DNA from: an uncultured Gammaproteobacteria bacterium | GTDB lineage: Bacteria > Patescibacteriota > Patescibacteriia > JAGPKW01 | Reading direction: 5' to 3' | NCBI GenBank assembly: GCA_964532735.1 | Contig: CAZHKK010000004.1 | Coordinates: 1 to 50,362, forward strand | Length of the DNA: 50,362 bases | Shown here: piece after piece, positions 1 through 50,362 of the stretch | Numbering within the stretch: the stretch's first letter is position 1 | Layout of the letters: each line of letters begins with the position of its first letter | Made by a program: the position numbers and the translations under genes | Notes under the pieces: generated by a model | What the model was told of the DNA's origin: nothing | What the model saw: the letters and a program-made list of their open reading frames with translations, nothing else | The model's database searches: none

Positions 1-24
1 TTAGGTGAATTATCTTAAATCACG

Positions 25-52
25 CCGAGTATTTTATAATGCTCGGTTTTTT
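25..52 (+). terminator. Rho-independent terminator of a gene ending upstream of the window
   Basis: 9-bp stem CCGAGTATT/AATGCTCGG (one G-U) with loop TTAT, followed by a T6 run. Confidence 0.6.
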
Positions 53-201
53 ATTAAACAAAAACTTATATACAGTCTAATTATTTTTTAATATTAAATG
101 TTTTTTTAATTTTTTAATATTAAATTAGTGTAAAAATTAATTATTTATATTTTTGATATTTGTATAATATTTATATTAAATAATTTTTAATTAATCAAAG
201 A

Positions 202-1731
202 ATGATTTCTAAGGTTTTTTCTTGTGCTGTTATTGGTTTGGAGTCTAGATTGGTTGAAATAGAATCTGATATAGATTTTGGATTTCAAAAGATTTCTATA
301 GTTGGTTTACCAGATGTTTCTGTTAATGAATCAAAAGATAGAATAATATCTGCTTTAAAAAATTCTGGTTATGATTTTCCTAGAAATAAAATAACTATAA
401 ATCTTGCTCCTGCAAATATTCATAAAGCGGGAACTTTGTATGATCTTCCTATTGCTTTGTCTATTCTTATTTCTAATAATCAAATCAGAACTAAAGGTTT
501 TGATTTTGATAAATCTTTATTTATTGGAGAACTTTCTTTAAATGGAAATTTGAGAAAAATAAATGGAGTTTTGTCTTGTTCTATTTTTGCAAAAGAAAAT
601 GGTTTTAAAAATTTATTTATACCAGAAGATAATTCTAAAGAAGCTGGCTTGATAGATGGTATAAATGTTTTTCCTGTTAAAAATTTAAAACAATTAATAG
701 ATTATATTTCTGGAAAAGAAGAGATTAAAATTTTTAAATTTGATAAATATAATTATTTTCAGTCAGAGGATTCTTTTGATGATTCTTTTGATTTTAAATA
801 TATAAAAGGACAAAATCATGCAAAAAGAGCTTTAGAAATTGCTGCTGGTGGTTCTCATAATATTTTATTTTATGGTCCACCTGGTTCTGGTAAAACTATG
901 CTTGCTAGATCTATTGTTACAATATTACCAAAAATGACAGAGAAGGAAATTCTAGAAGTTAGTAGAATATATAGCGTCTCTGGTTTGTTAACGGATAAAC
1001 AACCTATAATAATAAAAAGACCTTTTAGATCTCCACATCATTCTGGATCTTGTGCTTCTATTGTTGGTGGTGGAACTAACCCGAAACCAGGGGAAATAAG
1101 TCTTGCTCATAGAGGAGTTTTGTTTTTAGATGAATTTTCTGAATTTTCTAAAATAGTTTTAGAATCTCTTAGACAACCACTTGAAGATGGTTTTGTGACA
1201 ATATCTAGAACCTCTAGAACATTATCTTTCCCTGCAAATTTTATTTTGGTTGCTAGTTCTAATCCTTGTCCTTGTGGTTTTTTGGGTGATTCTGAAAAAA
1301 AATGTTCTTGTAGTCCATTACAAATTTTAAAATATAAAAATAAAATTTCTGGGCCTATAGCTGATAGAATAGATATGCATGTAGAAGTTCCAAGAATAAA
1401 ATTTGATGAATTATCAAAAGAATCTTTATCAGAAAATTCTGCTTCTATTAAAAAAAGAGTTGAATTGGTTGTTGATATTCAAAAAAATAGATTTAAAAAT
1501 TCTGATATTTTAAATAATTCAGAAATGAAAAATAAACATTTAAAAGAATTCTGTAAATTAGATGATGTATGTTTAGATCTTTTAAAAAATGCTGTTGCCA
1601 GTTTAAATTTATCAGGAAGGGCTTATAGTAGAGTTTTAAAACTTGCTAGAACTATTGCAGATTTTGATAACAAAGAAAATATTGAAATACATCATGTTTC
1701 CGAGGCTTTACAATATAGAAAAAGGGAATAA
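202..1731 (+). CDS. comM: ComM/YifB-family Mg-chelatase-like AAA+ protein
   Basis: The N-terminal Lon-like domain begins MISKVFSCAV..G. The AAA+ module has Walker A GPPGSGKT and Walker B GVLFLDEF, and the tail is the ChlI-like type (RAYSRVLKLARTIAD). Length 509 aa is typical. Confidence 0.85.
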   Translation: MISKVFSCAVIGLESRLVEIESDIDFGFQKISIVGLPDVSVNESKDRIISALKNSGYDFPRNKITINLAPANIHKAGTLYDLPIALSILISNNQIRTKGFDFDKSLFIGELSLNGNLRKINGVLSCSIFAKENGFKNLFIPEDNSKEAGLIDGINVFPVKNLKQLIDYISGKEEIKIFKFDKYNYFQSEDSFDDSFDFKYIKGQNHAKRALEIAAGGSHNILFYGPPGSGKTMLARSIVTILPKMTEKEILEVSRIYSVSGLLTDKQPIIIKRPFRSPHHSGSCASIVGGGTNPKPGEISLAHRGVLFLDEFSEFSKIVLESLRQPLEDGFVTISRTSRTLSFPANFILVASSNPCPCGFLGDSEKKCSCSPLQILKYKNKISGPIADRIDMHVEVPRIKFDELSKESLSENSASIKKRVELVVDIQKNRFKNSDILNNSEMKNKHLKEFCKLDDVCLDLLKNAVASLNLSGRAYSRVLKLARTIADFDNKENIEIHHVSEALQYRKRE

Positions 1732-1756
1732 TTAAAAAATCAAAATTTAGATTTTT

Positions 1757-2860
1757 ATGAATAAATATCTTTTGTTTTTTCAAAAAATTAATAAAATAGG
1801 ATTAAAAACAATTATTTCTATGATTGATTTTTTTGGATCAATTAATGATGCTTTTTCTGCCTCTTATTTTGATTTTAAAAAATTTGGTTTATCAGAAAAT
1901 ATTATTCAAGAAATTTTAGACAAAAGAAAAAATTTTAATTTTAATGAAGAAATTGAAAAATATAAAAAATTTAGTATTAATATAATTTCATATTTTGATA
2001 GTGATTATCCTAATATTCTTAAAAATATTCCAAATCCTCCTTTGATGATTTTTTATAAAGGTAATATAAATAGTATTTCAAAAAATATTGCTGTTGTTGG
2101 TTCTAGAGATTGTAGTGATTATGGTGTTTCTGTTGCTCGTGATTTTTGTAATTATTTTGTAAATCAAAATATTGTTATTGTATCTGGTGGTGCTATTGGT
2201 ATTGATTCTGTTTCTCATGAGGTTTGTATTAAAAAAAATTTTCCTACAATTTCTGTTATGGGTGCTGGTTTAGATATTGTTTATCCTTATAAAAATAAAT
2301 ATTTGTTTGAAAAAATAATTGAAAATAATGGACTTATTGTTTCGGAGTTTCCTATAGGAATTAATGCATTTCCTCAAAATTTTGTTATGAGGAATAGAAT
2401 TATAGCGGGATTATCTTCTGGGGTTTTAATTGTGGAAGCTGGAATAAAATCTGGAACAATGACAACTGCAGAATTTGCTATAAATCAAAATAAGAATGTT
2501 TTTGTTGTTCCTGGTAGTATTTATAGTAATTTTTCTGCTGGAACAAATTATCTTATTAAAAATGGAGCTATATTTGTTACTGATCCAAAAGATATAGAAG
2601 AAATGATTTGGGGAGTAAGTCAAAATGAAAGACAAAAAGTAAAAAATGAAATTGAAAATAAAAATGAAATTGATATTTCTTGGATGAATGATGATGAAAA
2701 AAATATTTTTAATTTAATTTCTTATAAATCAAAAAATATAGAAAATATTATTTTAGAATCTAATGTAGATATTAAAAAAATTAATTCTATTTTAACTCTT
2801 TTTGAAATTAAAGGATTTATTGTAAATATAGGGGGAATGAATTATATAAGAGTAAAATAA
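1757..2860 (+). CDS. dprA: DNA-processing protein DprA (Smf)
   Basis: The Rossmann-like DprA core is present (VVGSRDCSDYG, VSGGAIGIDS, SGTMTTAEFAINQNK.VF.VPG). It sits immediately upstream of topA, the classical synteny. Confidence 0.85.
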   Translation: MNKYLLFFQKINKIGLKTIISMIDFFGSINDAFSASYFDFKKFGLSENIIQEILDKRKNFNFNEEIEKYKKFSINIISYFDSDYPNILKNIPNPPLMIFYKGNINSISKNIAVVGSRDCSDYGVSVARDFCNYFVNQNIVIVSGGAIGIDSVSHEVCIKKNFPTISVMGAGLDIVYPYKNKYLFEKIIENNGLIVSEFPIGINAFPQNFVMRNRIIAGLSSGVLIVEAGIKSGTMTTAEFAINQNKNVFVVPGSIYSNFSAGTNYLIKNGAIFVTDPKDIEEMIWGVSQNERQKVKNEIENKNEIDISWMNDDEKNIFNLISYKSKNIENIILESNVDIKKINSILTLFEIKGFIVNIGGMNYIRVK

Positions 2861-2944
2861 TTTAAAAAAAGTTATTAAATATTAGACATTATTATTTATA
2901 TTCTGCTATATTATTTAGGTGATTAATTTATAAATTCAAATTTA

Positions 2945-5194
2945 ATGAATCTTGTTATTGTAGAATCTCCAACAAAAGCTAAAACTATATCTAAGTTTTT
3001 AAACAAAGATTTTGTTATAAAAGCTTCAATAGGTCATGTTCGTGATTTGCCAAAATCTAACATGGGTATTGATATTGAAAAAGATTTTGAACCTAAATAT
3101 GAGGTATCAAAAGATAAAACAAAAGTTGTAAAAGAATTAAAACAATTATCAAAAGAAGCTGATGAGGTTTATTTTGCAACCGATGAGGATCGTGAAGGAG
3201 AGGCAATAACTTGGCATTTGGCATATTTGTTAGGTATTCCAAATAATAAAATAAAAAGAATTTGTTTTCATGAAATTACAAAAGATGCTATTTTAAATGC
3301 TTTAGAAAAACCTAGAAAAATAGATCAAAATTTAGTTGATGCTCAACAAGCAAGAAGAGTTCTTGATAGACTTGTTGGTTATGAACTTTCTCCATTTTTA
3401 TGGAAAAAGGTTTATTATGGTTTGTCTGCTGGACGTGTTCAATCTGTAGCTGTTAGGTTAATTGTTGAAAGAGAACTAGAAAGAGAAAAATTTAACAAAG
3501 AAGAATATTGGACTATTAAAGGTGTTTTTGAAAACAGAAATCAAGAAAAAATAAACTCAGAACTTAATAAAATTAGTAATAAAAAATTAGAAAAATTTGA
3601 TATTAAGAATGATAAAGATGCTAATAAAATAAAAAACGATTTAGATAGTTTGGAATTTAAAATTGTTAATATTAATGAAAAGAATTCTAAAAAAAGTGTT
3701 CCAACTCCTTTTACTACTAGTACGCTACAACAAGAAGCTGCAAATAAATTTGGGTATTCTGCAAAAAATACAATGAGAATAGCTCAACAATTATATGAAG
3801 GTATAAATATTGGAAAAGATGGACAAGTTGGTCTTATAACATATATGAGAACGGATTCTGTTAATTTGTCCGAATTTTTTATGACTCAAGCAAAAGAATA
3901 TATTATAAAAAATTATGGAAAAGAATATTATAATGGGTCTTTTAGATTGTTTAAGACAAAATCAAAAATGGCTCAAGAGGCTCATGAAGCTATTAGACCT
4001 ACTTTTGTAAATAATAGTCCAGAATTAATAAAACAATTTTTAGAACCCGAACAATATAAATTGTATAAATTAATTTGGGATAGAAGTGTTGCTACTCAAA
4101 TGAAGGATGCAGAAAGTAAAACAGTTTCTTATGATATAGAAGATGATAAAAAAAATTATTCTTTTAGAGCGAGTGGAACAACTATTGTTTTTGATGGTTT
4201 TATAAAAGTATACTCTAGAGCAGGGGAAGATAATATTCTTCCAGAAGTTGAAATAGGAGAATTAGTTAAATTAAATAATGTTTCTTGCGACCAACATTTT
4301 ACAGAACCACCTGCTAGATATAATGATGCTGGTCTTATTAAGGCTCTTGAAGAAAATGGTGTTGGAAGACCTTCTACTTATGCAAGTATTACAAGCACTA
4401 TTCTTGAAAGAAATTATGTAGAAAAAGATGAATCAAAAAGATATTTTCCAACAGATACTGGAAGATTGGTTAATAAAATTTTGTGTGATCATTTTCCTGA
4501 AATAGTAGATGTTCATTTTACTGCAAAAATGGAAGATGGTTTTGATGAAATTGCTACAGGAGATAAAGATTGGAGACCTTTTATAAAAAATTTTTATACT
4601 CCTTTTAAAAGTAATTTAGAAAAAAAGGATAAAGAACTTGATAAAAAACAATTAACCGAAGAACCTTCTGAAGAGAAATGTGAGAAATGTGGTGCTAATA
4701 TGATTATAAAACATGGAAGATTTGGTAAGTTTTATGCTTGTTCTAATTATCCAGAATGTAAAAACACAAAAGAAATAGGTGTTGATGGAAAACAAGAAGA
4801 AGAGGAAATTTTAGAAGAAAAATGTGAACTTTGTGGGGCTAATATGGCTGTTAAGCGTGGTAGATATGGTAAATTTATTGCTTGTTCTAATTATCCAGAA
4901 TGTAAAAATATTAAAAAACAAGCCAATGGAACTGGTATAAAATGTTTGAAATGTGGTGAAGGAGAAATGGTTCAAAAAAGAAGTAGATTTGGGTTTTTTT
5001 ATAGTTGTTCTAATTATCCAAAATGTAATTATATTTTATCAAATAAACCTGTTCCAAGTGATGATGATTCAACAAAAATAGCTTTATGTAAAAAATGTGG
5101 TTCAGGTCTTGTTTATTATGGAAAAGATGGAGACAAAATTAAATGTTCTAATAGAGATTGTGTTGATAGTAATAGTAGAAAAAAGAAAAATTAA
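2945..5194 (+). CDS. topA: DNA topoisomerase I
   Basis: A TOPRIM N-terminus (LVIVESPTKAKTI, ATDEDREGEAI) and catalytic region (GLITYMRTDS) are present. The C-terminus carries four C4 zinc ribbons (e.g. CEKCGANM..ACSNYPEC). Confidence 0.95.
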   Translation: MNLVIVESPTKAKTISKFLNKDFVIKASIGHVRDLPKSNMGIDIEKDFEPKYEVSKDKTKVVKELKQLSKEADEVYFATDEDREGEAITWHLAYLLGIPNNKIKRICFHEITKDAILNALEKPRKIDQNLVDAQQARRVLDRLVGYELSPFLWKKVYYGLSAGRVQSVAVRLIVERELEREKFNKEEYWTIKGVFENRNQEKINSELNKISNKKLEKFDIKNDKDANKIKNDLDSLEFKIVNINEKNSKKSVPTPFTTSTLQQEAANKFGYSAKNTMRIAQQLYEGINIGKDGQVGLITYMRTDSVNLSEFFMTQAKEYIIKNYGKEYYNGSFRLFKTKSKMAQEAHEAIRPTFVNNSPELIKQFLEPEQYKLYKLIWDRSVATQMKDAESKTVSYDIEDDKKNYSFRASGTTIVFDGFIKVYSRAGEDNILPEVEIGELVKLNNVSCDQHFTEPPARYNDAGLIKALEENGVGRPSTYASITSTILERNYVEKDESKRYFPTDTGRLVNKILCDHFPEIVDVHFTAKMEDGFDEIATGDKDWRPFIKNFYTPFKSNLEKKDKELDKKQLTEEPSEEKCEKCGANMIIKHGRFGKFYACSNYPECKNTKEIGVDGKQEEEEILEEKCELCGANMAVKRGRYGKFIACSNYPECKNIKKQANGTGIKCLKCGEGEMVQKRSRFGFFYSCSNYPKCNYILSNKPVPSDDDSTKIALCKKCGSGLVYYGKDGDKIKCSNRDCVDSNSRKKKN

Positions 5195-5202
5195 TTTATT
5201 TT

Positions 5203-6624
5203 ATGGAAAAACAGCTTCAAGAACTTATTGATTTAATGGTTTCTAATAATATAGAATTTGATTTAAAAAAAATTGAGGAAGCTTTTTATTTTGCAAAAAC
5301 AAAACATGAGGGTCAATTGAGAATGTCTGGAGAGCCTTATTTTAATCATGTTTTTGCTACTGCTAAAATTTTAGCTGAAAATATTTTTCCAGAGGATATA
5401 ATTATTTCTGGTTTATTACACGATGTATTGGAAGATACTGATGCAAATGTTGATGATATTAAAAAAATGTTTGGTAAAAATGTTGCATATATTGTTGAGG
5501 GTGTTACAAAGTTGGGAAAAATAAAATATAGAGGCAAGGAAAGATATGCTGAAAACTTAAGAAAAATGCTTACAAAAGCTGCTTCTAATGCAGGGGTTCT
5601 TTATGTTAAGTTTGCTGATAGGATTCATAATTTACAAACATTAGAATATCATAATAAACCAGAAAAAATAGAAAGAATTGCTAAAGAAAGTTTGGAAATA
5701 TATTCTAAAATAGCTAATAGGCTGAATATTGGTAATATGCAATGTCAATTAGAAGATCTATCTTTTAAATTTTTAGAACCAGAAGAATATAAAAAAGTTG
5801 AAAAAATATTACAACAAGAGCAAGCAAAAAATAGTAAATATATTAATGGAATTATTAAGAAAATAAGTAAATTGCTTTACGAAAATAATATTAAAGATTT
5901 TCAAGTTCAGGGAAGAGTAAAACATATTTATAGTTTGTATAAAAAATTACAGAAAAAAAATTTTGATATGTCTCAAGTTTATGATATTCATGCAGTTAGG
6001 GTTTTAGTAAAAGATGAAACAGACTGTTATAGAGTATTGGGTGTTATACATAAAAATTATAAACCAATGCCTGGAAGAATAAAAGATTATATTGCTATTC
6101 CAAAACCGAATGGATATGAATCTATTCATACAACTATATTTTGTGATAAAAACAAAATTACAGAAGTTCAAGTTAGAACATTTGATATGCATAATAAAAA
6201 CGAATTTGGTATTTCTTCACATGCAGGATATAAGGACAAAAGGATGAATCTTGATTGGCTTAAAAATTTAGAATCTATTCATAAAGAATCAAAAGATGAT
6301 GATGATTTTATAGAATCTTTAAAGTTAGACTTGTTTCAAAATAGAATATTTGTTTTAACTCCAAATGGTGATGCTATAGATTTACCTGATGGTGCCACTC
6401 CTGTTGATTTTGCTTATAGGGTTCATAGTTCTTTGGGTAATAAGTGTTATCAAGCAAAAATTAATGGAAAAATAGCAACTTTGGATTATCACTTGAAAAA
6501 TGGTGATGTTGTAGAAATAATTAAAAAGAAAAATGAAGAACCTCAAAAGAATTGGTTAATGTTTGTTAAAACTTCAAATGCTAGAACTACAATAAAAAAA
6601 TGGCTTAAAAATAAACATGAATAA
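5203..6624 (+). CDS. rel: RelA/SpoT-homologue (p)ppGpp synthetase/hydrolase, short form ending after the TGS domain
   Basis: It has an HD hydrolase motif (HDVLEDT), synthetase motifs (GRVKHIYSLYKKL, DYIAIPKPNGYESIHT, EVQVRT) and a TGS domain (IFVLTPNGDAIDLP..DFAY.VH). At 473 aa there is no room for the usual C-terminal domains. Confidence 0.85.
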   Translation: MEKQLQELIDLMVSNNIEFDLKKIEEAFYFAKTKHEGQLRMSGEPYFNHVFATAKILAENIFPEDIIISGLLHDVLEDTDANVDDIKKMFGKNVAYIVEGVTKLGKIKYRGKERYAENLRKMLTKAASNAGVLYVKFADRIHNLQTLEYHNKPEKIERIAKESLEIYSKIANRLNIGNMQCQLEDLSFKFLEPEEYKKVEKILQQEQAKNSKYINGIIKKISKLLYENNIKDFQVQGRVKHIYSLYKKLQKKNFDMSQVYDIHAVRVLVKDETDCYRVLGVIHKNYKPMPGRIKDYIAIPKPNGYESIHTTIFCDKNKITEVQVRTFDMHNKNEFGISSHAGYKDKRMNLDWLKNLESIHKESKDDDDFIESLKLDLFQNRIFVLTPNGDAIDLPDGATPVDFAYRVHSSLGNKCYQAKINGKIATLDYHLKNGDVVEIIKKKNEEPQKNWLMFVKTSNARTTIKKWLKNKHE

Positions 6625-6649
6625 TGTTTATTTTTTTGTTGATATTTTT

Positions 6650-6678
6650 TTGTAATGTTTTGGTAAAAATGATATAAT
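6650..6678 (+). promoter_or_regulatory. Sigma70-type promoter for parB
   Basis: TTGTAA, 17-nt spacer, TATAAT with an extended -10 TGA, lying 36 nt upstream of the parB start. Confidence 0.5.
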
Positions 6679-6713
6679 ATTGTGGAACGTAGAACTAAGA
6701 ATTAATAAAAAGT

Positions 6714-7586
6714 ATGACTATAAAAAAGGTTGCAGATAAAAAACAAACAGATGTTCAAAAAAAAATTGAATCTTCACAATTGGGAGATAAAATTTTGAAA
6801 GTAAAAATAATGGATATTCTTCTTAATCCTAGACAACCAAGAAGAACATTTAGCGAAGAATCTATAAAATCTTTATCAGAGTCTATAAAACAGTATGGTG
6901 TTTTACAACCTCTTGTTGTTATCAAAAGTGGTGAAAATTCTTATGAACTTATTGCTGGTGAAAGAAGATTGAGAGCTTCAAGAATGGCTGGTTTGTCAGA
7001 AGTTCCTGCTATTCTTAAAGAAAATGATTATGATGATCAAAAAAAATTAGAAGTTGCTTTGATAGAAAATATTCAAAGAGAAGATTTGAATGATATTGAT
7101 GAAGCTGAAGCTTATAAAGAGTTAATGAATGAATTTGGTTTATCTCAGGATGATGTCGCATTAAAGGTTGGTATTTCAAGATCTGCTGTTGCAAACAAAA
7201 TAAGACTTTTAAAACTTCCAGAAGAAATTATAAACGATATAAGAGGTGGTGGTCTTGATGCCGGTCATGCAAAACTTTTACTTAGTTTAGAAAATATAGA
7301 ACTCCAATTAAATACTTGGAAAAAAATAAAAGAACAAAATTTAACAGTTAGAGAACTTGATGCTGTTGTTAAAAAAACTAGACCTGACAAAAAATGGAGA
7401 TCTCTTGCTGTTGTAAAAGATGATAAGACAAAAGAAGAAGAACAAAAATTAAAAGATGTTTTTAATACTAGAGTATCTGTTGTTAAAAGAGGTAATGGTG
7501 CAAAAATTGTTTTTAATTTTTATTCTAAAGAAGATTTTGATGATTTTATGAAAAAAATAGAAGATTTTGATTATATAAATATATAA
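6714..7586 (+). CDS. parB: Chromosome partitioning protein ParB/Spo0J
   Basis: ParB box motifs are present (NPRQPRR, LQPLVV, ELIAGERRLRA, IENIQREDL) along with an HTH region (LSQDDVALKVGISRSAVAN). Confidence 0.85.
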   Translation: MTIKKVADKKQTDVQKKIESSQLGDKILKVKIMDILLNPRQPRRTFSEESIKSLSESIKQYGVLQPLVVIKSGENSYELIAGERRLRASRMAGLSEVPAILKENDYDDQKKLEVALIENIQREDLNDIDEAEAYKELMNEFGLSQDDVALKVGISRSAVANKIRLLKLPEEIINDIRGGGLDAGHAKLLLSLENIELQLNTWKKIKEQNLTVRELDAVVKKTRPDKKWRSLAVVKDDKTKEEEQKLKDVFNTRVSVVKRGNGAKIVFNFYSKEDFDDFMKKIEDFDYINI

Positions 7587-7675
7587 ATTATTTATTGCTT
7601 ATTTTTTTCTTTAATGATATATGTTTTATAATGTTTAAGTTTAATTTAAACCATTTAAAAATTAATTTTAATTTT

Positions 7676-8182
7676 ATGGAAAACGATGATTTACAAAGGA
7701 CTCTTGTTTTATTAAAACCAGATGCTGTTCAAAGAGGTTTAATAGGAAGAATAATTCAAAGGTTTGAAGATGTTGGTATAAAAATTGTTGGAATGAAAAT
7801 GGTTTTAGTTGATGAAAGATTAGCTAATGAACATTATAATGATCTTGGAGTTAGAAGAGGTGAGGATGTAAAAAAAAGAGTTGTAGATATGCTTACAAAA
7901 TTGGGACCAGTTGTTGCTCTTGCATTAGAAGGTATTGATGTAATTGAAGAAGTTAGAATGATGATTGGTTCAACGGAACCAAAAGCGGCTCAACCTGGAA
8001 CAATAAGAGGAGATTTTTCTCATATTAGTTATGATTATGCAAACAAAAAAGGCATTGGTGTTAAAAACGTAATACATTCTTCTGATACTTTAGAGTCTGC
8101 TCAAAGAGAACTTATGTTGTGGTTTAGTTTTGATGAGTTATATAAATATAAAACTGTTAATGATATCCATATATTAGAATAA
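7676..8182 (+). CDS. ndk: Nucleoside diphosphate kinase
   Basis: NDK motifs are present (RTLVLLKPDAVQRGL, GTIRGDF, NVIHSSD with the active-site His). The track ORF begins at a TTG (7595) with a Phe/Asn-rich junk extension, and ATG 7676 starts the conserved part. Confidence 0.8.
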   Translation: MENDDLQRTLVLLKPDAVQRGLIGRIIQRFEDVGIKIVGMKMVLVDERLANEHYNDLGVRRGEDVKKRVVDMLTKLGPVVALALEGIDVIEEVRMMIGSTEPKAAQPGTIRGDFSHISYDYANKKGIGVKNVIHSSDTLESAQRELMLWFSFDELYKYKTVNDIHILE

Positions 8183-8284
8183 AATAATAAAATACGAGAA
8201 TTTTTCTCGTATTTTTTGTTTATTTATATTATGATATAATAAAGATACAAGTAATAAGAGATTTTATATATTAATTTATAGATT

Positions 8285-8686
8285 ATGTTTAAAAAAATAT
8301 TTAGTTTATTTTTATTAGTTATTTCTTTGTTTAGTTTTAATTTTGTTTTTTCTGCTGATTTTGGGAGTATGGATAAGATAATTGGTAGTGATGGTCAACT
8401 TTCTGAATCTTCAAAAACAATAGCAGGGGATACTTTAAATACAGAAAAAACAGTTCCTGATATGGTTTCTAGTATTATAAAAATAGCTCTTGGTTTGTTC
8501 GGGACTGTTGCTTTAATTTTTGTTATTTGGGGGGGTGTTGATTGGTTATTATCAAAGGGTGATTCTAAAAAGATTGGTGATGCTAGAAATAGAATGGTTG
8601 CAGCAGCTATTGGATTAGCAATTATTGCTGCAGCTTATGCAATTACAGACTTTATAATATCTCAAATATCTATTATTGCTGGTTAA
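8285..8686 (+). CDS. Small secreted membrane protein with VirB2/TrbC-pilin-like topology (function unknown)
   Basis: It has a Sec signal peptide (MFKKIFSLFLLVISLFSFNFVFSA) and two C-terminal TM helices separated by a basic loop (WLLSKGDSKKIGDARNR). It has its own terminator downstream. Confidence 0.5.
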   Translation: MFKKIFSLFLLVISLFSFNFVFSADFGSMDKIIGSDGQLSESSKTIAGDTLNTEKTVPDMVSSIIKIALGLFGTVALIFVIWGGVDWLLSKGDSKKIGDARNRMVAAAIGLAIIAAAYAITDFIISQISIIAG

Positions 8687-8717
8687 AATATATATTGTTC
8701 AAAAAAGTTGTTCATTT

Positions 8718-8748
8718 AAAAGTGTTGTTTTTACAACACTTTTTAGTT
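8718..8748 (+). terminator. Rho-independent terminator after the 133-aa gene
   Basis: 11-bp stem AAAAGTGTTGT/ACAACACTTTT with loop TTTT and a T-rich tail. Confidence 0.65.
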
Positions 8749-8765
8749 TGTTTTATATATTTATA

Positions 8766-8794
8766 TTTACAAAATGTCAAAAAAATGGTATAAT
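8766..8794 (+). promoter_or_regulatory. Near-consensus sigma70 promoter with no ORF behind it
   Basis: TTTACA, 17-nt spacer, TATAAT with an extended -10 TGG. Downstream, ATG TGA and ATG AGT TGA stop immediately. Confidence 0.55.
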
Positions 8795-8800
8795 TTCTTA

Positions 8801-9013
8801 TGTGATGAGTTGAAGAACTTTTTCACAAACGAAACAAAAACAAAAAATTTTTTGCTAAACAAAATATTGTTTGACAAAAAATCGGTAAAAGAATTTTATA
8901 AATAAATTATTTGTGAAATTCTAAATAAAATTTAGTTTTGAAAGTTATTGTGAACTTTCTACGAGATTTTTTATTACCTTCGTGATGTTTCGGTCCCGAA
9001 GATTTTTTATTTT
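8801..9013 (+). ncRNA. Candidate structured non-coding transcript or leader (class unknown)
   Basis: The region starts about 7 nt after the 8789-8794 -10 box. It contains a 9-bp long-range pairing (8821-8829 TTTCACAAA with 8910-8918 TTTGTGAAA) and hairpins at 8921-8935 and 8940-8959. Two alternative left arms (CTTCG 8978-8982, TTTCG 8988-8992) compete for CGAAG 8997-9001, followed by a U-tract at 9003-9013. Confidence 0.3.
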
Positions 9014-9150
9014 CAGGGAAGTAAGTGTTGGCCAACATTTATACTATATAAAATTTATTTCTAATTGTATTATTTATTTAAAAATAATTTAAAAACAAAA
9101 CAAAGATTATAATACAATATGAGTGATAAATATAATAATTAAAAATAAAT

Positions 9151-9309
9151 ATGAAAGAAAGAAAGGTTTTAATAAAAGATGTTCCAATAAAACATAAAAG
9201 TCATGTTTTAAGAAATATTATGCTTATGTCTGTTGGAGTGGGAATAGTAACTTTATTTAAAAAAGTTAGTAATCCTAAAAAAAATTTTTACTTAAAAAAA
9301 TTAGGATAA
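9151..9309 (+). CDS. Possible 52-aa small membrane protein (below the ORF-track cutoff)
   Basis: The ORF runs from ATG to TAA and encodes MKERKVLIKDVPIKHKSHVLRNIMLMSVGVGIVTLFKKVSNPKKNFYLKKLG, with one hydrophobic stretch. The hairpin TTAGGAT-AAA-ATCCTAA spans the stop. There is no homology evidence. Confidence 0.2.
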   Translation: MKERKVLIKDVPIKHKSHVLRNIMLMSVGVGIVTLFKKVSNPKKNFYLKKLG

Positions 9310-9388
9310 AATCCTAAATATCTAATTAACAAAAGTATTTCGTTTATTAATGTTCTAACTAAACAGATTAATAAATTAAAATACTATA

Positions 9389-11983
9389 ATGAAAAATAAA
9401 AACAAAAAATTTCTTTTTTTGTATAAAAACAAGAGAAGAAATAAAAAAAATGAAAAAGATATATTTAAAACGTTTGTTGCATCTGTGCTTGTTGTAACTA
9501 TAACTTCATCATTTTTCTCATTTTTAGACTATAAGATTTCAAGAAATATTACTAATAATCCTGATAGTTTAAAAACATCAAATCTTCCTTCTACTGAAGA
9601 TATATTAAATAAGATATTGGCTATAAATGAAGTTGATGCTGCTAATATAAATTATAAAGCATCTTCTTTTATTCCAAGTTCTAAAATATCTTTAGAAGGT
9701 AATGTTGGTGAAATTATAACTTTTCCTTTAAAATTAAAAAATATAGGAAATTATGTTTGGAGACAATCTGGTGTAAATCAAATAGTTTTGAGAGTGAAAG
9801 ATAATAAAAATGGTTTATTAAAGAGTGATGAATGGATTTCAAATTCTGTTGTTGCAAAACTAAAACAAACTATTGTTTATGTTGGTGAAACTGGAGAATT
9901 TAATGTTTCTGTAAAAGTTCCATCTACTACTTCTTCAGATACTTATGTATTATATGTTGGTAGTTATTCTCAAGAAGTTCCTGGGAGTTATATAGAATTT
10001 ACTGTTTCTCCAAAAGATAATATTGTTTCTAGTTCTGTTGCTCAAAATTCTATTTCCTCAGTTTCTATAAATACAAATAATATTTTAAGTAAATCATATA
10101 ATTTATATGATAGTTCTCCAGAAATTAAAAAATTACAACAATTTTTAAATAATAATGGATTTACTATTGCTTCTTCTGGTGTTGGTTCTAAGGGACGTGA
10201 AACTGAATATTTTGGACCAGCTACTCAAAAAGCTTTAATAAATTTTCAAAAGAAAAATAATTTAAGTAATTCTGGAAAATTGACTGATGAAACTGTAAAA
10301 TTTATAAATAATTTTGGTTCAAATAATAAATCTGATATTGATGTAAATAATCAAGTTGTTATTCCTTCAAATACAAATACAAATAATATTTTAAGTAAAT
10401 CATATAATTTATATGATAGTTCTCCAGAAATTAAAAAATTACAACAATTTTTAAATAATAATGGATTTACTATTGCTTCTTCTGGTGTTGGTTCTAAGGG
10501 ACGTGAAACTGAATATTTTGGACCAGCTACTCAAAAAGCTTTAATAAATTTTCAAAAGAAAAATAATTTAAGTAATTCTGGAAAATTGACTGATGAAACT
10601 GTAAAATTTATAAATAATTTTGGTTCAAATAATGTTACTGCTCAAACTGAAAAAGATGATGAAATGGTTTTAGAAAATATTTCATACATATCTTCTGATA
10701 AAGATTTTGAAATAGTAGATTCTAAAACTTTGAATACTGTTTTAAATGTAAAATCTGGTGAAAAAGTTAATATTTCATTTAATCAGGTGACAAAAACATA
10801 TACTGTTAGTAAGGATGGTTTAATATATTATAATTCAAATAATAAATTAAATATAAAAAATACTAATTCTGGAAGTTTAGATCTTGGTGGTAAAAAATAT
10901 ACTAATTTATTAATAGCTTTAAAATCTGATTTTGATATTAAGGTTAATAATAATTCTAATGGTTTTGTGGTGTGTGCTTCTATTGATTGTGGTTTAGTTG
11001 ATAATAATACTAATCCTGCTGCTGTTGATAATTCTACTTCAAATATACCTACAAATACTTCTTCTATAACTACTTCTAATGGAACGGTTATAAAATACTT
11101 AAATCACGAATATATAAAAGATGAATTTAAGATTAGAGTTGGTATTAGTCGTGATTTATTGCCAGCTACTATAACTAATAATCAAAACTATAGTATAGTT
11201 GATGGTAATAATGTTCTTATAACTCAAGTAAATTCTGGTGAACAAGTTATTATAAATTATAACAAGTCTACAAAAATTTACTCTGTTATGAAAAATGGTG
11301 TTCTTGTTAAAGAAACTTATGATTATTTAAAATTAGATAATATTAATAATGGTATATTTACAATAAACAATATGGTTTTATCTCCTTATGGAGTTAACTA
11401 TAATATGTTTAAGGGAAATTTAGAACTTAGATATAATTCTACTTATGATCATGCTTGGATTATTAATGAACTAGGCATGGAAGATTATCTTAAAGGTATT
11501 GGTGAAGCTTCAAATTCTTCTTCTTATGAATATTTGAAAGTTATGGCTGTGACTGCAAGAACTTATGCTACATATCATTATTTAAATAGTTCTAAAAATG
11601 CTGCTCAATATTTTAATGTGTTTTCTACTACAGCGGATCAAGTTTATTATGGATATAGAAGAGAAATTTCTCAACCTAATGTTGTGAAAGCTGTTGACGA
11701 AACAAGAGGTATGTATATAACTTATAATGATAAAATTATTCAAGCTTTTTATAGTGCTAATGCTGGTGGTAAAACTAGAACTGTCTATGAAACTTGGGGT
11801 GGGTCTAATTTACCTTATTTAATACCAGTTGAAGATAAATATACAAAAAATGATGTAAGATTTGGTCATGGTGTAGGTATGTCTCAAGTTGGTGCTATAA
11901 GAATGATTGCTTATGATAATGCTGATTTTGTGAAAGTTTTAACTTATTATTACAATGGAGTTGAGGTTGAAAGATTATACTAA
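9389..11983 (+). CDS. Membrane-anchored SpoIID/LytB-domain cell-wall protein with two peptidoglycan-binding (PG_binding_1) repeats
   Basis: It has an N-terminal basic segment plus a TM helix. Two identical PG-binding modules follow (PEIKKLQQFLNNNGF..EYFGPATQKALINFQKKNNL). The C-terminal SpoIID signature is present (MAVTARTYA, FYSANAGGKTR, GHGVGMSQVGA). Confidence 0.8.
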   Translation: MKNKNKKFLFLYKNKRRNKKNEKDIFKTFVASVLVVTITSSFFSFLDYKISRNITNNPDSLKTSNLPSTEDILNKILAINEVDAANINYKASSFIPSSKISLEGNVGEIITFPLKLKNIGNYVWRQSGVNQIVLRVKDNKNGLLKSDEWISNSVVAKLKQTIVYVGETGEFNVSVKVPSTTSSDTYVLYVGSYSQEVPGSYIEFTVSPKDNIVSSSVAQNSISSVSINTNNILSKSYNLYDSSPEIKKLQQFLNNNGFTIASSGVGSKGRETEYFGPATQKALINFQKKNNLSNSGKLTDETVKFINNFGSNNKSDIDVNNQVVIPSNTNTNNILSKSYNLYDSSPEIKKLQQFLNNNGFTIASSGVGSKGRETEYFGPATQKALINFQKKNNLSNSGKLTDETVKFINNFGSNNVTAQTEKDDEMVLENISYISSDKDFEIVDSKTLNTVLNVKSGEKVNISFNQVTKTYTVSKDGLIYYNSNNKLNIKNTNSGSLDLGGKKYTNLLIALKSDFDIKVNNNSNGFVVCASIDCGLVDNNTNPAAVDNSTSNIPTNTSSITTSNGTVIKYLNHEYIKDEFKIRVGISRDLLPATITNNQNYSIVDGNNVLITQVNSGEQVIINYNKSTKIYSVMKNGVLVKETYDYLKLDNINNGIFTINNMVLSPYGVNYNMFKGNLELRYNSTYDHAWIINELGMEDYLKGIGEASNSSSYEYLKVMAVTARTYATYHYLNSSKNAAQYFNVFSTTADQVYYGYRREISQPNVVKAVDETRGMYITYNDKIIQAFYSANAGGKTRTVYETWGGSNLPYLIPVEDKYTKNDVRFGHGVGMSQVGAIRMIAYDNADFVKVLTYYYNGVEVERLY
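10069..10633. repeat. Perfect in-frame tandem duplication (2 x 259 nt, period 306 nt) inside the SpoIID-like gene
   Basis: 10069-10327 and 10375-10633 are identical base for base on manual comparison, and each copy encodes one PG-binding module. Confidence 0.9.
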
Positions 11984-11996
11984 TCAATAAACTCTG

Positions 11997-12030
11997 AAAA
12001 AGAAAGGTTCGCTAAACCTTTCTTTTTTTT
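11997..12030 (+). terminator. Rho-independent terminator after the SpoIID-like gene
   Basis: Stem AAAAGAAAGGTT/AACCTTTCTTTT with loop CGCTA and a T8 run. Confidence 0.7.
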
Positions 12031-12146
12031 GTGGTTATAATTATTTATTTATGTTATTATTTATTTATATTTAATAATTAATTAATGAAATGAAAAAAAT
12101 ACAAATATAAATTGCGTTTGATTATTTTATAAATTAATTTATTTTT

Positions 12147-13319
12147 ATGAGTAATAGAGTTATTTTGGTTGATATTATTTTACCACGTGTAAGAAAATCT
12201 GATTTTGCTATGCGTATGGAAGAATTTAATAGTTTGATTAATACTTATAGTGGTTTTGATGTTGTTTCTGTTCATCAAGGAAGACATACAACTAATTATC
12301 ATACATATATTGGTTCTGGTAAATCAGAATCTTTATTTAAGGAGGCATTAGAAAAAGATGTTGATTTTATAGTTATTAATAATGCTATGAAACCTTCACA
12401 AATTTGGAATCTTCAAGAAAGATTTGAAGAATATAAACATGAATATATAAAAAAACACGAATCAAAAGAAGATGGGTATGATTTTAAAGTTTCTATTAAT
12501 AAAAGTATAGAAATTTGGGATAGAATTGATTTAATTTTAAAAATATTTGAAAAACATGCATCTACTCAGGAAGCTAATTTGGAAATAGATCTTGCAAAGT
12601 TAAATCATATGGGGCCTAGAATTTATGGGATGGGTAATATGTTATCAAAACAAGGTGGAGGAGTTGGAACTCGTGGAGGTGGAAGAAGTAACACAGAAAT
12701 GATGAGACTTCATTTTAAAAAACAAGAACAAAAAATTGTTCAACAACTTGAACAATGTAAAAAAAATAAAGAACTAAGAAGAAATGATAGAATAAAGAAA
12801 GGTTTAAAAACTGTTGCTATTGTTGGATATACAAATGCTGGTAAATCACATACTTTGAAAGCTTTAACAGGTAAAGATGTTTATGTGGCTGACAAATTAT
12901 TTGCTACTTTGGATACTAGGGTTGGTAATTTATTTCTTCCAAATTTAAACAAAATTTGTTTAGTTTCTGATACAATAGGTTTTATACAAGATTTACCTCC
13001 GGATTTAATTAATTCTTTTAAATCTACCTTGGAAGAGACTATATATTCAGATTTGGTTTTACATGTTATTGATATTTCTGATGAAAAATACGATAAAAAA
13101 ATTAGAGTAGTTATGGATATTTTAAAGGATTTAAAAATAAAACAGGAGATAGTTTTTATTTTTAATAAGATTGATAATATTAAAAGTAAAACAAAATTAA
13201 ATTCTTTAAAAAAACTTATAAAAGAAAAATATTTTGAATTTAATCCTGTTTTTATTTCTGCAAAAGAAAAAATTGGAATTAAAGATCTTGTTGAATTTAT
13301 AGAAAAAAGAATTGAATAA
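12147..13319 (+). CDS. hflX: GTPase HflX
   Basis: The HflX N-domain and linker (GGGVGTRGGGRSNTE) are present, with G1 GYTNAGKS, the G2 region ATLDT, G3 DTIGF and G4 NKID. Confidence 0.9.
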   Translation: MSNRVILVDIILPRVRKSDFAMRMEEFNSLINTYSGFDVVSVHQGRHTTNYHTYIGSGKSESLFKEALEKDVDFIVINNAMKPSQIWNLQERFEEYKHEYIKKHESKEDGYDFKVSINKSIEIWDRIDLILKIFEKHASTQEANLEIDLAKLNHMGPRIYGMGNMLSKQGGGVGTRGGGRSNTEMMRLHFKKQEQKIVQQLEQCKKNKELRRNDRIKKGLKTVAIVGYTNAGKSHTLKALTGKDVYVADKLFATLDTRVGNLFLPNLNKICLVSDTIGFIQDLPPDLINSFKSTLEETIYSDLVLHVIDISDEKYDKKIRVVMDILKDLKIKQEIVFIFNKIDNIKSKTKLNSLKKLIKEKYFEFNPVFISAKEKIGIKDLVEFIEKRIE

Positions 13320-13326
13320 AAAAATA

Positions 13327-13350
13327 GCGGCTAATTTTTAATTTAGCCGC
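13327..13350. terminator. Bidirectional terminator between the convergent hflX and the 79-aa gene
   Basis: Stem GCGGCTAA/TTAGCCGC flanked by an A-run on the left and a T-run on the right. Confidence 0.6.
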
Positions 13351-13355
13351 ATTTT

Positions 13356-13595
13356 TTATTGTATTTTGACTGTTAAAGATATTTGTTCTGCTATATAAAC
13401 TGCATTTTCTTGAGTAAATTTATCTAATAATTTGCTACTTTTTTCTTTTATTTGTGATATATCTTCTAATGCTTCTTTAAAATGTTTTTCTTTTGAATAA
13501 AATATGTTTTTTAATTCTTGTTTTTTTAAGTATGTTTTATCGCTAAATAAAAAAATTATAATTTTTTCAAAAGCACAAATTTTAGTTTTTTCCAT
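13356..13595 (-). CDS. Hypothetical protein (79 aa from the ATG; helical, no recognisable motif)
   Basis: An AGGGGG Shine-Dalgarno lies 7 nt upstream of ATG 13595, and the track start at 13601 is a TTG two codons earlier. It is the last gene of a minus-strand string ending at the bidirectional terminator. Confidence 0.45.
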   Translation of the reverse strand: MEKTKICAFEKIIIFLFSDKTYLKKQELKNIFYSKEKHFKEALEDISQIKEKSSKLLDKFTQENAVYIAEQISLTVKIQ

Positions 13596-13655
13596 AAACA
13601 ACCCCCTAATTTTATTTTATTATATTTTTACTCTTATATTATAAATAGTCAAATT

Positions 13656-13958
13656 TTAGAAATTTTCATTAATTTTTGTGTTTATTTTTTCAATATTAAA
13701 AGGGTTATTTAATTCTTTTAATATTTCTAATATTTGTTTTGTCTTTAGTTTTATTATTGATGCTATTATTGTATTTTTACAATATATTGTTAGATAATTA
13801 TCTTTTATAAAACCTGGTTTCATAAATTGTAGTTCTTGAGGTTTAAATATTTTTATTAATTTTTTATTTAATTCTATAAAAAAAAGTTCTTTAGAAATTT
13901 TGCTTCCTATTTCTGAGTTTGGTTTATATTTTGATAATATATCTGATATGTTATTCAT
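13656..13958 (-). CDS. DUF721/DciA-like small protein (tentative)
   Basis: Its 100-aa size fits, and the pattern ..FMKPGFIKDNYLTIYCKNTIIASIIKLKTKQILEILKEL resembles the DUF721 core (target strand, 'L.V.v.s...a.eL......il..ln'). This is motif recall only. Confidence 0.35.
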   Translation of the reverse strand: MNNISDILSKYKPNSEIGSKISKELFFIELNKKLIKIFKPQELQFMKPGFIKDNYLTIYCKNTIIASIIKLKTKQILEILKELNNPFNIEKINTKINENF

Positions 13959-14017
13959 GTTTTTATTATAGCATAATTTTTTTATAGAATTAAAAAATAG
14001 GGGATTAACCCTAATTT

Positions 14018-14767
14018 TTATTTTTTGGAAGACATATTTTCAAAAGCTCTTAGTATCTCTAATGGTAATGCTATTACTATTTTACCAGCAGGATCACTAC
14101 TTATTTCGTTTAACGTTTGAAGTGTTCTAAGATGTAAAGCTCCTTGTGTTCTTGATAATATTTCTGCAGCTTTGGACATATTTTCAGCGGCATCTTTTTC
14201 TCCTTCGGATTTTATTATTACTGCTCTTTTTTCTCTTTCTGCTTCTGCTTGAGCGCCTATAACTCTTTTCATTCCTTCTGGAAGAGTAATATCTTTTAAT
14301 TCTACAGATTCTACTTCTATACCCCATGCATCACTTACTTTATCAACTGTTTCTCTTATTCTTTTTGATATTTCTTCTCTGTTTGATAATAATTCATCTA
14401 ATTCTACTTGACCAGCAACATTTCTCATTGTTGTTTGTGCAAGTTGTGATACTGCATAATAAAAATCTTCAACTTCTAAAACTGCTTTTTGGACATTTCC
14501 AACTTTGTAATATATTACGGCATTTATTTTTACTGATATATTGTCTTTTGTTATTCCTTCTTGATCTGGAACATCTACAGCTTTTGTTCTAATATCTACT
14601 TTTTTGTAGCTTTGTATTATAGGTAATATAATTCTCCATCCTGGTTCCATTATTTTTGTGAATCTTCCTAGTGTGAATTTTAATCCTTTTTCATATTGAT
14701 CTATTTGTCTTATGGAAATTAATATCAAAAATAATATTCCACAAGCTATTGTTATAAATGTTCCCAT
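14018..14767 (-). CDS. SPFH/band-7 (stomatin/HflC-like) membrane protein
   Basis: It has an N-terminal TM helix and the SPFH core (IDQYEKGLKFTLGRF, VDIRT, QEGITKDN..V.INAV.YY.V), followed by a coiled Ala/Glu-rich segment (AQAEAEREKRA). Confidence 0.85.
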   Translation of the reverse strand: MGTFITIACGILFLILISIRQIDQYEKGLKFTLGRFTKIMEPGWRIILPIIQSYKKVDIRTKAVDVPDQEGITKDNISVKINAVIYYKVGNVQKAVLEVEDFYYAVSQLAQTTMRNVAGQVELDELLSNREEISKRIRETVDKVSDAWGIEVESVELKDITLPEGMKRVIGAQAEAEREKRAVIIKSEGEKDAAENMSKAAEILSRTQGALHLRTLQTLNEISSDPAGKIVIALPLEILRAFENMSSKK

Positions 14768-14843
14768 TTTTTTGTTTTTATTAATTAATATAAAAATAAC
14801 TTTATTTAAGGATATTTTATCATAAAAAATATAAAAGTAAACA

Positions 14844-14869
14844 AAAATAGAGAGGTTAATCTCTATTTT
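14844..14869 (-). terminator. Terminator after the RRM-protein gene (usable in both directions)
   Basis: 10-bp stem AAAATAGAGA/TCTCTATTTT with a 6-nt loop, and a T-run on the minus strand after the stem. Confidence 0.6.
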
Positions 14870-14877
14870 AAGTGTAT

Positions 14878-15183
14878 TTATTCTCTGTTGTATCCACCTC
14901 TTGAACCACCAAATCCACCATTGAATGGTCTTCTTGGTCTATCTTCTTGTGGTCTAGCTTCTGATACTATAATCTTTCTTCCTTCTATTTCTGTTTGATT
15001 TAAATCAGTAATAGCTTGATTTCCAGCTTCGTCTTCCATTTCAACGAATCCGAAACCTTTTGATCTACCAGAGAATTTGTCTTTGATAATTGTAGCAGAA
15101 GTAACTGCACCAATTTTTTCAAAGATTTCTTTTAACCCATCTTCTGTTAAAGCATAAGATAAGTTTCCTACGTATAATTTCAT
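14878..15183 (-). CDS. RRM-type RNA-binding protein with an Arg/Gly-rich tail
   Basis: RNP2 (KLYVGNLSY) and RNP1 (KGFGFVEM) motifs are present, with a C-terminal RPRRPFNGGFGGSRGGY tail. Confidence 0.85.
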   Translation of the reverse strand: MKLYVGNLSYALTEDGLKEIFEKIGAVTSATIIKDKFSGRSKGFGFVEMEDEAGNQAITDLNQTEIEGRKIIVSEARPQEDRPRRPFNGGFGGSRGGYNRE

Positions 15184-15299
15184 ATTTTTGTATGTAATAT
15201 TTTGTAAGTAATATTTATAGGACGACCTACTTAATTTTCTTTTTCTTACTAAATATTACATATTAGAGAGAACTAGAGAAAATTTATTCCTACGATGTA

Positions 15300-15328
15300 A
15301 TTATAGCATGGTAAATATAAAAAGTCAA
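15300..15328 (-). promoter_or_regulatory. Near-consensus promoter for the RRM-protein gene
   Basis: The minus strand reads TTGACT, 17-nt spacer, TATAAT with an extended -10 TGC. This leaves a roughly 110-nt 5' UTR. Confidence 0.55.
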
Positions 15329-15370
15329 TTTTCGTTTAATATTAAGTAAAATATGATGTTTTTGATTTTG

Positions 15371-15399
15371 TTGACTAAGATTATTATAATTGTTATGAT
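15371..15399 (+). promoter_or_regulatory. Promoter for tRNA-Leu
   Basis: TTGACT, 17-nt spacer, TATGAT, ending 15 nt before the mature tRNA 5' end. Confidence 0.5.
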
Positions 15400-15414
15400 G
15401 TATCAATAATTTAT

Positions 15415-15501
<87 letters not shown>

Positions 15502-15530
15502 AAAAAACAGAACTAATGTTCTGTTTTTGT

Positions 15531-16994
15531 TTATATTATTTTATTTGATTCTTCTTTGTGTGCTTGTGTACCGTTTTTATTAAAAAATTCTATTGCAACT
15601 TTTAATTCTTCTAATTTATTTTTTTCTGCGTATTCTTCTATTTCTATATTTTGTTTGTATGCATCCCATGATTGAATTAATGCTGTTGCTCCTGCTTGTG
15701 TTCCCATTGGATGAGAATGAACCCCAGCTCCCATTGTTGTAATAAAATCTATTGTTCCTATTAAGTCAGCAAAAGGTTTTAACAATACTGGGTTTAATCC
15801 ACCTGATATTATAGGACAACATTTTTTAATAAATCTCCAATCTTTTGTTTTAGAAATATTTTTGTTTTCTAATTTATCTTTTATTATTTCTTTTGTTCCT
15901 TTTTCCCAAATTAATTTTTCTTTTCCTACTGCGTATATTATGTCTTTGTCGTTTTCTGGAACATCTGTCCATATTTGATTGAAATAATTTCCTTCACTAG
16001 CTATTTTAAGCGCTTGTTTTGCTGCTGTTATGTCTTCTTCGGGAGATCCTGCCATTTTGCCAACTCCGGCTGTTCCTGTATGTATTCCTGAAGCTCCAGC
16101 TAAACGAGCAAATTTTGTTAAAACAGGCACAGTAAACCCTATTGGATTTTCTTCTCTTGTAAATGCTCCATGTCCAGCTCTATGAAAATGTAAAAATACA
16201 TTAGGATATTTTCTTCTTATTGTTTGTATGGCCATCCATCCACATGTTATCCCGTCAACTAGAAATGCATAGCTTCCTGGTTTCATTGTTTTTGAAACAA
16301 ATTCTGCTCTTTCTAACATAGTATCATAATCAGCTGCAGAAATATTAAAAGAATGAACTTTTGTTTGTCCTGTTATTTCTTCTGCTTTATCCATTGCTAT
16401 TCTTACAGACTCAACCATTTTTTTATAAGGGCAAAATTCTTGATCTGCTTGTGGTTCGTCATTTTTTACAAAATCACCACCACCAACCCAAAAATCATAA
16501 CAAACTTCAGCATATTCTGTTGATGTAAGTCCTATTTTTGGTTTTATAATTGTTCCAAGAATTGGTCTGTCCCAATTATTTAAGTATTCTCTCATGTCAT
16601 CAATTGTATAACTTGGGCCATCATATTTATCTAACATTTGAGAAGGGAACCATACATCTAATAATTTACATTCTTTAAGACTGCTCATTCCAAAAATATT
16701 TCCAGCTATATATGTCATTATGTTTTGTATATTTCCGCCTCTATCAAATATTGAATATGGGTATGCTATCCATACTAATTTTTTTACTTCATCAAATTTA
16801 TAAACAACTGCGTTATGTTTTTTAGCATAAGCTGTTTGAGTTCCTACTTTTATGTTTGATCCAGTTGAAGATTCAGCACAAAGTTCGCTAGCCTCTCCTA
16901 AAAAATCACCACTATAAGTATCAAATTTGAATACAGCTAACATGTATTCTCCAGTGTTTATATCACGTCCTATGTCTATATATTCTTGTTGCAT
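15531..16994 (-). CDS. rbcL: Ribulose-1,5-bisphosphate carboxylase/oxygenase large subunit, form II/III-like
   Basis: The catalytic motifs are all present: CAESSTGS, AGNIFGM, IIKPKIGL, GGDFVKNDEPQ (carbamylated Lys plus Asp/Glu), LHFHRAGHGA, SGIHTGTAGVGKMAG and PIISGGLNP. There is an insertion (..KEKLIWEKGTKEIIKDKLENKNISK..) before the SGG motif, as in form II/III enzymes. Confidence 0.88.
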   Translation of the reverse strand: MQQEYIDIGRDINTGEYMLAVFKFDTYSGDFLGEASELCAESSTGSNIKVGTQTAYAKKHNAVVYKFDEVKKLVWIAYPYSIFDRGGNIQNIMTYIAGNIFGMSSLKECKLLDVWFPSQMLDKYDGPSYTIDDMREYLNNWDRPILGTIIKPKIGLTSTEYAEVCYDFWVGGGDFVKNDEPQADQEFCPYKKMVESVRIAMDKAEEITGQTKVHSFNISAADYDTMLERAEFVSKTMKPGSYAFLVDGITCGWMAIQTIRRKYPNVFLHFHRAGHGAFTREENPIGFTVPVLTKFARLAGASGIHTGTAGVGKMAGSPEEDITAAKQALKIASEGNYFNQIWTDVPENDKDIIYAVGKEKLIWEKGTKEIIKDKLENKNISKTKDWRFIKKCCPIISGGLNPVLLKPFADLIGTIDFITTMGAGVHSHPMGTQAGATALIQSWDAYKQNIEIEEYAEKNKLEELKVAIEFFNKNGTQAHKEESNKII

Positions 16995-17024
16995 AGTTTT
17001 TAAATTAACCTTTTAGTTATTTCT

Positions 17025-17053
17025 ATTATAACATATTTTTGTTAGAATGTCTG
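17025..17053 (-). promoter_or_regulatory. Candidate RuBisCO promoter
   Basis: The minus strand reads CAGACA, 17-nt spacer, TATAAT with an extended -10 TGT. Confidence 0.4.
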
Positions 17054-17071
17054 AGTTATTTAATTTATAAT
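17042..17071 (+). promoter_or_regulatory. Candidate mtnN promoter (near-leaderless transcript)
   Basis: TTAGAA, 18-nt spacer, TATAAT. The -10 ends 11 nt before ATG 17083 and no Shine-Dalgarno is visible. Confidence 0.35.
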
Positions 17072-17082
17072 TTATATAATTT

Positions 17083-17769
17083 ATGATAGGTATTGTTGGT
17101 GCTATGGAGGAAGAAATTATTTCTTTAAAAAATGAAGTTGAGAATTTTTCTGTTGAAAATATTGCCGGTATAGATTTTTTTATTGGAAATTTGTTTGGTA
17201 AAAAAATTGTTTTAACTAAATGTGGTATAGGCAAAGTAAATGCTGCTTTGTGCACAACTATTCTTATTAATAAATTTAATGTTTCTAAGATTGTTTTTAT
17301 TGGTGTTGCTGGAGCTGTTAATAAAGAATTGAAGGTTGGTAATATTGTAATTTCGCAAGATCTTATCGAGCATGATTTTGATACTACCATTTTTGGTGAA
17401 GAATTTGGCCAAATTCCTAGAATGAAAGAATGGAGATTTAGAGCCGACAAAAATTTAATTGATTTGGCTTCGTGTGTTTGCAATAAAAATAATTTAAATT
17501 TTGTTATTGGAAGAATATTAAGCGGGGATCAATTTATTAATTCTTCTGAGAAGGTAGAGTGGTTTAGAAAACAATTTGCTGGAGATGCTGTAGAAATGGA
17601 AGGAGCAGCATTGGCTCATGTTTGTTGTTTGTTTAATATTCCTTTTGTTGTTATTAGATCAATTTCTGATAATGCAGACAATTCTTCTCATGTTGATTTT
17701 AAAGAATTTTGTTTGTTAGCTGCGGAAAACTCTAAAAAAATTATTTGTGGTTTATTGGAAAAGATTTAA
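17083..17769 (+). CDS. mtnN: 5'-methylthioadenosine/S-adenosylhomocysteine nucleosidase
   Basis: It is colinear with the E. coli Pfs pattern: IGIVGAMEEEI, SGIGKV.AA, GVAGA, VEMEGAALAHVC, PFVVIRSISD.AD. Confidence 0.9.
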   Translation: MIGIVGAMEEEIISLKNEVENFSVENIAGIDFFIGNLFGKKIVLTKCGIGKVNAALCTTILINKFNVSKIVFIGVAGAVNKELKVGNIVISQDLIEHDFDTTIFGEEFGQIPRMKEWRFRADKNLIDLASCVCNKNNLNFVIGRILSGDQFINSSEKVEWFRKQFAGDAVEMEGAALAHVCCLFNIPFVVIRSISDNADNSSHVDFKEFCLLAAENSKKIICGLLEKI

Positions 17770-17777
17770 AATAAAAA

Positions 17778-17803
17778 ACAAGTCTTTTAAGACTTGTTTT
17801 TTG
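17778..17803. terminator. Bidirectional terminator between mtnN and tRNA-Pro
   Basis: Stem ACAAGTC/GACTTGT flanked by an A-run and a T-run. Confidence 0.6.
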
Positions 17804-17805
17804 TT

Positions 17806-17882
17806 TGGTCGGGGAGACAGGACTTGAACCTGCGGCCTCACGGTCCCAAACCGTGCGCTCTAGCCAACTGAGCTACACCCCG
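17806..17882 (-). tRNA. tRNA-Pro (anticodon TGG), encoded CCA
   Basis: The reverse complement folds as CGGGGTG..GCTC-AGTTGGCTA-GAGC, anticodon arm CACGG-TTTGGGA-CCGTG, T arm GCAGG-TTCAAGT-CCTGT, then ACCA. There is one U-U mismatch in the acceptor stem. Confidence 0.88.
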
Positions 17883-17915
17883 TTTTTATATCAAATTTAT
17901 TATGATATAAAAATT

Positions 17916-17944
17916 ATTATAGATTAACTTTATTAAAAAATCAA
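17916..17944 (-). promoter_or_regulatory. Promoter for tRNA-Pro
   Basis: The minus strand reads TTGATT, 17-nt spacer, TATAAT. Confidence 0.5.
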
Positions 17945-17988
17945 TACTATAAATTTAAGTTTATAATAATATTTTTTTTATTTCTTTT

Positions 17989-18738
17989 TTATTCTAAAAA
18001 TAACATTAAATACATTAAGATAATTCCAAAAATCATTATTGATAATTGCAAGAAAATATTTTTTAATTTTGCATTTTCTTTAAGTTCTGGGATTAGATCT
18101 ACTGTTGCCATATATAAAAATCCTCCTGCTGTTATTGGTAATATATATTTTGTAATTTCTTCAAAATTAGATTTTGTTATTATTGCTATTATTGTTCCCA
18201 ATATTGCTGTTAAGCCTGCTAAAAAATTAAACAATAGTGCTTGTTTTTTTGTATATCCAGCATGAAGTAATAATCCAAAATCTCCAATTTCTTGTGGTAT
18301 TTCATGTAATATTACAGCTATAGTTGTTGTTATGCCTAGTGGGATGTTTACTAAAAAACTTATTCCTATTATTATTCCATCTAATAAGTTATGTATTAAA
18401 TCACCAATAATACTCATTGTTCCTATTGGGTGATAATGTTTTGGTTCTAATGTTTTATGACAGTGTCTCCAATGTATTAGTTTTTCTATTATAAAAAATA
18501 AAAAAAATCCTACTAATAGCAAAATACTTATTTTATTATTAAAATTTCCAAATGTTTCAATTGTTTCTGGTAATAAATGGAATAAAACTTCTCCTAAAAA
18601 TGCTCCAGCAGAAAAAGCTACAAAATATTTTAATGTTTTTTGAATGGAGTTTTCTTTTATAAATAAAAAAATAATTCCTATTAATGATATTAAACTAACT
18701 ATAATTACCGATATGAGTGCATATATTATTTTTTCCAT
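17989..18738 (-). CDS. zupT: ZIP-family divalent metal (zinc) transporter
   Basis: It is a multi-TM protein with the ZIP signature HEIPQEIGDFGLLL and HNLLDG, plus a His-rich loop (HWRHCHKTLEPKHYH). Confidence 0.8.
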   Translation of the reverse strand: MEKIIYALISVIIVSLISLIGIIFLFIKENSIQKTLKYFVAFSAGAFLGEVLFHLLPETIETFGNFNNKISILLLVGFFLFFIIEKLIHWRHCHKTLEPKHYHPIGTMSIIGDLIHNLLDGIIIGISFLVNIPLGITTTIAVILHEIPQEIGDFGLLLHAGYTKKQALLFNFLAGLTAILGTIIAIITKSNFEEITKYILPITAGGFLYMATVDLIPELKENAKLKNIFLQLSIMIFGIILMYLMLFLE

Positions 18739-18857
18739 TGTTTTTTATTTTTATTGTTTTTATAATAACGTTTTTATTTTTTTATTGCAATATTTATACT
18801 TTACAAAATCATTTTTTTGTATTAATTATTGTATAAATATATTTTTTGGAGGTTGTT

Positions 18858-19424
18858 ATGAAAGATGGATCAAATATTTTAAATTTTCCTTCACTTGAAG
18901 AATTAGAATTGATGAATAAAAATGAAAAAAATTATAATTTTTTTCAAAAAAAGAAAAAAGTTTTGACATATGAAGAAAAAATAAAAAGAGTTATGGATAT
19001 AAATTTTTCTATTGTTAATGATACTAATATGGTAAAACAAATTAATTTGGGTAACGGAAAAAATAAAGTTCCTGATGTAGAAAAAAAAAGAGGAGGTTTT
19101 AGTAGACAGAGAAATGAGGATGATTTTATTAATGGTTATTTTTTTTATGTTAATGAAGAACTAAAGGAGGTAAGTTCAAATTCAAATTTTGGGAAAATAT
19201 TAAAACAGCTTTATACTTATTTGTCGCAAATTTCTTCTTTAAGAAGATGTTTAAAAAATGGTGTTCCGTCTTCTTCTGGGAGTGTTTTTAAAGATAGTTT
19301 AACTATAGGAGAGTTAAAAAGATCTTTTAGAATGCTCATGGCTTATTATCTTAAAATTAAGGAGAATCTTATTTATGTAGAGAATGATATTAGAAATTAT
19401 TGGGGTATGGCAGCCGGTTTTTAG
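18858..19424 (+). CDS. Hypothetical soluble protein (188 aa) with no recognisable domain
   Basis: A GGAGG Shine-Dalgarno lies 6 nt upstream of ATG 18858, and the track start at 18846 is the TTG inside that SD. A strong terminator follows directly. Confidence 0.5.
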   Translation: MKDGSNILNFPSLEELELMNKNEKNYNFFQKKKKVLTYEEKIKRVMDINFSIVNDTNMVKQINLGNGKNKVPDVEKKRGGFSRQRNEDDFINGYFFYVNEELKEVSSNSNFGKILKQLYTYLSQISSLRRCLKNGVPSSSGSVFKDSLTIGELKRSFRMLMAYYLKIKENLIYVENDIRNYWGMAAGF

Positions 19425-19456
19425 ATAAGATCGTATAAAACGATCTTATTTTATTT
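19425..19456 (+). terminator. Rho-independent terminator
   Basis: 10-bp stem ATAAGATCGT/ACGATCTTAT with loop ATAAA and tail TTTTATTT. Confidence 0.7.
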
Positions 19457-19514
19457 GTAAATAATTTATTTAATTAGTAAAATTAGAGGTATCATTAATA
19501 TTTTAATTATTTTT

Positions 19515-20567
19515 ATGGAAGAAATAAAAAAAGAAAAAAAGAAGCAGCCTTATGTTTCTTATATTAAAGGTTTTTCTATAGTTGCTGTTATATTGATTCA
19601 TTTGATAGATTGGGGATCTTTGTCTGGTATTAAATTTTTTTCTTTAGCCAAAGAATTATTATTCCCTGGAGTTATGTTTTTTGTTGCTATGATAGGATCT
19701 TTGGTTTATTTTGCTTATAAAGATTCTGATATAAAAAAATCATCTTTTAAGCTTATAAAAAGAGGCTTACAAGTTATTGGTGTTTATTATTTATATAATA
19801 TTATAAAACTTTTTATTTTTGATTTTAGTAAACAACCTTATTTTTTTGCTTTTAATGGGAGTGATAAAATTAAAGATTTTTTAAATATATTATTTTTAAA
19901 ATCTGCTAATGTTCCTTTATCTATTTTGTTTACGCTGGGTGTTTTTTTAATTATTTCTCCACTTTTTTTATTAATTATAAAAAAAATAAAATATTCAAAA
20001 ATATTATTGTTTTTAATATTAATATTTATAATTGTTGTAAATTATTTTTTTGTTCTACCAAATAATTTTATAACAAATATTCTATATTCTAATGGTTATG
20101 TTTTTTTCCCAATAATGCTTTGGATCATTCCTTATTTGTCTGGAATATTGTTGGCTATGATAGGATTTGAACAAAAAAAGAGAATAGTTTTTCCGTTTTT
20201 TGTTTTTTTAACTTTATTTTTAGGATGTTTTTATTATTTTTCTAAATCAGCTTCAATTTTGCCTTCTTATCACATGTATCCTTTGACTTTATATTATGTT
20301 GTTTTTTCTATATTTTTTATGTATTTATTGTTTTATTTTTTTGGTTTTTTAGAAAAAATTCAGAAAAATTGGTCTGATAAATTCTTGAATGTAATTAAGT
20401 TTCTTGGTGAAAATACTTTATCTATATTTATTTTGCATTGGGTAGTTATTGATTTTACTTATTGGTTATTTGCTCCAAAAGAGTGGGTTATATTAATAAC
20501 GGTTCCTATTTTTGTATTTTTGTTTGTGTTTATTAAATATAAAAGATTAATAAAAAATAATAGCTAA
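19515..20567 (+). CDS. Polytopic membrane protein, acyltransferase-3 (OatA-like) family (tentative)
   Basis: It has about 10 predicted TM helices. The N-terminal pattern YVSYIKGFSIVAVILIHL resembles the acyltransferase_3 'R/K-G-hydrophobic-H' motif. Confidence 0.5.
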   Translation: MEEIKKEKKKQPYVSYIKGFSIVAVILIHLIDWGSLSGIKFFSLAKELLFPGVMFFVAMIGSLVYFAYKDSDIKKSSFKLIKRGLQVIGVYYLYNIIKLFIFDFSKQPYFFAFNGSDKIKDFLNILFLKSANVPLSILFTLGVFLIISPLFLLIIKKIKYSKILLFLILIFIIVVNYFFVLPNNFITNILYSNGYVFFPIMLWIIPYLSGILLAMIGFEQKKRIVFPFFVFLTLFLGCFYYFSKSASILPSYHMYPLTLYYVVFSIFFMYLLFYFFGFLEKIQKNWSDKFLNVIKFLGENTLSIFILHWVVIDFTYWLFAPKEWVILITVPIFVFLFVFIKYKRLIKNNS

Positions 20568-20637
20568 TTATAGCTATTATTTATTTTGCTACCATTCTGG
20601 TACACAAATTTTTAAACTTGCTTCTCTTGTTAAAATT

Positions 20638-20712
20638 TGGAGCGGATTACCGGGATCGAACCGGCGGCCTCTTCCTTGGCAAGGAAGCGTTATACCACTT
20701 AACTAAATCCGC
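20638..20712 (-). tRNA. tRNA-Gly (anticodon GCC), encoded CCA
   Basis: Reverse complement: acceptor GCGGATT/AATCCGC, anticodon arm CTTCC-TTGCCAA-GGAAG, T arm GCCGG-TTCGATC-CCGGT. Confidence 0.9.
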
Positions 20713-20758
20713 ATGTATATATTTTATATTTTTTTTAAAAAAAATCAATATATATTAA

Positions 20759-20835
20759 TGGTGGCGAAGAGCAGGATCGAACTGCCGACCTTAGGGTTAT
20801 GAATCCTACGCTCTAACCAACTGAGCTACCTCGCC
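20759..20835 (-). tRNA. tRNA with CAT anticodon (elongator Met or lysidine-modified Ile2; not initiator type), encoded CCA
   Basis: Reverse complement: acceptor GGCGAGG/CTTCGCC with G1-C72 paired, anticodon loop TTCATAA, T arm GGCAG-TTCGATC-CTGCT. There is no GGG/CCC run in the anticodon stem. Confidence 0.85.
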
Positions 20836-20845
20836 ATGTGAGAAA

Positions 20846-20874
20846 AGTATAACATATGAATTTGAAATAATCAA
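20846..20874 (-). promoter_or_regulatory. Promoter for the tRNA(CAT)-tRNA-Gly pair
   Basis: The minus strand reads TTGATT, 17-nt spacer, TATACT with an extended -10 TGT. Confidence 0.5.
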
Positions 20875-20961
20875 CTTTATAAATATTATAATTATTTAAA
20901 TTTCATCCTTTTTTCATTTTCATTTTTTATAATTATTAAATTAATATTTAATTTATAAAAA

Positions 20962-21642
20962 ATGAAAATTTTATTCGTGGATGATGATTTATCTACTTCT
21001 ATTCAATTAAAAAAATATTTAGAAAAAAATGGATTCGTAGTTGATGTTTCAAATGATGGTTCTGCAGGATTATCTTTAGCACTTACAAATACCTATGATT
21101 TAATATTGTTAGATATAAACTTACCTAGTATGGACGGAGTTTCTATTTGTGATAATTTAAGAAAATCAAAAATTTATACTCCTATTATTTTTCTTACAAT
21201 AAAAAATGAATTAAGTAATAAGATAAGATCTTTTAATATTGGTTGTGATGATTATATTGTTAAGCCTTTTTCTATGAGGGAATTAATTTTAAGAATTAAT
21301 GCTGTTTCTAGAAGGTCTAAAACTTTTGTAGAGAACATTTTAGAATGTGAAGATTTAAAAATGAATTTGTTAAATAAAGAAGTTTATAGAGGTGATAGAC
21401 TTATTATGTTAAGTAAAAAAGAATTTTTATTGTTAAAATATTTTATGCTTAATATAGGTTTAGTTTTGTCTCGTGATGATATTTTTGATAATGTTTGGGA
21501 TATGAATGCAAATCCATCTTCTAATATTGTTGAAGTTTATATAAATAAATTAAGAAAAAAAATAGATGCTGATAATGTTGTTCCTTTGGTAAATAATTTA
21601 TTAGGAATGGGTTATTATATTGGCAAAAAAAGATATTGTTGA
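20962..21642 (+). CDS. OmpR/PhoB-family response regulator (no kinase gene in the window)
   Basis: The receiver domain is present (MKILFVDDD, LILLDINLPSMDG, IVKPF), with a winged-helix output domain (LSKKEFLLLKYFM.N.G.VLSRD.I...VW). Confidence 0.85.
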   Translation: MKILFVDDDLSTSIQLKKYLEKNGFVVDVSNDGSAGLSLALTNTYDLILLDINLPSMDGVSICDNLRKSKIYTPIIFLTIKNELSNKIRSFNIGCDDYIVKPFSMRELILRINAVSRRSKTFVENILECEDLKMNLLNKEVYRGDRLIMLSKKEFLLLKYFMLNIGLVLSRDDIFDNVWDMNANPSSNIVEVYINKLRKKIDADNVVPLVNNLLGMGYYIGKKRYC

Positions 21643-21695
21643 CTTTAATTTTAACTAATACTAAAATAGTAATAGTTAAAATTATAAATTTTTTT

Positions 21696-22106
21696 ATGTT
21701 TTCTATATCAAAAGAAACAGATTATGCTTTGAGTGCTTTATTTTATCTTGTTGATAAACATTATTATGTTTCTGTTTTTGAGATATCTGAAAAATTAAAA
21801 ATCCCAAAAACTTATTTAGCTAGAATTTTTTCTAAATTAGCTTCTAATAATATACTAAAAAGTAAAGAAGGAAATTCTGGTGGTTACTCATTAAACATAA
21901 AACTTGAAGATATTGTTTTGTATAATTTTTTAATTTTATTTGAAAAAGATTTGGGAATTGTAAGATGTCAAAAAAATGGAAAAATTTGTAATTGTTTAAA
22001 TTTTTGTCACCATAAAAATTTTTTTCAAGGTTATTTGTTTAAGATTTTAGAAAAAGAATTAAAAAGTAAAAAATTAAGTGAAGTTTATAATTTAAAAAAG
22101 AAATAA
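21696..22106 (+). CDS. Rrf2-family transcriptional regulator (IscR-like)
   Basis: The N-terminal wHTH is present (SKETDYALSALFYL, ISEKLKIPKTYLARIFSKL, GNSGGYSL), with a Cys cluster (CQKNGKICNCLNFCHH). ATG 21696 is preferred over the upstream TTG-extended track start. Confidence 0.75.
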   Translation: MFSISKETDYALSALFYLVDKHYYVSVFEISEKLKIPKTYLARIFSKLASNNILKSKEGNSGGYSLNIKLEDIVLYNFLILFEKDLGIVRCQKNGKICNCLNFCHHKNFFQGYLFKILEKELKSKKLSEVYNLKKK

Positions 22107-22120
22107 TTAATAATTGTTTT

Positions 22121-23281
22121 ATGGAAGTATATTTGGATAATTCAGCTACAACAAAAATTGATAAAAAAGTCTTTGAAAAAATGATAAATTTTTTTGATAC
22201 AAATTATGCTAATGCTTCTTCTATACATTTTTTGGGAGAAAAATCTTATCTTGCTCAAGAAGAGTCAAGATTAGATATTTCAAAAATATTAAATTGTAAT
22301 CCAAAGAATATTGTTTTTACGGGGTCTGCTACAGAGGCTAATAATATGATTATAAAGGGTGTCATGAAAGCAAATACAAAAAAAGGAAAACATCTTTTAG
22401 TTTCTTCTATTGAACATCCTTGTGTTTTAAATTCTGCTAAACAATTAATAAAAGATGGTTTTGAAGTTGAATATATTCCAGTTGATAATGATGGAATAAT
22501 TGACCTAAATGTTTTAGAAAAAATGATTAGAGAAGATACAGTTTTGGTTTCTGTAATGGCTGTTAATAATGAAATTGGTGTTATTCAGGATATAAAGAAT
22601 ATAACAAAATTAGTTCATAAAAAAAATGCTTTTTTTCATGTTGATGCCGTGCAAGCAGTTCCTTATTTAGATTTAAATATAAAAGATTTAAATGTTGATT
22701 TTTTAACATTATCTGCTCATAAATTTTATGGTCCAAAAGGTATAGGCTTGGCTTATATAAATAAAAATATTAAATTAGAACCTTTAATAGTTGGCGGTGG
22801 ACAAGAATTTGGTTTTAGATCTTCAACTTATAACACTCCTGCTATTATTGGAATGGCAGAAGCTTTAAAAATTGCTTATGGTATAGAAAGAGAAGAAGTT
22901 GTTGCAAGAATAAAAAATCAAAGAGATTATTTTTTACAAAAAGTAAAAGAGAATATTCCAGATATTTTTATAAACGGTTCTATAAAAAGTAGAGCTCCAA
23001 ATAATATTAATATTGGATTTAAAGGTGTAGAAGGTGAGGCTATATTAATTGATCTTTCTTCTAAGGGTATTTGTGTTTCTACAGGATCTGCTTGTGGTGC
23101 ATCAGATTTAAAAGCTTCTTATGTTTTAAATAGTATTGGTGTTGATGGATATTTTATTCATAGCAATATAAGGTTTAGTTTTGGTAAGTATAATACAATG
23201 GAAGAAATTGATTATACAATAAATTGTTTAAAGAATACTATTTTTAGATTAAGAAAGTTTAGTTCAATAAAAACAATTTAA
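22121..23281 (+). CDS. iscS: Cysteine desulfurase (NifS/IscS class)
   Basis: It has the PLP-lysine motif SAHKFYGPKGIG, the active-site loop STGSACGA and the class-V aminotransferase N-terminus (YLDNSATT). Confidence 0.9.
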   Translation: MEVYLDNSATTKIDKKVFEKMINFFDTNYANASSIHFLGEKSYLAQEESRLDISKILNCNPKNIVFTGSATEANNMIIKGVMKANTKKGKHLLVSSIEHPCVLNSAKQLIKDGFEVEYIPVDNDGIIDLNVLEKMIREDTVLVSVMAVNNEIGVIQDIKNITKLVHKKNAFFHVDAVQAVPYLDLNIKDLNVDFLTLSAHKFYGPKGIGLAYINKNIKLEPLIVGGGQEFGFRSSTYNTPAIIGMAEALKIAYGIEREEVVARIKNQRDYFLQKVKENIPDIFINGSIKSRAPNNINIGFKGVEGEAILIDLSSKGICVSTGSACGASDLKASYVLNSIGVDGYFIHSNIRFSFGKYNTMEEIDYTINCLKNTIFRLRKFSSIKTI

Positions 23282-23301
23282 TTAATATTTAATTTAATTT
23301 T

Positions 23302-23700
23302 ATGGCTTTAAATTATTCTAAAGAGGTGATGGATCATTTTTTAAATCCTAGAAATATTGGAGTTATAGAAGATCCAGATGCTTATATTGAAGTTGGTAAT
23401 CCAACCTGTGGTGATATGTTATCAATGTATTTAAAAGTGAAAGAAGTTAATAAAAAGAAAATTGTAGAAGATTTAAAGTTTTTATCTTTTGGTTGTGCTT
23501 CTAATATATCAACCGCTTCTATGATGACTACTCAAGTTATTGGGAAAACAATAGAAGATGCTAAAAATTTTTCTTTTAAAGAAATAATGGATGAATTAGG
23601 TGGTCTTCCTTCTCAAAAAATTCATTGTTCTGTTTTAGCGGTAGAAGCTTTACATGGTGTTATAAAAAAATATGAAGAAAAGTTAATAAACGATAAATAA
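23302..23700 (+). CDS. iscU: U-type Fe-S cluster scaffold (IscU/NifU N-terminal type)
   Basis: The three ligand cysteines are in context (GNPTCGD, SFGCASNI, IHCSVLA), and the gene is adjacent to the desulfurase. Confidence 0.9.
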   Translation: MALNYSKEVMDHFLNPRNIGVIEDPDAYIEVGNPTCGDMLSMYLKVKEVNKKKIVEDLKFLSFGCASNISTASMMTTQVIGKTIEDAKNFSFKEIMDELGGLPSQKIHCSVLAVEALHGVIKKYEEKLINDK

Positions 23701-23731
23701 TTGTTTATAAATTGTTTATAAATTGTTTATT
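23699..23731. repeat. Three tandem 11-bp direct repeats AATTGTTTATA (last base of copy 3 differs)
   Basis: Copies at 23699-23709, 23710-23720 and 23721-23731. Copy 1 overlaps the iscU stop codon, and copy 3 supplies a TTGTTT -35-like hexamer. Confidence 0.85.
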
Positions 23732-23757
23732 TACGACATTTGTTCTATATGTTATTA

Positions 23758-23972
23758 TTGAGGGGAGGCTTATTATTTAATAACTTCTTTCTATGACTTT
23801 ACTTTGTTAAATGCTTCTTTTAAAAAAATTTCGTTTTTTTTAAATAGTGTTTTACGAGACTTTCCAAAAGTAAAATAAATTTATCTGATTTGGGTATTCT
23901 GAGTCAAATTAAATTTATTTGATTTCTCGATTTAATTTTTGGAAGGAAAGTTATTATTAATAAGTCTCTATT
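23758..23972 (+). ncRNA. Candidate structured RNA (about 210 nt) closed by a 25-bp helix; class unknown
   Basis: 23765-23791 pairs with 23942-23968 (25 bp with two bulges). Both non-Watson-Crick pairs are G-U on the + strand and would be C-A on the - strand. An inner 9-bp helix pairs 23798-23806 with 23865-23874. Possible promoters are TTGTTT-N17-TATATG (23723-23751) or TTTACG-N17-TATTAT (23730-23758), and a terminator follows at 23973-24000. Confidence 0.3.
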
Positions 23973-24000
23973 AAAAAAACTAGCTATAAGCTAGTTTTTT
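23973..24000. terminator. Bidirectional terminator (for iscU or the candidate RNA on +, and rpmB on -)
   Basis: A7-CTAGC-TATAA-GCTAG-T6, a perfectly symmetric A-run/stem/T-run. Confidence 0.7.
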
Positions 24001-24049
24001 ATCTTTTTGTTAATTTGAATTTTATTAAAAAAATAATAGGAGTATCCTA

Positions 24050-24316
24050 TTATTTTTTAGTGGCTGCCTTTTTTGTTGAACCGTATGATTTTTTAGAATC
24101 TATATTAACAACAGCTTTTTTTGGTGTTTGTTTTGCTAAAAATTCTTTTTCTAATTTAGCAACTGTTTTTAAACATTTTGAACAAAGTAATATTGTTCCA
24201 CCATCAATTTTTTTAGTTTGAACATTTATTTTTTGATGTGTTTTGTGTTTTACTTGAGAATGACTCTTTTTTTGCATTACTTGAGTTCCTCTAGCACAGA
24301 TATCGCATGATCTCAT
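24050..24316 (-). CDS. rpmB: Ribosomal protein bL28 (zinc-ribbon form) with a Lys-rich C-terminal extension
   Basis: The N-terminus MRSCDICARGTQVMQKKSHSQVKHKTHQKINVQ follows the bL28 pattern C-x-I/V-C-G...SHS..KT....N-V/L-Q. A second CxxC is present (CSKC), and the tail is KKSYGSTKKAATKK. Confidence 0.65.
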   Translation of the reverse strand: MRSCDICARGTQVMQKKSHSQVKHKTHQKINVQTKKIDGGTILLCSKCLKTVAKLEKEFLAKQTPKKAVVNIDSKKSYGSTKKAATKK

Positions 24317-24464
24317 AAAATTATACTTACTTGTTATTTATATTTATGTTAAAATATAATAACATTATAATTGTATTTTGTAAATACCTGTTATTAAAGA
24401 CAAAAATTAAAATTATAAATAATTTAATTTTGATTTTGTTTACTTAATTTTTATTATTTTATTT

Positions 24465-25118
24465 ATGGGTCTTATTGATTTAATGTTTTCTAATTTTTCT
24501 ATTTTTTTGATTTATTTGATATCAATAATATATGGTATAACTATTCATGAATTTTCTCATTGTTATATTGCTTATAAATTTGGTGATACTAGTCAAATAG
24601 ACAATAAAAGACTCAATCTTAACCCGTTAAGACATATTGATCCTGTTGGGCTACTTGCTCTTATTGGTTTTGGAATAGGTTGGGGTAAAACCGCAGTTAT
24701 AGATCCATATAGAATTAATCCAAAAAAATATAAAATTGCTATGTTTTCTATATCAATTGCAGGGATAGTTTCTAATTTATTATCAGCTTTTTTCTTTGCT
24801 TTTATATTAAAGTTGGGTTTGATGTTTAATTTTATTAATATACAAAATTTAGGTATAACCTTTTTTGTTATAATGATTCAGACTAATATTGTTTTGGCTG
24901 TTTTTAATTTAATTCCAATACATCCTTTGGATGGAGCTAAAATTTTAGATATATTAATTCCTGTAAAATTTAATAAAATAAAAATTTTATTAGCTAGATA
25001 TGGAAATATTTTTTTAATGACAATTTTAATTTTTTCTATTGTTTCTAATGTCTCTGTTTTTGGTAATCTTTATAATCCTGTTATATCTTTTGTATATAAA
25101 ATTTTTGGTTTGAATTAA
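24465..25118 (+). CDS. Site-2 protease family (M50) membrane metalloprotease
   Basis: HExxH lies in a TM segment (IHEFSHC), the second motif NLIPIHPLDGAKIL is present, and there are multiple TM helices. Confidence 0.75.
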   Translation: MGLIDLMFSNFSIFLIYLISIIYGITIHEFSHCYIAYKFGDTSQIDNKRLNLNPLRHIDPVGLLALIGFGIGWGKTAVIDPYRINPKKYKIAMFSISIAGIVSNLLSAFFFAFILKLGLMFNFINIQNLGITFFVIMIQTNIVLAVFNLIPIHPLDGAKILDILIPVKFNKIKILLARYGNIFLMTILIFSIVSNVSVFGNLYNPVISFVYKIFGLN

Positions 25119-25135
25119 AAATAATTTATTAGCTA

Positions 25136-25164
25136 TTGCAATTTTCTTTTTAGTTTGCTAAAAT
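25136..25164 (+). promoter_or_regulatory. Promoter of the str operon
   Basis: TTGCAA, 17-nt spacer, TAAAAT. Confidence 0.5.
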
Positions 25165-25230
25165 TATTTTTGGTGTACAAGTCCAAGTGTTTACAAATTG
25201 AATAAAATTTTGAGTTGCAATCGAAATTTT

Positions 25231-25290
25231 ATGAAATTTTCCAAAAAAATTTCATAAATGGTTTCAAAAATCATTTATGTTTTTTATTTT
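25231..25290 (+). promoter_or_regulatory. Attenuator-like leader: two overlapping 8-bp hairpins, the second followed by a U-tract
   Basis: Hairpin 1 is ATGAAATT/AATTTCAT (25231-25255). Hairpin 2 is CATAAATG/CATTTATG (25253-25279) followed by TTTTTTATTTT. The two share nucleotides 25253-25255, so they are mutually exclusive. Confidence 0.4.
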
Positions 25291-25309
25291 TAAAAAATAA
25301 CTTTTTTAA

Positions 25310-25738
25310 ATGGCTACTATAAATCAATTAATTAAAAATCCTCGTAGAAATAAAGTTGTAAAAACTAAAACTACAGGTCTTCAAACAAGATTTAACGTTC
25401 TTACAAATAGAGTTGTTGAATCAAAACAAAGCAGTCCTTTTAAAAGAGGAGTTTGTTTAAAGGTTTATACAACTACTCCAAAAAAACCAAACTCTGCTTT
25501 AAGAAAGGTTACTAAAATAAAATTATCTAATGGTCAAGAAGTAATTGCTTATATTCCTGGAGTTGGTCATAATTTACAAGAACATTCTGTTGTTATGATA
25601 AGAGGTGGAAGAGTAAAAGATTTACCTGGTGTTAGATATCATATTGTTAGAGGTAAATTTGATACAAGAGGTGTTGAGGGAAGAATGCAAGGAAGAAGTT
25701 TGTATGGCGCTAAAAAACCAAAAGCAGCCACAAAATAA
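25310..25738 (+). CDS. rpsL: Ribosomal protein uS12
   Basis: MATINQLI.., [21 protein letters not shown]. Confidence 0.97.
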
Positions 25739-25791
25739 ACACTAGGGATTTGTAAAAGATCTCAATTAATTACTAATTTAAAGTTAAAGAT

Positions 25792-26259
25792 ATGCGTGGA
25801 AAACAAGCACCAAAAAGAGATTTGAGACCTGATCATAAATTTGGTAATACTTCTGTAACAAGATTTATTAACTATGTTATGAAAGATGGTAAAAGAACAA
25901 TTGCTGAAAAGATTGTTTATGAATGTTTTGACATTATAAAAGAACAAACAAAAAAAGAAGGAATTGAAGTTTTTGAAGGAGCTATGAAAAATGTTTCTCC
26001 TCAAATTGAAGTAAGAAGTAAAAGAATAGGTGGAGGTAATTATCAAGTTCCTGTTGAAGTAAGAAGCTCTAGAAGGGAATCTCTTGCTTTTAGATGGATA
26101 CTTATAGCTACAAGAGCTAAAAAAGGAAAAGATATGTCTGAAAAACTAGCTTTTGAACTTATTGAAGCTTTTAATAATAGAGGTGATGCTATCAAAAAGA
26201 AAGAAGATGTTTATAAGATGGCTCAGGCTAATAGAGCTTTTGCTCATTTTGTAAGATAA
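25792..26259 (+). CDS. rpsG: Ribosomal protein uS7
   Basis: The uS7 pattern is present (..VTRFINYVMKDGKR..AEKIVY, VEVRSKRIGGGNYQVPVEV), and it follows rpsL. Confidence 0.97.
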   Translation: MRGKQAPKRDLRPDHKFGNTSVTRFINYVMKDGKRTIAEKIVYECFDIIKEQTKKEGIEVFEGAMKNVSPQIEVRSKRIGGGNYQVPVEVRSSRRESLAFRWILIATRAKKGKDMSEKLAFELIEAFNNRGDAIKKKEDVYKMAQANRAFAHFVR

Positions 26260-26289
26260 TAATTAATATAAATATAATAATTAAATTTT

Positions 26290-28359
26290 ATGCCTAGACA
26301 ACATCCTTTAGAGAAGATTAGAAATATGGGTATTATTGCTCATATAGATGCTGGTAAAACAACAACTTCAGAAAGAATATTGTTTTATACTGGTGTTAAT
26401 CATAAAGTTGGAGAAGTTCATGATGGTGCTGCTACTATGGATTGGATGGAACAAGAAAGAGAGAGAGGAATTACTGTTACATCTGCTGCTACAACATGTT
26501 TTTGGAAAGAATACCAATTAAACTTGATTGATACTCCAGGCCATGTTGATTTTACTGCTGAAGTAGAAAGATCTATGCGTGTTCTTGATGGAGGTGTGGT
26601 TGTATTTGATGGAAAAATGGGGGTTGAACCTCAATCTGAAACTGTATGGAGACAAGCTGATAAATATGGTGTTCCAAGAATATGTTTTGTTAATAAAATA
26701 GATAAAGAAGGTGCTAGTTTTGATTATGTACTTTCTACTATTTCTGAAAGACTTACTCCTAATGCAATTCCTGTTCAAATACCTATTGGAGAAAAATCAG
26801 AATTTGCTGGAGTTGTAGATCTTATGAAAATGAAAGCAGTTTATTTTAATGGAGTGATGGGTGAAATTATTTCTGAAGAAGAAATACCATCAGAATTGCT
26901 AGAAAAAGCTCAAAAAACTAGAGAAAAGATGGTTGAAAAAATTTCTGAAACTGATGATGTTTTGATGGAGAAATATCTTGCAGGAGAAGAGGCTTCAGTT
27001 GAAGAATTAAAAAAAGCTTTAAGAAAAGCTGTTATTGATTTGAAAATTGTTCCTGTGTATGTTGGAACATCTCTTAGAAATAAAGGAGTTCCGTTAGTTC
27101 TTGATGGGGTTATTGATTATTTGCCATCTCCACTTGATAGAGATAATATCAAGGGAACCAATACTGCAGGAGAAGCTGTTGTAAAAAAACCTTCTGACGA
27201 TTTAGCTTTGTGTGGTTTGATGTTTAAAATTGCAACAGATCCTTTTGTTGGTAAATTAGCATTTTTTAGAGTTTACTCAGGTGTTCTTAAATCAGGTTCT
27301 TATGTTGTTAATACAAGAACAGGAAATAAAGAAAGAATCGCTAGACTTGTTAGAATGCATTCTAATTCTAGACAAGAAATTCAAGAAGCTTATGCTGGAG
27401 AAATTGCTGCTATTATTGGTCTTAAAGATTCTAAAACAGGAGATACTCTTTGTGATGAATCAGATCCAATAACTCTTGAATCAATGAAGTTTGCGGAGCC
27501 AGTTATTAATTATGCTGTAGAACCAAAAACTAAAGATGATCAAGAAAAGATGGGTGTTGCTCTTCAAAAACTTGCCGAAGAAGATCCAACTTTTAAAGTT
27601 AAAACTGATACAGAAACTGGACAAGTTATTATTTCTGGTATGGGAGAACTTCATCTTGAAATTATGATTGATAGAATGAAAAGAGAATTTAATGTTGAGC
27701 TTAATGTTGGTAAACCACAAGTTGCTTATAGAGAAACTATAAGAAGAGAAGCTAAGGCTGAAGGTAAATATATCCATCAATCTGGTGGTAAGGGTCAATA
27801 TGGTCATTGTTGGTTAAAAGTTGAACCTTTAGATCCAGAATTGAAAAAAGATTTTGAATTTTCTGATGAAATTAAAGGTGGTGCTATTCCTAGAGAATAC
27901 ATTCCTGCTATTCAAAAAGGTGTTCAAGAATCTTTAAGTGCCGGAGTAGTTGCTGGTTATCCAGTAGTTAATGTGAAAGTTACTGTTTATGATGGTTCTT
28001 TCCATGAAGTTGATTCTTCTGAATCTGCTTTTAAAATAGCTGCTTCTCAAGCTTTTAGGGAAGCTTGTAAAAATGCTGGAGCTGTTCTTCTTGAGCCTAT
28101 AATGCAAGTAGAAGTTGATGTTCCGGAACAATATATGGGAGATGTTATGGGGGATATAAATTCTAGAAGAGGAAGAATACAAGAAATGGGTGACAGAGGA
28201 CAAATTAAATTTATTAGAGCTTTAGTTCCATTAGGAGAAATGTTTGGTTATTCAACTGTTTTAAGATCAACAACACAAGGAAGAGGTAATTATGTAATGG
28301 AATTCTCAAGATATGAAGAAGCTCCAAGAAATATAGTTGAAGAAATAGCAAAAAAATAG
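26290..28359 (+). CDS. fusA: Elongation factor G
   Basis: [28 protein letters not shown]; 689 aa. Confidence 0.97.
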
Positions 28360-28402
28360 GAAGCTAAGAACATCTTAAAAGTCAGTATAGTTCTATTATC
28401 TA

Positions 28403-28431
28403 TTGACAAAACTTTATATAAACGATATGAT
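28403..28431 (+). promoter_or_regulatory. Internal promoter in the fusA-tuf spacer
   Basis: TTGACA, 17-nt spacer, TATGAT. A leader hairpin follows at 28485-28515, just before the AAAGGGA Shine-Dalgarno. Confidence 0.5.
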
Positions 28432-28530
28432 ATAGACTATATCTTTTAATAAATAATTTAAATAATTAATTAATAATTTAATTTGCGAACAATAAGCTTT
28501 TTAGCTAATGTTCGCTAAAGGGAAAAATAT

Positions 28531-29733
28531 ATGGCAGAAGTTTTTTCAAGACAAAAACCACATATTAATGTGGGAACAATAGGTCACGTTGACCACGGTA
28601 AAACAACTCTTACAGCTGCTTTAACTCATGTTATGGCTGCTATAGGTATGGTTTCTAGAGTTCAAAATTATGATGAAATTGATAATGCTCCAGAAGAAAA
28701 ATCAAGAGGTATTACAATTTCTACTCATCATTCTGAATATGAATCTCAAGCAAGACATTATGCTCATGTTGACTGTCCAGGTCATGCTGACTATGTTAAA
28801 AACATGATTACTGGTGCTGCTCAAATGGATGGTGCTATATTGGTTTGTTCTGCTGCTGATGGTGTTATGCCTCAAACAAGAGAACATATTCTTTTAGCTA
28901 GACAAGTTGGAGTTCCATATATTGTTGTTTATTTAAACAAATGTGATATGGTTGAAGATCCTGAACTTATTGATTTAGTTGAAGAAGAAGTTAGAGATTT
29001 ATTAAATAAATATGAATTTCCTGGAGATACTACTCCTGTAATTAGAGGCTCAGCTTTAAAAGCTTTAGAAGCCGAAGAAGCTAAAAACTTTGATGATCCA
29101 TATTTTAAATCAGTTGTTGATTTAGTTTCTGCTTTGGATACTTATATTCCAGAACCTCAAAGAGAATTGGATAAACCATTCTTAATGCCTATTGAAGATA
29201 TTTTTTCAATATCAGGAAGAGGAACTGTAGTAACAGGTAAAATAGAAAGAGGTATTATTAAAATAAATGATGCTGCTGAAATAGTTGGTATTCATGAAAC
29301 ACAACAAACAGTTATAACTGGAATTGAGATGTTTAATAAACAACTTGAACAAGGTCAAGCTGGAGATAACGCTGGAGTTTTACTTAGAGGAACAAAGAAA
29401 GAAGATATATTAAGAGGTATGGTTCTTGCTAAACCAGGAACAGTAACTCCTCATACAGAATTTGAATGTAGTGTTTATATTTTAAATAAAGAAGAAGGTG
29501 GTAGACATACCCCATTCTTTAAAGGATATAGACCACAATTCTATATTAGAACAACAGATGTTACTGGTGAAGTAATTTTACCAGAAGGTGTAGAAATGGT
29601 GAAACCAGGAGATAATATTAATTTTTCTGTTAAACTTGGTCAACCAGTAGCTCTTGAAGATCAACAAAGATTTGCTATTAGAGAAGGTGGAAGAACTGTT
29701 GGATCTGGAGTTATTTCTAAAATTATTAAATAA
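28531..29733 (+). CDS. tuf: Elongation factor Tu
   Basis: [24 protein letters not shown]; 400 aa. Confidence 0.98.
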
Positions 29734-29740
29734 TATTTGT

Positions 29741-29768
29741 TATAGGCAGCACGTCTGTGCTGCCTATA
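29741..29768 (+). other. Perfect 12-bp GC-containing hairpin between tuf and rpsJ (no U-tract)
   Basis: TATAGGCAGCAC-GTCT-GTGCTGCCTATA, with an outer TTTGTT/AACAAA extension. Confidence 0.6.
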
Positions 29769-29796
29769 TACAACAAATAAGCTAATTTATACAAAA

Positions 29797-30117
29797 ATGA
29801 TTAAAGAGGAAAGAAAAAATAGAATAAGAATAAAAGTTAAGGCTTATGATGGTAAGGTAATTGATCAAGCTTCAAAAATTATTATTAGCGCAGTTAAAAG
29901 ATCTGGTGCTGATATAGCTGGTCCTGTTCCGTTACCAACAGATAGAAGAGTTTATACTGTTTTAAAATCTACTTTCATTAATAAAGACGCAAGAGAACAA
30001 TTTGAAATGAAAATCCACAAGAGATTGATTGATGTTTTTAATCCAACATCAAAAACTATGGACATGATGAATTCATTGAATCTTCCGGCAGGTGTGGATA
30101 TAGAGATAAAGTTATAA
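29797..30117 (+). CDS. rpsJ: Ribosomal protein uS10
   Basis: IRIKVKAYD..LD, GPVPLPT, KS.F..K.AREQFE. Confidence 0.95.
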   Translation: MIKEERKNRIRIKVKAYDGKVIDQASKIIISAVKRSGADIAGPVPLPTDRRVYTVLKSTFINKDAREQFEMKIHKRLIDVFNPTSKTMDMMNSLNLPAGVDIEIKL

Positions 30118-30149
30118 TGATTGTGATCTGCTTTATCTGTATAAAATAG

Positions 30150-30190
30150 TCAAAGATTTTTGCAAAAAGGGGATCTTTGATTATTTTTTA
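30150..30190 (+). terminator. Terminator-like hairpin between rpsJ and rplC
   Basis: Stem TCAAAGAT/ATCTTTGA (8 bp) with a 15-nt loop, followed by TTATTTTTTAT. Confidence 0.45.
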
Positions 30191-30229
30191 TGAAAATAAG
30201 TTTATATAAAATATTAAAATTGCACGAAT

Positions 30230-30838
30230 ATGAAATTTATTATAGGAAAAAAAATTGAAATGACACAAGTTTTTGATGAGAAAAATAATATAGTTCCTGT
30301 TACTAAAATATTAGTAGAAAAGAATGTTATTACTCAAATAAAAACAGAAGAAAAAGAACATGCTAATGCTGTTCAAATATCTTCAGGTGCAAAGAAAAAT
30401 TTAAATAAACCGCTATTAGGTCACTACAAAAATCTTGGAAATTTCGCTGTAACTAGAGATTTTTCTGTTGATAATGTTGCTGATTATAAAGTTGGTGATG
30501 AAGTTAAAATAGATTCTTTTGAAATAGGTGAAATGGTTTCTGTTATAGGAACTTCAAAAGGAAAAGGGTTTGCTGGTGTTGTAAAAAGACATAATTTTGC
30601 TGGACATCATGCTACTAGAGGAACAAAAGATCAAGAAAGAACATCTGGTTCTATTGGTGCTGGTGGTTTCCAAAGAGTTATAAAAGGAAAAAGAATGGCT
30701 GGTAGAATGGGAAATGATAGAGTTACTGTTAAAAATTTAAAAGTTGTAAAGATTGATAAAGAAAATAATACATTATTTATTAAAGGTGCTGTTCCTGGAG
30801 CAAGAAACTCTATGGTTATGATAAGAACTGAAAAATAA
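30230..30838 (+). CDS. rplC: Ribosomal protein uL3
   Basis: GKKIEMTQVF, KGKGFAGVVKRHNF, and operon position. Confidence 0.95.
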   Translation: MKFIIGKKIEMTQVFDEKNNIVPVTKILVEKNVITQIKTEEKEHANAVQISSGAKKNLNKPLLGHYKNLGNFAVTRDFSVDNVADYKVGDEVKIDSFEIGEMVSVIGTSKGKGFAGVVKRHNFAGHHATRGTKDQERTSGSIGAGGFQRVIKGKRMAGRMGNDRVTVKNLKVVKIDKENNTLFIKGAVPGARNSMVMIRTEK

Positions 30839-30864
30839 ATATAAATAAATAAGTGATAAGAAAT

Positions 30865-31506
30865 ATGAAAAAAATAGCTGTTTTTGATAAAAACTTCAAA
30901 GAAGTAAAAAACATTGAATTGAATGATAATGTTTTTGATATACAACCAAAAGAAACTTTAATTCACCAAGTTGTTGTTTCTATGCTTTCTAATATAAGAA
31001 GATCTACTGCTCATACAAAGACCAAAGCTGAAGTAAGAGGTGGTGGTAAAAAACCATGGAAGCAAAAAGGAACAGGAAGAGCTAGAGCGGGTTCTAGAAG
31101 AAGTCCATTATGGACTGGTGGAGGTATTACTTTTGGTCCAAGAAATCTTATTAATTGGCAAAAGAAAATAAACCAAAAAATGAGACAAAAAGCATTTTGT
31201 ATGCTTTTGACAAATAAAATTGATAACAATTTATTAGTAGTTTTAGATAGTATGGATTTTGATAAAAAAACTAAAGCTGTTAATGAGTTTATTAATAAAG
31301 CTAGTTTATTGGGTAAAAAAGTTTTGTTCTGTTTGGATGTAAAGAATGAAGACATTGAAAGATCAATAAGAAATATAGAAAACGTAAAAGTTACTTCAAA
31401 TGTTAATGTTTTAGACTTATTAAAATATAATAATATAATTTTAACAGAAGCTCTTTTAAATAGAATAAATGAAAAATATAGCCAATTAAATTTTAAGAAT
31501 AAATAA
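30865..31506 (+). CDS. rplD: Ribosomal protein uL4
   Basis: RGGGKKPWKQKGTGRARAGSRRSPLW. The start could be ATG 30865 or GTG 30853. Confidence 0.93.
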   Translation: MKKIAVFDKNFKEVKNIELNDNVFDIQPKETLIHQVVVSMLSNIRRSTAHTKTKAEVRGGGKKPWKQKGTGRARAGSRRSPLWTGGGITFGPRNLINWQKKINQKMRQKAFCMLLTNKIDNNLLVVLDSMDFDKKTKAVNEFINKASLLGKKVLFCLDVKNEDIERSIRNIENVKVTSNVNVLDLLKYNNIILTEALLNRINEKYSQLNFKNK

Positions 31507-31537
31507 ATTTTATTAAGATTTGAATAACTAAATAAAT

Positions 31538-31897
31538 ATGCCTAAAAAAAATACTGAAATACAAGCTACACAAAACACAGAAGTAGCTCAAAATACAAAT
31601 AAGGCTTCTTTTATAACTAACGTTATCAAATTATTAAAAAAACCAGTTGTCACAGAAAAAAGTGCAATGTTAGGTCAAAATAATAATGAATACGTTTTTA
31701 AAGTTGATTTAAGCGCTAATAAAGCTAATATTAAGAAGATAATATCTGATTTATATAAAGTTGATGTAGAAAGCGTAAATACTATTGTTAGAAAAGGAAA
31801 AGAAGTTAGATTTGGAAAAGTGTCTGGTAAAAGATCAGATGAAAAAATTGCTATAGTTAAGATCAAAAAAGGTCAAACTATTAATATTTTTAAATAA
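31538..31897 (+). CDS. rplW: Ribosomal protein uL23 (with an N-terminal extension)
   Basis: KKPVVTEKS, FKVDLSANKANIKK, and operon position. Confidence 0.9.
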   Translation: MPKKNTEIQATQNTEVAQNTNKASFITNVIKLLKKPVVTEKSAMLGQNNNEYVFKVDLSANKANIKKIISDLYKVDVESVNTIVRKGKEVRFGKVSGKRSDEKIAIVKIKKGQTINIFK

Positions 31898-31944
31898 TTA
31901 ATGAAATATATACGAATTGATGTATATATGTTAAGGAAAATAAT

Positions 31945-32781
31945 ATGCCTATAAAAGTTTTTAATCCTATAACACCAGGTCTTAGAAAGAGAAGTACATT
32001 AATAAGACAAAGTGGTAATATAAACAATCCAAAAAAGAATTTAATTGAACCTTTAAAAAAACATTCTGGAACAAATCATTCTGGGAAGATAACTGTTAGA
32101 CATCAGGGTTCTGGAGTTAAGCAATATTATAGAAAGGTTGATTTTTTTCAAACTGAATTTCTTGATAAAGAAGCAAAAGTTTTAAAGTTTGAATATGACC
32201 CAAATAGAAATTGTGAAATTATGCTTGTTCTTTTTGAAAATGGAGTTTATAAATATTATCTTGCAAATGAAGGTATAAAAATTGGAGATAAATTAATTAC
32301 TTCAAATTCAAAAATATTTGCTAAAGAAGGTAATAGAATGCCACTTGAATTTATTCCTTCTGGAACTTTTGTATCAAATATTGAGTTATATCCACAAAGT
32401 GGGGGGAAAATAAGTAGATCAGCTGGAAATTATGCTGTTCTTATGGGTTTTGATGGAGAGTTTGCTCAACTTAAAATGCCTTCTTCTGAAATTAGATTAG
32501 TAAATAAGAAATGTCTTGCTACTATTGGTTCTATTGCTAATTCTGAATTTAAGAATATTAGATGGGGGAAAGCTGGAAGAATGAGATATAGAGGAATAAG
32601 ACCTACTGTAAGAGGTAAAGCCATGAATGCTAAAAATCATCCACATGGAGGTGGTAGAGGTGTTGTAGGTATTGGTCTTAAAGCTCCAAAAAATGTTTAT
32701 GGTAAAAAAGCTTTGGGGGTTAGAACAAGAAATCCTAAAAAGTTTACAAGTAAACTTATTTTAACTAGAAGAACTAAATAA
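31945..32781 (+). CDS. rplB: Ribosomal protein uL2
   Basis: GRMRYRGIRPTVRGKAMNAKNHPHGGG. Confidence 0.97.
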   Translation: MPIKVFNPITPGLRKRSTLIRQSGNINNPKKNLIEPLKKHSGTNHSGKITVRHQGSGVKQYYRKVDFFQTEFLDKEAKVLKFEYDPNRNCEIMLVLFENGVYKYYLANEGIKIGDKLITSNSKIFAKEGNRMPLEFIPSGTFVSNIELYPQSGGKISRSAGNYAVLMGFDGEFAQLKMPSSEIRLVNKKCLATIGSIANSEFKNIRWGKAGRMRYRGIRPTVRGKAMNAKNHPHGGGRGVVGIGLKAPKNVYGKKALGVRTRNPKKFTSKLILTRRTK

Positions 32782-32847
32782 AATTAACTCATTGTGCAGA
32801 GTTAAAAAAGAGTTGTTTTAAGAAAGAATAGTAATAAATTAAAAACT

Positions 32848-33135
32848 ATGAGTAGATCTTTAAAGAAAGGACCTTACATTGATCAAAGAGTCCTTAAAAA
32901 AATAGAAGGAAAAAATCCTGGAGATAAAACGCCTATAAAGACTTGGTCTAGAGCGTGTACAATAACTCCTGAAATGATCGGATTTGTTTTTGCTGTTCAT
33001 AACGGTAAAACTCATGTTAGTGTATTAATACAAGAAAACATGATTGGTCATAAATTAGGAGAATTTGCTCCTACTAAAAAATTCCTTGGGCACGGTGGTA
33101 AAATGGCTAAAGCTCAAGCATCGGCTAAAAAATAA
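32848..33135 (+). CDS. rpsS: Ribosomal protein uS19
   Basis: [27 protein letters not shown]. Confidence 0.97.
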
Positions 33136-33155
33136 GCAAATAAGATAAATAAAGT

Positions 33156-33587
33156 ATGAAAGTAAATGCTATTTTAAGAAAATATCAATCATCACCTAAG
33201 AAGACAAGATTAGTTGCTGATAAAATAAGAGGTATGAAAGCTGAACAAGCTTTGAATACTCTTATGTTTGTTAACAAAAAATCTGCATTACCTTTATTAA
33301 AATTACTTAAATCAGCTATTGCTAATGCTGAAAATAATTTTAAACTAAAGAAAGAAGATTTGGTTTTGTCTGAAATTAGAGTTGATAGTGATGGAATGTT
33401 AAAAAGAATTATGCCAAGAGCTAGAGGTATGGCATTCCCAATATTAAAAAGAATTAGTAGAGTAGAAATTGTTTTAACTGATGGAAATGATGTTAAAATA
33501 GAAAAGGTTGAAAATTCTACAAAAAAAACTACTTCTGAAAAAACAGTAGAAGATAAAAAAACTAATAAAGTAACTAATAATAAATAA
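33156..33587 (+). CDS. rplV: Ribosomal protein uL22 (Lys-rich C-terminal tail)
   Basis: SPKKTRLVADKIRG, MPRARGMA, and operon position. Confidence 0.93.
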   Translation: MKVNAILRKYQSSPKKTRLVADKIRGMKAEQALNTLMFVNKKSALPLLKLLKSAIANAENNFKLKKEDLVLSEIRVDSDGMLKRIMPRARGMAFPILKRISRVEIVLTDGNDVKIEKVENSTKKTTSEKTVEDKKTNKVTNNK

Positions 33588-33589
33588 AT

Positions 33590-34378
33590 ATGGGACATAA
33601 AACAACACCTAATTTATTTAGATTAGGAATCATAAAAAATTGGAATTCAAAATGGTTTGCAGATAAAGATAAATACGCTTCTTTTATTGCTCAGGACGTA
33701 TCAGTTAGAGAACTTGTGACAAAAAAACTTAATAAACATTTTATTGATAAAGTTGAAATAGAAAGAGATGGAAAAAAGGTTTCTGTTATTATAAGTACAG
33801 CTAAGCCTGGTATAGTTATTGGTAAAAATGGTATGGGGGTAGATGAAATAAAAACAGGTATTGCTAAAATTTTTAATGACAAAAAGTTAAATATTGAAGT
33901 TGTTATTAAAGAAGTAAAAGGACAAGATTTATCAGCTGCTATACTTGCTGAACAAGCTAGATTGGAAGTTGAAAGAAGAATTCCTTTCAAAAGAGCAATG
34001 AAAAAACTTATTGATAAAGCCAAACAGGCTGGAGCAAAGGGAGTTAAAGTTTCTATGGCTGGAAGATTAAATGGGGTTGAAATTGCTAGACGTGAAACAT
34101 TATCATGGGGAAGTATTCCTCTTCATACAATGAGAGCTGATATTGATTATGTTAACGATAGAGCTGAAACTATATATGGAAGTATTGGTATTAAAGTATG
34201 GGTTTATAAAGGACTTGTTTTTAATAATAAATCTAGTGAAAAAGTAGAAGAAAATAAATCTGAAAAAGTAGAAAAAAAAACTTTTATTCCAAGAAACAAA
34301 ACTTCATTTAATAAAAAACCTGCTACAGCTTCAGTAAAAAAAGTTGTTGCTCCTAAAAAAAAGGTAGAAGAAAAATAA
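33590..34378 (+). CDS. rpsC: Ribosomal protein uS3 (Lys-rich C-terminal tail)
   Basis: MGHKTTPNLFRLG, KH domain GIVIGKNG, GRLNGVEIAR. Confidence 0.97.
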   Translation: MGHKTTPNLFRLGIIKNWNSKWFADKDKYASFIAQDVSVRELVTKKLNKHFIDKVEIERDGKKVSVIISTAKPGIVIGKNGMGVDEIKTGIAKIFNDKKLNIEVVIKEVKGQDLSAAILAEQARLEVERRIPFKRAMKKLIDKAKQAGAKGVKVSMAGRLNGVEIARRETLSWGSIPLHTMRADIDYVNDRAETIYGSIGIKVWVYKGLVFNNKSSEKVEENKSEKVEKKTFIPRNKTSFNKKPATASVKKVVAPKKKVEEK

Positions 34379-34431
34379 TAGGAAAAACCATTGCTTAGGC
34401 ATGGAAAACTAAAAAATGTAATTAATAGAGT

Positions 34432-34863
34432 ATGTCATTACTTTCACCAAGAAAAATTAAACACAGAAAGCAACAAAAGGGTAGAAGAAAAGGACTTGGT
34501 ATAGCTACATCAAAAATAGGTGTTAGTTATGGAGGTTTTGGGTTAAGATCTATGAGTAATTGTTGGATAACAGCAAGACAAATAGAATCTGCCAGAGTTG
34601 CTATTTCTAAAGTTATTACAAAAACAAAAGGATCTAGAATTTTTATTAGAGTTTTTCCAGATAAACCTGTTACTAATCATGGTAATGAATCGGTTATGGG
34701 TTCTGGAAAAGGTGCGCTAGATTATTATGTTGCAGTTATTAAACCAGGTATGATGCTTTTTGAAGTTGATGGAGTTCCTGAAGATGTTGCAAAAAGAGCT
34801 TTTTTAAGAGCAAAATACAAATTACCGGTCGAAACTAAATTTGCCAAAAAAGAAATAATGTGA
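34432..34863 (+). CDS. rplP: Ribosomal protein uL16
   Basis: LSPRKIKHRKQQKGR, ITARQIESARVA, MGSGKG. Confidence 0.96.
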   Translation: MSLLSPRKIKHRKQQKGRRKGLGIATSKIGVSYGGFGLRSMSNCWITARQIESARVAISKVITKTKGSRIFIRVFPDKPVTNHGNESVMGSGKGALDYYVAVIKPGMMLFEVDGVPEDVAKRAFLRAKYKLPVETKFAKKEIM

Positions 34864-34869
34864 TAAAAT

Positions 34870-35082
34870 ATGAAATCAAAAGAATTTAAAAAAACAATAA
34901 AAGATGCTTCAGTAGAGGATTTAAAGAATAATTTATCTGAATTAAATAAAAATTTAGTTGAGACAAAATTTGCAGTTTCTTTAAATCAAATAAAAAATAA
35001 TTCTGAAATATCAAAAATAAGAAAACAAATTGCTGTTTTAAAAACAGAATTAAATAATAGAAAATTACTAAAAAGTAATTAA
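34870..35082 (+). CDS. rpmC: Ribosomal protein uL29
   Basis: Size, coiled pattern (L..EL..L..) and position between rplP and rpsQ. Confidence 0.85.
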   Translation: MKSKEFKKTIKDASVEDLKNNLSELNKNLVETKFAVSLNQIKNNSEISKIRKQIAVLKTELNNRKLLKSN

Positions 35083-35096
35083 TAACTTTTTAAACT

Positions 35097-35360
35097 ATGA
35101 AAACAGTAGAAAAAAAAGAAACAACTAGAGTAGAAAGAAAATTGGAAGGAGTTGTAGTTAGCGACAAAATGGATAAAACTGTTGTCGTTAATGTTACAAG
35201 ACTTAAATTACATCCAAAATACAAAAAAAGATTTAAAGTTTCTACAAAATTTAAGTGTCATGATGAAGAAAACCAATATAAAATTGGTGATATAGTTGTT
35301 ATTAAACAAACAAGACCTCTATCTAAAGATAAAAGATATGTCGTAGTTTCTAAAAAATAG
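35097..35360 (+). CDS. rpsQ: Ribosomal protein uS17
   Basis: [26 protein letters not shown]...RPLSK.K. Confidence 0.93.
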
Positions 35361-35401
35361 TTTTTTAGAAACTTGAAGATTAAGTATTAATTTTTATAAA
35401 A

Positions 35402-35773
35402 ATGATTCAACATAGATCATATTTAACCATAGCTGATAACACAGGTGCAAAAAGCGTTATGTGTATTCGTGTTAATGGTGGTTATCAAAAAAGATATGCG
35501 ACAGTTGGCGATATTATAACATGTGTTGTTAAAGATGCTCGTCCAAGATGTCAAGTAAAAAAATCAGATATAGTGTATGCTGTTATTGTTAGAACAAGAA
35601 AAGAAAAAAGAAGAAATGATGGAAGTTATATTAGATTTGGAGATAATGCAGCTGTTATTATAGATAAAAAAAATAGCGAACCAAAAGGATCTCGTGTTTT
35701 TGGGCCGGTTGCAAGAGAAGTTAAAGATAAAGGATTTGTAAAAATAGCCTCACTTGCCTCAGAGGTTATTTAA
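35402..35773 (+). CDS. rplN: Ribosomal protein uL14
   Basis: [26 protein letters not shown]. Confidence 0.97.
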
Positions 35774-35792
35774 TTAAGTAATAATTATTTTT

Positions 35793-36101
35793 ATGAAAAT
35801 TAAAAAGAACGATTTAGTAAAAATTATATCTGGAAAAGATTTGGGAAAAGAAGGAAAAGTTACTCAAATTTTAATTAGTGAAAATAAAGTTGTAGTTGAT
35901 GGGGTAAATAAGACTATCAAAAATTTAAAGTCTAAAAATTCTCAAGAAAAAGGAAAAAAGATAGAATATTTTGCACCAATACATTATTCTAACGTTCAAT
36001 TTATTTGTCCATCTTGTAAAAAAACCGTAAAGTTGGGATATAAGATTGAAAATAAGTCTAAAGTTAGAGTTTGTAAAAAATGCAACGCAGTAATAAATTA
36101 A
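35793..36101 (+). CDS. rplX: Ribosomal protein uL24, zinc-ribbon-containing variant
   Basis: KOW motif IKKNDLVKIISGKDLGKEGKV, and a C-terminal CPSC...CKKC. Confidence 0.92.
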   Translation: MKIKKNDLVKIISGKDLGKEGKVTQILISENKVVVDGVNKTIKNLKSKNSQEKGKKIEYFAPIHYSNVQFICPSCKKTVKLGYKIENKSKVRVCKKCNAVIN

Positions 36102-36122
36102 TAACTTTTTTATCAAATATTT

Positions 36123-36683
36123 ATGCAAGGAAATAATGAATTGAAAATTAAATATGATAAGGAAATAATTCCTGCTTTAAAGAAAGATTTCGGTATTAAA
36201 AATATTTTACAATTGCCAAAATTATCAAATATTAGTATAAATGTTGGTGTTGGTAAATTTTCTAAAGAAGAAAATTTCTTGAAGTCAGTTGAAAATGCTT
36301 TAGCATCTATAACTGGTCAAAAACCTGTAAGAAGAAAAGCTAAAAAATCTATTTCTGGCTTTAAAGTTAGAGAAGGTCAAATAGTTGGAATAAGTGTTTC
36401 TCTTAGAGGTGAAAAAATGTATTCTTTTGTGAATAAATTTTTAAATGTGGTTTTACCAAGAATGAAAGATTTTAGAGGTATAAAACCAAAATCTATGGAT
36501 AAAAATGGAAACATTACTATTGGGGTTAAGGAAATAAATGTTTTTCCAGAAGTTGAATCTTTTGATTTAAATCAATTATTTGGATTAGAAGTTACTTTAT
36601 CTGTAAATAAATTTGCTTCAAAAGAAATAAATTTAAAAATGCTTGAATTAATGGGAGTACCATTTATAAAAGAAACTAAATAA
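36123..36683 (+). CDS. rplE: Ribosomal protein uL5
   Basis: NILQLPKLSNISINVGVG, FRGI, and operon position. Confidence 0.95.
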   Translation: MQGNNELKIKYDKEIIPALKKDFGIKNILQLPKLSNISINVGVGKFSKEENFLKSVENALASITGQKPVRRKAKKSISGFKVREGQIVGISVSLRGEKMYSFVNKFLNVVLPRMKDFRGIKPKSMDKNGNITIGVKEINVFPEVESFDLNQLFGLEVTLSVNKFASKEINLKMLELMGVPFIKETK

Positions 36684-36697
36684 TTACCTAAAAGATT

Positions 36698-36892
36698 ATG
36701 GCAACAGAAGCTCAAATAGTAAAATCAACAATATCTCTTACAAAGCCAAAATTTTCTACAAGAGTAGTTAGAAGATGTTTTAAATGTGGAAGAAAACATG
36801 GATATATGAGAGATTTTGGTATGTGTAGAATTTGTTTTAGAGAATTAGCTAGAAAAAATGCCCTTCCTGGTATTAAAAAAGCTAGCTGGTAA
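36698..36892 (+). CDS. rpsN: Ribosomal protein uS14, short zinc-binding (type Z) form
   Basis: It is 64 aa, with [26 protein letters not shown]. Confidence 0.95.
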
Positions 36893-36896
36893 AGTG

Positions 36897-36918
36897 TTAT
36901 ATTACGAAAGTAATATAA
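36897..36918 (+). other. Perfect 9-bp hairpin capped by a GAAA (GNRA) tetraloop directly after rpsN
   Basis: TTATATTAC-GAAA-GTAATATAA, beginning 5 nt after the stop codon. Confidence 0.55.
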
Positions 36919-37017
36919 TTAAATTCTAATTTAAATAATAAAAATTTATTAAGTTATAAATCTTTTGATGCTTTAGGGGTTTATAATACTGATATAATTA
37001 ATGATAAATATAATTTT

Positions 37018-37413
37018 ATGATGACAGATCCAATTAGTGACATGTTAACAAGAATGAGAAATGCTTTAAAGATAAAGCAAAAGTTTGTTATTATACCTTT
37101 TTCTAATTTTAAATCTGAAATATTAAACGTTATGAAAAAAAACGGATATTTAGATAAAATAGAAGAAAGTGGTGAAATTCCAACAAAATATTTAAAAGTT
37201 ACATTTAAATATAATGAAAATGGTCAACCTGCCATTCATGGTTTAAAGAAAATTAGTAAACCAGGAAGAAAGATGTATATTACATCAAGTAAATTACCAG
37301 TTGTTTTATCTGGTTTAGGAGTATCGATACTTTCTACTTCTTCTGGAGTTATGACAAATTTAGACGCAAAGAAGAAGAATCTTGGTGGTGAGTGTATTTG
37401 TGAAATTTACTAA
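37018..37413 (+). CDS. rpsH: Ribosomal protein uS8
   Basis: TDPISDMLTRMRNA, ILSTSSGVMT. Confidence 0.96.
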   Translation: MMTDPISDMLTRMRNALKIKQKFVIIPFSNFKSEILNVMKKNGYLDKIEESGEIPTKYLKVTFKYNENGQPAIHGLKKISKPGRKMYITSSKLPVVLSGLGVSILSTSSGVMTNLDAKKKNLGGECICEIY

Positions 37414-37443
37414 TATTTTTTAATTAAATTTAAGTTTAAAACT

Positions 37444-37998
37444 ATGTCTAGAATAGGAAAAATGGCAATTAATGTTCCAGATAATGTGAATGTTAAAATA
37501 GAAAAAGGTATGATTTCTGTTTCTGGTCCAAAAGGTATTTTGTCGGCTGATTTTTTACCTTTTGTTACCGTTGTTTTTGATGAAACAGCAAAACAAATTT
37601 CTGTGGATGTTGCTAATCCAGAATCTTCAAAAGAAAAACCTTTTTGGGGATTATATAGAGCATTAATATCTAATCTTGTATTGGGTGTTACAGAAGGTTT
37701 TACAAAAAAATTAGAATTAAGTGGAGTTGGTTATTCTGTTACTGCTGCGGGGAATAAATTAAAATTTAATTTAGGTTATTCTCATCCTGTAGAATATAAT
37801 TTGCCGGAAGGTGTTACAGGTATTGTAGAAAAAGGAATAATAACAATTTCTGGAATTGATAAACAAGTTGTTGGTCAAGTTGCTGCTGAAATTAGAGCTT
37901 TGAGAAAAGTAGATCCTTATAAATTAAAAGGGATTAAATACGAAGGAGAAGTAATAATTAAGAAGGCTGGAAAACTTGCTAAAGCTGTTGGTAAATAA
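37444..37998 (+). CDS. rplF: Ribosomal protein uL6
   Basis: MSRIGKMAI.VP..V, LSGVGY, GYSHPV. Confidence 0.96.
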   Translation: MSRIGKMAINVPDNVNVKIEKGMISVSGPKGILSADFLPFVTVVFDETAKQISVDVANPESSKEKPFWGLYRALISNLVLGVTEGFTKKLELSGVGYSVTAAGNKLKFNLGYSHPVEYNLPEGVTGIVEKGIITISGIDKQVVGQVAAEIRALRKVDPYKLKGIKYEGEVIIKKAGKLAKAVGK

Positions 37999-38109
37999 TA
38001 AATAAGCATATTGTTGGTGGCGGTTGTTCGCCCGCAAACTCATTTAGTATTATTAAGTCGCGTTATTGAGCTTATTGGTCTAAATGATTAATAAAATAAT
38101 AAAATATAT

Positions 38110-38469
38110 ATGGATAAGAATATCGCAAAACAATTAACAAGAGCAAGAAAAAAAAGAAAAATTAGATCAACAATTTCTGGAACTATTGATAAACCAAGAT
38201 GTTCTGTTTTTAAGAGTTTGTCTAATTTAAACATTCAATTAATCGATGATGTTGCTGGAAAAACTTTAGTTTCTTTGAATACATTATCTATGGATTTCAA
38301 AAAAGGAACTAAAAAAATAGAACAAGCTCATGAAGCTGGTATTAAACTTGCAGAATTAGCTTTAGCTAAAGGTATAAAGACTATAGTTTTTGATAGAAAT
38401 GGATATATTTATCATGGTAGAGTTAAGGCTGTAGCTGAAGGTCTTAGAGAAAGTGGAATAAACTTTTAA
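38110..38469 (+). CDS. rplR: Ribosomal protein uL18
   Basis: RARKKRKIRS, PRCSVFKSLSN...QLID, FDRNGY.YHGRVKA.AEG.RE.G. Confidence 0.95.
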   Translation: MDKNIAKQLTRARKKRKIRSTISGTIDKPRCSVFKSLSNLNIQLIDDVAGKTLVSLNTLSMDFKKGTKKIEQAHEAGIKLAELALAKGIKTIVFDRNGYIYHGRVKAVAEGLRESGINF

Positions 38470-38522
38470 TTTGTATTAGCATAATATGATAATTATGCTT
38501 GTTAATAAAAAAATATAAAAAT

Positions 38523-39101
38523 ATGGAAAAAGAAAATTTAAAAGATATAAAAGACACAAAAGATATTAAGGAAAAAGACCTTAAAAATTTTACTCGTAAT
38601 GTTAAATTTGAAAAAACAGATAAAGAGTTTGATCAAAAATTAATTGAAGTTACTAGAGTTACTAGAGTTACTGAAGGTGGAAAAAGACTTAGATTTAGAG
38701 CTTGTGTTGTTGCAGGGAATAGAAATGGAAAAGTTGGTGTTGGTATTGCTAAATCTGGTGATGTTTCTATTGCTGTTGATAAGGCTTTTGCTCAAGCAAA
38801 GAAAAATATAATTGATGTTAGTTTTTCTTCTTATACTGTTCCTTGTGAAGTTACAGAAAAATATAAAGCTGCTAAAGTTATGTTAAAACCAGCTACAGAA
38901 GGTACTAATATTGTTGCTGGTGGTGCTACTAGAAGTATCTTGGAGCTTGCTGGTGTTAAAAATGCAGTTGCTAAAACAATTGGAACAACAAAAAATAAAA
39001 TTTCTAATGTTTATGCTACTTTAAATGCTTTAAAAAAATTAAAAGAATTTGAAGAAGTAAAAGCTGCAAAATTTAAGAAAATAGAAAAAGTAAATAAATA
39101 A
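38523..39101 (+). CDS. rpsE: Ribosomal protein uS5
   Basis: VTRVTRVTEGGKRLRFRA.VV.GN..G.VG.G..K, and ATG 38523 is preferred over the TTG at 38499. Confidence 0.95.
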   Translation: MEKENLKDIKDTKDIKEKDLKNFTRNVKFEKTDKEFDQKLIEVTRVTRVTEGGKRLRFRACVVAGNRNGKVGVGIAKSGDVSIAVDKAFAQAKKNIIDVSFSSYTVPCEVTEKYKAAKVMLKPATEGTNIVAGGATRSILELAGVKNAVAKTIGTTKNKISNVYATLNALKKLKEFEEVKAAKFKKIEKVNK

Positions 39102-39148
39102 ATCCGGCTAATTATTGAATAGCGGACTAAGTAATTAATTTTATAAAA

Positions 39149-39610
39149 ATGTCAAAGATATTATCTTTAAACAATTTAACACCAAAAAAAGAAGCTTTAA
39201 CAAGAAATAAGATTAGAGTTGGTAGAGGTGATGCTTCTGGACATGGTTCTTATTCTGGAAAAGGAAGAAAAGGACAAAAGTCAAGAACTGGTAGTAGAAA
39301 GGGTTTAAAGTTGTTTGCATTAAGACAAACAATTATGAGAACTCCTAAATTAAGAGGTTTTAAGTCTTTAACACAAAAACCTGCTGTGTTTAATGTTTCT
39401 GATTTAGCTTTAAAATTTAAAGAGGGTTCAACTATAAATTTAGCTTTATTAAAAGAGTTAAATTTGGTTAGAAACGATATAAAAGCTTTTAAAATTTTAG
39501 GAAATGGTGAAATTTCTATTAAGGTTGTTATAGAGGGTGGTCAAGTGTCTAAAACTGCAAAAGAAAAAATAGAAAAAGCTGGTGGAGAAATAAAAGAAAT
39601 AAAAAAATAA
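39149..39610 (+). CDS. rplO: Ribosomal protein uL15
   Basis: VGRGDASGHGSYSGKGRKGQKSR, and operon position directly after rpsE. Confidence 0.95.
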   Translation: MSKILSLNNLTPKKEALTRNKIRVGRGDASGHGSYSGKGRKGQKSRTGSRKGLKLFALRQTIMRTPKLRGFKSLTQKPAVFNVSDLALKFKEGSTINLALLKELNLVRNDIKAFKILGNGEISIKVVIEGGQVSKTAKEKIEKAGGEIKEIKK

Positions 39611-39647
39611 ACGTAGGGGTGGTTTTTCTGCCCATACGTTTATTTTA
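39610..39647 (+). terminator. Terminator/attenuator-like hairpin between rplO and secY
   Basis: ACGTAGGGGTGG-TTTTT-CTGCCCATACGT (12 stem positions: nine Watson-Crick pairs, two G-U wobbles and one G-A mismatch) followed by TTATTTT. Confidence 0.45.
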
Positions 39648-39687
39648 AATAAAAAAGGTTTGGATTTATTGGATTAAAAACAAAAAG

Positions 39688-41004
39688 ATGTTTGATAAAT
39701 TTTTGAAAATTTTAAAAAATAAAGATATAAGAAAGAAATTATTACAGATTTTTTTAATTCTTGTGATATTTAGAATTTTAGCTCATTTACCATTACCTGG
39801 TATTAATTTGAATGCTTTAGATAATCTTTTTCAGTCAAATCAGTTTCTTGGCATTGTAAATTTACTTTCAGGTTCTGGTCTTAAAAATTTTTCTATAGTT
39901 GCTCTTGGTGTTGGACCTTATATTACAGCGTCTATTATTATTCAACTTTTGACGGTTATTGTTCCAAAATTAGAAAGAATTTCTCAAGAAGGTGAATATG
40001 GTCATAAAAAATTAGAATCATACACAAGATGGTTAACTATTCCTTTTGCAATTTTGCAAGGTTATGGAACGGTAGCTATTTTAAGTAATGCAGGAACAAA
40101 TATTCTTACAAACGTAACAAATTCTTATATTGTATTTTTATTAACTGTTTTAACTGCTGGAACAATGTTGCTTATGTGGATGGGTGAAATTATATCAGAG
40201 AAAAAAATAGGCAATGGTATGTCTTGGATTATTTTTGCGGGTATTATATCTTCTGCATTATCAAGTGTTGGGAATATGATTCTTACTTATGATTCATCTC
40301 AGTTTTTAAATATTTTATTATATATAGTTATATTTTTTGCTGTTATTGTTGGAATAGTTTTTATTACAGAGGCTCAAAGAAATATTCCAGTTATATATGC
40401 TAGACAATTTAGGGATGGAAAAAATTTTGGGAATAATATGTCTTATTTACCAATAAGAGTTAATCAAGTTGGGATGATACCTATAATTTTTGCTGCTTCT
40501 ATAGTTACTATACCAACAATTTTATCTCAATATTTGGTAAATATTCATAACAATAATAGAATATTAGATTTATTATACAAAGGGTCACTTTTGTTTAATA
40601 ATAAAATTGTATATTCTGTATTTTATTTTTTAATGGTTATACTTTTTACTTTTTTCTATACTTCATTAGTTTTTAAAGCTGATAAGGTTTCAGAAAATTT
40701 AAATAAACAAGGTGCTTATGTTCCAGGTGTTAGACCAGGAAAAGAAACTGAAAATTATTTAAATTTTGTTAGTGGTAGAATAGTTTTATTGGGAGCTACA
40801 TTTTTGGGTATTGTTGCTATTTTGCCTATGGTTACACAAATTATTTTTGGTGTTCAAAACATGATGATTGGTGGGGCTAGCTTACTTATAGTAGTTGGTG
40901 TTATAATGGAAACATTAAAACAACTTGAAGCCTATTCAGTTCAAAATGATTATGAAGGTAAATATAGTGATTATTCTTTAGTTAAAATGGAAAAAACTAA
41001 TTAG
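39688..41004 (+). CDS. secY: Preprotein translocase subunit SecY
   Basis: It has 10 TM segments, with LALGVGPYITASII.QLL, WMGE.I...GIGNG.S..IF and IPVIYA. Confidence 0.96.
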   Translation: MFDKFLKILKNKDIRKKLLQIFLILVIFRILAHLPLPGINLNALDNLFQSNQFLGIVNLLSGSGLKNFSIVALGVGPYITASIIIQLLTVIVPKLERISQEGEYGHKKLESYTRWLTIPFAILQGYGTVAILSNAGTNILTNVTNSYIVFLLTVLTAGTMLLMWMGEIISEKKIGNGMSWIIFAGIISSALSSVGNMILTYDSSQFLNILLYIVIFFAVIVGIVFITEAQRNIPVIYARQFRDGKNFGNNMSYLPIRVNQVGMIPIIFAASIVTIPTILSQYLVNIHNNNRILDLLYKGSLLFNNKIVYSVFYFLMVILFTFFYTSLVFKADKVSENLNKQGAYVPGVRPGKETENYLNFVSGRIVLLGATFLGIVAILPMVTQIIFGVQNMMIGGASLLIVVGVIMETLKQLEAYSVQNDYEGKYSDYSLVKMEKTN

Positions 41005-41030
41005 TTTTTAATAAAAGGTTGAAAATGATG

Positions 41031-41060
41031 TTAGAGATGGGGTAAATACCCTGTCTCTAA
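41031..41060 (+). terminator. Strong hairpin after secY (weak U-tract)
   Basis: TTAGAGATGGGG-TAAATA-CCCTGTCTCTAA, 12 bp including two G-U pairs. Confidence 0.45.
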
Positions 41061-41239
41061 ACGTCTTTAAATTATAAATTTTAAATAACTGGTATTAAAA
41101 ATATAAGGTTATTTATAATATTTAATGTGCATTTCTAAATTATTTGATGTTTAAAAAAATAAATTTCAAAGCTTATTTTAGATAAATAAAGCCAATTCTT
41201 ATAATGATTTGGTGTGTTTTTATTTTTCTGTAATAAGTT

Positions 41240-41268
41240 TTGAAAGTTAATGGTTCTAATTCTATCAA
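41240..41268 (+). promoter_or_regulatory. Candidate promoter of the fused rpoBC gene
   Basis: TTGAAA, 17-nt spacer, TATCAA, lying about 75 nt upstream of ATG 41345. Confidence 0.4.
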
Positions 41269-41344
41269 TTGCAAATAGGTCCGTATAGAAATTACAATCT
41301 TTAATTTTGAAAACTTAATTTAATTAATTAAAAGACATAACTTT

Positions 41345-44300
41345 ATGTTTGAAAAACATACAGAAGCCATAAGACAGTATGTTAAAAACATTGATAAGAA
41401 AACATCTCCAACATATTTATTGGAGATACAAAAAAATTCTTATGAATGGTTTTTTAGAGAAGGTTTAAAGGACCTTTTTGATGAAATAAATCCTATAAAA
41501 GATATTATAGGTAGAGATTTTGAGTTATATTTTCTTGATTATGCTCTTGATGAGCCAAAGTTTGATGAAAATACAGCTCGTTTTAAAAATTTAACATACG
41601 AAGCTTCATTAAAAGTTAAAAGTAAATTAGTAAATAAAAAAACAGGAGAAATAAAAGAACAAGATGTTTATCTTGGTGATTTTCCTATTATGACTTCTCA
41701 TGGAACTTTTGTTATTAATGGTATTGAGAGAGTTGTTGTTTCTCAACTTGTTAGAAGTCCTGGTGTTTTTTTTACTACTGATATTGTAAGAGGTAGAAAA
41801 TATTATGGAGCTAAAATTATTCCTAATAGAGGAGCTTGGCTTGAAATTGTTACGGACCAACATAATGTTTTGTGGGTAAAAATAGATAGAAAAAGAAAAG
41901 TAGCTGTTACATCATTATTGCAAGCTTTTGGTATGGATATTGATGAAATTAAATCTACTTTTACTGAAGTTGATAGCGATCCAGATATTTCTTTTATTGA
42001 TGCTACAATTAAAAAAGATTCTGCAAGAAATCAAGAAGACGCTTTACTTGAAGTTTATAAAAGAATTAGACCAGGTGATCTTGCTACTCCAGAAAATGCT
42101 AAATCTTTAATTTTTGCAACTTTCTTTAATTTCGAAAGGTATGATTTTAGTAAGGTTGGAAGATATAAAATTAATAAAAAATTTAATTTTGATATTCCAA
42201 ATACTCCAGAAACAAGAATTTTAAGAATGGAAGATTTAATTGCTATAATTTCAGAGATTATTAAATTAAACATCAGTCAGGATGAGGCCGATGATATTGA
42301 TCATCTTTCAAATAGAAGAGTTAGATCAATTGGTGAATTATTGCAAAGTAAATTAAGAGTTGGTTTGGCTAGAATGAGAAGAATTATTAAAGATAAAATG
42401 AGTACTCTTAATGTTGAATCAGTTACTCCAGTTCAACTTATTAATTCAAGACCTATTACATCTGTTGTAAGAGAGTTTTTTATGTCTTCTCAATTATCTC
42501 AATTTATGGATCAGATTAATCCACTTGCTGAACTTGAACATAAGAGAAGACTTTCTGTAATGGGGCCAGGTGGTCTTGTTAGAGAAAGAGCTGGTTTTGA
42601 AGTTCGTGATGTTCATAGAACTCATTATGGTAAAATTTGTCCTATTGAATCTCCAGAAGGTTCTAATATTGGTTTAGTTGGACATATGTCTGTTTATGCA
42701 AGAGTAAATGAATATGGTTTTCTTGAAACTCCTTATAAGAAAGTTTATAGAATTATTGAAAATTCAGCCAAATTACTTGAGGGTAAAATTTTAAACGAAA
42801 CAATAAAAGGGATAGGAAAGATTGGAGATAAAATAACTAAGGAATTAGCTAAAAAGATAGAATCTGATAAAAAAATAAAAGAAATTTCTATTAAGCCTTT
42901 TGTTAGTGAAGAAATTCATTATTTAACTTCTTCTGATGAGGAAAGATACAATATCGCAATTAATTATAATTTAGTTGATGGTCATTATTTTAAAAAAGAT
43001 TTTATTGAAGGAAGAATAAATGGAGAGGCTGGAACTATTCTTGTTGAACAAGTTGATTATATGGATGTTTCTAATATGCAAATAGTTGGAGTTTCTGCTG
43101 CTTTGATTCCATTCCTTGAACATACTGATGCTCATAGAGCTTTGATGGGTTCTAACATGCAAAGACAAGCTGTTCCTTGTATAGTTCCAGAATCTCCTGT
43201 TATAGGAACTGGGCTTGAAGGTGTTGTTGCTCGTGATTCTGGTCAAATTTTTATAGCTCCAGTTGATGGAACTGTAATAGAAGCAGATGCTAATTTGATT
43301 AGATTATTAGGTGATGATAAAAATATTTATTCTTATCAAATAAGAAAATTTGTTGAATCTAATGCAGGAACTTGTATAAATCAAAGATTACTTGTTACTT
43401 CTGGTGAAAAAGTTAAGGAGGGTCAAGTTTTGGTTGATGGAACTTCTATTGAAAAAGGAGAATTAGCTCTTGGTCAAAATTTAACAGTTGCTTTTATGTG
43501 TTGGGAAGGTGGTAATTATGAAGATGCTATTTTACTTTCTGAAAGAGTTGTTCAAAAAGATAGATATACTTCTATACATATAAGTAAAAAGATAATGGCT
43601 GTTAGAGAAACAAAAATTGGTCCAGAGGTTATAACTAGAGATATTCCTAATATTTCTGATGAAAAATTAAAAAATCTTGATGAAGATGGAGTTGTAAGGG
43701 TTGGTTCAGAAGTTTCTTCTGGGGATATTCTTGTTGGTAAAATTACTCCAAAAGGGGAAACTGAATTATCTGCTGAAGAAAGATTACTTAGAGCTATTTT
43801 TGGTGATAAAGCAAAAGATGTGAGAGATAGTTCTTTGAGATTAGAACATGGAGAAAGAGGAAAAGTTGTAGATATTAAAATATTTTCAAGAGATAAAGGA
43901 GATAAACTTCCTTCTGGTGTTATAAAACAAATTGAAGTTTCTATTGCTACTTTGAGAAAAGTACAAGTTGGAGATAAAATGGCTGGTAGGTATGGTAATA
44001 AGGGTGTTATTTCTAGAATTGTTAAAATGGAAGATATGCCATATCTAGAAAATGGAAAGCCAGTTGATATATTATTAAACCCTCTTGGTGTTGTTTCTAG
44101 AATGAATTTGGGACAATTATTTGAAGTTCATTTAGGACTTGCTGCTCAAGCTTTAGGAGTAAAAATAGCAACTCCTGTTTTTGATGGAGTTAGTAAGGAA
44201 GAAGTTATTGAACAATTAACAAAAGCAGGTTTTCCTGCTGATGGCAAAATTCAATTATACGACGGAAGAACAGGAGAGCCTTTTACTGAAAAAACTACTG

Positions 44301-47300
44301 TTGGTGTAATGTATATGTTAAAACTTAATCATTTAGTTGAAGACAAAATACATCAGAGATCTATTGGGCCATATTCTCTTGTTACTCAACAACCACTTGG
44401 AGGTAAGGCTCAATTTGGTGGACAAAGACTTGGAGAAATGGAGGTATGGGCACTTGAAGCTTATGGAGCCGCTCATATGTTACAAGAAATGTTAACTATA
44501 AAATCAGATGATGTTATAGGTAGATCAAAAGCTTATGAATCTATTATTAGAGGTGAAAAAATTCAAAAACTTGATGTACCGGAATCATTTAATGTATTAG
44601 TTAGAGAAATGAAGGGACTTTGTTTAGATGTTCAATTATTAAAAAAAGATGAAGAAAATAAATTTAATGATATTACTTCATTGTTTTTTGATGAAGCTTC
44701 TATAGCTGATAATGTTAATGCTAGAAAAATTTTAAATTTTGATGGAATTAAATTATCTGTTGCTTCTCCTGATAAAATAAAATCATGGTCTTTTGGGGAA
44801 GTTACTAAACCTGAAACTATTAATTATAGAACACAAAAACCTGAAAAAGATGGTCTTCTTTGTGAAAAAATATTCGGACCAGTAAAAGATTGGGAATGTG
44901 CTTGTGGAAAGTATAGAAAAATTAAATATAAAGGAATTGTTTGTGATAAATGTGGGGTAGAAGTAACTAAGAGTATAGTTAGAAGATCTAGATTCGGGCA
45001 TATTGATTTATGTGTTCCAGTTACTCATATTTGGTTTTTAAAAGGTATTCCTTCTAAAGTTGGTTTACTTCTTGATTTGACAGCTCAATCTCTTGAAAAA
45101 GTTGTTTATTTTGCTGATTTTATAATTACTAATATAAATGAAGAATTAAAAAATGAAGTTGTAGAAAGATTAAATAACGAATATAAAGGAAAGAAAAAAT
45201 CTGTAGAAAATGAGTTTAAGCAAAAAATTGATAATGCAAAAAATAAATCTGAAAAAGAAGGATTGGATATAAAAGAAGTTGTTATTAGTTTAGAAAAAGA
45301 ATTTGAACAGGCATTGGATAACTTAAAAGCAGAATTTGAAGAAATAAAAACAGATTTATCTGATCTTAAACTTAAAAAGATTTTAAGTGAAGAAAAATTT
45401 AGAAGACTTTCTATTAAATTCGGTTATTTATTTGAAGCTAGTATTGGTGCAGAAGCTATTCATAAATTGCTTTCTGATATTGATTTGGATGTTTTATATA
45501 AAGAACTTGAAGATCAATTACCAACGGTTTCTGCTTTAAATAAAAAGAGATTACTTGCAAGAATTCAACTTGTAGATAATATGATTAGAAATGGTATAAG
45601 ACCTGAATGGATGGTTCTTACTACAGTTCCTATTTTACCACCTTCTCTTAGACCTATAGTTCAACTTGATGGTGGAAGATTTGCGTCTTCTGATTTAAAT
45701 GATTTATATAGAAGAATTATTAATAGAAATAATCGTCTTAAGAGACTTATATCTATTAATGCTCCAGAAGTTATTTCTAGAAACGAAAAAAGAATGTTAC
45801 AAGAAGCAGTTGATGCTTTGATTGATAATGGTGCTAGAAAAGGAAAAATGATTACTTCTTCTACTGGACAAAAGAGAGCTTTAAAGTCTATTGCTGATTC
45901 TTTAAAAGGTAAACAAGGAAGATTTAGACAAAATTTACTTGGTAAGAGAGTTGATTATTCTGGAAGATCTGTAATAGTTGTTGGGCCTAAATTAAAATTA
46001 TATCAATGTGGTTTACCAAAAATAATGGCTATAGAATTATTTAAACCATTTGTAATTTCTGAACTTATTAGAAGAGAGTTTGTGTTTAATATAAGGGCAG
46101 CTTCTCGTATGATTGAACAAGGAGTAAAAGAAGTTTGGGATATACTTGAAGAAGTTGTTTCTAAAGCTTATGTTTTATTAAATAGAGCACCTTCTCTACA
46201 TAGATTAAGTATACAGGCTTTCAAACCAGTTTTAATTGATGGTAAAGCAATTCAATTACATCCATTAGTTTGTGAGGCTTTTAATGCTGATTTTGATGGA
46301 GATCAAATGGCTGTTCATGTTCCATTATCTTCAGAAGCTATGTATGAAGCTGGTCATATAATGCTTTCATCTCATAATTTATTAAAACCTGCTAATGGAG
46401 ATCCTGTTTCTCTTCCTAGATTGGATATGATTCTTGGTTCTTATACTTTAACAAATATTAAAGATATTAAATCTTTTGAAAATTCTTCTTCTCATGTTTT
46501 TGCTTCTTACAAAGATATGTATTCTTGTTTTGTAATGAATAAATTAACATTACAAAGTAAAGTAAGTTTTAAAGATGATAATAACAATAATATAACAACT
46601 AGTGTTGGTAGAGCTTTGTTTAATAGTATTTTACCTTATGAAGCTAGAGATTATGATACTTCTTTTGATAAAAAATCTACAAAAAAATTATTTGCTAAAA
46701 TACTTGATGTTTATGGATTTGAAAGAACTGCTATATTGATAGATGACATAAAAGATTTGACTATAGAATATCTTACAAAATCTGGTATTTCTATAAGTAT
46801 TTGTGATTTGCCTGATATTTCTGAAGAAAAAAGTATTTATGTTGAAAATGCTCGTAATCAAGTAAATACAATAAAAGAACAATATGAAATGGGATTTTTG
46901 ACTGATCAAGAAAGACATAGAAAGGTTATTGAAGTTTGGGCAAAAGTTAAAGATGAAGTTTCTTTAATATCTGATAATAAATTTGATAAACTTAGTCCTT
47001 TTTATACTATTGTTAAATCTGGTTCTAGAGGAACTCCTGCTCAGCTTAATCAGATGGTTTCTATGAAGGGTCTTGTTATTAGTCCTTCTGGGGACACATT
47101 AGAACTTCCTATTAGACATTCTTTACAAGAAGGTTTTGATGCTCTTGAATATTTTATTTCTACACATGGTGCTAGGAAAGGTCTTACAGATACTGCATTA
47201 AAAACTGCTTCTGCTGGTTATTTAACAAGAAGATTAGTTGATGTTGCACAAGATGTTATAATAACAACTGAAGACTGTGGAGATAAAGATGGAGTTTTGA

Positions 47301-48556
47301 TTACCAAAAAAGAATCAAATGAAATAGGTGAACCTATTGAAAATAGATTATTTGGAAGATATTCTCTTGAAGATGTTATTGATAGAGAAACTAATGAAAA
47401 GATTGTTTTAAAGGGTGAATATATATCAAAAATTCAAGCTAAGAAAATATCTGAATCAAGTATAGAATCCATTAGAGTTAGGTCTGTTCTTGCTTGTAAT
47501 TGTGATAGAGGTGTTTGTCAAAAATGTTATGGTTATGATTTGGGAAGAAATAAACTTGTTGAAAATGGTGCTCCTGTTGGAGTTGTAGCTGCTCAAAGTA
47601 TTGGTGAACCTGCTACACAGCTTGTTCTTAGAACTTTCCATTCTGGAGGTATTTCAGGTTCTGATATTACTCAAGGTCTTCCTAGAGTAGAAGAAATTTT
47701 TGAAGGAAGATCTGTTAAAAAGAAAGCTTTTCTTGCTGAGTTTGATGGAAAAGTTATTATATCTGATTCTAAAAATAAAGAAAAAGAAATTATTATAACT
47801 TTGCAATATTTAAATAAAAATTCAGAAGATTATGAAATTTCTAAAGATTCTGAAGTCTTCGTAAAGAATGGTCAAAAAGTTAAAATGGGAGATGTTTTAA
47901 TGAAAGTTGTTGATAAACAATTTAATGCTAAAAATGCAGGAGTTGTTAAAATGGATAAAGAAAAAATATCTATATATTTTGAGAAAGACGAAGAAAAAGA
48001 ATATGTGATTCCTTTTGGGTATAATATTTTGATAAAAAATGGCGCTTCTGTTTCAAGAGGAGATGTTTTAACAGATGGTAGTATTGATCTTTATGAATTA
48101 TTTGAATTAAAGGGTCAAAATGCTGTTCAAAAATATATATTAAAAGAAATACAACATGTTTATACATTACAAGGACAAGATTTGAATGATAAACATATTG
48201 AAATTATTACTAGACAAATGTTCTCTAAGGTAAGAATAATTAATCCTGGAGATAGTAAATTAATTAGGGGTGATGTTATTAGTCTTGGTAAATTTAATTC
48301 TATAAATTCTAAAATTAAAGCTGATGGTGGAAAGATAGCTAAAGGAACTACTCTTCTTATGGGTATTACTAAGGTTTCTGAATTTAGTGATTCTTGGTTA
48401 TCTGCTGCTTCCTTCCAAGAAACAACTAAAGCTCTTGTTAATGCTTCAATTTCTGGTGAAATAGATGAATTACAAGGATTAAAAGAAAACGTTATTATTG
48501 GTAAATTAGTTCCTGTTGGAACAGGTTTACTTGATTCAAATACTCTTATTGATTAA
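41345..48556 (+). CDS. rpoBC: DNA-directed RNA polymerase beta and beta' subunits fused in one 2403-codon reading frame
   Basis: Beta motifs occupy the first ~1100 aa (..NRRVRSIGELL.., GPGGL..ERAGFEVRDVH, GEMEVWALEAYGAAH, PESFNVLVREMKGLCLDV). The same frame then carries the beta' N-terminus (IKLSVASPDKIKSWSFGEV), the Zn finger CACGKYRKIKYKGIVCDKCGVEV and the catalytic NADFDGDQM. There is no stop codon between them. Confidence 0.9.
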   Translation: MFEKHTEAIRQYVKNIDKKTSPTYLLEIQKNSYEWFFREGLKDLFDEINPIKDIIGRDFELYFLDYALDEPKFDENTARFKNLTYEASLKVKSKLVNKKTGEIKEQDVYLGDFPIMTSHGTFVINGIERVVVSQLVRSPGVFFTTDIVRGRKYYGAKIIPNRGAWLEIVTDQHNVLWVKIDRKRKVAVTSLLQAFGMDIDEIKSTFTEVDSDPDISFIDATIKKDSARNQEDALLEVYKRIRPGDLATPENAKSLIFATFFNFERYDFSKVGRYKINKKFNFDIPNTPETRILRMEDLIAIISEIIKLNISQDEADDIDHLSNRRVRSIGELLQSKLRVGLARMRRIIKDKMSTLNVESVTPVQLINSRPITSVVREFFMSSQLSQFMDQINPLAELEHKRRLSVMGPGGLVRERAGFEVRDVHRTHYGKICPIESPEGSNIGLVGHMSVYARVNEYGFLETPYKKVYRIIENSAKLLEGKILNETIKGIGKIGDKITKELAKKIESDKKIKEISIKPFVSEEIHYLTSSDEERYNIAINYNLVDGHYFKKDFIEGRINGEAGTILVEQVDYMDVSNMQIVGVSAALIPFLEHTDAHRALMGSNMQRQAVPCIVPESPVIGTGLEGVVARDSGQIFIAPVDGTVIEADANLIRLLGDDKNIYSYQIRKFVESNAGTCINQRLLVTSGEKVKEGQVLVDGTSIEKGELALGQNLTVAFMCWEGGNYEDAILLSERVVQKDRYTSIHISKKIMAVRETKIGPEVITRDIPNISDEKLKNLDEDGVVRVGSEVSSGDILVGKITPKGETELSAEERLLRAIFGDKAKDVRDSSLRLEHGERGKVVDIKIFSRDKGDKLPSGVIKQIEVSIATLRKVQVGDKMAGRYGNKGVISRIVKMEDMPYLENGKPVDILLNPLGVVSRMNLGQLFEVHLGLAAQALGVKIATPVFDGVSKEEVIEQLTKAGFPADGKIQLYDGRTGEPFTEKTTVGVMYMLKLNHLVEDKIHQRSIGPYSLVTQQPLGGKAQFGGQRLGEMEVWALEAYGAAHMLQEMLTIKSDDVIGRSKAYESIIRGEKIQKLDVPESFNVLVREMKGLCLDVQLLKKDEENKFNDITSLFFDEASIADNVNARKILNFDGIKLSVASPDKIKSWSFGEVTKPETINYRTQKPEKDGLLCEKIFGPVKDWECACGKYRKIKYKGIVCDKCGVEVTKSIVRRSRFGHIDLCVPVTHIWFLKGIPSKVGLLLDLTAQSLEKVVYFADFIITNINEELKNEVVERLNNEYKGKKKSVENEFKQKIDNAKNKSEKEGLDIKEVVISLEKEFEQALDNLKAEFEEIKTDLSDLKLKKILSEEKFRRLSIKFGYLFEASIGAEAIHKLLSDIDLDVLYKELEDQLPTVSALNKKRLLARIQLVDNMIRNGIRPEWMVLTTVPILPPSLRPIVQLDGGRFASSDLNDLYRRIINRNNRLKRLISINAPEVISRNEKRMLQEAVDALIDNGARKGKMITSSTGQKRALKSIADSLKGKQGRFRQNLLGKRVDYSGRSVIVVGPKLKLYQCGLPKIMAIELFKPFVISELIRREFVFNIRAASRMIEQGVKEVWDILEEVVSKAYVLLNRAPSLHRLSIQAFKPVLIDGKAIQLHPLVCEAFNADFDGDQMAVHVPLSSEAMYEAGHIMLSSHNLLKPANGDPVSLPRLDMILGSYTLTNIKDIKSFENSSSHVFASYKDMYSCFVMNKLTLQSKVSFKDDNNNNITTSVGRALFNSILPYEARDYDTSFDKKSTKKLFAKILDVYGFERTAILIDDIKDLTIEYLTKSGISISICDLPDISEEKSIYVENARNQVNTIKEQYEMGFLTDQERHRKVIEVWAKVKDEVSLISDNKFDKLSPFYTIVKSGSRGTPAQLNQMVSMKGLVISPSGDTLELPIRHSLQEGFDALEYFISTHGARKGLTDTALKTASAGYLTRRLVDVAQDVIITTEDCGDKDGVLITKKESNEIGEPIENRLFGRYSLEDVIDRETNEKIVLKGEYISKIQAKKISESSIESIRVRSVLACNCDRGVCQKCYGYDLGRNKLVENGAPVGVVAAQSIGEPATQLVLRTFHSGGISGSDITQGLPRVEEIFEGRSVKKKAFLAEFDGKVIISDSKNKEKEIIITLQYLNKNSEDYEISKDSEVFVKNGQKVKMGDVLMKVVDKQFNAKNAGVVKMDKEKISIYFEKDEEKEYVIPFGYNILIKNGASVSRGDVLTDGSIDLYELFELKGQNAVQKYILKEIQHVYTLQGQDLNDKHIEIITRQMFSKVRIINPGDSKLIRGDVISLGKFNSINSKIKADGGKIAKGTTLLMGITKVSEFSDSWLSAASFQETTKALVNASISGEIDELQGLKENVIIGKLVPVGTGLLDSNTLID

Positions 48557-48574
48557 TAATAATTGTTAAAAAAA

Positions 48575-48602
48575 ACACGTGGAGTTTTCCACGTGTTTTT
48601 TG
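48575..48602 (+). terminator. Rho-independent terminator after rpoBC
   Basis: ACACGTGGA-GTTT-TCCACGTGT followed by T6 and preceded by an A-run. Confidence 0.75.
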
Positions 48603-48655
48603 TTGTTTCAAAATGGTATAATTAAATCATAAATATTAGCTCTTTTTTAAATTTT

Positions 48656-50362
48656 ATGAAAAATTTTTTTAAAAAATTAAGTATAGTATCCATTTTTTGT
48701 TTTTTGTTTTTTGTTATTATTAATAACGTTTTTGCTGTTGCAAGTATCTCAATTTCCCAAAGAGAAGTAATAAGAGATACAAAAAGACTTAATGATCTTA
48801 CTGTTTTTAGAAAAGCTATAGAGGAATATAAAACAAAAAATGGATTCTATCCAAAATTAGAAACTGGAACTAATATAAAAGGTTATGTTAACTCTTCGTG
48901 GTCTAATCAATGGATTTCTTTTTGTAATATATTAGGTTTGTCTTCTTGTCCTGTTGATCCTATTAATACTATTATTGGTTGTGATTGTTCTGTATTTAAT
49001 CCAGATGGACAATGTAGTGGAGATAATATAAACGAAAATATAGATACAACTACTTGTTATAATTCAAAATCTCAATCTTTTGCATGTGTGGATGGTTCTC
49101 GTATTTATCAATATCAATCATTAAATAATGGAAGAAACTATTCTTTAATGATGGAGTTTGAATATTCTGATAATGTTAATTGGGAAGTAGAATCTTCTTC
49201 TGATAATTTAATATTAATAAAGAACTCTTGTGTGTCAGGTGATAATTTTTACAAAATTCTTTCTAATAAACTTCAAAAATGTGGTGATGGTATTTTAGGA
49301 TATAATGAAATGTGTGAAGTAGGTTCTAGAAAAACAGAATTTTGTAAAACACTTAACAACAAGACAGGAGTAAGATATATAGAATGTTCTAATTCTTGTG
49401 TTTGGGATAATACAAATGTTGGGGAATGTAATGTTATTGGTTTTTGTGGTGATGGAATAATACAAACTGATAAAGGTGAAGAATGTGATGGTGGTTATCA
49501 AAAAATGTGTTACAACTATCAAGATTATTTATATAAAAATACTTCTGATAAATATGCAATTAATTCTCATTATAATTGGTATAATGAACAAATAAGACAT
49601 TGTGGTTTAAATTGTAAATGGAATGGTGAATATATAGATTCTACTATTTATTGTGGAGGTTTTTGTGGTGATGGAATAATACAAACTGATAAAGGTGAAG
49701 AATGTGACGATCCTAATGATAAACATTGTGATATTTCTAAATGTAAATACAAGAATAGTGCTCCTACTATTGTTTTTGATTTTTTAGAAAATAGATATTC
49801 AAAAAATAGTTATATCAAATCTAATGTTTGGAGTGGTGATAAATTTCAATATAATAATGACTATAATGGAACAGGAAATATTGATTTAATAATAGCTGAT
49901 AAACAAGATAATGAAATTGTTGCTATTTGGAATTCAGAATTTATAGAAATAAAAACCAATGTTCAAGATAAAGAAAATGATAGTATATCTTTTAAATATG
50001 CTTTTCCTTTAAGTCATAATATTAATTTTGCTATAAAATATTCTAAATCTTCTGATCCATCAAAAACTTTTTACGATTACAATTTTGGAGAATATGTTTT
50101 AGATGCTGATATTATTAGAATATATCCAACAACAATTCAGAATGGTAAAAATACTTACAAGAATTTTGTTGAAGAAAAGGAAAATTTATTATTTGGTCAT
50201 AGTTATGCTGGTTATTATAAATTAGAAATTTCTATAAAAGAAAATTATAATAAAGGTTTACATAGTTCTTCTAATCCACATGGTTTATCTTCAACAAAAA
50301 GCATTAACTTTAAGATAGGACCAGGTTGTGGCGATAGAATTTTACAAAAAGAATTAGGGGAA
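48656..50362 (+). CDS. Secreted pilin-like/Cys-rich-repeat protein, 3'-truncated by the window end (at least 569 aa)
   Basis: The open frame from ATG 48656 to the window edge was checked codon by codon and has no stop. It is absent from the ORF track, apparently because it has no stop within the window. It begins with a signal/anchor (MKNFFKKLSIVSIFCFLFFVIINNVFA) and a pseudopilin-like segment (RDTKRLNDLTVFRKAIEEYKTKNGFYP..CPVDPIN). It then has at least 4 CGDG...ECD Cys-rich repeats. Confidence 0.7.
   Translation, partial: MKNFFKKLSIVSIFCFLFFVIINNVFAVASISISQREVIRDTKRLNDLTVFRKAIEEYKTKNGFYPKLETGTNIKGYVNSSWSNQWISFCNILGLSSCPVDPINTIIGCDCSVFNPDGQCSGDNINENIDTTTCYNSKSQSFACVDGSRIYQYQSLNNGRNYSLMMEFEYSDNVNWEVESSSDNLILIKNSCVSGDNFYKILSNKLQKCGDGILGYNEMCEVGSRKTEFCKTLNNKTGVRYIECSNSCVWDNTNVGECNVIGFCGDGIIQTDKGEECDGGYQKMCYNYQDYLYKNTSDKYAINSHYNWYNEQIRHCGLNCKWNGEYIDSTIYCGGFCGDGIIQTDKGEECDDPNDKHCDISKCKYKNSAPTIVFDFLENRYSKNSYIKSNVWSGDKFQYNNDYNGTGNIDLIIADKQDNEIVAIWNSEFIEIKTNVQDKENDSISFKYAFPLSHNINFAIKYSKSSDPSKTFYDYNFGEYVLDADIIRIYPTTIQNGKNTYKNFVEEKENLLFGHSYAGYYKLEISIKENYNKGLHSSSNPHGLSSTKSINFKIGPGCGDRILQKELGE
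49439..49707. repeat. Two identical 50-nt segments (49439-49488 and 49658-49707) encoding GFCGDGIIQTDKGEECD
   Basis: The copies are identical on manual base-by-base comparison, with a 219-nt period, in frame. Confidence 0.85.

Follow-up and report, generated by a model that had tools for sequence, protein, structure and literature searches.

Form II/III RuBisCOs of CPR bacteria and of Methanococcoides burtonii act in nucleoside/AMP salvage (Wrighton et al. 2016, PMC5113843; Jaffe et al. 2019, PMC6389311). [quoted passage not shown] Linkage of form II/III rbcL to deoA or e2b2 is rare in the published work (PMC6389311, PMC5113843); the rbcL of PER-1 is situated among purine and pyrimidine genes (PMC5113843). 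Gene clustering with rbcL is not a defining trait of form II/III AMP, or pentose-bisphosphate, salvage. Another described system is the anaerobic MTA metabolism of Rhodospirillum rubrum, in which an authentic, non-RLP RuBisCO that is induced by MTA is found together with MTA phosphorylase and MTR-1P isomerase (PMC4958253; reviewed in PMC6302742). Finally, in the methionine salvage clusters of RuBisCO-like proteins (RLPs; form IV, MtnW/YkrW) and in the DHAP shunt, a RuBisCO-superfamily gene lies near genes of MTA metabolism (MtnN or MtnP, MtnK, MtnA and Ald2).

The locus described here also places a RuBisCO gene near a gene of MTA metabolism. It lies in a stretch of 50,362 nucleotides (the window), which is an entire contig. 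The host is a Patescibacteria (CPR) bacterium of wastewater and bioreactors. A sequence-only reading of this DNA had proposed that rbcL and mtnN form a co-regulated module that replaces the AMP-salvage partners. Both gene identities and the lack of DeoA and E2b2 in the window were borne out by our analysis, as was the divergent arrangement of the two genes across an 88-bp gap (Table 1); the co-regulated module was not.

Table 1. Features of the rbcL-mtnN locus (positions in the window)
Feature	Position	Strand	Remarks
tRNA-Leu(caa)	15415..15501	+	Rfam, ARAGORN; convergent with rbcL
Terminator-like hairpin	15503..15528	.	11-bp stem, A/T runs on both sides; between tRNA-Leu end and rbcL stop; consensus scan only
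rbcL, form II/III RuBisCO, 487 aa	15531..16994	-	ORF call, profile and structure-sequence matches
Divergent intergenic spacer, 88 bp, 13.6% GC	16995..17082	.	
rbcL RBS AAAAGG	17014-17009	-	
rbcL extended -10 TGTTATAAT	17033-17025	-	
Weak -35-like CAGACA, rbcL side	17053-17048	-	
mtnN (pfs), 5'-methylthioadenosine/S-adenosylhomocysteine nucleosidase, 228 aa	17083..17769	+	ORF call, profile matches
Terminator-like hairpin	17773..17802	.	13-bp stem, flanking A and T runs; between mtnN stop and tRNA-Pro; consensus scan only
tRNA-Pro(tgg)	17806..17882	-	Rfam, ARAGORN; conserved outer border of the mtnN-bearing variable slot

The window RuBisCO is a form II/III enzyme, being clearly closer to M. burtonii-type enzymes than to forms I, II and III. 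The best structure matches, 9dyp (720 bits), 5mac (657 bits) and 8vgs (654 bits), extend over residues 1-474, and the likeness to these CPR and M. burtonii enzymes is full length, whereas the best form II match reached 304 bits over residues 22-344 only and form III matches about 200 bits. With 541 bits, the product also exceeds the cut-off (489) of NF010002, the NCBIfam equivalog for form II-type enzymes. All the catalytic motifs that had been quoted for this protein were found (KPK at 151, GGGDFVKNDEPQ at 171, HFHRAGHG at 269, GIHTGT at 303, GVGKM at 310 and ISGG at 396). The active site is complete (E41, N99, K151, K153, K177, D179, E180, H271, R272, H305, K313, S397-G399, G422 and G424), and its catalytic residues, to which we assign the roles of carbamylated lysine, Mg ligands, GKM lysine and phosphate sites on the basis of established RuBisCO knowledge, are invariant across 55 aligned II/III homologs. 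Between the GKM and SGG motifs, at about residues 330-390, the protein carries the II/III-specific insert that is common to the CPR and M. burtonii enzymes; the Pfam catalytic domain is split there at residue 346, and the alignments with 9dyp and 5mac run across it. The insert is about 15 residues longer than in these two structures, which is no peculiarity of this protein, as the long form is in the majority among the 55 aligned homologs. The assertion that the protein is not a form IV RLP also holds, since the protein scored 94-123 bits with the MtnW models, which have cut-offs of 409-514, and 146 bits with OiaX, whose cut-off is 700, and no active-site substitutions were seen. Given the intact active site and the activity of the PER enzyme (PMC5113843), RuBP carboxylase activity is predicted for the window RuBisCO.

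The neighbouring protein is an MTA/SAH nucleosidase that passes both equivalogs of this family, NF004079 (274 bits, cut-off 169) and TIGR01704 (217 bits, cut-off 74). It has the same length as the E. coli and S. aureus MtnN/Pfs proteins (1jys, 3bl6), aligns with them end to end and shares their catalytic motifs GAMEEE, VEME and ISD, with E11, E171-M172-E173 and S195-D196 intact. Conserved as well are M8, F151 and F209, which, by comparison with the E. coli MTAN structures, would line the hydrophobic 5'-alkylthio pocket. Residue S76 of E. coli MtnN corresponds to a valine (V75) in the window protein; this was discarded as a peculiarity because 119 of the 120 nearest homologs carry Val. Outside a small Patescibacteria cluster, the closest relatives among the matches listed belong to Fusobacteria and Clostridia, and the homolog list and an NJ tree tentatively suggest lateral acquisition from donors of this kind. 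Base composition is uninformative as to a recent transfer, since the GC content (29%) and GC3 (0.17) of mtnN are only marginally above those of the neighbour genes. Among the syntenic genes, mtnN is the fastest to diverge.

The junction between the two genes is real. The identical RuBisCO recurs on seven independent contigs, which stem from different samples; in six of these a full-length MtnN lies next to it, and in the seventh (L016) MtnN is partial because the contig ends within it. In addition, 20 or more public DNA runs, drawn from about eight studies, contain 81-100% of the region's sampled words, and two further species have the same rbcL-mtnN arrangement. An assembly chimera, in which the genes would be adjacent in no real genome, found no support against these observations, was rejected on the contigs and runs, and is so improbable that it can be set aside. 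Nevertheless, adjacency in one genome would be statistically unremarkable, because a neighbour from among several dozen nucleotide- or SAM-related genes would have been flagged.

The distribution of the pair was surveyed across 101 RuBisCO-bearing loci representing 72 lineages at 95% RuBisCO identity. Upstream sequence was assessable in 61 lineages and reached at least 5 kb in 38. An adjacent MtnN was found in one of the 61 (type A, comprising the window, L018 and L098), and an MtnN anywhere upstream in 3 of the 38, all inside the clade with RuBisCO identity of at least 92%; beyond this clade, no lineage had MtnN near rbcL. The adjacency is broken in two sister lineages with 92-93% RuBisCO identity, where about 5.3-5.5 kb separates MtnN from rbcL. 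Type B relatives (L001, L101, L103 and L104) keep the local synteny, but there MtnN follows an ECF sigma/anti-sigma pair at a distance of 55 bp, is 5.3-5.5 kb from rbcL and appears to belong to an ECF sigma operon. Conservation of the pair, broken even within one genus-level clade and not kept across divergent lineages, is thus largely absent. The space between tRNA-Pro and rbcL is a variable slot, holding MtnN in the window, MtnN and orf145 in L098, a small hypothetical ORF in type B, ThyX-like, cupin-like and membrane ORFs in L019, a LamG protein and orf219 in L017, and membrane proteins in L002. On the other side, tRNA-Leu borders the rbcL unit downstream and is conserved in the type A, type B and L019 relatives. 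Within type A, three species-level lineages, with MtnN proteins that have diverged to 67-69% identity, have retained the adjacency.

The intergenic spacer was compared among relatives as well. The window, L018, L001 and L019 all retain the TGnTATAAT core and the RBS of rbcL, whatever the upstream neighbour. Across these four loci, conservation is limited to this promoter core, the RBS and a richness in AT, and no shared operator was seen in the 88-bp spacer; the palindromes present are of low-complexity AT, and in a spacer this short and poor in GC the sensitivity of an operator search is low. The three type A spacers have little in common beyond the rbcL core, RBS and AT-richness, L098 aligning poorly over the -10. 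No convincing MtnN promoter was found in the spacer. A promoter scan returned 16 promoter-like sites, where chance alone would give 18.9; our promoter reading uses just the one site whose conservation extends to the relatives. The hairpins downstream of rbcL and of mtnN probably act as bidirectional terminators, making each gene monocistronic, as judged from a consensus scan. Two sludge metatranscriptomes each contained one exact contig of about 190 nt on rbcL and none over mtnN, and one of them also had a 235-nt contig that matches the RRM gene exactly; this coverage is too thin to bear on co-regulation.

Taken together, these data weigh heavily against a co-regulated module, in which MtnN would free MTR, 5-deoxyribose or S-ribosylhomocysteine and RuBisCO would process a phosphorylated derivative. 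The divergent genes 88 bp apart, the pairing kept in three species-level lineages and the membership of E2b2 and MtnA in one protein family speak for such a module. However, the adjacency occurs in 1/61 lineages and is broken inside the same genus-level clade, the promoter core of rbcL persists in relatives that lack the MtnN neighbor, no shared operator is visible, and the type B MtnN apparently sits in an ECF sigma operon. MtnK, MtnP and MtnA were likewise absent from the window and from the flanks of the type A and type B relatives (Pfam inventory, with tblastn for the IF-2B family in the window), and no other Pfam family of the methionine-salvage or DHAP-shunt clusters was found there, so that the window differs from those clusters both in having no RLP and in having no mtnK, mtnA, mtnB or ald2 alongside. 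The chemistry is also unfavorable. MTR and 5-deoxyribose have no 5-OH, which 1,5-bisphosphate formation needs, and their phosphorylation at C5 is impossible. We consider such a module very unlikely.

The sequence-only reading had correctly pointed to the link between the form II RuBisCO of R. rubrum and MTA metabolism (PMC4958253, PMC6302742), and the window resembles R. rubrum in having an authentic RuBisCO in a host that needs to get rid of MTA. Yet R. rubrum employs MTA phosphorylase and MTR-1P isomerase, with no nucleosidase (PMC4958253), whereas the window has a nucleosidase and no kinase or isomerase nearby, and its gene pair shows neither evidence of co-regulation nor conservation. That a laterally acquired MtnN and the form II/III RuBisCO jointly act on SAM by-products, RuBisCO performing the RuBisCO-dependent step of the anaerobic MTA/5'-deoxynucleoside metabolism for which R. 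rubrum provides the genetic evidence, is a slim prospect.

As for the AMP-salvage partners, homologs of DeoA, the E2b2/MtnA family, Prs and HIT were absent from the 50-kb window, both by tblastn with verified seeds (no match at E<=1e-3; the DeoA seeds derive from distant loci with archaeal-looking local gene content) and by the gene inventory. As in PER-1, rbcL is unlinked from deoA and e2b2, the window covering 50 kb of the genome. Within the flanks covered by the survey, DeoA is near rbcL in 4/101 loci and E2b2 in 3/101; clustering of form II/III rbcL with these genes is rare, and the window locus is among those that show none. The idea of a nucleosidase "instead of" the AMP-salvage partners does not follow, because their absence nearby is the rule for form II/III.

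A looser relation, in which MtnN and RuBisCO share a wider purine and ribose economy and their proximity is mildly favored with no dedicated pathway, was also considered. For example, adenine from MtnN could pass through APRT to AMP and on to DeoA, E2b2 and RuBisCO, or MtnN could be relaxed towards adenosine. Consistent with this, other II/III rbcL loci have as neighbors PRPP synthetase (six loci), a HIT protein (eight) or DeoA/E2b2 (four), the PER-1 rbcL lies amid purine and pyrimidine genes (PMC5113843), and in none of the clade's five lineages is MtnN more than about 5.5 kb from rbcL. Nevertheless, every one of these associations is clade-restricted, most of the recurrent rbcL neighbors are plain housekeeping genes (CysS, NusA, IF-2, PNPase and DnaJ), and short-range synteny within a genus requires no selection. 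Moreover, the conserved M8, F151 and F209 of the presumed pocket disfavor adenosine as the main MtnN substrate. Such a neighborhood seems unlikely, though less so than a dedicated module.

We consider it highly probable that rbcL and mtnN are two independent, ordinary housekeeping genes, neighbors by descent in one narrow Patescibacteria lineage. By homology with the characterized CPR and archaeal enzymes, RuBisCO would carboxylate ribulose-1,5-bisphosphate derived from nucleotide ribose, along a route from AMP through ribose-1,5-bisphosphate and RuBP to two molecules of 3-PGA, and we infer that AMP phosphorylase and R15P isomerase are encoded elsewhere in the host genome. MtnN would clear the inhibitory SAM by-products MTA, SAH and 5'-deoxyadenosine, freeing adenine for salvage. 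Its gene may have been gained laterally by the ancestor of the small clade, from a Fusobacteria/Clostridia-type source; the slot that it occupies, with tRNA-Pro on one side and rbcL on the other, is prone to rearrangement. The two genes are presumably separate transcription units, each having a promoter and a terminator hairpin to itself. Counting against the independence of the two genes are the lasting adjacency in the three type A lineages, the position of MtnN within about 5.5 kb in the sisters, and the PRPP synthetase, HIT and DeoA/E2b2 neighbors of rbcL in some clades together with the PER-1 context (PMC5113843).

The requirement for RuBisCO in anaerobic MTA metabolism is still called puzzling (PMC6302742). 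If joint action of MtnN and RuBisCO were true, this locus would be a minimal natural system for pinning down the reaction that RuBisCO performs there. For the family as a whole, our survey puts numbers to the earlier finding that linkage of form II/III rbcL with deoA or e2b2 is uncommon, the neighbors of rbcL mostly tracking organism lineage. Overall, the locus is a cautionary case: where CPR genomes are small and rich in AT, two adjacent genes that suggest a metabolic link can owe their placement to a short-lived accident of gene order, here in a variable slot flanked by tRNAs.

The RuBisCO gene rbcL and the MTA/SAH nucleosidase gene mtnN are divergently oriented across an 88-bp spacer, and the pair described by the sequence-only reading was confirmed by equivalog models, structures and motifs. 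Both RuBisCO large-chain Pfam domains were found in the rbcL product. With 541 bits it clears the cut-off of 489 for the NCBIfam form II-type equivalog NF010002, and its 323 bits fall well short of the 497 required by the form III model. Judged from its full-length matches to the structures 9dyp (720 bits), 5mac (657 bits) and 8vgs (654 bits), and since form II structures cover residues 22 to 344 only at approximately 300 bits, the protein is a form II/III enzyme; 5mac, deposited under the label "type III," is presumably the Methanococcoides burtonii form II/III enzyme. A form IV RuBisCO-like protein was rejected, as initially argued, with the corresponding models scoring just 94 to 146 bits against cut-offs of 409 to 700. 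Every RuBisCO motif quoted in that reading is present, and E41, N99, K151, K153, K177, D179, E180, H271, R272, H305, K313, S397 to G399, G422 and G424 are invariant in an alignment of 55 form II/III homologs. Their catalytic roles are assigned according to established RuBisCO biochemistry. Residue 174, directly before the FVKNDEPQ carbamyl-lysine motif, is Asp in 40 and His in 11 of the 55 sequences; His also occurs there in L001, a surveyed rbcL locus whose protein is 93% identical to that of the window. The mtnN product passes both MTA/SAH nucleosidase equivalogs, aligns end to end with the Escherichia coli and Staphylococcus aureus enzymes and retains the catalytic motifs GAMEEE, VEME and ISD.

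Features of the window and of surveyed rbcL loci (L numbers); positions without a locus prefix refer to the window
Feature	Location	Strand	Content or basis
rbcL ORF, 487 aa	15531-16994	-	ORF call
mtnN ORF, 228 aa	17083-17769	+	ORF call
rbcL extended -10 core	17033-17025	-	TGnTATAAT
Terminator-like hairpin directly after rbcL	15503-15528		
Terminator-like hairpin directly after mtnN	17773-17802		
RuBisCO residue 174	16473-16475; L001:10520-10522		
tRNA-Gly(gcc) and tRNA-Met(cat)	20638-20712 and 20759-20835	-	
Fused polymerase ORF, 2403 aa	41345-48556	+	
Partial ORF, at least 579 aa	~48400-50362	+	runs past contig end
Type B ECF sigma to MtnN	L001:3783-5791; L101:8663-10696		
Insertion upstream of MtnN	L018:5249-8018		
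Textbook-set genes	L055:8477-9286, 10001-11416, 16889-18370		
PRPP synthetase, example	L028:11407-12420	-	
HIT loci	L023 (2760-3167), L025, L026, L028, L059, L063, L073, L091		
Slot beside rbcL	window		MtnN
Slot beside rbcL	L098		MtnN + orf145
Slot beside rbcL	type B		hypothetical ORF, 122-162 aa
Slot beside rbcL	L019		ThyX-like protein, two cupin-like ORFs, membrane protein
Slot beside rbcL	L017		822-aa LamG protein + orf219
Slot beside rbcL	L002		membrane proteins

The rbcL-mtnN junction is genuine; it is shared by seven independent contigs, and at least 20 DNA runs contain 81 to 100% of the sampled words from the region. The population inhabits bioreactor, wastewater, farm and manure metagenomes, and syntenic relatives were labeled by their submitters as Patescibacteria group bacterium. 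The window is a housekeeping stretch of a genome with 26.7% GC, carrying comM, dprA, topA, relA/spoT, parB, ndk, a T4SS-type pilin gene, spoIID, hflX, dciA, genes for SPFH and RRM proteins, rbcL, mtnN, genes for a ZIP transporter, an acyltransferase, a response regulator and Rrf2, iscS, iscU, an M50 protease gene, the str/S10/spc ribosomal operons and a fused rpoB-rpoC. This fusion, a single ORF for a joined RNA polymerase beta-beta' subunit with Rpb2 domains at residues 25 to 1100 and Rpb1 domains at 1131 to 2319, directly follows secY and is not at the usual rplL-rpoB-rpoC position. Helicobacter and Wolbachia also have rpoB-rpoC fusions. The partial ORF at the contig end, which combines a hydrophobic N-terminal stretch with recurring CGDGIIQTDKGEECD motifs rich in cysteine, probably encodes a repeat protein that is secreted or exposed on the surface.

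Next, the conservation of the adjacency was evaluated in 104 loci, 101 with form II/III rbcL, gathered by a reference-genome scan, a metagenome scan seeded by the 55-sequence alignment and exact-protein look-ups, and clustered at 95% RuBisCO identity into 72 lineages. Sequence upstream of rbcL extends for at least 800 bp in 61 lineages, one of which has MtnN next to rbcL. It extends for at least 5 kb in 38 lineages; MtnN lies somewhere in the flanks of 3 of these, and all three fall within one narrow clade whose RuBisCOs share at least 92% identity. This clade shows two arrangements. In type A, MtnN and rbcL point away from each other across 88 bp in the window, 167 bp in L018 and 135 bp in L098 (GCA_041441495.1). 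Type B (L001 and L101/L103/L104) retains the rbcL-flanking genes, but the immediate neighbor of rbcL is a small hypothetical ORF, and a 231-aa MtnN lies 5.3 to 5.5 kb away, beside tRNA-Gly and tRNA-Met. HflX is 82 to 84% identical to that of the window in type A and 80 to 83% in type B; since housekeeping proteins are about equally diverged in both types, the adjacency varies within a genus-level group. No MtnN was found in the available sequence of L019 (RuBisCO 88%) or of the 78% relatives (L002, L017 and others). The rbcL-mtnN adjacency is not conserved across divergent lineages.

In close relatives, a recurring framework was observed, reading, with rbcL as plus strand, ZIP, tRNA-Pro(tgg), a slot, rbcL, tRNA-Leu(caa), RRM, SPFH, DciA and HflX; in L017 and L002, tRNA-Pro is still upstream of rbcL, but tRNA-Cys is downstream. 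Judging from the differing slot contents, this position between tRNAs is prone to rearrangement, and MtnN is one of several alternative genes that occupy it. The place of tRNA-Pro and ZIP in other relatives is taken in L018, upstream of MtnN, by inserted genes for a Dcm-type cytosine methyltransferase (recognized by eye) and a HATPase_c_3/Hypoth_Ymh protein of 571 aa; this looks like a restriction-modification or defense-type insertion. The tRNA-Gly/tRNA-Met pair marks a second variable position, where type B carries ECF sigma, anti-sigma and MtnN genes and the window has just ~70 bp from tRNA-Gly to the acyltransferase gene. The type B MtnN gene lies 55 bp 3' of the ECF sigma and putative anti-sigma membrane protein genes on the same strand, which resembles an operon and is an unusual regulatory setting for a nucleosidase.

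Among the matches listed, the closest MtnN homologs form a small Patescibacteria cluster (59 to 81% identity), followed by named homologs from Fusobacteria (Cetobacterium, Fusobacteriaceae; ~50 to 57%) and Clostridia (50 to 53%). A neighbor-joining tree placed type A and type B MtnN as sister groups nested among Fusobacteria-type sequences; together with the homolog list, this nesting tentatively suggests a single lateral acquisition by the clade ancestor and a later relocation. Within type A, no other syntenic gene has diverged as fast as MtnN (67 to 69% versus 76 to 100% for the others; RuBisCO, 96 to 97%). The composition of MtnN is that of the host genome.

Terminator-like hairpins directly follow both genes, suggesting that rbcL and mtnN would be two monocistronic units. 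Upstream alignment showed the rbcL extended -10 core and the ribosome-binding site AAAAGG to be conserved in the window, L018, L001 and L019, whichever gene sits upstream. The promoter scan overall did no better than chance (16 sites observed versus 18.9 expected); therefore, we relied on the conserved rbcL site only. Little else is conserved in the three type A spacers, with L098 aligning poorly over the -10, and the spacer inverted repeats are low-complexity TTATAA-type sequence. Metatranscriptome contigs held exact ~190-nt rbcL matches in two sludge runs, a 235-nt RRM-gene match in one and no mtnN match; these matches agree with rbcL expression and are uninformative on co-regulation.

A dedicated, co-regulated module in which the nucleosidase and RuBisCO salvage the ribose of SAM by-products, as the sequence-only reading proposed, is very unlikely. 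MtnN releases adenine plus methylthioribose (MTR), 5-deoxyribose or S-ribosylhomocysteine; as they have no 5-hydroxyl, neither methylthioribose nor 5-deoxyribose can be converted to a 1,5-bisphosphate. [quoted passage not shown] The Rhodospirillum rubrum precedent named in that reading is real: anaerobic MTA metabolism requires RuBisCO, which MTA induces ~10-fold (PMC4958253), and all authentic RuBisCO forms complement the MTA defect through a reaction that is unknown (PMC6302742). That route begins with MTA phosphorylase and MTR-1P isomerase rather than a nucleosidase.

As originally stated, neither AMP phosphorylase (DeoA) nor ribose-1,5-bisphosphate (R15P) isomerase (E2b2) is encoded in the window; tblastn with verified seeds found neither, nor PRPP synthetase or HIT. 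R15P isomerase and MtnA belong to one protein family. In the 101-locus survey, AMP phosphorylase (TIGR03327; 564 bits versus a cut-off of 535) was near rbcL in only 4 loci, and an IF-2B-family protein, best matched by the R15P isomerase model, in 3. The textbook set of E2b2-like isomerase (270 aa; 145 bits, well under the curated cut-off of 314), form II/III rbcL and AMP phosphorylase shares one contig only in L055, L081, L084 and L052. According to Jaffe et al., it is chiefly form III-c, and to a lesser extent the other forms, whose genes share a locus with AMP-pathway genes; deoA and e2b2 track organism phylogeny, whereas RuBisCO is laterally transferred (PMC6389311). Wrighton et al. found both partners in all RuBisCO-bearing CPR genomes studied, on a different scaffold from rbcL in PER-1, and reported active carboxylation by a PER form II/III enzyme (PMC5113843). 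A 50-kb window would therefore be expected to lack the two partners, and it does not follow that MtnN stands "instead of" them, a partner-free neighborhood being usual.

In L023 and L025 to L029, a clade with RuBisCO 66 to 68% identical to that of the window, the gene directly downstream of rbcL, convergent at ~30 bp, encodes a ribose-phosphate diphosphokinase (PRPP synthetase; TIGR01251, 285 bits). A HIT-family (HinT-like nucleotide phosphoramidase) gene occurs within a few kilobases of form II/III rbcL in 8 loci of several lineages. A loose nucleoside-salvage neighborhood effect is conceivable, albeit improbable, since rbcL has PRPP synthetase, HIT or DeoA/E2b2 as neighbors in other clades.

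Overall, rbcL and mtnN are most likely two independent housekeeping genes, a reading that we hold with good confidence. The form II/III RuBisCO would serve nucleotide-ribose salvage with partner genes elsewhere in the genome, and MtnN, as an MTA/SAH/5'-dAdo nucleosidase, would clear SAM by-products and salvage adenine. The two would have become neighbors when MtnN entered the variable slot beside rbcL, an arrangement then inherited within one lineage. The rbcL-PRPP synthetase neighbors of the other clade may be relevant to earlier proposals that a route leads from PRPP through R15P to RuBP.

Follow-up and report, generated by a model that had tools for sequence, protein, structure and literature searches.

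The window, which is the whole 50,362-nt stretch of DNA that was analysed, contains in its ORF listing a single open reading frame that runs from an ATG start codon at position 41345 to position 48556 on the + strand and comprises 2403 codons followed by a TAA stop codon. Pfam analysis revealed the domains of both large RNA polymerase subunits in the predicted 270-kDa product. The β (RpoB) module, aa 1-1099 (41345..44641, +), is defined by Rpb2 domains 1, 2, 3, 45, 6 and 7, which cover aa 25-1100, while the β′ (RpoC) module, aa 1131-2403 (44735..48553, +), is defined by Rpb1 domains 1-5, which cover aa 1131-2319; a complete β domain set is followed by a complete β′ set in one uninterrupted ORF. 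The β module carries the motifs GEMEVWALE (aa 1030) and PESFNVL (aa 1079), and the β′ module carries the Zn-finger motifs CACGKY (aa 1185) and CDKCG (aa 1200), the catalytic motif NADFDGDQM (aa 1647) and a second Cys cluster, CNCDRGVCQKC (aa 2051). Catalytic and structural motifs (NADFDGDQM, both β′ Cys clusters and GEMEVWALE) are intact in β as well as in β′. In this Patescibacteria (CPR) genome, rpoB and rpoC are genuinely fused in frame and form one ORF, hereafter rpoBC, in agreement with the first-pass annotation, which had reported a fusion into one 2403-aa polypeptide: the translation contains the quoted sequence PESFNVLVREMKGLCLDVQLLKKDEENKFNDITSLFFDEASIADNVNARKILNFDGIKLSVASPDKIKSWSFGEV and all domains are present. 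The host is a tiny CPR bacterium and its DNA is very AT-rich (25% GC). Recoding under genetic code 25 or code 4 was rejected, as TGA is the stop codon of 2 of 39 genes and translation with table 11 leaves every ORF intact.

The two modules are connected by a junction of aa 1100-1130 (KKDEENKFNDITSLFFDEASIADNVNARKIL; 44642..44734, +) located between the Pfam β and β′ domains. This linker of ~31 aa is acidic (pI 4.7) and has no Pfam match. Among the PDB matches, homology to solved β chains extends as far as about aa 1103-1110, and that to solved β′ chains sets in at aa 1131-1132, corresponding to chain residues 4-8 in most of them; none of the top PDB matches is a naturally fused chain. The junction joins the β C-terminus directly to the β′ N-terminus, with no stop codon, frameshift or foreign domain. 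As previously annotated, codons 1100-1136 (44642-44752) are free of in-frame stops; none occurs in the ORF frame between 44500 and 44900, where the other two frames contain 28 and 9 stops, numbers which argue that in DNA of 25% GC the open junction is not due to chance. AlphaFold2 modelled aa 1001-1330 with low confidence (mean pLDDT 56, pTM 0.31), and the model is uninformative about the structure of the linker. In an alignment of the clade to which the window belongs (the window clade), identity in the linker is 29-81%, with small indels, compared to 80-100% in the flanks. The conservation of these flanks and the intact motifs rule out a decaying pseudogene. The short junction that had been noted earlier is real and is conserved in the independent assemblies of relatives, and the linker is probably derived from the old β tail, a spacer and the β′ N-terminus.

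The gene secY (39688..41004, +), the last of the str/S10/spc ribosomal-protein cluster, lies directly upstream of rpoBC, as had been stated on first inspection, and the order ...L15-secY-rpoBC is kept on the contigs of three relatives (L081, L082 and L084). The window has no L30 gene and contains a gene coding for a RuBisCO-like protein. Both the absence of L30 and the presence of a RuBisCO-like protein are common in CPR bacteria. The 340-nt spacer between secY and rpoBC (41005..41344, +) has a folding z of −5.6 as a whole and contains a hairpin at 41030-41062 (ΔG of −22.7 kcal/mol) and a second hairpin with a T-run, from 41188 to ~41230, which has a counterpart in L081. Given these strong hairpins and the T-run behind one of them, the position of rpoBC next to secY is probably no sign that the two genes are co-transcribed. 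Promoter-like hexamers were found in the spacer at 41177-41205 and 41269-41298. Since the four promoter-like matches of the spacer are not above chance (5.1 expected from shuffled sequences), we claim no promoter in this region. An intrinsic-terminator-like hairpin of 14 pairs followed by a T-rich tail (48570..48601, +) lies 14 nt past the rpoBC stop codon.

The best 120 database matches are all fused Patescibacteria proteins of 2240-2426 aa, 114 of which belong to a large Paceibacteria-type fused group whose named members are Lipton-, Ryan- or Pacebacteria, Paceibacterota or Minisyncoccia. Apart from generic 'bacterium' labels and P0079, the named close relatives are all Patescibacteria. P0079 is labelled 'Anaplasmataceae bacterium' and is probably mislabelled; one fused cluster representative is labelled Anaerolineaceae. 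The event seen in Helicobacteraceae or Wolbachia, or a transfer from either, was rejected, as the nearest named relatives are not Campylobacterota or Rickettsiales. The first-pass annotation knew of no such fusion in this kind of organism, a statement that does not hold in view of these 120 matches and of a one-sentence mention of a fused β/β′ in Candidatus Adlerbacteria in a 2024 paper (PMC11515920), the single mention of an rpoBC fusion that we found in the CPR/Patescibacteria literature. β-β′ fusions of this kind were known before, and in other CPR bacteria they are very common. What seems to be new, judging from sequence comparisons, is that the fusion in the window would be independent of that of the large Paceibacteria clade. 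We propose, with a probability of about 85%, that rpoBC is a genuine, lineage-conserved fusion coding for a tethered β-β′ subunit, and that it arose within its lineage, independently of the Paceibacteria clade, by loss of a stop codon.

In trees built by neighbour-joining on corrected p-distances rather than by maximum likelihood, the window clade groups with the separate-gene loci L001-L003 (bootstrap of 100 for β and 98 for β′) and falls outside the main fused clade (bootstrap of 72-77), which makes moderately strong the case for its placement outside the Paceibacteria clade. The scan of genome contigs with the junction peptide used universal patterns (EMEVWALE, HIWFLKGI) and returned mostly unrelated bacteria; its informative loci were only L001-L003, L006, L011 and L029, and the same-frame arrangement of the genes in 80 of its 80 loci is a selection effect, tblastn having bridged adjacent genes. 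With 120 β′ proteins encoded by separate genes, from Kuenen-, Kerfeld- and Falkowbacteria and others, the β′ half of the window protein reaches 1389-1466 bits, whereas its score with any β′ half from the main fused clade does not exceed 1210 bits. An insertion in β at ~aa 465-520 is found in the window and in the separate-gene protein P0121, partly in L001-L003, and is absent from the main fused clade. The β tail GLCLDV[EQ]L[LV]K is common to the window clade, L001 and L002. From PESF to SP the window clade has 59-62 aa, whereas 86 of 108 main-clade proteins have 40 aa. The main-clade linker is unrelated in sequence to that of the window clade: the Paceibacteria junction is a highly conserved one of 40 aa between PASF and SP, of the type ...SLAFNIQPLYENE.DRKD.FSALKI.VASP. 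The neighbourhood of the main-clade locus L083 differs as well, with rpsF-ssb-rplK downstream. A common event with the Paceibacteria/Adlerbacteria fusion is not supported on these grounds, as the window clade lacks the ...QPLY..E.DRKD.F.ALKI linker and falls outside that clade by neighbour-joining, bit scores and indels.

A single ancient fusion shared with the Paceibacteria clade, the separate-gene relatives being secondary fissions, would fit the observation that the best full-length matches are all fused. It would also fit the densest β′ tree, in which the window clade takes a near-basal position among the separate genes at 63-71% support, and the position of the separate-gene loci L011 and L029 inside the smallest clade containing all main fused proteins, from which state changes may go in either direction. 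We nonetheless consider it unlikely, since it requires many fissions compared to two fusions, leaves the differing lengths and sequences of the junctions to be accounted for, and is at odds with a window β tail homologous to the free β tails of L001 and L002, with a β′ half far closer to separate β′ proteins than to any main-clade fused protein, and with a β insertion and FtsK-RecA synteny common to the window clade and the separate-gene relatives.

An origin within the lineage by stop-codon loss is the most likely route according to the sequences of these relatives. The closest sequence relatives of both halves of the window protein are the separate but adjacent and same-frame rpoB and rpoC genes of Kuenen-/Kerfeldbacteria-like loci (L001, L085 and L086), which share with the window the β tail motif, the β insertion and the downstream FtsK-RecA synteny and, unlike the window, still have a stop codon and a start codon with 3-78 nt between them. 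In L001, a TAG codon and 21 nt are followed by an in-frame ATG, and in L085 a stop codon and 3 nt precede an in-frame ATG. The ancestor would have had adjacent rpoB and rpoC genes in the same frame, with few codons between them, and loss of the rpoB stop codon would have allowed the short in-frame spacer to be read through. The upstream flank may have been rearranged in the same lineage, bringing the gene behind secY, while the downstream FtsK-RecA genes would have been kept. Downstream of rpoC, the separate-gene loci L085 and L086 carry FtsK-HTH-RecA, and in L081, a locus of the window clade, two ORFs lie between rpoBC and FtsK-RecA. Upstream of the separate rpoB genes lies not secY but a Mur-ligase gene (L003, L085 and L086), trigger-factor, AP-endonuclease-like and NUDIX genes (L001), or a solute-binding-protein gene (L002).

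Translation from the ATG at 41345 would produce one polypeptide of ~270 kDa, as predicted from the ORF, with the β C-terminus tethered to the β′ N-terminus via ~25-31 fast-evolving acidic residues. Because the β C-terminus and the β′ N-terminus are near each other in assembled RNA polymerase and fusions made by engineering work, the single chain would be expected to adopt the normal β/β′ crab-claw fold; it would also fix the stoichiometry at 1:1 and require one assembly step fewer. We regard as quite improbable that the fused ORF yields two polypeptides instead, by an internal start at TTG 1113, by transcriptional or translational slippage that ends β early on an A7 homopolymer at the linker start (44641..44647, +) or by protease cleavage of the linker, which evolves fast, as an exposed segment would. 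TTG 1113 (44681..44683, +) is the sole in-frame start-type codon of the linker, as reported earlier for codons 1100-1136, and the only other one near the junction, ATG 1089, lies inside the conserved β motif REMKG; the TTG would provide a start, but it is not conserved, as the junction of L084 (69% identical) contains no ATG, GTG or TTG. The first-pass annotation had also pointed to the lack of a Shine-Dalgarno sequence. No SD-like motif was indeed found in 44560-44800, but the argument built on it is void: such a motif occurs in only 1 of the 39 genes of the window, so that initiation in this genome is SD-independent, and the missing motif is uninformative, also as regards an internal start. 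As for slippage, the longest A-run in the junction DNA of L081 is 4, with the frame unchanged, and A7-type runs are no commoner at the junction than elsewhere (100 in the window, 5 of them in the rpoBC ORF). No promoter-like or terminator-like site was found in 44300-45000, and the Helicobacter fusion is reportedly made as a single tethered chain.

The 2403-aa members of the 90% identity cluster number six, one being the window itself, and lie on separate NCBI, JGI and ENA contigs; P0001-P0006 (69-91% identity) are all fused, with lengths of 2387-2426 aa. The comparison with orthologues that had been suggested at the outset thus upheld the fusion, which on these alignments is not an assembly artefact. 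That an assembly or sequencing error, e.g., an indel in the A7 run, falsely merged two genes is extremely improbable, for although this run sits exactly at the linker start and in the nearest relatives with separate genes just 3-21 nt lie between rpoB and an rpoC of the same frame, such that a small error could mimic a fusion, the same protein is found on six contigs that come independently from three sources, the fusion is also seen in relatives of 69-86% identity whose DNA differs, L081 reads through without an A-run longer than 4, the linker is conserved at the protein level across the window clade, no in-frame stop is present, and a single point error is unable to delete both a stop codon and a start context.

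At least two junction types, and probably a third, occur in Patescibacteria: the Paceibacteria junction has 40 aa, that of P0007 has 49 aa and that of the window clade 59-62 aa. We lean slightly toward the view that rpoB-rpoC fusion arose repeatedly within this group, which would point to recurrent selection for tethered subunits in ultra-small cells with reduced genomes. If so, each junction type could come from simple stop-codon loss between adjacent same-frame genes, the proposed benefit of tethering would be a fixed stoichiometry and a simpler assembly, and the fusion of the window clade would have coincided with a move behind the ribosomal-protein/secY cluster. Nothing indicates a new mechanism. 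Natural β-β′ fusions are textbook rarities (Helicobacteraceae, Wolbachia), yet across a very large and uncultured portion of the bacterial tree they are the rule, and at least one further small lineage, the window clade, probably made its own; together they would form a natural replicate series for asking why bacteria with small genomes tether their large subunits. The genes rpoB and rpoC are also standard single-copy markers of phylogeny and completeness, and since the fused genes are annotated just as "subunit beta'", marker counting can be distorted.

Among known systems, the Adlerbacteria/Paceibacteria fusion resembles that of the window in its CPR/Patescibacteria host, its β-then-β′ order and its short junction. 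The fused protein of H. pylori has ~2890 aa, compared to 2403 aa for the window protein, and tolerates splitting. The fusion of Helicobacteraceae is likewise natural, with β followed by β′ in one polypeptide, but these bacteria belong to a different phylum, and the fusion in the window is independent of theirs, since its nearest relatives are Patescibacteria. The in-frame RpoB-RpoC fusion of Helicobacter and Wolinella has been called a peculiarity of those bacteria (PMC9696931; PMC7483510). Wolbachia, for which a passage citing Lane and Darst 2010 mentions a natural RpoB-RpoC fusion (PMC7483510), is, by description only, comparable to the window organism as a bacterium with a reduced genome; unlike the latter, it is an alphaproteobacterial endosymbiont, and its fusion is an independent event. 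Engineered fusions, namely that of E. coli rpoB-rpoC and the M. tuberculosis construct pMP61, gave usable RNA polymerase (10.1101/2021.11.05.467461; 10.64898/2026.04.06.716786); as in the window, they tether the β C-terminus to the β′ N-terminus, but they do so through artificial linkers and bear no evolutionary relationship to rpoBC.

A single open reading frame on the forward strand (41345..48556, 2403 aa) encodes both large subunits of RNA polymerase as one polypeptide with a predicted mass of 270 kDa. All six Pfam domains of β (Rpb2) map to aa 25-1100 and all five of β′ (Rpb1) to aa 1131-2319, and the catalytic NADFDGDQM, both β′ cysteine clusters and the β motif GEMEVWALE are intact. As TGA and TAG both terminate other genes of the window, whose G+C content is 25% throughout, the standard bacterial code applies. 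The first-pass annotation had reported an in-frame rpoB-rpoC fusion, and its observation is confirmed in every detail: PESFNVLVREMKGLCLDVQLLKKDEENKFNDITSLFFDEASIADNVNARKILNFDGIKLSVASPDKIKSWSFGEV is present in the translation and codons 1100-1136 (44642-44752) contain no stop. Between 44500 and 44900, the reading frame holds 0 stops compared to 28 and 9 in the other two frames. TTG 1113 is the only start-type codon in the linker, the sole other one nearby in frame being ATG 1089, which sits within the conserved β motif REMKG.

Homology to solved β chains ends at about aa 1103-1110. With solved β′ chains it starts at aa 1131-1132, which align to residues 4-8 of most of these chains, so that only about 20-25 residues are extra; the description of the junction as having essentially no added linker was therefore fair. 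The product is most likely a tethered β-β′ subunit, as predicted from its sequence. No naturally fused chain was found among the top PDB matches, and an AlphaFold2 model of aa 1001-1330 (mean pLDDT 56) was too poor for use. Engineered β-β′ fusions work, and M. tuberculosis RNA polymerase has been expressed from a fused rpoBC construct (10.64898/2026.04.06.716786). The tether would fix the β:β′ stoichiometry at 1:1 and remove one assembly step; a new catalytic property is not expected.

Production of a separate β′ by internal initiation at the junction, for which TTG 1113 would be the candidate start, is unlikely, as this codon is not conserved, the junction of the related locus L084 lacks any ATG, GTG or TTG, and no promoter-like or terminator-like site was detected within 44300-45000. 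No Shine-Dalgarno-like motif occurs within 44560-44800 either, which had been advanced as an argument for the fusion. This absence turned out to be uninformative, because only 1 of the 39 genes of the window has such a motif upstream (≤21 nt before the start) and the true rpoBC start at 41345 has none. The sequence upstream of the 39 starts is almost pure A/T, and translation initiation in this genome appears not to involve Shine-Dalgarno pairing.

The fusion is not an artefact, as it recurs on separate contigs and in relatives and persists where the sole plausible indel site, an A7 run at 44641-44647 (one of 100 in the window), is missing (locus L081, still in frame). The best 120 matches of a full-length search are all fused proteins of 2240-2426 aa. 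The closest match belongs to a 90% cluster with six members of 2403 aa, each on its own contig (NCBI, JGI or ENA); one is the window itself and another is named 'Patescibacteria group bacterium'. The comparison of orthologues that had been proposed as a check revealed the same fusion in relatives at 86, 80, 79, 77 and 69% identity. Within the clade formed by the window protein and its fused relatives P0001-P0006 (loci L081, L082 and L084), hereafter the window clade, sequence identity is 29-81% in the 31-aa linker, which has indels of 1-3 residues, and 80-100% in the 50 residues on each side, the pattern expected of a real, weakly constrained tether. In a separate-gene lineage, that of P0299, gene calling splits rpoB on the JGI contig L087 (1-1976) into pieces of 394 and 244 aa, probably through a frameshift error, which shows that genes as long as these are indeed affected by artefacts on short metagenome contigs.

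Beyond the six close relatives, identity among the best 120 full-length matches falls from 69% to 51-54%. The other 114 belong to a large fused group whose named members are Lipton-, Ryan- and Pacebacteria, Paceibacterota and Minisyncoccia (hereafter the main fused clade). There, 86 of 108 proteins have a PASF-to-SP spacing of 40 residues, compared to 59-62 in the window clade, and a linker of the type ...SLAFNIQPLYENE.DRKD.FSALKI.VASP, to which the window clade linker is unrelated. We also searched with the β and β′ halves separately, as such queries do not favour fused targets. Against 1.84 billion representatives, the top match of the β half was a separately encoded 1173-aa β, which aligns unbroken over aa 10-1102 and outranks the fused representative. 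The best 120 matches of the β′ half were all separately encoded β′ subunits (1273-1349 aa) from Kuenen-, Kerfeld-, Falkow-, Nomurabacteria and similar taxa; in BLASTP, separate β′ scored 1389-1466 bits compared to at most 1210 bits for β′ halves of the main fused clade.

In neighbour-joining trees (100 bootstraps), the window clade is monophyletic (bootstrap 100) and joins the separate-gene Patescibacteria loci L001-L003 with a bootstrap of 100 for β and 98 for β′, while the main fused clade groups without the window (72-77). In the densest β′ tree, the window clade pairs with P0299 (bootstrap 63) in a near-basal position within the separate-gene group; support for its exact placement is only moderate. 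A β insertion at aa 465-520 is full in the separate-gene protein P0121, partial in L001-L003 and absent from the main fused clade. The separate-gene loci L085 and L086 have FtsK-HTH-RecA downstream of rpoC, and L081 has two ORFs and then FtsK-RecA downstream of rpoBC, whereas rpsF-ssb-rplK follow in L083 of the main fused clade. As rare-change characters, the insertion and this synteny agree with the trees. We consider the window fusion real and probably independent of the main fused clade.

Separate-gene relatives, in which rpoB and rpoC are already close to being fused, suggest how it could have arisen. In L001, rpoB ends ...GLCLDVELVKDGKK...KK, TAG, followed by 21 nt and the ATG of rpoC in the same frame, and hypothetical read-through would place 67 residues between the two motifs; in L085, the stop and the ATG are 3 nt apart, also in frame. 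Since the window β tail GLCLDVQLLKKDE... is recognisably the same as that of L001 and L002, loss of the rpoB stop codon with small deletions would be the simplest route to rpoBC.

L011 (3188-3376, labelled Saccharibacteria) and L029 (~10150-10630, Nomurabacteria) have separate rpoB and rpoC and fall inside the smallest neighbour-joining clade holding all main fused proteins, a possible sign of secondary fission within Paceibacteria or of additional independent fusions there. P0007 (L088, 4916-11776; rpoBC-FtsK-HTH-RecA) is a 2286-aa fusion whose junction, at 49 aa from PASF to SP, is of a third type; its β′ half is nearest separately encoded β′ and its β half is nearest the main fused clade. 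This protein may have arisen by a third, independent fusion. Ten of the best 150 β representatives are fused β-β′ proteins (2153-2812 aa), nine of them outside the window clade (P0131, P0188, P0230, P0236, P0238, P0241, P0244, P0248 and P0254/P0295). Among the fused clusters, one carries the name Anaerolineaceae bacterium (MBQ6520178.1, 2744 aa, 81-aa junction).

The adjacency of rpoBC to secY, likewise noted at first pass, is real: the order ...S5-L15-secY-rpoBC is common to the window, P0003 (80% identity; 549-kb and 152-kb contigs) and P0006 (69%). In contrast, separate-gene relatives lack secY upstream, with a Mur ligase instead in L003, L085 and L086, trigger-factor, AP-endonuclease-like and NUDIX genes in L001 and a solute-binding-protein gene in L002; it is also absent from L083, the single main fused clade locus examined. 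The 340-nt secY-rpoBC spacer (41005-41344) has a predicted fold far more stable than those of its shuffled versions (z = -5.6), with a hairpin just past secY (41030-41062, -22.7 kcal/mol) and another with a T-run from 41188, whose L081 counterpart is a similar hairpin with different stem bases. Promoter-like matches in the spacer were not above chance. Given these hairpins and a predicted terminator after the rpoBC stop (48570-48601), we think that rpoBC would be transcribed separately from the ribosomal operon, as a unit by itself.

The named relatives of the fused protein are Patescibacteria. The window holds a str/S10/spc ribosomal cluster (rpsL, rpsG, fusA, tuf ... L15, secY). The L30 gene usually lies between S5 and L15, and its loss has been reported for CPR bacteria; here, the 47-nt gap between an S5-sized ORF (38499-39101) and L15 (39149-39610) contains no ORF of at least 90 aa, a cut-off that exceeds the length of L30. 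A 487-aa RuBisCO large-chain homologue (15531-16994, reverse strand; PF00016 and PF02788), of a kind common in CPR bacteria, lies opposite to most genes in a slightly GC-richer stretch (29-30%). Downstream of rpoBC, a long cysteine-rich ORF without a Pfam match (48650-50362, forward strand) continues beyond the contig end and has an N-terminal hydrophobic segment and repeated FCGDGIIQTDKGEECD; at its position, L081 and L082 encode large proteins (1799 and 1107 aa) that carry no annotation. The bins of L002 (CAZIVC010000002.1, 'Gammaproteobacteria bacterium') and P0079 ('Anaplasmataceae bacterium') are probably mislabelled, because both group with Patescibacteria by their RNA polymerase genes.

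The fused proteins are annotated solely as "subunit beta'", which matters in practice for marker-gene annotation; the window fusion itself is of modest evolutionary interest. The first-pass annotation knew of no description for such organisms. We found nothing relevant on CPR/Patescibacteria beyond one mention of a fusion in a CPR lineage, Candidatus Adlerbacteria (PMC11515920); as far as could be found, its near-universality in Paceibacteria and its separate origin in the window lineage are undescribed. As the annotation had stated for Helicobacter and Wolbachia, fusions are established in Helicobacter and Wolinella (PMC9696931) and in Helicobacteraceae and Wolbachia (PMC7483510), and natural rpoBC fusions now look far more widespread than these two textbook cases. 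This kind of fusion is already known, and the window holds a new, probably independent case of it.
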